Virus record (IMG/VR): IMGVR_UViG_2663762648_000012
Source of the DNA: a virus
Taxonomy: Duplodnaviria > Heunggongvirae > Uroviricota > Caudoviricetes
Length of the DNA: 5,436 bases
Strand: one strand, 5' to 3'
Shown: positions 1 through 5,436 of the stretch, piece by piece
How positions within the stretch are numbered: the first letter of the stretch is position 1
Layout of the letters: each line of letters opens with the position of its first letter
Translations under genes and position numbers: made by a program
Notes under the pieces: generated by a model
Seen by the model: the letters and a program-made list of their open reading frames with translations, nothing else
Told to the model about the DNA's origin: nothing
Database searches by the model: none

Positions 1-181
1 CTACCAGTGCCGGTGCGGCGAAAACGTTAGAAACGAATGCGGCAGCGTCACAACAATCAGCAGCCACTTCTGCATCCACCGCGACGCCTCAAAAAGCGCG
101 GCGGCCACCAGTGCCGGTGCGGCGAAAACGTCAGAAACGAATGCTGCAAGTTTCATCGTGGGTGTCGGTTATAAATTCTGA
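1..181 (+). CDS. 3' end of an upstream ORF entering the window (partial, possibly a pseudogene or chimera): Stf-type Ala/Ser-rich repeat sequence joined to a Lom/Ail-family outer-membrane-protein C-terminus
   Basis: Reading the frame that ends at TGA 179-181 gives ...[31 protein letters not shown]-stop. The last ten residues, with terminal aromatic Phe, match the C-terminal beta-strand of lambda Lom as I recall it, and the stop-to-stf spacing (65 bp) and downstream terminator are lambda-like. However nt 1-85 are identical to stf nt 838-922 and nt 87-148 match stf 820-881 with 3 mismatches, so the body is stf-repeat sequence, not a Lom barrel. Two frames are open across 1-148, so the true frame is uncertain. 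Confidence 0.35.
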   Translation, partial: YQCRCGENVRNECGSVTTISSHFCIHRDASKSAAATSAGAAKTSETNAASFIVGVGYKF

Positions 182-207
182 TTAGCCAGGTAACACAGTG
201 TTATGAC

Positions 208-235
208 AGCCCGCCGGTTCAGGCGGGCTTTTTTG
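208..235 (+). terminator. Rho-independent terminator between the lom-like ORF end and stf
   Basis: Perfect GC-rich 8-bp stem (208-215 agcccgcc, pairing with 222-229 ggcgggct), 6-nt loop, followed by a T-run (tttttt, 229-234). Same position and near-identical sequence to the terminator downstream of lom in phage lambda (recalled). Confidence 0.7.
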
Positions 236-245
236 TGGGGTGAAT

Positions 246-3200
246 ATGGCAGTAAAGATTTCAGGTGTACTGAAAGACGGCACAGGAAAACCGGTACAGA
301 ACTGCACAATCCAGCTGAAAGCAAAACGTAACAGCACCACGGTGGTGGTGAACACGCTGGCCTCAGAAAATCCGGATGAAGCCGGGCGTTACAGCATGGA
401 CGTTGAGTACGGTCAGTACAGCGTTATTCTGTTGGTGGAAGGATTCCCGCCGTCACATGCCGGGACCATCACCGTGTATGAAGATTCCCGACCCGGTACG
501 CTGAATGATTTTCTCGGTGCCATGACGGAGGATGATGCCCGTCCGGAGGCACTGCGCCGTTTTGAGCTGATGGTGGAAGAGGTGGCGCGTAACGCGTCCG
601 CGGTGGCACAGAACACGGCAGCCGCGAAGAAATCAGCCAGCGATGCCAGCACATCAGCCCGTGAGGCGGCAACCCATGCGACTGATGCTGCAGATTCAGC
701 ACGTGCAGCCAGCACGTCAGCCGGACAGGCCGCTTCGTCGGCTCAGTCAGCGTCTTCCAGCGCAGGAACGGCATCAACAAAGGCCACTGAAGCCTCAAAA
801 AGTGCTGCCGCTGCAGAGTCCTCAAAAAGCGCGGCGGCTACCAGTGCCGGTGCGGCGAAAACGTTAGAAACGAATGCGGCAGCGTCACAACAATCAGCAG
901 CCACTTCTGCATCCACCGCGACCACGAAAGCGTCAGAAGCTGCCACCTCAGCCCGGGATGCGTCGGCTTCAAAAGAGGCGGCAAAATCATCAGAAACGAA
1001 CGCATCATCAAGCGCCAGTAGCGCAGCTTCCTCGGCGACGGCGGCTGCAAATTCTGCGAAGGCGGCCAAAACGTCCGAGACGAACGCCAGGTCTTCTGAA
1101 ACGGCAGCGGGACAGAGTGCCTCAGCTGCGGCAGGCTCAAAAACAGCGGCTGCGTCGTCTGCCAGCGCCGCGTCAACAAGTGCCGGGCAGGCCTCAGCCA
1201 GTGCCACCGCCGCCGGAAAATCGGCAGAAAGCGCCGCATCATCCGCTTCAACAGCCACAACGAAGGCTGGCGAAGCCACTGAACAGGCCAGCGCAGCAGC
1301 GAGGTCTGCTTCCGCAGCGAAGACATCCGAAACGAACGCGAAAGCGTCGGAAACCAGCGCAGAATCCTCAAAAACGGCTGCCGCATCGTCCGCCAGTTCG
1401 GCGGCGTCATCGGCATCATCGGCGTCTGCTTCAAAAGATGAGGCGACCAGACAGGCGTCAGCAGCGAGGGGCAGCGCCACGACGGCATCCACGAAGGCGA
1501 CAGAGGCTGCTGGTAGTGCGACGGCAGCAGCTCAGAGCAAAAGTACGGCGGAATCTGCAGCAACGCGCGCTGAGACAGCGGCAAAACGGGCAGAGGATAT
1601 TGCATCCGCCGTGGCGCTTGAGGATGCGAGCACGACGAAAAAGGGGATAGTACAGCTCAGTAGTGCGACTAACAGCACTTCCGAGTCACTGGCGGCAACA
1701 CCAAAAGCCGTTAAGGCCGCGTATGACCTGGCTAACGGGAAATACACCGCACAGGATGCAACGACAGCACAGAAAGGGATAATCCAGCTAAGCAGCGCGA
1801 CCAACAGCACGTCTGAAACGCTGGCGGCAACGCCAAAGGCAGTAAAAGCAGCCAATGACAATGCTGAGAAACGTCTGCAGAAAGATCAGAACGGTGCGGA
1901 TATCCCTGGCAAAGACACCTTTACGAAAAATATTGGTGCCTGCCGTGCCTTCGGTGGGTCAGTAAGCACAACAACAGGAAACTGGACGACTGCACAGTTT
2001 ATCGAGTGGCTGGATTCTCAGGGAGCATTTAACCATCCATACTGGATGTGCAAGGGTTCCTGGTCTTATGGCAATAATAAAATCATTACTGATACTGGCT
2101 GCGGTAATATTCATCTCGCCGGAGCTGTCATTGAAGTAATGGGGATAAAGTCAGCGATGACGATCCGCATTACCACTCCGACCACATCCAGCGGTGGCGG
2201 AACAACCAACGCCCAGTTTACCTATATTAATCACGGAACAGATTATTCACCTGGCTGGCGAAGGGACTATAACTCCAGAAATAAGCCAACGGCATCAGAG
2301 ATCGGGGCGCTACCGTCAGGTGGAACAGCAGTATCATCAGTTAATCTGGCTTCAAAAGGTCGGGTAGCCGCGCTGACAGACAATACGCAGGGGGCAGCAG
2401 GTCTTGAGTTATACGAGGTGTATAACAACGGATATCCAACAGCGTATGGAAATATCATTCACCTGAAAGGGATGACAGCCGTTGGCGAAGGTGAGTTACT
2501 CATCGGCTGGAGTGGTACAAGCGGTGCTCATGCTCCGGCATTTATTCGTTCACGACGGGATACGACCGACGCAAACTGGTCGCCGTGGGCGCAGCTTTAC
2601 ACCTCGGCTCATCCTCCTGCAGAGTTTTATCCAGTCGGTGCACCAATCCCGTGGCCATCAGATACCGTTCCGTCTGGCTATGCCCTGATGCAGGGGCAGG
2701 CTTTTGACAAATCTGCTTACCCGAAACTCGCAGCCGCTTATCCGTCAGGCGTGATCCCTGATATGCGTGGCTGGACGATTAAGGGCAAACCTGCCAGTGG
2801 TCGTGCCGTATTGTCTCAGGAACAGGATGGCATTAAATCGCACACCCACAGCGCCAGCGCATCCAGTACGGATTTGGGGACGAAAACCACATCGTCGTTT
2901 GATTACGGCACTAAATCCACGAATAACACCGGGGCGCATACGCACAGTCTGAGCGGCTCTACAAGTTCAGCTGGGGCCCACCAACATAGTCAGACTGGGC
3001 CCAGAACGAATAGCGGGAGTCAACCTACTGGAATGTTTCCGGCAGGGAGTACTCAAGTTAGCGGGACTAATCAGGTTGGTATCAGTGGCTCATTAACCAG
3101 TGGCACCTCCCAATGGGTAGGTAAATCATCTTCAGAAGGAAACCATACACACTCACTGTCCGGCACAGCAGCATCTGCGGGTGCACACGCGCATACTGTC

Positions 3201-3329
3201 GGTATTGGTGCTCATACGCACTCTGTTGCGATTGGTTCACATGGACACACCATCACCGTTAACGCTGCTGGTAACGCGGAAAACACCGTCAAAAACATCG
3301 CATTTAACTATATTGTGAGGCTCGCATAA
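246..3329 (+). CDS. stf: Side tail fibre protein (lambda Stf family), about 1027 aa; N-terminal lambda-like region, Ala/Ser-rich repeat shaft, duplicated [15 protein letters not shown] motif, a lower-GC central domain, and a His-rich HxH C-terminal tip
   Basis: Single long ORF from the six-frame track (240-3329). I place the start at ATG 246 ([26 protein letters not shown]..., matching the lambda Stf N-terminus) rather than the in-frame GTG at 240; a G-rich Shine-Dalgarno (gtgggg) lies just upstream. The C-terminus ...[31 protein letters not shown] matches the lambda Stf C-terminus. Stop TAA at 3327-3329. Confidence 0.95.
590..1640. repeat. Ala/Ser/Thr-rich low-complexity region of imperfect repeats inside stf (recurring AAKTSETNA-type units)
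   Basis: The translated sequence is almost entirely A/S/T/K/E with repeated motifs ([48 protein letters not shown]). The DNA is GC-rich with related units such as gcgaaaacgttagaaacgaatgcg, gccaaaacgtccgagacgaacgcc and gcgaagacatccgaaacgaacgcg. This also explains the long spurious antisense ORFs here. Confidence 0.6.
1641..1721 (+). repeat. Copy 1 of a duplicated 27-codon motif ([27 protein letters not shown]) within stf
   Basis: Direct repeat with copy 2 at 1773-1853, 132 bp (44 codons) apart and in frame. The two copies are identical at 25 of 27 residues but differ at many synonymous third positions. Confidence 0.8.
1773..1853 (+). repeat. Copy 2 of the duplicated 27-codon motif ([27 protein letters not shown]) within stf
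   Basis: See copy 1: same amino-acid motif, with divergent synonymous sites. Confidence 0.8.
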
Positions 3330-3910
3330 TGGCATTCAGAATGAGTGAACAAGCACGGACCATAAAAATTTATAACCTGCTGGCCGGAACTAATGAATTT
3401 ATTGGTGAAGGTGACGCATATATTCCGCCTCATACAGGTCTGCCTGCAAACAGTACCGATATTGCACCGCCAGATATTCCGGCTGGTTTCGTGGCTGTTT
3501 TCAACAGTGATGAGTCATCGTGGCATCTCGTTGAAGATCATCGGGGTAAAACGGTTTATGACGTGGCTTCCGGCGACGCGTTATTTATTTCTGAACTCGG
3601 CTCATTACCGGAAAATGTCACCTGGTTATCCCCGGAAGGGGAGTTTCAGAAGTGGAACGGCACAGCCTGGGTGAAGGATACGGAAGCAGAAAAACTGTTC
3701 CGGATCCGGGAGGCGGAAGAAACAAAAAACAGCCTGATGCAGGTAGCCAGTGAGCATATAGCGCCGCTTCAGGATGCTGTGGATCTGGAGATCGCAACGG
3801 AGAAAGAAACCTTGTTGCTGGAAGCTTGGAAAAAGTATCGGGTGTTGCTGAACCGTGTTGATACATCAACTGCACCGGATATTGAATGGCCAGTAGCACC
3901 TATAGGGTAA
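3329..3910 (+). CDS. tfa: Tail fibre assembly protein (lambda Tfa family chaperone), 193 aa
   Basis: ORF 3329-3910 ([54 protein letters not shown]...[10 protein letters not shown]) matches lambda Tfa as recalled, near-identical over the N-terminal part. Its ATG overlaps the stf stop in a TAATG arrangement (3327-3331), consistent with translational coupling, and gtgagg (3315-3320) provides a Shine-Dalgarno about 8 nt upstream. Stop TAA at 3908-3910. Confidence 0.93.
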
Positions 3911-3993
3911 ATTCGTAATGATTACCTAAATACGTTATTCTTTTGTTAAAAAAGTGATTTTGCTATAGGTAGGGAGTATGTTCTTGGATTAAG

Positions 3994-4027
3994 AATAAAA
4001 AATCGCCATGAAAGAGCTTCATGGCGA
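3994..4027 (-). terminator. Candidate rho-independent terminator oriented for leftward (minus-strand) transcription
   Basis: Perfect 10-bp inverted repeat (4003-4012 tcgccatgaa, pairing with 4018-4027 ttcatggcga) with a 5-nt loop. On the minus strand the stem is followed by TTTTTTATT (complement of 3994-4002). On the plus strand no T-run follows, so it is not a good terminator for tfa. Confidence 0.4.
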
Positions 4028-4169
4028 ATACATAAACGTACAAAATGTGATGAAAGTAGAGTGGCGTAAGCCACTATATTAAGATATAACAATAGCGAAG
4101 AAAAGTAAATAACATTTTATGGACGTTTAATTTTTAATTATAAAAACTAGAGTGCCCGATATTGTTTAT

Positions 4170-4178
4170 CTTGCTTTA
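4170..4178. repeat. Left copy of the 9-bp target-site duplication (CTTGCTTTA) generated by IS1 insertion
   Basis: The 9 bp immediately left of the IS1 left end (4170-4178) are identical to the 9 bp immediately right of the IS1 right end (4947-4955). A 9-bp duplication is the characteristic IS1 size. Confidence 0.9.
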
Positions 4179-4201
4179 GGTGATGCTGCCAACTTACTGA
4201 T
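4179..4201. repeat. IS1 left terminal inverted repeat (IRL, about 23 bp)
   Basis: ggtgatgctgccaacttactgat; the reverse complement of the right end (ggtaatgactccaacttattgat) matches at 18 of 23 positions, as expected for IS1's imperfect inverted repeats. Confidence 0.85.
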
Positions 4202-4233
4202 TTAGTGTATGATGGTGTTTTTGAGGTTCTCCA

Positions 4234-4509
4234 GTGGCTTCTGTTTCTATCAGCTGTCCCTCCTGTTCAGCTACTGACGGGGTGGTGCGTAACGGCAAAA
4301 GCACCGCCGGACATCAGCGCTATCTCTGCTCTCACTGCCGTAAAACATGGCAACTGCAGTTCACTTACACCGCTTCTCAACCCGGTACGCACCAGAAAAT
4401 CATTGATATGGCCATGAATGGCGTTGGATGCCGGGCAACTGCACGCATTATGGGCGTTGGCCTCAACACGATTTTACGTCACTTAAAAAACTCAGGCCGC
4501 AGTCGGTAA
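4234..4509 (+). CDS. insA: IS1 InsA (transposition inhibitor / DNA-binding protein), 91 aa
   Basis: ORF starting at GTG 4234 ([51 protein letters not shown]...LKNSGRSR) matches IS1 InsA as recalled, including the Cys-rich zinc-finger-like N-terminus. A Shine-Dalgarno-like tgagg sits 7 nt upstream. Confidence 0.93.
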
Positions 4510-4931
4510 CCTCGCGCATACAGCCGGGCAGTGACGTCATCGTCTGCGCGGAAATGGACGAACAGTGGGGCTATGTCGGGGCTAAATCGCGCCAGCGCTG
4601 GCTGTTTTACGCGTATGACAGTCTCCGGAAGACGGTTGTTGCGCACGTATTCGGTGAACGCACTATGGCGACGCTGGGGCGTCTTATGAGCCTGCTGTCA
4701 CCCTTTGACGTGGTGATATGGATGACGGATGGCTGGCCGCTGTATGAATCCCGCCTGAAGGGAAAGCTGCACGTAATCAGCAAGCGATATACGCAGCGAA
4801 TTGAGCGGCATAACCTGAATCTGAGGCAGCACCTGGCACGGCTGGGACGGAAGTCGCTGTCGTTCTCAAAATCGGTGGAGCTGCATGACAAAGTCATCGG
4901 GCATTATCTGAACATAAAACACTATCAATAA
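4428..4931 (+). CDS. insB: IS1 InsB reading frame (catalytic part of the InsAB' transposase produced by a -1 frameshift from insA)
   Basis: ORF in the -1 frame relative to insA, overlapping its 3' end ([53 protein letters not shown]...HYLNIKHYQ), matching IS1 InsB as recalled. The coordinates are those of the ORF as computed from the first in-frame ATG; the functional product is the InsA-B' fusion. Confidence 0.9.
4485..4491 (+). other. Programmed -1 ribosomal frameshift site (A6C slippery motif) joining insA to insB
   Basis: The heptamer a-aaa-aac lies in the insA frame (LKN codons) just upstream of the insA stop, within the insA/insB overlap. This is the documented IS1 recoding site that yields InsAB' transposase. 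Confidence 0.8.
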
Positions 4932-4946
4932 GTTGGAGTCATTACC
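4924..4946. repeat. IS1 right terminal inverted repeat (IRR, about 23 bp)
   Basis: atcaataagttggagtcattacc; this is the inverted partner of IRL at 4179-4201. Confidence 0.85.
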
Positions 4947-4955
4947 CTTGCTTTA
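4947..4955. repeat. Right copy of the 9-bp target-site duplication (CTTGCTTTA)
   Basis: Identical to 4170-4178 and immediately abutting the IS1 right end. Confidence 0.9.
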
Positions 4956-5436
4956 AAATAATGTACTCAAACCAAATTTTTGAGCTAAAAGCTCAAATAA
5001 TATAAATGCAATAATAATGTTTAATAAGACAATTAGCTTGCTTTGTATTTTCATTTCGGAATACTGTTAAGTAACTTTGATGACCCTAACAATAGATCGG
5101 AATTTTCTTAGAGTCAATGGTCACTGTTTTTGCTTGCAAAGCAAATGTTTTGGTGGTTATAAGTCGTCTTAATATAGTCACGCATGCAACTTGTTCCATG
5201 CGGAGATTAAAGATTGGAATATAACGCGAAGATGGAATTAAATTACATTTGCAATAATTAATTTATTATTACTCAATAATTACCGATATTATTATTGTAA
5301 ATTAATCATTAGAGTGCAAAAAGAAATGTAACGGCAAAATAAGAGGACGATAGCTGAGAAAAAAGCGTGCTTTCCCAATCTGGGGCAAATCACGTCTGAA
5401 TGACACCTGAAAACAGGTGGTAGCCTCAAGAAGGCT

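Follow-up and report, generated by a model that had tools for sequence, protein, structure and literature searches.

The first 181 nt of this stretch of DNA raise the question of whether repeat sequence from a side tail fibre gene, stf, has truly been fused to the last codons of lom, or whether the two were only brought together during assembly. Both possibilities were put forward in a first-pass annotation of the sequence. The window (the whole stretch of DNA that was analysed) was found to span the entire 5,436-bp contig CXFX01000215.1 of the draft assembly GCA_001261315.1, and therefore nt 1 of the window is a contig end. Comparison with the public record of CXFX01000215.1 showed identity at 5,435 of 5,436 positions, with nt 149 as the sole difference. 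This nucleotide is the only N of the contig, and it sits exactly between the end of the second stf-like copy (nt 148) and nt 150, where the alignment with the lom of relatives begins. The chance that the sole N among 5,436 nt would fall accidentally at the boundary between stf and lom is about 1 in 5,000. Read from its position, the N most likely marks a scaffold join of a mini-contig of 148 nt to the main contig; in principle, a single N could also be an ambiguous base call. As nt 149 is an N, the junction between the stf repeat and the lom tail is not a determined sequence, and the adjacency and the reading frame across this position were never sequenced. Uninterrupted base-called sequence, as would be expected across a real junction, was thus not present here. 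The features of the window are collected in the table below.

Table. Features of the 5,436-bp window (nt positions in the window).
Feature	Position	Strand	Remarks
Copy A	1..85	+	identical to nt 838-922 within stf of the window; first bases of the contig
Single G between the copies	86..86	+	C at the corresponding nt 923 in stf of the window
Copy B	87..148	+	62-nt segment equivalent to stf 820-881, of a different allele
Placeholder base	149..149		N in CXFX01000215.1, A in the window
lom, last 10 codons and stop	150..181	+	main contig truly begins here; colinear with relatives from nt 150
Intrinsic-terminator-like hairpin and T run	208..237	+	hairpin 208-229, downstream of lom
stf, intact side tail fibre gene, 1027 aa	246..3329	+	segments 820-922, the source of both copies, lie within it
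tfa, tail fibre assembly gene	3329..3910	+	PF02413; alternative start 3341
IS1, complete, 768 bp	4179..4946	+	canonical terminal inverted repeats; 9-bp target duplication CTTGCTTTA at 4170-4178 and 4947-4955

The presence of an A in the window where the record has an N indicates that ambiguous bases were evidently replaced, and such replacement can make false continuity of open reading frames elsewhere.

Recomparison of the letters confirmed that nt 1-85 have 100% identity to stf 838-922 and that nt 87-148 match stf 820-881 with three mismatches, which are located at nt 106, 132 and 145. An exact repeat of 85 nt within 5.4 kb is far beyond chance. The copies had been described as units of 103 bp lying in different frames; the frames do differ, but the true start-to-start period is 104 nt, made up of the 103-nt stf segment 820-922 and the extra G at nt 86. 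At the position matching nt 86, ...GCGACGACG is found in many natural stf alleles. The Stf reading of copy A is in window frame 3 and that of copy B in frame 2, which the lom stop codon at 179-181 shares. Microhomology was absent at both boundaries, 85/87 and 148/149.

Copy A represents the window's own stf allele. The three differences of copy B reproduce another common natural stf allele exactly, and copy B is 100% identical to the stf of E. coli IAI1 type and to 30 prophage stf genes in IMG/VR, with normal stf sequence on both sides of it in all 30 of these natural occurrences. Based on these matches, the 148-nt piece reads as a mosaic of two stf alleles, arranged head to tail without microhomology. 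The possibility that copy B is a mutated version of the window's own stf was rejected, since its three differences match a common natural allele exactly. Junction 85/87 lies inside contiguous sequence, and it could have originated from a gap-filling error, as an allele chimera or as a real variant.

On the other side of the placeholder, nt 150-181 encode FIVGVGYKF, the conserved last strand of the Ail/Lom family (PF06316), followed by a stop codon. The terminator after lom and the intact stf behind it were found as first annotated, with the hairpin at 208-229, its T run and the open reading frame at 246-3329. The end of lom had been read as SFIVGVGYKF and as being in frame with copy B. Copy B does share frame 2 with the stop at 179-181, but the continuity of this frame and the Ser residue both rest on the placeholder base nt 149, which is the first base of the AGT codon. 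The closest relatives have a G at the position matching nt 149, which gives GGT (Gly). Natural lom alleles with AGT (Ser) exist too, for example in E. coli ATCC 8739, and the agreement with the window is coincidental.

Members of the Ail/Lom family are characterized by a signal peptide and an eight-stranded barrel in a protein of about 170-200 aa with the PF06316 domain. The open reading frame that ends at nt 181 does not have this architecture: no signal peptide and no barrel were detected, and Pfam gave no hit in its 59-aa reading. No ATG, GTG or TTG start was found within the window in the frame that connects copy B to the lom tail, and this frame would end at a stop codon in the case of stf sequence further upstream. 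The reading frame of Stf, in turn, would run into a nonsense tail of 33 aa. Nothing significant was found with Pfam in either of these two readings. A translated fusion of the repeat to the tail of an outer membrane protein was rejected, as the frame has no start codon and a stop closes it given stf upstream. With an N as boundary base in addition, neither the chimeric stf/lom junction announced in the first-pass annotation nor the repeat::OMP-tail protein that it suggested could be upheld.

Additionally, we searched for the two junctions in other genomes. A real junction would be expected to recur in independent genomes or assemblies, and this was not observed in the collections searched. For junction 148/149, nt 105-200 matched thousands of complete E. 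coli genomes, with a query coverage of at least 80% in 0 of 5,426; the best matching places in these genomes covered the lom half only. For junction 85/87, a 52-nt probe was used that was centred on the junction so that neither flank alone reaches the E-value limit, and sensitive blastn gave no match in the 5,426 complete E. coli genomes. A natural in-frame 35-aa repeat expansion of some stf allele, with a 1-nt deletion in the present allele, was also considered, and it was rejected because this probe remained unmatched although the blastn search was gapped. The exact junction strings were not found in GTDB species representatives, IMG/VR or JGI metagenome contigs. Among 50,697 phage records, nt 1-148 matched only as two permuted pieces, which were located within about 100 nt inside ordinary tail fibre genes and never beside a lom tail. 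Complete Shigella genomes were sampled only through a few loci, by exact protein look-ups. Recurrence of the junction in other prophages, which had been raised as a check, was seen in none of the complete E. coli genomes, phage records, GTDB representatives, IMG/VR records or metagenomes.

At the protein level, a collection of 5.8 billion proteins was searched with a 258-aa query that represents the hypothetical truncated Stf with its out-of-frame tail. The chimeric tail was present in none of the 120 best hits; the query returned ordinary partial Stf fragments or frameshifted Stf, and none of them contained the junction peptide. As a protein query, the 56-aa chimeric tail alone gave no candidates, since its length is insufficient for the word index. 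The same collection contains hundreds to thousands of partial N-terminal fragments of Stf, and this abundance indicates that the Ala/Ser-rich region is a routine breakpoint of short-read assembly.

The closest relatives show what ordinarily lies at this position. Three loci with an identical Tfa, namely the complete 4.82-Mb chromosome CP104423.1, AKNC01000068 and a 24.7-kb draft contig, are 99.6% identical to and colinear with nt 150-4178 of the window. Upstream of the equivalent of nt 150, all three have J and a lom pseudogene, and no stf sequence. The pseudogene carries an 83-nt deletion between TGGCG direct repeats, which shifts the frame so that the product ends in SNTSLAH followed by a stop. 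This deletion (6797-6810 in the loci of the relatives) ends 8 nt before the point at which the main contig starts.

The window differs from its Shigella relatives at 15 positions, distributed over three patches (1283-1468, 2678-2792 and 4028-4133), and six of the seven differences in the first patch match the allele of E. coli MLI023K1. The pattern of these patches suggests gene conversion between stf alleles, or paralogous copies that were mixed during assembly. Several assemblies with the same S. sonnei-type N terminus of Stf break at stf aa 183 (about window nt 794), and the lom gene upstream is intact in some of them and deleted in others. This split hints at either two paralogous J-lom-stf copies or lineage variation. 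IS1 is not present in the closest relatives at the site corresponding to 4179-4946, and the insertion looks genuine and specific to the isolate or its lineage. The other end of the contig, nt 5436, falls exactly where the relatives carry another copy of IS1 (relative locus 11320), so that the contig probably breaks at an IS1 repeat boundary on this side.

The remainder of the window, with the terminator, stf, tfa and IS1, is ordinary. The product of stf contains the N-terminal domain PF08400 (1.4e-71), fibre repeats (PF03406) and a collar domain (PF07484), and with tfa located downstream it has the complete set of features of a lambdoid Stf. Its first 183 residues are those of a partial S. sonnei protein. 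The exact Stf protein was not found in the protein cluster collection, and as an encoded gene it was found only on CXFX01000215.1. The Tfa product from start 3341 is identical to a Shigella sonnei tail fiber assembly protein that is present on at least 1,000 contigs. Judged by these protein matches, the contig belongs to a short-read Shigella draft, most likely one of S. sonnei. Within stf, a direct repeat of 107 nt is present at 1621-1727 and 1753-1859 (74% identical, with a spacing of 132 nt), and it corresponds to two Phage_fiber_2 repeats (PF03406). A 245-aa open reading frame called on the minus strand at 743-1480 runs antisense to the Ala/Ser-rich repeat within stf and is almost certainly spurious, a product of the GC-rich composition of the repeat.

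Taken together, we consider it very probable that the stf/lom junction is an artefact of assembly and scaffolding that looks continuous through the substitution of the N by an A. Of the two alternatives in the first-pass annotation, the artefact is favoured by the contig end, the N at the boundary and the lack of recurrence, and real recombination is not supported; the mechanism, however, differs from the one proposed. Instead of a mis-join read through the repeat, a join of a separate 148-nt mini-contig by a scaffolder is more likely. A de Bruijn graph mis-join via shared k-mers was rejected: neither boundary shares sequence, which excludes such a join, whereas a join through a placeholder can explain the observation.

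According to the scaffold-join explanation, nt 1-148 would be a separate short contig derived from the Ala/Ser-repeat region of stf, in which two alleles were mixed. Scaffolding and gap filling would then have placed this mini-contig in front of the main contig, whose left end lies in the lom tail at about nt 150, and the join would have been marked with the single N at nt 149 that appears as an A in the window. Read pairs anchored in the mini-contig would have their mates in the neighbouring stf and so link the two pieces, because the mini-contig is nearly identical to stf 820-922 in the main contig. A greedy scaffolder could then place the mini-contig only at the contig end, with a gap that is zero or negative. 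Tools of the SSPACE/GapFiller type may mark a gap of zero or negative length with just one N. An N close to the contig end, flanks without shared sequence and a piece that duplicates the interior of the neighbouring contig were all observed here, as expected for a scaffold artefact. We infer both the responsible software and the reason why read pairs linked the pieces. In the pipeline of Page et al. 2016 (PMC5320598), which combines Velvet, SSPACE and GapFiller, an N gap is inserted where read pairs connect two contigs, and its greedy tools "can lead to false joins". This pipeline is a plausible origin of GCA_001261315.1. In the literature, we found no paper that cites CXFX01 and no explicit statement of the single-N convention of SSPACE/GapFiller.

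The other readings that have to be weighed all take the first 148 nt as true sequence of the isolate. That a real rearrangement took place here, in which most of lom gave way to a partial stf duplication and to filler from a second stf allele, leaving a pseudogene or an N-terminal Stf fragment with an out-of-frame tail upstream of the intact stf, is in our view highly improbable. It is true that the three segments share their orientation and derive from one type of locus, and that the order of a repeat end, a unique linker and the repeat again is one possible look of a collapsed tandem duplication at a contig start. The stf of the isolate is also mosaic in comparison to its relatives, which indicates that recombination among stf alleles happens. 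However, the rearrangement would require two novel junctions within 63 nt, both without microhomology and one of them with an N as its boundary base. Its junctions occurred in none of the collections searched and a matching protein was not found, in the relatives the upstream position is taken by J and a lom pseudogene, and the presumed fusion frame lacks a start codon and would run into a stop.

Alternatively, nt 1-148 could be genuine but misplaced, and belong to a second, paralogous stf in another prophage that has an imperfect internal duplication of 104 nt. This would agree with copy B being a natural allele unlike that of the window, and with the median of 2 matching places per genome among the E. 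coli genomes that have a match to nt 1-400. The S. sonnei-type assemblies that break at stf aa 183, with an intact or deleted lom upstream, are compatible with paralogues as well. We nevertheless regard this origin as very unlikely, since junction 85/87 was not found in complete E. coli genomes, phage records, IMG/VR, GTDB representatives or metagenomes, and since a copy A of the own allele next to a copy B of a foreign allele fits better to an assembly chimera of two alleles. It is very unlikely that the isolate truly carries an imperfect two-allele stf duplication of about 104 nt, be it directly ahead of the lom tail or within another prophage. If it did, paralogous side tail fibre genes in a decaying Shigella prophage would recently have undergone illegitimate recombination or gene conversion to give this duplication. 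Under either of the two rival readings, the event would be a minor one at the pseudogene level in a decaying prophage.

With the scaffold join as the preferred explanation, the stf/lom join has no biological significance, and its lesson is one of data handling. A single N may conceal a scaffold join in draft contigs, and when this N is swapped for a real base an apparent in-frame gene fusion results. When a chimeric junction is found a few hundred bases or less from a contig end, the original record should be inspected for Ns prior to any interpretation.

In comparison to known systems, the window from nt 150 onwards has the same order of lom tail, terminator, stf and tfa as the lambda-type J-lom-stf-tfa module. 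It is colinear with the prophage modules of E. coli and Shigella from this point, and only the first 149 nt depart from them. With the Ail/Lom beta-barrel proteins (PF06316) it shares the last strand FIVGVGYKF, but only 10 codons of such a gene are present in the window. The left end of the contig resembles artefacts of the SSPACE/GapFiller type in having a very short repeat-derived contig that is joined through N at a contig end, in the lack of shared sequence at the join and in the duplication of the interior of the neighbouring contig, whereas the gap here consists of a single N and not of a run.

Follow-up and report, generated by a model that had tools for sequence, protein, structure and literature searches.

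The locus carries stf, the gene of a side tail fibre, and tfa, the gene of its assembly chaperone, as a pair from a lambda-like prophage whose host appears, by similarity only, to be E. coli or Shigella. The features along it are as follows:

150..181, + strand, 3′ end of lom (last 10 codons plus stop, …SFIVGVGYKF*), by homology to lom of related prophages
208..236, + strand, GC-rich hairpin with a T-tract, resembling an intrinsic terminator, between lom and stf
246..3329, + strand, stf, intact ORF for a side tail fibre of 1027 aa
3329..3910, + strand, tfa, chaperone for tail fibre assembly, 193 aa (PF02413, E=4.6e-44)

The window, by which we mean the whole stretch of DNA analysed, is the entire draft contig CXFX01000215.1 (5436 bp) of assembly GCA_001261315.1. 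All close relatives have the gene order J-lom-stf-tfa; on the contig, stf is followed directly by tfa and preceded by the final 32 nt of lom, with J and most of lom outside. The start of stf is the ATG at 246, with an in-frame GTG at 240, and the start of tfa overlaps the stf stop. Tfa is 93–94% identical to lambda Tfa (93%), to TfaR of the K-12 Rac prophage (94%) and to the Tfa of phage PhiR68_2. The 3′ neighbour differs from that in Rac, in which pinR follows tfaR; here, an IS1 with a 9-bp target duplication is found 268 bp downstream of tfa.

The presence of this IS1 and the abrupt start of the lom homology at 150, to the left of which there is stf-shaft sequence instead, can be taken as signs of a decaying prophage, in which no fibre is made and stf is a non-functional remnant that serves as a reservoir of recombination modules. 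The nearest named relative of the gene, K-12 StfR, does reside in a cryptic prophage. We consider this reading possible but doubtful: stf and tfa are both uninterrupted ORFs with counterparts that are 94–100% identical, segment by segment, in PhiR68_2 (PV340576), a phage that forms plaques, no gene is interrupted by the IS1, and the break in lom may be an artefact of assembly. Indeed, the left end of the contig is chimeric, with a copy of the shaft joined to the 3′ end of lom. The first 148 nt are shaft copies, in which nt 1–85 are 100% identical to 838–922 and nt 87–148 are 95% identical to 820–881 (87–145 are 100% identical to stf of another strain), an arrangement that points to an assembler that struggled with the repeat. 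If such a failure extended into the gene, stf would combine two paralogues from the same genome, wrongly joined by the short-read assembly across the repetitive shaft. This is very improbable, as positions 150–2948 align without a gap, at 98.1% identity, to the complete PhiR68_2 genome and positions 1773–4178 align at 97.8% to the closed chromosome of E. coli MP1; thus, every junction within the ORF is present in independently finished sequences.

The Stf protein can be divided into eight parts, all encoded on the + strand:

246..647, aa 1–134, prophage tail fibre N-terminal domain, the virion attachment end (PF08400, E=1.4e-71, full-length match)
648..1610, aa 135–455, Ala/Ser/Thr-rich shaft (75% A/S/T)
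1611..1880, aa 456–545, two Phage_fiber_2 repeats and a conserved junction (PF03406, E=6.2e-37, in two stretches)
1881..2315, aa 546–690, knob module A, of globular alpha/beta fold, a homologue of the domain that comes first in the variable part of Mu S′ and of P1 S′
2316..2630, aa 691–795, knob module B, with a linker at its end (67% identical to P1 Sv′ from residue 58 onward)
2631..2969, aa 796–908, collar and ascending half of a gp37-type needle, with His-x-His (HxH) motifs 1–3 (PF07484; PDB 2xgf, E=4.5e-82)
2970..3155, aa 909–970, hypervariable distal tip, the presumed receptor-contact head
3156..3329, aa 971–1027 and stop, descending half of the needle, with HxH motifs 5–7

Of the seven HxH motifs of the C-terminus, which align with those of T4 gp37, motif 4 (NHTHS) falls within the tip part, at its 3′ edge. 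Pfam recognises PF08400, PF03406 (twice) and PF07484 in Stf, and PF02413 in Tfa; the one match of the centre alone, to Gp34_trimer, was below threshold (18.3 bits; cut-off, 27) and was discarded. Tandem Repeats Finder reported no arrays in the shaft, whose sequence is degenerate and of low complexity rather than an exact tandem repeat. Module A is conserved, and numerous aromatic positions in it (W, Y, F) are invariant; the AF2 model predicts it as a confident globular domain, independent of the rest of the protein, with 8ju3 as its sole significant neighbour in the PDB. Module B is modelled with low confidence (pLDDT ∼55).

The preliminary description of this ORF had put it about 250 aa beyond lambda Stf. 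We find that Stf here is 253 aa longer than that of Ur-lambda (1027 versus 774 aa), and both of the peptides quoted in that description are found in the translation. The two proteins belong to the same family and occupy the same gene position, and the ends were rightly called lambda-like, with 85–90% identity at the N-terminus (90% for aa 1–134, compared to 99–100% with StfR and PhiR68_2) and 92–93% in the collar and the needle flanks, although lambda Stf has eight HxH motifs and the present protein seven. The absence of a lambda counterpart for the central part was borne out for aa 546–795 (nt 1881–2630), at the place of which lambda carries an unrelated segment of 137 aa (its aa 394–530), and the distal tip is indeed unlike that of lambda, since aa 909–970 are only 34–38% identical. 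The central insert accounts for the excess length only in part, however. Modules A and B do contribute, but so do additional shaft and a second fibre repeat, all of which lambda Stf lacks: 105 aa come from the shaft (aa 304–408, present in StfR and missing from lambda), a net 160 aa from the interval that runs from the first fibre repeat to the collar (the second Phage_fiber_2 repeat and modules A and B in exchange for lambda 394–530), and the C-terminal part is shorter by 12 aa. Two Phage_fiber_2 repeats are found here, but only one each in lambda, StfR and MP1.

That the gene is a mosaic built by modular exchange, as had been proposed, is supported by comparison with K-12 StfR (b1372, 1120 aa), in which another cassette has been placed between conserved junctions. 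From the N-terminal domain through the entire shaft to the first fibre repeat, StfR is 93–100% identical to Stf here, with 96–100% for the N-terminal half; overall, StfR, which has one fibre repeat versus two here, is 89% identical to aa 1–565, including a 44-aa gap, and 76% identical to aa 766–1027, a region in which both proteins have a gp37-type collar and a needle with seven HxH motifs. Between the same proximal and distal junctions, StfR carries a wholly different cassette of 355 aa, and its tip is 31–37% identical.

The modules themselves recur in fibres of other phages. Module A is 73% identical to its counterpart in Mu S′ (PDB 8ju3, E=5e-70; this entry is Mu S′, gp52, of Mori et al. 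2024, according to the citation in PMC11821841) and 82% identical to that in P1 Sv′, and both of these proteins have a 21-letter entry motif in common with Stf. Module B is 67% identical to a segment of P1 Sv′ that lies upstream of module A, such that the order is B..A in P1 and A..B here. The S′-type C-terminal domains of Mu and P1 and their U′ chaperone are absent; instead, the C-terminus is of the gp37 type and the chaperone of the lambda Tfa type. The collar, needle and fold of the tip are matched by sequence to the T4 gp37 tip (2xgf), and T4 gp37 likewise has seven HxH motifs and an adjacent chaperone gene, but the head of its tip is 21% identical and the remainder of the present fibre is lambdoid, unlike T4. 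A closer tip, 61% identical, is that of gp37 from Tequatrovirus slur14. The family of T4/lambda receptor-binding proteins with chaperones has >200 members (Magaziner & Salmond 2022, PMC9659904), and exchange of tail fibres between unrelated phages is well documented (PMC3945230). The present allele is a clean worked example of cassette exchange, with the same junctions and different cassettes in lambda, in StfR and here, and with knob modules that recur in the fibres of Mu, P1, P2-like and T-even phages. A map of the junctions, together with the distribution of tip alleles, may help in the design of lambda Stf chimeras and in the prediction of prophage host range; beyond annotation its importance is small, as it illustrates known mosaicism and is not new.

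An invertible segment of the Mu G, P1 C or e14 P type was considered and rejected. A search of the window for gix sites, allowing three mismatches, gave 0 hits, and the core AAACCNNGGTTT occurs in the window at chance-level frequency. A scan for inverted repeats between stf and the downstream DNA returned only AT-rich chance pairs, no cix site was seen, and the contig has no invertase gene.

The view of the gene as a mosaic with no single collinear relative is nearly refuted. The Stf of PhiR68_2 is collinear over the full length at 94.6% identity, with modules A and B 99–100% identical and its sole breakpoint at the tip, which is merely 39% identical. The prophage Stf of E. coli MP1 is also collinear, with 93.8% identity overall, a tip that is 100% identical, and segments that are 95–100% identical except for fibre repeats 1 (93%) and 2 (88%); Stf of the MP1 type has 983 aa and is without one 44-aa fibre repeat. 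StfR adds 93–100% identity over the first ∼500 aa. Similarly collinear proteins are found in the phages mEp460_ev081, PhiR42_1 and Salmonella phage SPF_0923, and full-length collinear ones in the prophages of E. coli SCU-111 and R12. Among 5426 complete E. coli genomes, the central module is present at a coverage of at least 80% in ∼800, and the stf-tfa pair, by the same coverage threshold, in ∼629; 709 records have the central module at an identity of at least 99%. The tip allele occurs in 25 genomes, and its exact form is absent from the isolated phages in the collection searched. An exact-sequence cluster look-up gave no entry for the sequence in the collection that it covers. The combination of two fibre repeats with an MP1-type tip is seen on this contig only, but it departs from common alleles just in the copy number of the repeat and the choice of a known tip. 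Thus, stf and tfa are intact but ordinary, each of their modules is shared with numerous other prophages and phages of E. coli, and the allele belongs to an established family that is common in E. coli prophages, rather than being a recent or unique chimera.

We estimate at about 90% the probability that stf and tfa here come from a lambda-like prophage, as a common, cassette-built allele with the following architecture and function. The PF08400 domain would anchor Stf to the tail tip, and would be followed in order by the long Ala/Ser-rich shaft, the two fibre repeats, the knobs A and B (of the kind that is shuffled among the fibres of Mu S′, P1 S′, P2-like H and T-even phages), the gp37-type collar, the needle with its seven HxH motifs and the hypervariable tip. 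Based on homology, Stf probably forms a trimeric side fibre, in which the HxH motifs would coordinate iron, and Tfa is predicted to chaperone the folding of the gp37-type C-terminus. The tip would contact an outer-membrane receptor reversibly, and adsorption would thereby be faster, ahead of irreversible binding mediated by J. This architecture is likely to have arisen by exchange of cassettes at the conserved junction sequences.

Members of the gp37/Stf family use OmpC or the LPS core as receptors, according to the literature. The mosaic pattern had been taken to indicate a receptor other than the OmpC of lambda, but this cannot be deduced from the divergence of the tip: even among gp37 tips specific for OmpC, sequences vary greatly, and other members of the family use the LPS core. 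For the present tip, homology to this class suggests OmpC as the most likely receptor, perhaps in one particular allelic form, with the LPS core as the alternative.

The knobs might bear a second binding site, such that modules A and B bind a ligand laterally (for instance, LPS core sugars) in series with the gp37-type tip. Module A, as a conserved and independently folding domain with invariant W, Y and F residues, would be suited to such a role, and it originates in the fibres of Mu, P1 and P2-like phages, which recognise LPS; moreover, the Stf of Gifsy-1 binds Gal II of the LPS core (PMC12312913). Yet, the module A of Mu S′, like that of P1 S′, is proximal to further C-terminal domains and hence is not the distal tip, and the varied orders and contexts of the modules in P1 and here are those expected of generic shaft knobs. 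We consider a fibre of dual specificity unlikely on this evidence, and we give slightly less credence still to the broader proposal that knobs from LPS-recognising Mu/P1/P2-type fibres (aa 546–795) add a lateral carbohydrate site to a widespread class of E. coli prophage fibres. If that were so, one fibre would read both the LPS core and, via its gp37-type tip, an outer-membrane protein.

The centre of the gene had also been described as more AT-rich than the shaft. The contrast in raw GC is real (0.49–0.52 in the centre versus 0.62 in the shaft), but it is an effect of amino acid composition: the shaft consists of 75% Ala, Ser and Thr and has a GC content of 0.81 at second codon positions, and the centre has the lower raw GC because the shaft is so rich in these residues. 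At third codon positions the contrast vanishes, with 0.505 in the shaft and 0.49 in module A, and on this analysis per codon position the GC contrast was rejected as a sign of foreign origin. Only in module B (0.43) and in the tip (0.39) is the GC content at third positions slightly lower.

Alignment of the side tail fibre with that of lambda shows how the two proteins differ in length and sequence. Stf (1027 aa) exceeds the Ur-lambda Stf (774 aa; sequence from KT232076) by 253 aa, and the length balance consists of changes of +105, +160 and -12 aa. The segments below are based on a three-way alignment and the identity of each segment to lambda.

Segments of Stf (aa) compared with lambda
1-303: 85-90% identity
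304-408: 105 residues of Ala/Ser shaft beyond lambda
409-498: 81% identity
499-545: second Phage_fiber_2 repeat and linker
546-795: without lambda counterpart, in place of lambda aa 394-530
796-908 and 971-1027: 92-93% identity
909-970, tip: 34-38% identity

The preliminary description had given the ORF, its length and two peptides as we find them, and had pointed to a fibre about 250 aa longer than lambda Stf with lambda-like ends, an unmatched centre and a divergent distal tip. These observations are confirmed, with two corrections. The extra shaft, about 40% of the excess, had been overlooked.

Compared with lambda, the protein is indeed a mosaic, but an unremarkable one, as the modules are common among E. 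coli prophages. StfR of the K-12 Rac prophage is 93-100% identical from the N-domain along the entire shaft to the end of the first fibre repeat, and its shaft contains the 105 aa missing from lambda. The proximal and distal junctions are common to both proteins, but the 355-aa cassette between them in StfR is a different one. The present Stf is collinear over its whole length with that of PhiR68_2, an isolated phage (94.6%, with differences mainly in the tip), and with Stfs from prophages of E. coli MP1, SCU-111, R12 and others (93.8%; their tip is identical, and they lack one 44-aa fibre repeat). Of 5426 complete E. coli genomes, 800 contain DNA of the central module at a coverage of at least 80%, and 709 records reach an identity of at least 99%; stf-tfa is found at a coverage of at least 80% in 629 genomes, and the tip allele in 25 genomes and in no isolated phage searched. 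Thus, Stf is not unusual; it is a new allele combination of a known, common kind. That unrelated phages, temperate as well as virulent, exchange segments of their side tail fibres is described as well documented (PMC3945230), the T4/lambda family of receptor-binding protein plus chaperone has >200 members (PMC9659904), and engineered lambda Stf chimeras make use of the same modularity.

Among phages, the closest relative of the tip allele (2970-3155) is the tip of gp37 from the virulent T-even phages slur03/slur14 (Tequatrovirus; 61% identity). Lambdoid Stfs outside the tip's own allele group reach only 31-39%, and the likeness to gp37 is another trace of T-even/lambdoid exchange.

In Pfam, aa 1-134 of Stf match PF08400 (E=1.4e-71), with a collar domain and two Phage_fiber_2 repeats farther along the protein; Tfa matches Caudo_TAP. 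A PDB sequence search with aa 519-1027 yielded two strong, non-overlapping matches, the T4 gp37 tip (2xgf; aa ~794-1027, E=4.5e-82) and S' of the Mu G(-) fibre (8ju3; best stretch aa ~539-723, E=5e-70). The C-terminal part contains seven HxH motifs, against eight in lambda, and they are in register with the seven of T4 gp37. The identity of module A (aa 546-690) is 82% to P1 Sv' and 73% to Mu S'v. Module B (aa 691-795) matches P1 Sv' at 67%, but there the matching segment precedes module A, and therefore the module orders differ. Module A also occurs in the P2-like phages PSP3, vB_YpM_46 and vB_EcoM-12474II and in SfMu, SSU5 and RCS47, with more distant relatives in Vibrio T4-like distal fibres. 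The question of an independent central domain had been raised, and an AlphaFold2 model of aa 535-800 (alignment of 32 sequences) predicts a confident independent alpha/beta domain at aa ~574-684 (pLDDT 80-90); module B is of low confidence. A similar linker motif closes each of the knob modules, also in P1 (3362-4919 of its locus) and in Mu (3568-4554; DWSEIYTTTRKPSAGDVGA), and the StfR domain preceding the collar is similar to domain 2 of Mu S'. These features suggest that the shaft knobs are one superfamily with a common C-terminal connector, which may serve as a recombination joint.

Because module A comes from fibres of invertible segments, and the relatives Rac and PhiR68_2 carry pin downstream of tfa, we searched the window for gix/cix sites and inverted repeats. 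None were found, nor is there an invertase gene on the 5436-bp contig, and we rejected an invertible segment containing stf.

The lower GC of the centre holds for raw GC (0.49-0.52, compared to 0.62 in the shaft), but not at third codon positions, where module A (0.49) is level with the shaft (0.505) and a modest decrease is confined to module B (0.43) and the tip (0.39). The shaft has a GC2 of 0.81, because 75% of its residues are Ala, Ser or Thr. Thus, the AT-richness of the centre is mostly an effect of amino-acid composition, and low GC as a sign of foreign origin was rejected.

By homology, the stf product would form a trimeric side fibre, anchored via its N-terminal domain, that contacts a surface receptor reversibly; Tfa would assist folding of the distal gp37-type needle and tip. 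OmpC is the receptor of both lambda Stf and T4 gp37, while other family members use the LPS core (Glc-II for PhiNP, Gal II for Gifsy-1 Stf). The proposal of a receptor other than OmpC is unsupported: the tips of 17 OmpC-specific T-even gp37 proteins are reported to vary extensively among alleles (2026 preprint), and thus tip divergence alone is no sign of another receptor. We favour OmpC, possibly in an allele-specific manner, as the putative receptor over the LPS core.

The window is the whole of a short draft contig (CXFX01000215.1, assembly GCA_001261315.1; 5436 bp).

Features of the window
150-181: 3' terminal 32 nt of lom
208-229: terminator-like hairpin
246-3329, plus strand: stf, 1027 aa
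3329-3910: tfa, 193 aa
3911-4178: AT-rich spacer between tfa and IS1
4179-4946: complete IS1, 768 bp, with a 9-bp target duplication (CTTGCTTTA) at 4170-4178 and 4947-4955
4234-4509: insA, within IS1
4428-4931: insB frame, within IS1
4947-5436: AT-rich DNA, 490 bp, 3' of IS1

Long ORFs in other frames or antisense of the Ala/Ser shaft (743-1492, 838-1605 and 413-825, minus strand; 874-1650, plus strand), one of them annotated as a gene in the public sequence entry (743-1480, minus strand), are spurious by-products of the GCN-rich repeat. Window 1-148 consists of two stf shaft copies (nt 1-85 100% identical to 838-922; nt 87-148 95% identical to 820-881, with nt 87-145 100% identical to stf of strain BH100N), joined in frame at ~149/150 to the final 10 codons of lom, where related prophages have the remainder of lom. 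This is probably a short-read assembly chimera with a second stf paralogue, but might instead be a real rearrangement.

IS1, which bears terminal inverted repeats, inserted 268 bp downstream of tfa and interrupts no gene. The DNA on either side (3911-4178 and 4947-5436) is very AT-rich (GC 0.29-0.37), with no convincing ORF and a minus-strand terminator-like hairpin at 4027-4003. In related prophages this is a cargo position, occupied by sitABCD (MP1, BH100N), Mn-catalase and ferritin-like genes (SCU-104) or pin (PhiR68_2, Rac). In E. coli MLI023K1 (8370-9140 of its locus), the equivalent of both AT-rich stretches is uninterrupted and directly followed by an IS1 that begins exactly at the point matching the window end (5436); beyond this IS1 lies a gene for an AraC-family regulator. 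Since that IS1 starts where the contig ends, the source genome may have two IS1 copies flanking the ~480-bp AT-rich segment.

What the first reader, a model, noticed from the sequence alone, without database searches (positions are those of the whole stretch)
1641..1853. Duplicated 27-residue motif conserved at protein level but diverged at synonymous sites
The two KGI(V/I)[11 protein letters not shown](S/T)[11 protein letters not shown] copies, 44 codons apart, share 25 of 27 residues yet differ at many third-codon positions (for example gta-cag-ctc-agt-agt versus atc-cag-cta-agc-agc). That indicates an old duplication held by purifying selection on the peptide, not a recent slippage event. 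Silent divergence would also reduce homologous recombination between the copies. The motif may be a structural or recombination-linker module of tail fibres.
Basis: seen in the sequence. Interest (0 to 1): 0.35.

Follow-up and report, generated by a model that had tools for sequence, protein, structure and literature searches.

The report
Two known phage tail-fibre repeat units
The duplicated 27-residue motif is two tandem units of the long-catalogued phage tail-fibre repeat (Pfam PF03406) in a lambda-like prophage side tail fibre; the copies are real and saturated at silent sites, but this is normal for the family.

Summary
Nt 1641-1721 and 1773-1853 encode the same 27 residues at 25/27 identity. 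They differ at 19/81 bases, 17 of them at third codon positions. pS is 0.81 (saturated) and pN is 0.033.

The motif is not new. Both copies match Pfam PF03406 (Phage_fiber_2, E 6e-37) inside a lambdoid side tail fibre gene (stf, 246-3329). This gene has a lambda Stf N-terminus, an Ala/Ser-rich rod, two 44-residue repeat units, a Mu S'-like domain and a T4 gp37-like tip. The chaperone gene tfa follows it.

Silent-site saturation between units is general in the family: 17 within-gene pairs in five genes gave pS 0.31-1.01. Each window copy has a much closer relative in another fibre gene than its neighbour here. So the pair looks like two circulating unit lineages, not necessarily an in-place duplication.

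Copy number varies from 1 to 12. Close alleles exactly 44 codons shorter carry one hybrid unit, with two different crossover points. Silent divergence therefore does not prevent recombination.

Homology between fibre genes repeatedly starts or stops at the array. Protein-level enrichment is modest, and the gene's strongest junction lies elsewhere (aa 753-796).

Verdict: ordinary and already known.

The parts
246..3329 (+). stf, a lambdoid prophage side tail fibre gene (1027 aa from the ATG at 246; the ORF also opens at a GTG at 240)
   Evidence: ORF. Pfam PF08400 + PF03406 x2 + PF07484. PDB sequence matches: lambda Stf N-terminus 9e7m (aa 1-94), Mu S/S' 8ju3 and 5yvq (aa 490-723), T4 gp37 tip 2xgf (aa 794-1027). 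93-95% identical E. coli prophage proteins.
246..647 (+). N-terminal tail-attachment domain (PfN, PF08400), aa 1-134
   Evidence: E 1.4e-71. (9e7m, aa 1-94).
648..1620 (+). Ala/Ser-rich low-complexity rod between PfN and the repeat array. [quoted passage not shown]
   Evidence: Composition and internal direct repeats. CD and SEC-MALLS data on a homologous PfN-PCoil fragment in PMC3368898. The assignment here is by analogy and was not tested.
1621..1752 (+). PF03406 unit 1, a full 44-residue unit ([44 protein letters not shown])
   Evidence: Pfam stretch aa 462-502. 107-nt direct repeat D3. Register table.
1641..1721 (+). Core copy 1 of the reported 27-residue motif. It belongs to the unit lineage shared with L008 unit 1, L009 and P2-type L010 unit 3.
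1753..1859 (+). PF03406 unit 2, the last unit of the array. Its tail is replaced by the NDNAEK... linker.
1773..1853 (+). Core copy 2 of the reported motif. It belongs to the unit lineage shared with K-12 stfR and L008 unit 2.
1689..1699 (+). CTGGCGGCAAC, the longest in-register identical run between the two units (11 nt). In the single-unit allele L001 the switch from copy-1 to copy-2 states falls in the interval that contains this run.
1854..1940 (+). Post-array linker [29 protein letters not shown]. It is homologous to the end of the constant part of Mu S and 186 K, where the 26-bp invertase crossover site lies. No such site is present here.
   Evidence: Alignment to Mu S/S'. Mu G-segment boundary and the 186 'Mu-like inversion crossover site' annotations. 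No gix-like match.
1860..2414 (+). Mu S'-like domain, aa 539-723
   Evidence: 8ju3, domain E 1.4e-69. The same module follows the array in the P2-like H gene of L004.
2625..3326 (+). Collar domain plus T4 gp37-like receptor-binding tip with HxH motifs, aa 794-1027
   Evidence: PF07484. (2xgf, E 4e-81).
3329..3910 (+). tfa, the tail fibre assembly chaperone gene
   Evidence: PF02413, E 4.6e-44. Annotations of homologous loci.

Best explanation
The two copies are adjacent 44-residue units of the phage tail-fibre repeat Pfam PF03406 (Phage_fiber_2). They lie in the side tail fibre (Stf) of a lambda-like E. coli prophage.

The array sits between two parts of the fibre. Upstream is the conserved proximal part: the tail-attachment domain plus an Ala/Ser-rich rod. 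Downstream is the exchangeable distal part: here a Mu S'-like domain and a T4 gp37-like tip, folded with the help of Tfa.

The peptide is held almost invariant because it is a structural element of the trimeric shaft that must fit many different partners on either side. This reason is inferred. The DNA has drifted to saturation at silent sites.

The same units occur in lambdoid, P2-, 186-, Mu- and P1-type fibres. They act as in-frame junctions at which proximal and distal modules are recombined, and at which unit number rises or falls (1-12 units seen).

The window's two units are two old unit lineages that circulate among these genes. They are not a duplicate pair that diverged in place.

Shown here: the identity of the motif, the divergence statistics, the unit lineages, hybrid single-unit alleles, and homology breakpoints at unit edges. 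Inferred: the structural role, and that recombination rather than only selection on chimeras places the junctions there.
For: Identity:
- PF03406 scores 125 bits over two stretches against a cutoff of 22.
- The consensus of 127 instances in 60 diverse proteins is [39 protein letters not shown].

Distribution:
- tblastn found the motif in 441 phage records, including lambdoid, P2, 186, Mu, P1-like, Stx, Haemophilus, Pasteurella and Pseudomonas phages.
- 60 of 150 representatives at 50% identity carry 1-12 units, with a dominant period of 44.

Selection:
- The window pair has pS 0.81 and pN 0.033.
- 17 within-gene unit pairs in five genes have pS 0.31-1.01 (median 0.67) and median pN 0.066.

Unit lineages:
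- win.1 is close to L008.1 (pS 0.10), L010.3 (0.29) and L009.1 (0.29).
- win.2 is close to L003.1 and L008.2 (both 0.24).

Copy-number change within the units:
- 32 of 120 near-identical proteins are 983 aa and carry one hybrid unit, GIV...SET...KAANDNAEK.
- At the DNA level, L012-L014 and K-12 stfR switch from copy-1 to copy-2 states between nt 24 and 30 of the core. L001 switches between nt 48 and 60, the interval that contains the 11-nt identical run.

Junctions:
- One lambda-type N-terminus and rod is followed by 1, 2 or 3 units and by at least four different distal modules.
- Similarity to P2-type H genes begins at nt 1621, at the unit start. Similarity to lambda-like HK629 ends at 1716/1846 and to K-12 stfR at 1906.
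- In 60 evenly sampled E. coli genome matches, 10 covered the whole 601-nt query. Apart from one two-piece single-unit match, the partial matches ended almost entirely in three patches: window 1714-1727, 1849-1865 and 1906-1916.

Literature:
- PMC4134206 describes prophage fibres as a stable 5' region with Pfam03406 tandem repeats fused to an invertible 3' region.
- PMC11338833 reports a functional engineered lambda STF(1-393)-P2 H(251-) chimera. In HK629, residue 393 is six residues after the motif.
Against: - No structure of the unit was available. The only PDB entries whose sequences contain the motif are of Mu S/S'. The Mu papers read describe only N- and C-terminal parts as modelled.
- A single-sequence AlphaFold2 model of aa 440-640 was useless, with pLDDT 38. 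The structural role is therefore inferred.
- With a strict filter (HSPs of at least 120 aa and at least 70% identity), only 7 of 28 internal homology ends (p = 0.03, events not independent) and 5 of 52 starts (not significant) fall in the array region, which is 11% of the gene. The dominant junction is at aa 753-796.
- Unit lineages rest on 81 nt, about 21 synonymous sites, so each pS value is noisy.
- The direction of copy-number change was not determined. It could be deletion from two units or assembly from single-unit genes.
Confidence: 0.85

Rival explanations
1. An ancient tandem duplication occurred inside this stf lineage. Both copies then stayed in place while silent sites drifted under purifying selection on the peptide.
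For: The units are adjacent and in register, with the same 44-codon period seen in arrays elsewhere. Silent sites are saturated while replacement sites are conserved. All units must ultimately descend from duplications.
Against: Each copy has a far closer relative in another gene than its neighbour here. Some of these are at a different array position or in a myovirus-type fibre: win.1 versus P2-type L010 unit 3 has pS 0.29, against 0.81 for win.1 versus win.2. Arrays with the same N-terminal part carry 1, 2 or 3 units in different combinations.
Confidence: 0.2
2. Silent divergence between the units is itself adaptive. Recoding is selected because it keeps the array from collapsing by homologous recombination.
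For: In-register identity is broken into runs of at most 11 nt. That is below the roughly 25 bp of uninterrupted identity needed for efficient RecA-dependent exchange in E. coli (established knowledge, recalled from memory). None of the 17 within-gene unit pairs sampled was near-identical; the minimum pS was 0.31.
Against: Observed silent differences (15 of 25 codons) equal the neutral saturation expectation (16.4) and do not exceed it. Single-unit hybrid alleles are common (32 of the 120 closest clusters) and arose at two or more crossover points. The sample of arrays is small.
Confidence: 0.12
3. A recent slippage or unequal-crossover duplication of one unit.
For: The copies are in tandem and in frame.
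Against: 19 of 81 bases differ, and pS is 0.81, which is saturated. The same two lineages are found separately in other genomes.
Confidence: 0.01
4. Breakpoints cluster at the array only because it is the single conserved island between variable segments, so alignments must start or stop there. On this view the units play no mechanistic part in recombination.
For: The unfiltered excess of homology ends (31 of 108 in aa 521-580) shrinks to 7 of 28 when only long, high-identity alignments are counted.
Against: Hybrid units have clean switches from copy-1 to copy-2 states inside the 81-nt core. One of these switches falls in the interval containing the longest shared run. This shows that exchanges do occur within the units. 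An engineered junction six residues after the motif is functional.
Confidence: 0.25

Closest known systems
Pfam PF03406, Phage_fiber_2 (phage tail fibre repeat; InterPro IPR005068)
   Same: Both copies match the model end to end (positions 1-41 of 42) at 125 bits in total. The 44-residue tandem period and the tail-fibre context are typical.
   Different: Nothing of substance. This is a plain member with two units.
Lambda Stf and the E. coli K-12 prophage fibres StfR (Rac) and StfQ (Qin)
   Same: The N-terminal domain (PF08400; 9e7m, aa 1-94), the Ala/Ser-rich rod, the motif position, the gp37-like tip, and tfa immediately downstream.
   Different: Lambda-like HK629 and K-12 stfR carry one unit, and the window carries two. 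After the unit, lambda continues with MDETNRKAPL... and stfR with a different distal module from nt 1906 onwards.
Tail fibres of Mu (S/S'), 186 (K), P2 (H) and P1 (S), with or without invertible G/C segments
   Same: The same repeat unit is followed by the DNAxxRLxKDxNGADIP linker. In Mu and 186 the invertase crossover site lies about 70-80 nt after the last core. The window's Mu S'-like domain also follows a four-unit array in a P2-like H gene.
   Different: The N-terminal baseplate-binding parts are unrelated. The window has no 26-bp crossover site and no invertase gene. Its close relatives have a resolvase-family gene after tfa.
EHEC prophage collagen-like fibres (EPclB architecture, PMC3368898)
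   Same: A PfN-PCoil-...-Pf2 domain grammar, in which Pf2 (PF03406) sits between rod segments.
   Different: Those proteins have collagen triple-helix segments and a PfC end. The window has neither.

Membership tests
Pfam PF03406 Phage_fiber_2 repeat | Profile HMM score above the curated gathering threshold (22 bits) | tested here: met
   125.4 bits, E 6.2e-37, two stretches; the best is aa 462-502 on model positions 1-41 of 42.
Pfam PF03406 Phage_fiber_2 repeat | Tandem units with a period of about 42-44 residues | tested here: met
   Start-to-start spacing is 132 nt, or 44 codons. A period of 44 dominates in 60 motif-bearing representatives.
Pfam PF03406 Phage_fiber_2 repeat | Located in a phage tail fibre protein | tested here: met
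   PF08400 and PF07484 in the same protein, and PF02413 (Tfa) in the next gene. Phage records annotate the homologues as side tail fibre proteins.
Lambda-type side tail fibre (Stf) | PF08400 N-terminal domain homologous to lambda Stf | tested here: met
   E 1.4e-71. The 94-residue lambda chain 9e7m aligns over aa 1-94 at E 1e-51.
Lambda-type side tail fibre (Stf) | Gene order lom - stf - tfa | tested here: met
   tfa lies at 3329-3910. The last codons of lom (..FIVGVGYKF stop) are readable at about 153-182. Homologous loci are annotated Ail/Lom - fibre - Tfa.
Invertase-switched tail fibres (Gin/Cin/Pin systems) | 26-bp crossover site in the fibre gene just after the repeat | tested here: not met
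   No match to TTATCNAAAACCTCGGTTTACRRGAA with up to 3 mismatches. The homologous position, about 1921-1946, is diverged.
Invertase-switched tail fibres (Gin/Cin/Pin systems) | Serine invertase gene next to the fibre/tfa genes | tested here: not met
   The only sizeable ORFs after tfa are the IS1 insA/insB frames. Relatives L001-L003 and L012-L014 do carry a resolvase-family gene there.
Recent tandem duplication / slippage product | Near-identical DNA in the two copies | tested here: not met
   76.5% nucleotide identity over the core; pS 0.81.

The most novel reading that the evidence does not exclude
The array works as an in-frame 'polylinker' for recombination. Each synonymously distinct unit lineage would offer a patch of DNA homology to a different set of donor fibre genes. 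A fibre carrying several lineages could then swap its distal module with more partners. Silent divergence between neighbouring units would be maintained by selection because it keeps the array from collapsing. My data show shared unit lineages across lambdoid and P2-type genes and crossovers inside units. They do not show any selective maintenance or any donor-specific use of lineages.
Probability: 0.12. Interest if true: 0.4.

Novelty: already known. Interest (0 to 1): 0.13.

Why it matters
It matters little as a discovery. The motif is a catalogued Pfam repeat in a textbook mosaic gene family. Its place at the constant/variable boundary of tail fibres has been discussed since the early 1990s, and engineered chimeric fibres already use a junction just after it.

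There are three practical points:
1. The unit is a safe in-frame junction for designing chimeric Stf or H fibres.
2. Natural alleles differ by whole 44-residue units, so fibre length is polymorphic.
3. Single-unit alleles escape Pfam annotation when scanned as full-length proteins. Domain-based surveys will therefore undercount the repeat.

Tried and rejected
- **Structure prediction.** A single-sequence AlphaFold2 model of aa 440-640 gave mean pLDDT 38 and pTM 0.27. It was unusable and was not sent to fold search. No deeper alignment was tried, because only near-identical homologues were eligible as input and the fibre is an obligate trimer.
- **PDB search.** Only entries of Mu S/S' contain the motif in their sequences. 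The papers read do not describe that segment as modelled.
- **Older literature.** Sandmeier et al. 1992 (PMC206102) is not held in the library. Sandmeier 1994 is known here only through its citation in PMC4134206.
- **Invertase crossover site.** None was found in the window.
- **RNA families.** Nothing lies in or near the motif. The only hit is IS009, inside tfa.
- **Antisense ORF.** The 109-aa ORF at 1532-1861 on the minus strand is just the reverse reading of the repeat. It has no support as a gene and was not pursued.
- **Unfiltered breakpoint histogram.** The excess at the array (31 of 108) is partly an artefact of motif-only homology. I replaced it with a stricter count.
- **Selected recoding.** I looked for evidence that silent divergence exceeds neutral saturation. 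It does not: 15 differing codons observed against 16.4 expected.
Full report
**What the window is.** The 5436-nt window carries a long + strand ORF (240/246-3329) followed by a 193-aa ORF (3329-3910) and an IS1 element.

The long protein is 1027 aa from the ATG at 246. Pfam gives the following:
- PF08400, prophage tail fibre N-terminal: aa 1-134, E 1.4e-71.
- PF03406, Phage_fiber_2: two stretches, E 6.2e-37.
- PF07484, Collar: aa 798-845.
- The next protein is a Caudo_TAP tail fibre assembly chaperone (PF02413).

Against PDB sequences the protein is a mosaic:
- aa 1-94 match the lambda tail fibre N-terminus (9e7m).
- aa 490-723 match Mu tail fibre S/S' (8ju3, 5yvq).
- aa 794-1027 match the T4 gp37 receptor-binding tip (2xgf).

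Phage records with 95-97% nucleotide identity annotate the pair as side tail fibre and tail fibre assembly protein. E. coli genomes hold 93-95% identical 'prophage tail fiber N-terminal domain-containing' proteins. The gene is therefore stf of a lambdoid prophage, followed by tfa.

**Checking the observation.**
- 25 of 27 residues are identical.
- 19 of 81 bases differ, 17 at third and 2 at first codon positions.
- 15 of the 25 conserved codons are synonymous variants.
- Nei-Gojobori pS is 0.81, too high to correct, and pN is 0.033.

Independent codon choice with this gene's codon usage would give 16.4 differing codons among the 25. The observed 15 means full saturation and no more.

The repeat extends beyond the reported core to 107 nt (1621-1727 versus 1753-1859, 74% identity). 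The real unit is 44 residues. The longest in-register identical run is 11 nt, CTGGCGGCAAC at 1689.

**What the motif is.** It is the Pfam repeat PF03406.
- tblastn of the 87-residue segment found it in 441 phage records. These include lambdoid Stf, P2 H, 186 K, Mu S, P1-like S, Stx-phage fibres, and Haemophilus, Pasteurella and Pseudomonas phages.
- A search of 1.84 billion representatives at 50% identity with the whole Stf returned 150 diverse proteins. 60 of them carry the unit.
- Copy numbers in those 60 were 1 (33 proteins), 2 (16), 3 (3), 4 (3), and one protein each with 5, 6, 7, 11 and 12. A period of 44 was dominant.
- The consensus of 127 instances is [39 protein letters not shown].

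**Silent divergence is a family trait, and the two copies are distinct lineages.** I extracted the DNA of 21 units from the window and ten other fibre genes: lambdoid L001, L003, L007, L008 and L009; P2- or 186-type L004, L005, L010 and L011; and Mu L006.
- All units differ from one another mainly at silent sites.
- For 17 within-gene pairs in five genes, pS ranges from 0.31 to 1.01 (median 0.67) with median pN 0.066.
- No sampled array contains a recently expanded, near-identical pair.
- Units cluster into lineages that cross gene families and array positions.
- Window copy 1 groups with unit 1 of an O157 stf (pS 0.10), the single unit of L009 (0.29) and the third unit of a P2-type H gene (0.29).
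- Copy 2 groups with the single unit of K-12 stfR and unit 2 of the O157 stf (both 0.24).
- The third O157 unit groups with the fourth unit of the P2-type gene.

These estimates rest on about 21 synonymous sites each and are noisy. The contrast with 0.81 between the window's own copies is still clear. The pair therefore looks like two old, circulating unit lineages rather than a duplicate pair that diverged in place.

**Copy number changes by exchange inside the units.** Among the 120 closest protein clusters, 32 are 983 aa, exactly 44 residues shorter. They contain one hybrid unit that starts like copy 1 (GIV) and ends like copy 2 (SET...KAANDNAEK).

At the DNA level:
- Three contigs encoding such a protein (L012-L014), and also K-12 stfR, carry copy-1 states up to nt 24 of the core and copy-2 states from nt 30 onwards.
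- Another single-unit allele (L001) carries copy-1 states to nt 48 and copy-2 states from nt 60. That interval contains the 11-nt identical run.

So at least two independent crossovers between the lineages have occurred. Silent divergence breaks identity into short runs and plausibly lowers RecA-type exchange. That step is inference from general knowledge of minimal homology lengths. It does not prevent unit loss or exchange over evolutionary time.

**Do mosaic joints coincide with the motif?** At the DNA level among E. coli prophages and model phages, yes.
- One lambda-type N-terminus and rod (...[21 protein letters not shown]) is followed by one, two or three units. After those come at least four unrelated distal modules: [23 protein letters not shown]..., YDNAEKRLQ...DIPDKGCF..., NDNANGRVPS... 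and MGETNKKAPLNSP....
- P2-type H genes, with an unrelated N-terminus, join the same units to the same distal modules.
- blastn similarity of the window to the P2-like gene starts at nt 1621. To 186 K it spans 1637-1906 and to Mu S 1785-1906. To lambda-like HK629 it stops at 1716/1846, and to K-12 stfR at 1906.
- In 60 evenly sampled matches of a 601-nt query (window 1450-2050) in complete E. coli genomes, 10 covered the full length. Apart from one two-piece single-unit match, the partial matches ended almost entirely in three patches: window 1714-1727, 1849-1865 or 1906-1916.

At the protein level among the 150 diverse representatives the picture is weaker.
- Unfiltered, 31 of 108 internal homology ends fall in aa 521-580. 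This is inflated by proteins that share only the motif.
- Counting only alignments of at least 120 aa and at least 70% identity, 7 of 28 ends (p = 0.03, events not independent) and 5 of 52 starts (not significant) fall in the array region, which is 11% of the gene.
- By far the strongest junction in the gene is at aa 753-796, before the collar and gp37-like tip: 30 of 52 starts fall in aa 741-800.

The array is a recurrent junction but not the dominant one.

**Relation to known systems.**
- In Mu the G-segment boundary lies about 80 nt after the core of the unit. In 186 the annotated 'Mu-like inversion crossover site' lies about 68 nt after it. The window has the homologous linker ([29 protein letters not shown], 1854-1940). 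It has no recognisable 26-bp crossover site and no invertase gene. Close relatives carry a resolvase-family gene after tfa.
- PMC4134206 describes E. coli prophage fibres as a stable 5' region encoding Pfam03406 tandem repeats fused to an invertible 3' region with a Collar domain. It cites Sandmeier 1994 for the general principle.
- PMC3368898 lists the same PfN / PCoil / Pf2 domain grammar and shows that PCoil is a trimeric coiled coil.
- PMC11338833 reports a functional lambda STF(1-393)-P2 H(251-) chimera. In the lambda-like HK629 Stf the motif occupies aa 361-387 and MDETNR occupies 388-393. The engineered joint is therefore six residues after the unit.

**How it most likely works.**
- Shown: the units are nearly invariant peptides with free silent sites. 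They lie between the proximal rod and the distal modules. They are shared by fibres with unrelated ends. Recombination junctions, including intra-unit crossovers, occur in and around them.
- Inferred: each 44-residue unit is a short structural segment of the trimeric shaft that adapts the rod to whatever distal module follows. That role would explain the strong constraint on the peptide and why chimeras joined there remain functional.
- Not determined: the fold. Only Mu S/S' PDB entries contain the motif in their sequences, and the Mu papers read do not describe that segment as modelled. A contact-based model in PMC8078820 was rated unreliable. My single-sequence AlphaFold2 run failed, with pLDDT 38.

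**Verdict.** The feature is an ordinary member of a known repeat family in a known mosaic gene.

The added findings are descriptive refinements, not a new kind of element. They are the unit lineages shared between lambdoid and P2-type fibres, the whole-unit length polymorphism with hybrid units, and the lack of any sign that silent divergence exceeds neutrality.

Interest is low, at about 0.13. The most novel reading not excluded is that arrays of synonymously distinct units are maintained as multi-partner recombination adaptors. I put its probability at about 0.12.

Noticed in passing
window 1-182: The first 85 nt are 100% identical to stf-internal nt 838-922, and nt 87-148 are 95% identical to 820-881. 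This stf-derived material abuts the last codons of lom (about 153-182, ..FIVGVGYKF stop). The best complete-genome matches align only from about nt 150 onwards. This is either a real rearrangement through the Ala/Ser-rich repeats or an assembly artefact.
   Followed up: partly
window 4179-4946 (flanks 4170-4178 and 4947-4955): A complete 768-bp IS1 element (insA/insB frames at 4234-4509 and 4428-4931) with a 9-bp target-site duplication, CTTGCTTTA. It sits in AT-rich DNA downstream of tfa. Close relatives have a resolvase-family (pin-like) gene downstream of tfa instead.
   Followed up: partly
window 3672-3870 (+), inside tfa: A full-length match to Rfam RF02111 'IS009' (218 bits against a gathering score of 117). 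It lies entirely within the tfa coding sequence.
   Followed up: no
window 2957-3147: This segment of the gp37-like tip lies between HxH motifs (..[16 protein letters not shown]...SSEGNHTHS..). It has no blastn match in the otherwise 97-98% identical relatives L001 and L002, which carry a shorter, different segment there. It is probably a swapped receptor-contact loop region.
   Followed up: partly
P0090 and the other 983-aa single-unit alleles; L012 1501-4452: Pfam scanning of the full-length single-unit proteins reports no PF03406 hit, both precomputed and in my own hmmscan. The excised 81-residue segment scores 78 bits (E 3e-22). HMMER's filters, probably the composition-bias filter triggered by the Ala/Ser-rich rod, hide single units, so domain surveys undercount this repeat.
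   Followed up: yes
window 648-1620: The Ala/Ser-rich rod contains its own diverged direct repeats (for example 45-62-nt families around 813-881, 1030-1193 and 1359-1403, with the motif ..AAKTSETNA..). Lambda-like HK629 lacks about 300 nt of it (similarity gap 1155-1458), so rod length is also polymorphic.
   Followed up: partly
L004 (P2-like OU784750) 2258-2734; L010 (E. coli E200086) H gene: P2-type H genes carry four tandem 44-residue units. In L004 they are followed by the same Mu S'-like distal module as the window. This is a natural counterpart of the engineered lambda-P2 fibre chimeras.
   Followed up: partly

What the first reader, a model, noticed from the sequence alone, without database searches (positions are those of the whole stretch)
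3994..4027. Orphan leftward-facing terminator between tfa and IS1
A perfect 10-bp stem with a 5-nt loop is followed by a U-run only on the minus strand. This would terminate a transcript coming from the right, convergent with tfa. No minus-strand ORF of any size lies between the hairpin and the IS1 (4028-4178), and the IS1 now sits about 150 bp to its right. It may be the 3' end of a small RNA, or of a transcription unit whose body was separated by the IS1 insertion or lies beyond it.
Basis: inference. Interest (0 to 1): 0.35.

Follow-up and report, generated by a model that had tools for sequence, protein, structure and literature searches.

The report
Orphaned terminator of small prophage gene
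The hairpin is an ordinary transcription stop signal belonging to a tiny, unannotated prophage gene for a 33-residue YncL-like membrane protein, and an IS1 insertion has cut it off from that gene in this genome.

Summary
A perfect 10-bp stem (4003-4012 / 4018-4027) with a 5-nt loop is followed by UUUUUUAUUCUU on the minus strand only. None of 300 dinucleotide shuffles of the window gives such a site.

IS1 (4179-4946, 9-bp duplication CTTGCTTTA) is a simple insertion. About 820 complete E. coli genomes and four phages carry the IS-free sequence. In these, the hairpin lies 148 nt downstream of a 33-codon minus-strand ORF (window 5054-4953), which follows a conserved TTGACT-17-TATTGT promoter-like site.

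The ORF is a sub-threshold but clearly non-random relative of the small membrane protein YncL. It is under strong purifying selection: dN/dS is 0.09 between two 33-aa variants.

Promoter, ORF, 3' UTR and hairpin travel together as a cassette of about 0.5 kb next to tfa. They do so in prophages with five different right-hand neighbours, and most phages with a similar tfa lack the cassette. This is moron-like behaviour.

The IS1 landed on the stop codon, so the ORF is intact but its terminator is orphaned.

There is no expression data. A 3'-UTR-derived sRNA cannot be excluded. The terminator is ordinary; the unannotated phage-borne YncL-like gene is mildly new.

The parts
3991..4002 (-). U-tract of the terminator. 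On the minus strand it reads TTTTTT A TT C TT directly 3' of the stem.
   Evidence: Relatives carry the variants TTTTTATTCTT and TTTCTTATTCT.
4003..4027 (-). Terminator hairpin: 10-bp perfect stem (4003-4012 / 4018-4027) and 5-nt loop (4013-4017).
   Evidence: The 10 stem pairs are invariant in 28 haplotypes, and the loop-closing G.U becomes A-U in 7 of them.
4028..4175 (-). 148-nt 3' UTR of the small gene, now separated from it by IS1. It includes a second small hairpin at 4060-4075 (AGTGGC-GTAA-GCCACT).
   Evidence: The IS-free alignment is. The second hairpin folds at -8.9 kcal/mol, z = -5. The stretch from 4028 to about 4114 is 87% conserved between the two gene types, and the stretch next to the stop codon only 58%.
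4170..4178 (.). Left copy of the 9-bp IS1 target-site duplication CTTGCTTTA. Bases 4176-4178 are a duplicate of the gene's stop codon (TAA on the minus strand).
4179..4946 (+). IS1 element of 768 bp, with insA and insB on the + strand. It is a simple insertion.
   Evidence: Pfam Zn_ribbon_InsA, HTH_Tnp_IS1 and DDE_Tnp_IS1. Homology to IS-free genomes stops exactly at 4178 and resumes at 4947.
4947..4955 (.). Right copy of the target-site duplication CTTGCTTTA. It contains the functional stop codon at 4953-4955.
4953..5054 (-). 33-codon gene for a YncL-like small membrane protein, MKIQSKLIVLLNIIIAFILFELLAQKFGLSTLF. It is intact in this window.
   Evidence: ORF. NCBIfam YncL match: E = 1.3e-5, 25 bits against a cut-off of 35. 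BLASTP against K-12 YncL: 39% identity, E = 2e-7. Alignment score 60-67 against 20 +/- 4 for shuffles, 0 of 20000 reaching it. dN/dS = 0.09 against the second type.
5055..5088 (-). Predicted 5' UTR of about 34 nt. It has no recognisable Shine-Dalgarno sequence.
   Evidence: by inspection.
5089..5117 (-). Sigma-70 promoter-like site, TTGACT-17 nt-TATTGT.
   Evidence: The hexamers are kept (TTGACT / TATCGT) in the divergent type 2 cassette, where the flanks are 70-73% identical. This is a prediction only.
5118..5231 (-). Upstream part of the conserved cassette. Homology across the different prophage contexts ends near 5231.

Best explanation
The hairpin is the Rho-independent terminator of a small, self-contained, leftward-transcribed cassette at the right end of a lambdoid prophage, just downstream of tfa and convergent with it.

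In the uninterrupted form, a sigma-70-type promoter (window 5117-5089) would drive a transcript of about 310 nt. That transcript carries a 33-codon gene for a YncL-like single-pass membrane protein (5054-4953) and a 148-nt 3' UTR, and ends at the 4027-4003 hairpin and its U-tract. This is the promoter-gene-terminator layout of a phage 'moron'.

In this genome IS1 inserted exactly at the stop codon. Its 9-bp target duplication preserves the ORF but moves the 3' UTR and terminator 777 bp away. The terminator is now orphaned, and the gene's transcript must run into IS1 antisense to insAB.

Shown: the hairpin and U-tract; the simple IS1 insertion; the fixed linkage of ORF and hairpin; the homology to YncL; purifying selection on the ORF; the mobility of the cassette.

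Inferred: promoter use, termination in vivo, translation, and the protein's function. By analogy with YncL and YohP, the protein may act on membrane potential.
For: 1. Canonical terminator anatomy on the minus strand only, well beyond chance.

2. IS1 is a clean 768-bp insertion with a 9-bp duplication. About 816-828 of 5426 complete E. coli genomes and 4 phage records (mEp332, PhiR70_1, ev099 as two records) carry the IS-free sequence.

3. In 41 of 43 other loci holding the exact hairpin, the 33-codon ORF ends 148-149 nt upstream of it. Of 83 loci holding the ORF, 79 have the hairpin at that fixed distance. The other four are this window (IS1), a 91-nt 3'-UTR deletion, one stem point mutation and one contig break.

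4. The ORF is real. It matches the YncL HMM at E = 1e-5. It is 39% identical to K-12 YncL over the full length. Its alignment score is about 10 sd above composition-preserving shuffles. A second type with 18 nucleotide but only 5 amino-acid differences keeps the same start, stop and length, giving dN/dS = 0.09; 0 of 20000 random-substitution trials did as well. Within type 1 there are 6 synonymous and 2 non-synonymous variable sites.

5. Among 29 haplotypes, the promoter (6.9% variable columns), ORF (6.9%) and hairpin (8%) are the best conserved parts. The 83 nt between the U-tract and the tfa stop codon (window 3910-3992) are the worst conserved (39.8%). The hairpin therefore marks the left edge of the conserved unit.

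6. The cassette sits next to tfa in prophages with different right-hand neighbours: attR/zinT-yodB, ydfJ, AraC-IS2-int, sitDCBA and intS-argW. It is absent from most phages with a near-identical tfa, including lambda: 52 near-full-length tfa matches against 4 with the cassette.

7. In IS-free L001 the only terminator-like sites in 1.1 kb are this hairpin and a weak one inside the ORF. The only promoter-like site on the minus strand between the ORF start codon and position 5634 is the predicted one, immediately upstream of the ORF.
Against: No transcript data of any kind were available, so promoter activity, the 3' end and translation are all inferred.

The promoter match is only 9 of 12, and such matches are no more frequent here than in shuffles.

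There is no Shine-Dalgarno sequence upstream of the ATG in either gene type.

The YncL HMM score (22-25 bits) is below NCBI's cut-off of 35. RefSeq annotates nothing here in the 60 rows inspected.

Diversity is low, so the hairpin shows only one-sided changes and no compensatory pairs.

Some variants have a weakened U-tract (UUUCUU).

The 3' UTR nearest the hairpin is as conserved as the ORF. This could point to an additional RNA function, although recombination explains at least part of it.
Confidence: 0.75

Rival explanations
1. The hairpin is mainly the 3' end of a regulatory small RNA. A species of about 80-110 nt would be cut from the 3' UTR or made from an internal promoter. It would consist of the small 5' hairpin (4075-4060), an AU-rich linker, and the terminator with its U tail, which is an Hfq-type architecture. 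The small ORF upstream would be incidental or a second function.
For: The roughly 110 nt nearest the hairpin are 87-92% identical between the two cassette types, against 58% for the UTR next to the stop codon. The layout of stem-loop, U-rich linker, terminator and U tail is typical of Hfq-binding sRNAs (sequence; the comparison with Hfq sRNAs is from general knowledge). A natural 91-nt deletion keeps the last 57 or so nt of the 3' UTR plus the terminator. Hfq-bound sRNAs are known in lambdoid prophage structural regions, for example PasB (PMC8550237; bioRxiv 10.64898/2026.05.13.724894).
Against: No Rfam family matches at E <= 1, including the prophage sRNA families that the Pas preprint cites by Rfam accession (Esr41 RF02676, AgvB RF02702, AsxR RF02703). 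No promoter-like site lies inside the 3' UTR, and the candidate -10 positions vary between haplotypes. In the divergent type, the segment from the second hairpin to tfa is almost identical to another lineage, so its conservation reflects recombination rather than independent selection. The L071 deletion removes the small 5' hairpin. The ORF is clearly under protein-level selection. PasB itself is a different sequence at a different place, between gpI and gpJ.
Confidence: 0.13
2. The hairpin is a boundary or insulator terminator. Its main role would be to stop any leftward read-in from neighbouring cargo or host genes (sitABCD, genes near the right-hand attachment site) from running antisense into the tail-fibre genes. 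It would not belong specifically to the small gene.
For: It is the last strong minus-strand terminator before tfa. In 20 genomes the minus-strand sitABCD operon lies directly upstream of the cassette. Sequence conservation drops sharply just beyond the U-tract, so it is a mosaic boundary.
Against: It always travels with the small gene at a fixed distance, whatever lies further right. Phages with the same tfa but without the small gene also lack the hairpin. In the sit context another hairpin followed by a T-rich stretch sits just after sitD. The two roles are not mutually exclusive.
Confidence: 0.08
3. The palindrome acts at the DNA level, as a binding site for a dimeric protein or a recombination hotspot, or it is a chance inverted repeat with no RNA function.
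For: It is a perfect inverted repeat, and homology between prophage lineages breaks next to it. IS1 has inserted independently within 4 nt of it in another contig.
Against: The asymmetric T-run directly after the stem on one strand only is the signature of a terminator rather than an operator. Chance is excluded, with 0 of 300 shuffles. The only common change within the hairpin converts a G.U closing pair to A-U, which fits RNA pairing. IS1 favours AT-rich DNA in general (from general knowledge).
Confidence: 0.03

Closest known systems
YncL (E. coli K-12 b4598; NCBIfam NF000537, 'stress response membrane protein YncL')
   Same: Both are 31-33 residues. Both have a short polar N-terminus (M-x-[VI]-x-S-[KR]), one hydrophobic helix with a central Asn (VL[IL]N[FI][FI]xA..LFxL) and a [KR]FG motif after the helix. 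The two are collinear over residues 1-28 with 39-46% identity.
   Different: The score is 22-25 bits against a family cut-off of 35, while K-12 YncL scores 68.6. This gene is carried by prophages rather than the core patD-ortT locus. The C-terminal tail differs (LSTLF against WFI). There is no Shine-Dalgarno sequence, whereas yncL has AAGGTGG. It has a 148-nt 3' UTR ending in a canonical terminator, whereas core yncL is followed by a different hairpin without a U-run.
Phage 'morons': autonomous promoter-gene-terminator units inserted between conserved phage genes (for example lambda bor and lom, and the HK97/HK022 morons; concept of Juhala, Hendrix and colleagues, from general knowledge)
   Same: A short AT-rich unit with its own promoter-like site and a factor-independent terminator. 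It lies between the tail-fibre genes and the attachment/integrase end. It is present in some phages and absent in others with nearly the same neighbouring gene.
   Different: Expression from the prophage state has not been shown. The gene product is much smaller than the classic examples.
Type I toxin genes (Hok, Ldr, Ibs, TisB, ShoB, ZorO and others)
   Same: A small hydrophobic single-helix peptide encoded on a structured mRNA with long untranslated regions (z = -4.5). Overproduced YncL depolarises the membrane (PMC12542507).
   Different: No antisense RNA gene or promoter was found. Alignment scores against eight type I toxins and YohP are in the 18-35 range, against 60-67 for YncL and about 20 +/- 4 for shuffles. 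A predicted pairing between the start codon region and the 3' UTR is no better than chance.
Prophage-encoded Hfq-bound sRNAs of lambdoid structural regions (PasB of EPEC E2348/69)
   Same: A leftward-facing element with a terminator inside a rightward-transcribed tail gene region. The neighbourhood shows the same Rfam hits, IS009 and IsrG.
   Different: PasB lies between gpI and gpJ, about 6 kb upstream of stf, and has an unrelated sequence. The element here follows a protein-coding gene.

Membership tests
Intrinsic (Rho-independent) terminator | Stable G+C-containing stem-loop in the RNA | tested here: met
   A 10-bp perfect stem with 5 G-C pairs, -16.2 kcal/mol, z = -5.
Intrinsic (Rho-independent) terminator | U-rich tract immediately 3' of the stem, on the transcribed strand | tested here: met
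   UUUUUUAUUCUU on the minus strand. The + strand has AAUACAUAAACG.
Intrinsic (Rho-independent) terminator | Lies at the end of a transcription unit on the same strand | tested here: met
   In IS-free relatives it lies 148 nt after the stop codon of a selected 33-codon gene. In this window it is separated from the gene by IS1.
Intrinsic (Rho-independent) terminator | Transcripts end there in vivo or in vitro | not testable with these tools
   No expression data. The literature searches found nothing on this locus.
YncL family (NCBIfam NF000537, equivalog) | HMM score at or above the curated cut-off (35 bits) | tested here: not met
   25.0, 23.5 and 22.5 bits for the three variants, against 68.6 for K-12 YncL.
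YncL family (NCBIfam NF000537, equivalog) | Sequence similarity beyond what composition explains | tested here: met
   E = 1.3e-5 against 18950 models. BLASTP E = 2e-7. 0 of 20000 shuffles reach the alignment score.
YncL family (NCBIfam NF000537, equivalog) | Small single-pass inner-membrane protein that is actually made | not testable with these tools
   The hydrophobic core L7-A24 flanked by Lys residues is visible in the sequence. Synthesis and location are untested.
Phage moron | Own promoter and own terminator flanking the gene | tested here: inconclusive
   The terminator is clear. The promoter is a conserved 9-of-12 consensus match only.
Phage moron | Present or absent between otherwise homologous phage genomes | tested here: met
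   A tfa of 94-95% identity occurs in lambda and others without the cassette. 52 phage records have a near-full-length tfa match and 4 have the cassette.
Simple IS1 insertion | A 768-bp element with IS1 inverted repeats and insA/insB, flanked by a 9-bp direct duplication of the target | tested here: met
   4179-4946, with CTTGCTTTA on both sides. The IS-free sequence is continuous in relatives.
Type I toxin-antitoxin locus | Antisense or divergent small RNA gene overlapping the toxin mRNA | tested here: not met
   No + strand promoter or terminator pair lies opposite the ORF or its UTRs. No Rfam antitoxin family matches.
Hfq-dependent sRNA | A discrete stable short transcript bound by Hfq | not testable with these tools
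   Only the architecture is suggestive. No known family matches.

The most novel reading that the evidence does not exclude
The cassette is a dual-function phage moron. It would encode a YncL-like membrane-depolarising micro-protein. In addition, its conserved terminator-proximal 3' UTR (about 80-110 nt: small hairpin, AU-rich linker, terminator) would be released as an Hfq-binding 3'-UTR-derived sRNA that acts on host mRNAs. In this window the IS1 insertion would have uncoupled the two, silencing the sRNA part while leaving the protein gene intact.
Probability: 0.12. Interest if true: 0.55.

Novelty: new member of a known kind. Interest (0 to 1): 0.3.

Why it matters
The terminator itself is routine. 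Explaining it, however, exposes a protein-coding gene that genome annotation misses.

The gene is a phage-borne relative of the stress-induced small membrane protein YncL. It is present in about 15% of complete E. coli genomes and in inducible lambdoid phages, always next to the tail-fibre assembly gene.

Overproduced YncL and YohP depolarise the membrane and condense the nucleoid (PMC12542507). A prophage copy could therefore influence lysogen physiology, stress tolerance or superinfection.

The window also gives a natural allele in which IS1 separates the gene from its 3' UTR and terminator. That allele is a ready-made test of what those parts contribute.

Tried and rejected
1. Known RNA families. 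Rfam at E <= 1 on the window and on the IS-free locus gave nothing on the hairpin or 3' UTR.

2. PasB or other Pas sRNAs. PasB flanks share the IS009 and IsrG hits, but PasB maps between gpI and gpJ in E2348/69 and has an unrelated sequence.

3. Hok-like fold-back. RNAalifold predicts pairing of the start codon region with the UTR just upstream of the terminator. The duplex energy (-6.9) equals the shuffle mean (-6.86), and all pairs are invariant, so I rejected it as evidence.

4. Type I toxin families. No Pfam, PHROG or other NCBIfam match, and alignment scores to eight toxins are low, between 18 and 35.

5. Other minus-strand ORFs.
   - The 48-codon ORF through the hairpin has no family match and is frame-broken by a T-run length variant.
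   - The 37-aa ORF annotated in PhiR70_1 loses its start and gains a stop in the divergent type.

6. More distant relatives.
   - tblastn against phages found nothing, which I attribute to the low-complexity filter.
   - The HMMER scan of 1.84 billion representatives found only the protein itself and a frameshift variant.
   - Degenerate DNA patterns found only two phage-type variants plus core yncL of E. coli and Citrobacter.
   - As a result, no compensatory covariation could be obtained for the hairpin.

7. Frequency of the exact IS1 junction. The search was confounded by joined pieces. It showed instead that IS1 sits about 0.5 kb to the right of the cassette in the one such hit I inspected, L128. 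The search counted up to 87 genomes with both pieces within reach, but those were not checked.

8. Literature. No paper holds the peptide sequence or describes a prophage YncL paralogue.

Full report
**1. The observation**

The + strand at 4003-4027 reads TCGCCATGAA-AGAGC-TTCATGGCGA. This is a perfect 10-bp stem with a 5-nt loop. On the minus strand it is followed at once by TTTTTTATTCTT. On the + strand it is followed by ATACATAAACG.

The consensus scan reports it as a minus-strand terminator-like site. As RNA, the minus strand folds at -16.2 kcal/mol (z = -5.0). The + strand RNA makes the same hairpin but has no U tail.

It is the only perfect >=10-bp stem plus T-run in the window, and none of 300 dinucleotide-preserving shuffles produced one.

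- the side tail fibre gene, 240-3329;
- tfa, 3329-3910 (Caudo_TAP);
- IS1, 4179-4946 (InsA and DDE_Tnp_IS1 domains).

A mechanical 48-codon TTG ORF runs through the hairpin. It has no family match, and a common T-run length variant breaks its frame.

**2. IS1 is a simple insertion and the sequence continues beyond it**

A search of 5426 complete E. coli genomes found 816 with the region 3880-4178, and the match stopped exactly at 4178. In IS-free genomes the sequence continues ...CTTGCTTTA|AAATAATGTACTCAAACC.... This is what follows IS1 in the window at 4956 onward.

The 9 bases CTTGCTTTA occur on both sides of the 768-bp element (4170-4178 and 4947-4955). That is the normal IS1 target duplication.

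**3. What the hairpin belongs to**

In the IS-free form, a 33-codon minus-strand ORF ends 148 nt upstream of the stem. It is L001 5398-5297, which corresponds to window 5054-4953. Its product is MKIQSKLIVLLNIIIAFILFELLAQKFGLSTLF.

The ORF's stop codon lies inside the IS1 target duplication. The ORF is therefore intact in the window, but its 3' UTR and terminator have been moved 777 bp away.

A TTGACT-17-TATTGT promoter-like site lies 34 nt upstream of the ATG (window 5117-5089).

In the 1.1 kb around the IS-free locus, the terminator scan finds only this hairpin and a weak AT-rich one inside the ORF (2 found, 0.5 expected). The predicted transcript of about 315 nt is unusually structured (z = -4.5).

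**4. The ORF is a real gene and a YncL relative**

Similarity to YncL:
- The ORF matches only the YncL model of NCBIfam (E = 1.3e-5, 25 bits, residues 1-28 on profile positions 1-28 of 30). This is below the curated cut-off of 35.
- K-12 YncL (MNVSSRTVVLINFFAAVGLFTLISMRFGWFI) is 39% identical over 28 residues, BLASTP E = 2e-7.
- Smith-Waterman scores against E. coli and Citrobacter YncL are 60-67. Composition-preserving shuffles give 20 +/- 4, and 0 of 20000 reach the observed score. Scores against nine other small hydrophobic proteins (YohP and eight type I toxins) are 18-35.

Evidence of selection:
- A second cassette type was found in a prophage at argW/yfdC and in several metagenome and viral contigs. 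It encodes MKIQSKLIILLNIIFALILFKLLAQKFGLYTLF.
- It also has 33 codons, with the same start and stop. It has 18 nucleotide differences but only 5 amino-acid differences, giving a Nei-Gojobori dN/dS of 0.09.
- None of 20000 random sets of 18 substitutions kept the frame open with so few amino-acid changes.
- Within type 1, 6 of 8 variable sites are synonymous.

Annotation status:
- Gene callers almost never call the ORF. There are two tiny unnamed clusters among 1.84 billion representatives.
- RefSeq annotates nothing under it in the 60 genomes inspected.
- It is absent from Pfam and PHROGs.

One weakness remains: neither type has a Shine-Dalgarno sequence.

**5. Linkage and conservation**

Of 43 other loci holding the exact hairpin, 41 have the ORF 148-149 nt upstream. 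The two exceptions are a contig end and an independent IS1 insertion 4 nt from the stem.

Of 83 loci holding the ORF, 79 have the hairpin at the fixed distance. The other four are:
- this window;
- L071, with a 91-nt deletion between two CACTCTA repeats that keeps the ORF and hairpin;
- one low-coverage contig with a G-to-A change in the stem;
- one contig break.

Variable columns among 29 haplotypes:

| Region | Variable columns |
|---|---|
| Promoter | 6.9% |
| ORF | 6.9% |
| Hairpin | 8% |
| 3' UTR | 14.9% |
| 83 nt between U-tract and tfa stop codon | 39.8% |

The ten stem pairs never vary. The loop-closing G.U becomes A-U in 7 of 28 sequences, and the outermost T-A pair is lost in a few. 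No compensatory changes were seen, because the family is too uniform.

Identity between the two types, by region:

| Region | Identity |
|---|---|
| Promoter | 86% |
| 5' UTR | 73% |
| ORF | 80% (no indels) |
| 3' UTR next to the stop codon | 58% (with indels) |
| 3' UTR nearest the hairpin | 87% |
| Hairpin | 92% |
| U-tract and the sequence from it to the tfa stop codon | 57% |

In type 2, the stretch from the second small hairpin to tfa is nearly identical to another lineage. Part of this conservation therefore reflects recombination rather than selection.

**6. Behaviour as a cassette**

The unit of about 0.5 kb lies directly after tfa in prophages whose right-hand neighbours differ:
- attR next to zinT/yodB;
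- ydfJ;
- an AraC-family regulator, IS2 remnants and integrase in phages ev099 and PhiR70_1;
- the minus-strand sitDCBA operon;
- intS-argW.

A tfa of 94-95% identity occurs in 52 phage records, including lambda. Only four records carry the cassette, and homology to lambda stops about 19 nt before the tfa stop codon. This is how a moron behaves.

**7. Mechanism proposed**

The hairpin is the factor-independent terminator of this moron. It ends an mRNA of about 310 nt for a YncL-like single-pass membrane protein, and it keeps that leftward transcription from running antisense into the tail-fibre genes.

In this window, IS1 has orphaned it. The gene's transcripts must now enter IS1 antisense to insAB. 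The only nearby terminator-like site there is a weak 5-bp one at 4319-4305. Little should now reach the hairpin.

What the protein does is inferred only by analogy. Overproduced YncL and YohP depolarise the membrane, induce the phage-shock response and condense the nucleoid (PMC12542507).

**8. Rival explanations**

- *3'-UTR-derived or independent sRNA.* The conserved UTR nearest the hairpin and an Hfq-like architecture suggest it. It has no family match and no internal promoter, and the L071 deletion removes its putative 5' hairpin. PasB, the known sRNA of this type of region, is a different element.
- *General boundary terminator for read-in from cargo such as sitABCD.* This is compatible with the main explanation but does not explain the fixed linkage to the small gene.
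- *DNA-level palindrome or chance.* This is excluded by the strand-asymmetric T-run and the shuffle test.
- *Hok-like fold-back of the 3' UTR onto the start codon.* It was predicted but is no better than chance.

**9. Verdict**

The terminator is ordinary. The modest novelty is an unannotated, selected, phage-borne YncL-like micro-gene carried by about 15% of complete E. coli genomes (816-828 of 5426). No expression evidence exists, so confidence in the full mechanism is about 0.75.

Noticed in passing
window 3672-3870 (+): A full-length, high-scoring Rfam hit to IS009 (218 bits against a gathering score of 117) lies entirely inside the tfa coding sequence. This 'sRNA' family seems to coincide with the 3' part of a tail fibre assembly gene. 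The Pas sRNA preprint lists IS009 and IsrG as the commonest Rfam hits near PasB.
   Followed up: partly
window 208-229 (+): A strong + strand terminator-like hairpin, AGCCCGCC-GGTTCA-GGCGGGCT followed by TTTTTTG, sits just upstream of the side tail fibre gene start (240), between lom and stf in relatives. A weak Trp_leader Rfam hit overlaps it.
   Followed up: no
L027 12465-12590, and L128 about 3030-3800: IS1 has hit this AT-rich cassette more than once. One viral contig has IS1 ending 4 nt from the hairpin stem. In strain 2009C-3133 an IS1 sits about 0.5 kb to the right of a second copy of the cassette, before an AraC-family gene. The junction search counted up to 87 genomes with cassette and IS1 pieces within reach of each other, but only this one was inspected.
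   Followed up: partly
L071 about 2585-2600 (E. coli N51, NZ_CM165887.1): A natural 91-nt deletion in the 3' UTR lies between two CACTCTA direct repeats. It removes the small second hairpin but keeps the ORF, the last 57 or so nt of the UTR and the terminator.
   Followed up: partly
window 5352-5436 (corresponds to L001 5696-5800): A stretch of about 105 bp to the right of the cassette recurs in about 650 further E. coli genomes that lack the cassette. These copies are at other prophage ends, for example after nleG-like DUF1076 genes next to uspF in L127. In L001 it is followed by a sequence resembling the 3' half of a tRNA (L001 5898-5949). It is probably sequence adjacent to the attachment site.
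   Followed up: partly
L068-L070 about 2440-3300: In 20 genomes the cassette lies between tfa and the minus-strand iron/manganese transporter operon sitABCD. A separate long-loop hairpin (CCGTGGC...GCCACGG followed by TTCTCTTT) lies just after sitD.
   Followed up: partly
window 5086-5199 (-), and L004 3615-3782 (-): Phage records annotate hypothetical proteins here (37 aa in PhiR70_1, 55 aa in ev099) instead of the 33-codon gene. The 37-aa ORF loses its start codon and gains a stop in the divergent cassette type, so it is probably not a gene.
   Followed up: partly
window 4979-4997 (-): A weak AT-rich hairpin flagged as terminator-like lies inside the 33-codon ORF (codons FELLAQK). The A24D variant breaks it, so it is probably incidental.
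   Followed up: partly
L006 about 4035-4090 (-), and L057-L067: Core yncL of K-12 and of Citrobacter species is followed by a conserved long hairpin without a U-run (for example CTGGCAGAGAG...CTCTCTGCCA). This is unlike the canonical terminator of the phage copy.
   Followed up: no
window 821-1239 (-): Two weak sub-threshold Rfam hits to isrG (17-20 bits against a gathering score of 100) lie antisense within the side tail fibre gene.
   Followed up: no

Follow-up and report, generated by a model that had tools for sequence, protein, structure and literature searches.

A simple insertion of an IS1A-type element into lambdoid prophage accessory DNA, beside an unannotated YncL-like open reading frame

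How did a complete IS1 come to lie behind the tail-fibre genes of a lambdoid prophage, and was anything split when it arrived? The question is raised by a stretch of viral DNA of 5,436 nucleotides (here called the window), for which an initial annotation, made from the letters alone, had proposed an intact and relatively recent IS1 insertion with a perfect 9-bp duplication in an AT-rich spacer. Taken together, the evidence supports, with a probability of roughly 0.93, that an IS1A-type copy entered accessory DNA of the prophage by ordinary simple insertion, and we infer that the 3′ end of transcripts from a neighbouring YncL-like open reading frame (ORF) is affected.

The element, delimited by reading the sequence and by script, occupies positions 4179 to 4946 on the plus strand (768 bp) and ends in imperfect 23-bp inverted repeats starting with GGTRATG, as is typical of the IS1 family. 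The left repeat, IRL (GGTGATGCTGCCAACTTACTGAT; 4179 to 4201, plus strand), and the right repeat, IRR (reading inward GGTAATGACTCCAACTTATTGAT; 4924 to 4946, minus strand), are identical at 18 of 23 positions, and a promoter-like site for insA, CTGCCA-16-TATGAT (4186 to 4213, plus strand), lies partly within IRL. In the ORF list, insA (4234 to 4509, plus strand) starts with GTG and encodes 91 aa with the exact sequence of INSA1_ECOLX; its product matches the NCBIfam models for IS1 transposase and for the Zn-binding domain. The insB′ frame, a 167-aa ORF (4428 to 4931, plus strand; 143.8 bits against NF033558) whose product is an exact match to 'IS1 ORF [Shigella sonnei]', supplies, on translation, the C-terminal portion of InsAB′ (4234 to 4931). 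The insA (0) and insB′ (−1) frames are joined through an A6C programmed −1 frameshift motif at 4485 to 4491 (plus strand), inside TTAAAAAACTC, which begins at 4483. With a −1 shift at this motif, the product is a 232-aa InsAB′ with the exact sequence of the catalogued 'IS1-like element IS1A family transposase', and NF033558, the NCBIfam IS1 transposase model, matches both halves, InsA and InsB′. The DNA of the element is 99.9% identical (1 mismatch) to common E. coli IS1A copies, annotated by PGAP as IS1A family. Compared with IS1A/IS1 of E. coli K-12 and Shigella sonnei, the length, inverted repeats, insA, A6C motif, insB′, InsAB′ and 9-bp duplication are the same, whereas the location is new and a single base differs, a T at 4228 (plus strand; IS position 50, G50T) where every compared IS1 copy has G. 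This private base is non-coding, lying in the insA leader 6 nt upstream of the GTG, and may reflect either a real mutation or an error in sequencing; among 5426 complete E. coli genomes no 100%-identical IS1 copy was found. Judged by its sequence, the element has every feature of an IS1 of the IS1A type and looks capable of transposing again. The full length, intact insA and insB and A6C site reported in the initial annotation were thus recovered by script and by exact protein matches.

Whether this copy arrived by direct transposition was assessed from its flanks. The 9-mer CTTGCTTTA occurs exactly twice in the whole window, at 4170 to 4178 and at 4947 to 4955 (located by script, no strand assigned), and each copy abuts one IS terminus, as in the direct 9-bp target duplications of the IS1 family; the junctions of the filled site read GTTTATCTTGCTTTAGGTGATGCTGCC and CATTACCCTTGCTTTAAAATAATG. 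Since unrelated 9-mers also repeat by chance elsewhere within the AT-rich 3911 to 5436, a 9-bp repeat on its own would be weak evidence; the chance of a 9-mer repeat abutting both IS termini is about 4^-9. Removal of the IS together with one repeat copy, joining 3911 to 4178 with 4956 to 5436, gave a reconstructed empty site of 749 bp, which was found in one contiguous piece at 99.3 to 99.6% identity in complete E. coli genomes among the matches listed. At least 80% of the 749 bp was covered in 280 complete E. coli genomes and part of it in 1329, and the sequence was also contiguous in the phages mEp332, PhiR70_1 and ev099 (four phage records representing three phages). In the prophage locus L002 (strain 2009C-3133), window 3144 to 4178 corresponds to 7234 to 8268 and window 4947 to 5436 to 8260 to 8749, and the two flanks have in common a single copy of the 9-mer at 8260 to 8268. 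The suggestion that joining 4178 to 4956 would restore the pre-insertion sequence was therefore borne out in IS-free relatives, as was direct transposition: in the relatives examined the flanks are directly adjacent, with one 9-mer and nothing deleted or inverted, and a simple insertion is accordingly favoured over an IS1-mediated rearrangement. InsAB′ makes 9-bp staggered cuts in its target. An IS1A-type copy would thus have transposed into prophage accessory DNA equivalent to the b region, where InsAB′ would have cut CTTGCTTTA in a staggered fashion, the 9 bp then being duplicated on repair.

Three other accounts of the structure were weighed against simple insertion. IS1 can generate deletions without direct repeats (Turlan & Chandler 1995, as cited in PMC9330008), and the element might mark such a rearrangement, be it an adjacent deletion, an inversion or an unresolved cointegrate. 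Rearrangement does occur in the same module: in about 86 genomes, including L005 and L006, an IS1 stands right after the equivalent of window position 5436 with no 9-mer common to its flanks, and 550 bp that ev099 and L002 possess are missing there. The initial annotation had named an IS1 at this position without the duplication in related genomes as a sign of rearrangement, and this arrangement was seen at the right edge of the module, where it has no bearing on the copy in the window. At the window's own site, the identical 9-mer on both flanks, the adjacency of these flanks around one copy in IS-free genomes and phages, and the lack of any loss or inversion leave rearrangement barely credible. 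It is also very improbable that the IS1 was put there by the assembly, as a collapsed repeat wrongly placed in a short contig. The odd ends of the window, with positions 1 to 85 copying 838 to 922 and the last base falling where the IS1 of L005 and L006 begins, resemble contig breaks at repeats; a misassembly, however, would not yield a 9-bp target duplication abutting both exact IS termini, and the copy bears its private base at 4228, which is unseen in the other compared IS1 copies. A composite transposon-like structure is a doubtful but less strained proposal. Here the IS1 would be the left arm, and a second, direct IS1 just past 5436 would bracket a 481-bp segment with the YncL-like gene; the window ends at the very junction at which an equally oriented IS1 is found in about 86 E. 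coli genomes. After the equivalent of 5436, L002, ev099 and FCI1 read TGGAATATTCTTC, the L002-type continuation being TGGAATATTC, and the IS1-type continuation reads GGTGATGCTGCC. Against a composite structure, the window covers nothing beyond 5436, and in its left part the module is nearer to the L002 type, which is without that IS1 (3 differences versus 6). Even if the structure were composite, the copy at 4179 to 4946 would remain a simple insertion, flanked by a duplication of its own.

The site of this simple insertion lies 268 bp downstream of tfa, the tail-fibre assembly gene (3329 to 3910; Pfam Caudo_TAP), which follows the side tail fibre gene stf (ATG at 246, end at 3329; Pfam phage_tail_N, Phage_fiber_2 and Collar). 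From 3911 to 5436 (no strand assigned) runs a conserved AT-rich cargo module lying between tfa and the end of the prophage, 749 bp long without the IS, with about 30% GC (flanks of the IS approximately 0.29 to 0.33) versus about 0.5 in the tail genes. A preference of IS1 for AT-rich targets has been described (Zerbib 1985, as cited in PMC9330008), and both the GC content of the flanks and the other IS insertions in the module agree with it. Gene order in relatives is gpJ, lom, stf, tfa and then the 749-bp module, after which ev099 and PhiR70_1 carry an AraC-family regulator, IS remnants and int/attP; in other relatives the prophage end beyond the module adjoins zinT, bio/ybhB or ydfJ. Module positions 1 to 480 are kept at an identity of at least 98%, even between prophages with different integration sites, and the last 85 nt of the module (window 5352 to 5436) recur alone in many lambdoid prophages, ending other cargo loci that include NleG-type DUF1076 genes and a diguanylate cyclase. 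A spread sample puts the share of complete E. coli genomes with the module at roughly 15%. In an Rfam search of the whole window, no family was found in the AT-rich module, and the sole match (IS009) fell inside tfa. The AT-rich setting behind stf and tfa was thus correctly described at the outset, but the site after tfa is an exchangeable cargo (moron) position and not a neutral spacer. At the other end of the window, positions 1 to 85 are an exact copy of 838 to 922, and a second stf-like repeat links them to the final 33 nt of lom.

IS elements have repeatedly targeted the module. In FCI1, an IS1 with a clean 9-bp duplication lies at the equivalent of window 3980 to 3988; it covers the same 1526-bp span and was considered as the same insertion, which is ruled out by its isoform (91% identical), its opposite orientation and its site, 190 bp to the left of that in the window. 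The IS1 of the L005 and L006 type shares the AT-rich module but sits at its right edge, lacks a duplication and adjoins a 550-bp deletion, and LA3 carries the IS5-family element ISKpn26 at about module position 384. The end of the window (5436) coincides with the start of the IS1 in L005 and L006. IS1 has long been known in the genomes of temperate phages such as P1 and SfIV. The copies in P1, SfIV, GER2, phi456 and RCS47 are the same element (98.4 to 99.6% identity), likewise in non-essential temperate-phage regions, but in other host phages and at other sites, none of them in this module.

At the site studied here, by contrast with the wide distribution of the element, no IS1 was found in any of the 5426 complete E. 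coli genomes when the full 1526-bp region was used as query; the best full-coverage matches were in three pieces, with the IS1 elsewhere (at the right edge of the module). The exact left junction, searched as a 33-mer or a 27-mer, was not found in the viral, species-representative genome and JGI metagenome collections, and neither was a degenerate pattern of the right flank with any IS1 end within 20 nt, a pattern that does match the window itself. The insertion is strain-specific, seen in one sequence alone, and is therefore probably recent. The relative recency put forward initially is in this sense upheld, as a deduction from rarity and intactness and not as a dated event. With the site empty in every relative found, the insertion provides a clean strain marker. 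IS1 is carried by 4971 of the 5426 complete E. coli genomes, in a median of 11 places, and insertion of an IS1 with a 9-bp duplication into AT-rich, non-essential prophage DNA is a textbook event, already known in kind; the insertion itself is of little importance.

The initial annotation had expected the empty site to reveal which locus was split, and none was: the IS1 breaks no ORF or other coding sequence, and lies between the stop codon of a small ORF and its likely terminator. This ORF, on the minus strand at 4953 to 5054 (coding 5054 to 4956), is intact and unannotated and would encode a 33-aa YncL-like small membrane protein, MKIQSKLIVLLNIIIAFILFELLAQKFGLSTLF. Its TAA stop, at 4955 to 4953, falls within the right-hand copy of the 9-mer, which on the minus strand reads TAAAGCAAG; because the duplication includes this TAA, the ORF retains its own stop. 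Likeness to YncL is apparent from the size (about 30 aa), the single hydrophobic helix and a gap-free similarity. The NCBIfam model NF000537 (YncL) matched the ORF with an E value of 1.3e-5 over profile positions 1 to 28 of 30, at 25 bits, which is below the curated family cut-off of 35 bits, and a precomputed match to the Pfam family PF28073 (YncL) was flagged 'weak'. Alignment with K-12 YncL was gap-free over 28 residues, 11 of them identical, with a BLOSUM62 local score of 60 that was reached by none of 5000 shuffles (mean, 20.3; SD, 4.1; maximum, 45). The ORF resembles K-12 YncL (b4598, 31 aa) in size, in its single hydrophobic helix and in matching the YncL models; it differs in being prophage-borne, below the NCBIfam cut-off and unannotated. 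Across the 15 copies compared, the predicted protein did not vary, and both substitutions seen were synonymous (2/2), a conservation that is weak evidence given the very low divergence and the choice of 6 of the 15 copies by protein identity. Scans of the ORF against Pfam and PHROGs were uninformative, K-12 YncL itself being unmatched in the Pfam set scanned, and a tblastn search of phages with the 33-aa query, which is short and of low complexity, gave no match.

Around this ORF, the sequence suggests a small transcription unit. By consensus match, no sigma-70-like site in the window surpasses TTGACT-17-TATTGT (5089 to 5117, minus strand), whose end lies 34 nt upstream of the YncL-like ATG. 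Downstream of the ORF, an intrinsic-terminator-like hairpin of 11 bp followed by TTTTTTATTC (4003 to 4027, minus strand) is the first strong terminator, and the minus-strand RNA from 4178 to 3990 folds with a z score of −5.6. Before the insertion, the unit would have consisted of promoter, 33-aa ORF, a 3′ untranslated region (UTR) of about 150 nt and terminator, the terminator lying about 150 nt downstream of the ORF, whereas the hairpin of K-12 yncL follows about 20 nt after the stop. The IS1 now sits between the YncL-like stop codon and this putative 3′ UTR, and the terminator at 4027 to 4003 is 777 bp further from the ORF than in the uninterrupted sequence. IS1 insertions are classically polar. 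Transcripts from the YncL-like ORF promoter would read into the IS1, antisense to insB, and no longer have their native 3′ end. The phenotypic effect of the insertion is probably small.

It could be argued that the insertion was selected for altering expression of the cargo, through a hybrid promoter formed by IRR and its flank and directed antisense across the YncL-like ORF or a promoter formed by IRL and its flank for the structured 3′ RNA. IS1 is documented to form fusion promoters (Prentki 1986, as cited in PMC9330008), and outward hybrid candidates, which the initial annotation had suggested looking for, are present at both ends: on the minus strand TTGGCA (4192 to 4187)-16-GATAAA, spanning 4192 to 4165, and on the plus strand TTGGAG (4933 to 4938) followed by -18-AATAAT (4933 to 4962) or by -15-TAAAAT. 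Among all window positions, their scores of 7.2 to 7.6 rank near the 99.9th percentile, and overproduction of YncL depolarises the membrane (PMC12542507), so a changed dosage could matter. The candidates are, however, weak consensus matches; nearby native AT-rich sites score higher (8.5 to 11.4), and a stricter promoter scan yielded no hybrid site at either end. As the insertion is found in one sequence, with no recurrence at the site in the collections searched, selection for altered expression appears unlikely. In K-12, YncL is a small membrane protein induced by stress, and its overproduction also condenses the nucleoid (PMC12542507). From the sequence one might go further and read the module as a real, unannotated moron for a prophage-borne, YncL-like membrane-depolarising protein whose mRNA has a long, structured 3′ UTR, in which the IS1 would detach the 3′ UTR and terminator, add an antisense hybrid promoter and measurably alter dosage; we consider this speculative and rather improbable.

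The end of the ORF was also considered as an IS hot spot, since four metagenome contigs stop 0 to 2 nt from its last codon. This was rejected: an ascertainment effect is likelier, because the exact-protein look-up records gene calls truncated at contig edges, and no IS1 junctions near the ORF end were found in the pattern scans of the viral, species-representative and JGI metagenome collections. A mildly new by-product of the analysis is the unannotated, prophage-borne YncL-like ORF itself, which has been missed by annotation pipelines and could be of modest interest to those who catalogue small membrane proteins and prophage morons. No annotation of it was found in any RefSeq or phage record inspected; in a collection of 15 billion proteins its exact sequence is present, unnamed, in a cluster of two members.

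The AT-rich cargo module that follows the tail-fibre assembly gene tfa contains, on the minus strand, an unannotated ORF for a 33-amino-acid YncL-like small membrane protein (positions 4953-5054). The protein was the same in every relative compared, and extrapolation from a spread sample put carriage of the ORF at some 800 of the 5426 complete E. coli genomes, although PGAP annotation gave no feature at the locus. The gene and its promoter are enclosed by 25-nt inverted repeat arms (4060-4084 and 5167-5191; 76% complementary, with a perfect core of 12 nt, TCTTAATATAGT), which lie about 305 nt apart when the IS1 is removed. Four metagenome contigs from different samples (L014, L015, L018, and L019) ended 0 to 2 nt from the last codon of the ORF, at the equivalent of 4953-4958. 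This clustering probably reflects ascertainment bias, as the contigs were retrieved by exact protein look-up; a less likely cause is a hot spot for IS insertion, or a structural breakpoint, at that place.

Strongly structured RNA was predicted on the minus strand at 3990-4178, upstream of the terminator at 4027-4003 (z = -5.6; computed minimum free energy, -42 kcal/mol). The structure includes a second hairpin at 4061-4074 (GTGGCTTACGCCAC). Given the promoter-like sites identified on the same strand by sequence match (4144-4114 and 4109-4081), this RNA could be an independent sRNA instead of a 3' untranslated region.

At its right end the module terminates in an 85-nt element with the hairpin CACCTGAAAACAGGTG (5352-5436), for which an Rfam search of the window returned no match. 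The element was found alone, at 93 to 100% identity, ending unrelated cargo loci of many lambdoid prophages, including those of NleG/DUF1076 effectors and of a diguanylate cyclase. It looks like a conserved boundary of the exchangeable cargo slot. Other mobile elements were present within the same module of relatives, namely, a frameshifted ISKpn26 of the IS5 family in strain LA3 (3385-4600 of that locus) and, in FCI1 (8079-8846 of that locus), an IS1 isoform of 91% identity that points the other way and is flanked by its own 9-bp duplication.

The right end of the window, position 5436, is also the exact base after which approximately 86 E. coli genomes (e.g., the relatives L005 and L006) have an IS1 with the same orientation and a 550-bp adjacent deletion. 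A second IS1 may lie beyond 5436 in the source, bracketing a 481-bp segment with the YncL-like gene. The left end is unusual over positions 1-181. Its first 85 nt repeat 838-922, inside the side tail fibre gene stf, without a mismatch, and 87-148 match 820-881 at 95% identity; at position 149 the sequence switches to the final 33 nt of lom (…GVGYKF-stop), followed by the lom terminator. This stretch is either a tandem duplication running from the 3' part of lom through the 5' part of stf or an artefact of contig assembly at a repeat.

Within the coding part of tfa, the Rfam family IS009 gave a full-length plus-strand match (3672-3870; 218 bits; E = 2.8e-54). IS009 denotes a candidate sRNA predicted in E. 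coli and is not an insertion sequence; the match does no more than overlap the conserved codons of tfa.

No IS1 identical to that of the window was found among the 5426 genomes. Its position 50 (4228 in the window) carries a private G-to-T change, present in none of the copies compared. The substitution lies in the leader of insA, after the GAGG Shine-Dalgarno sequence and before the GTG start codon.
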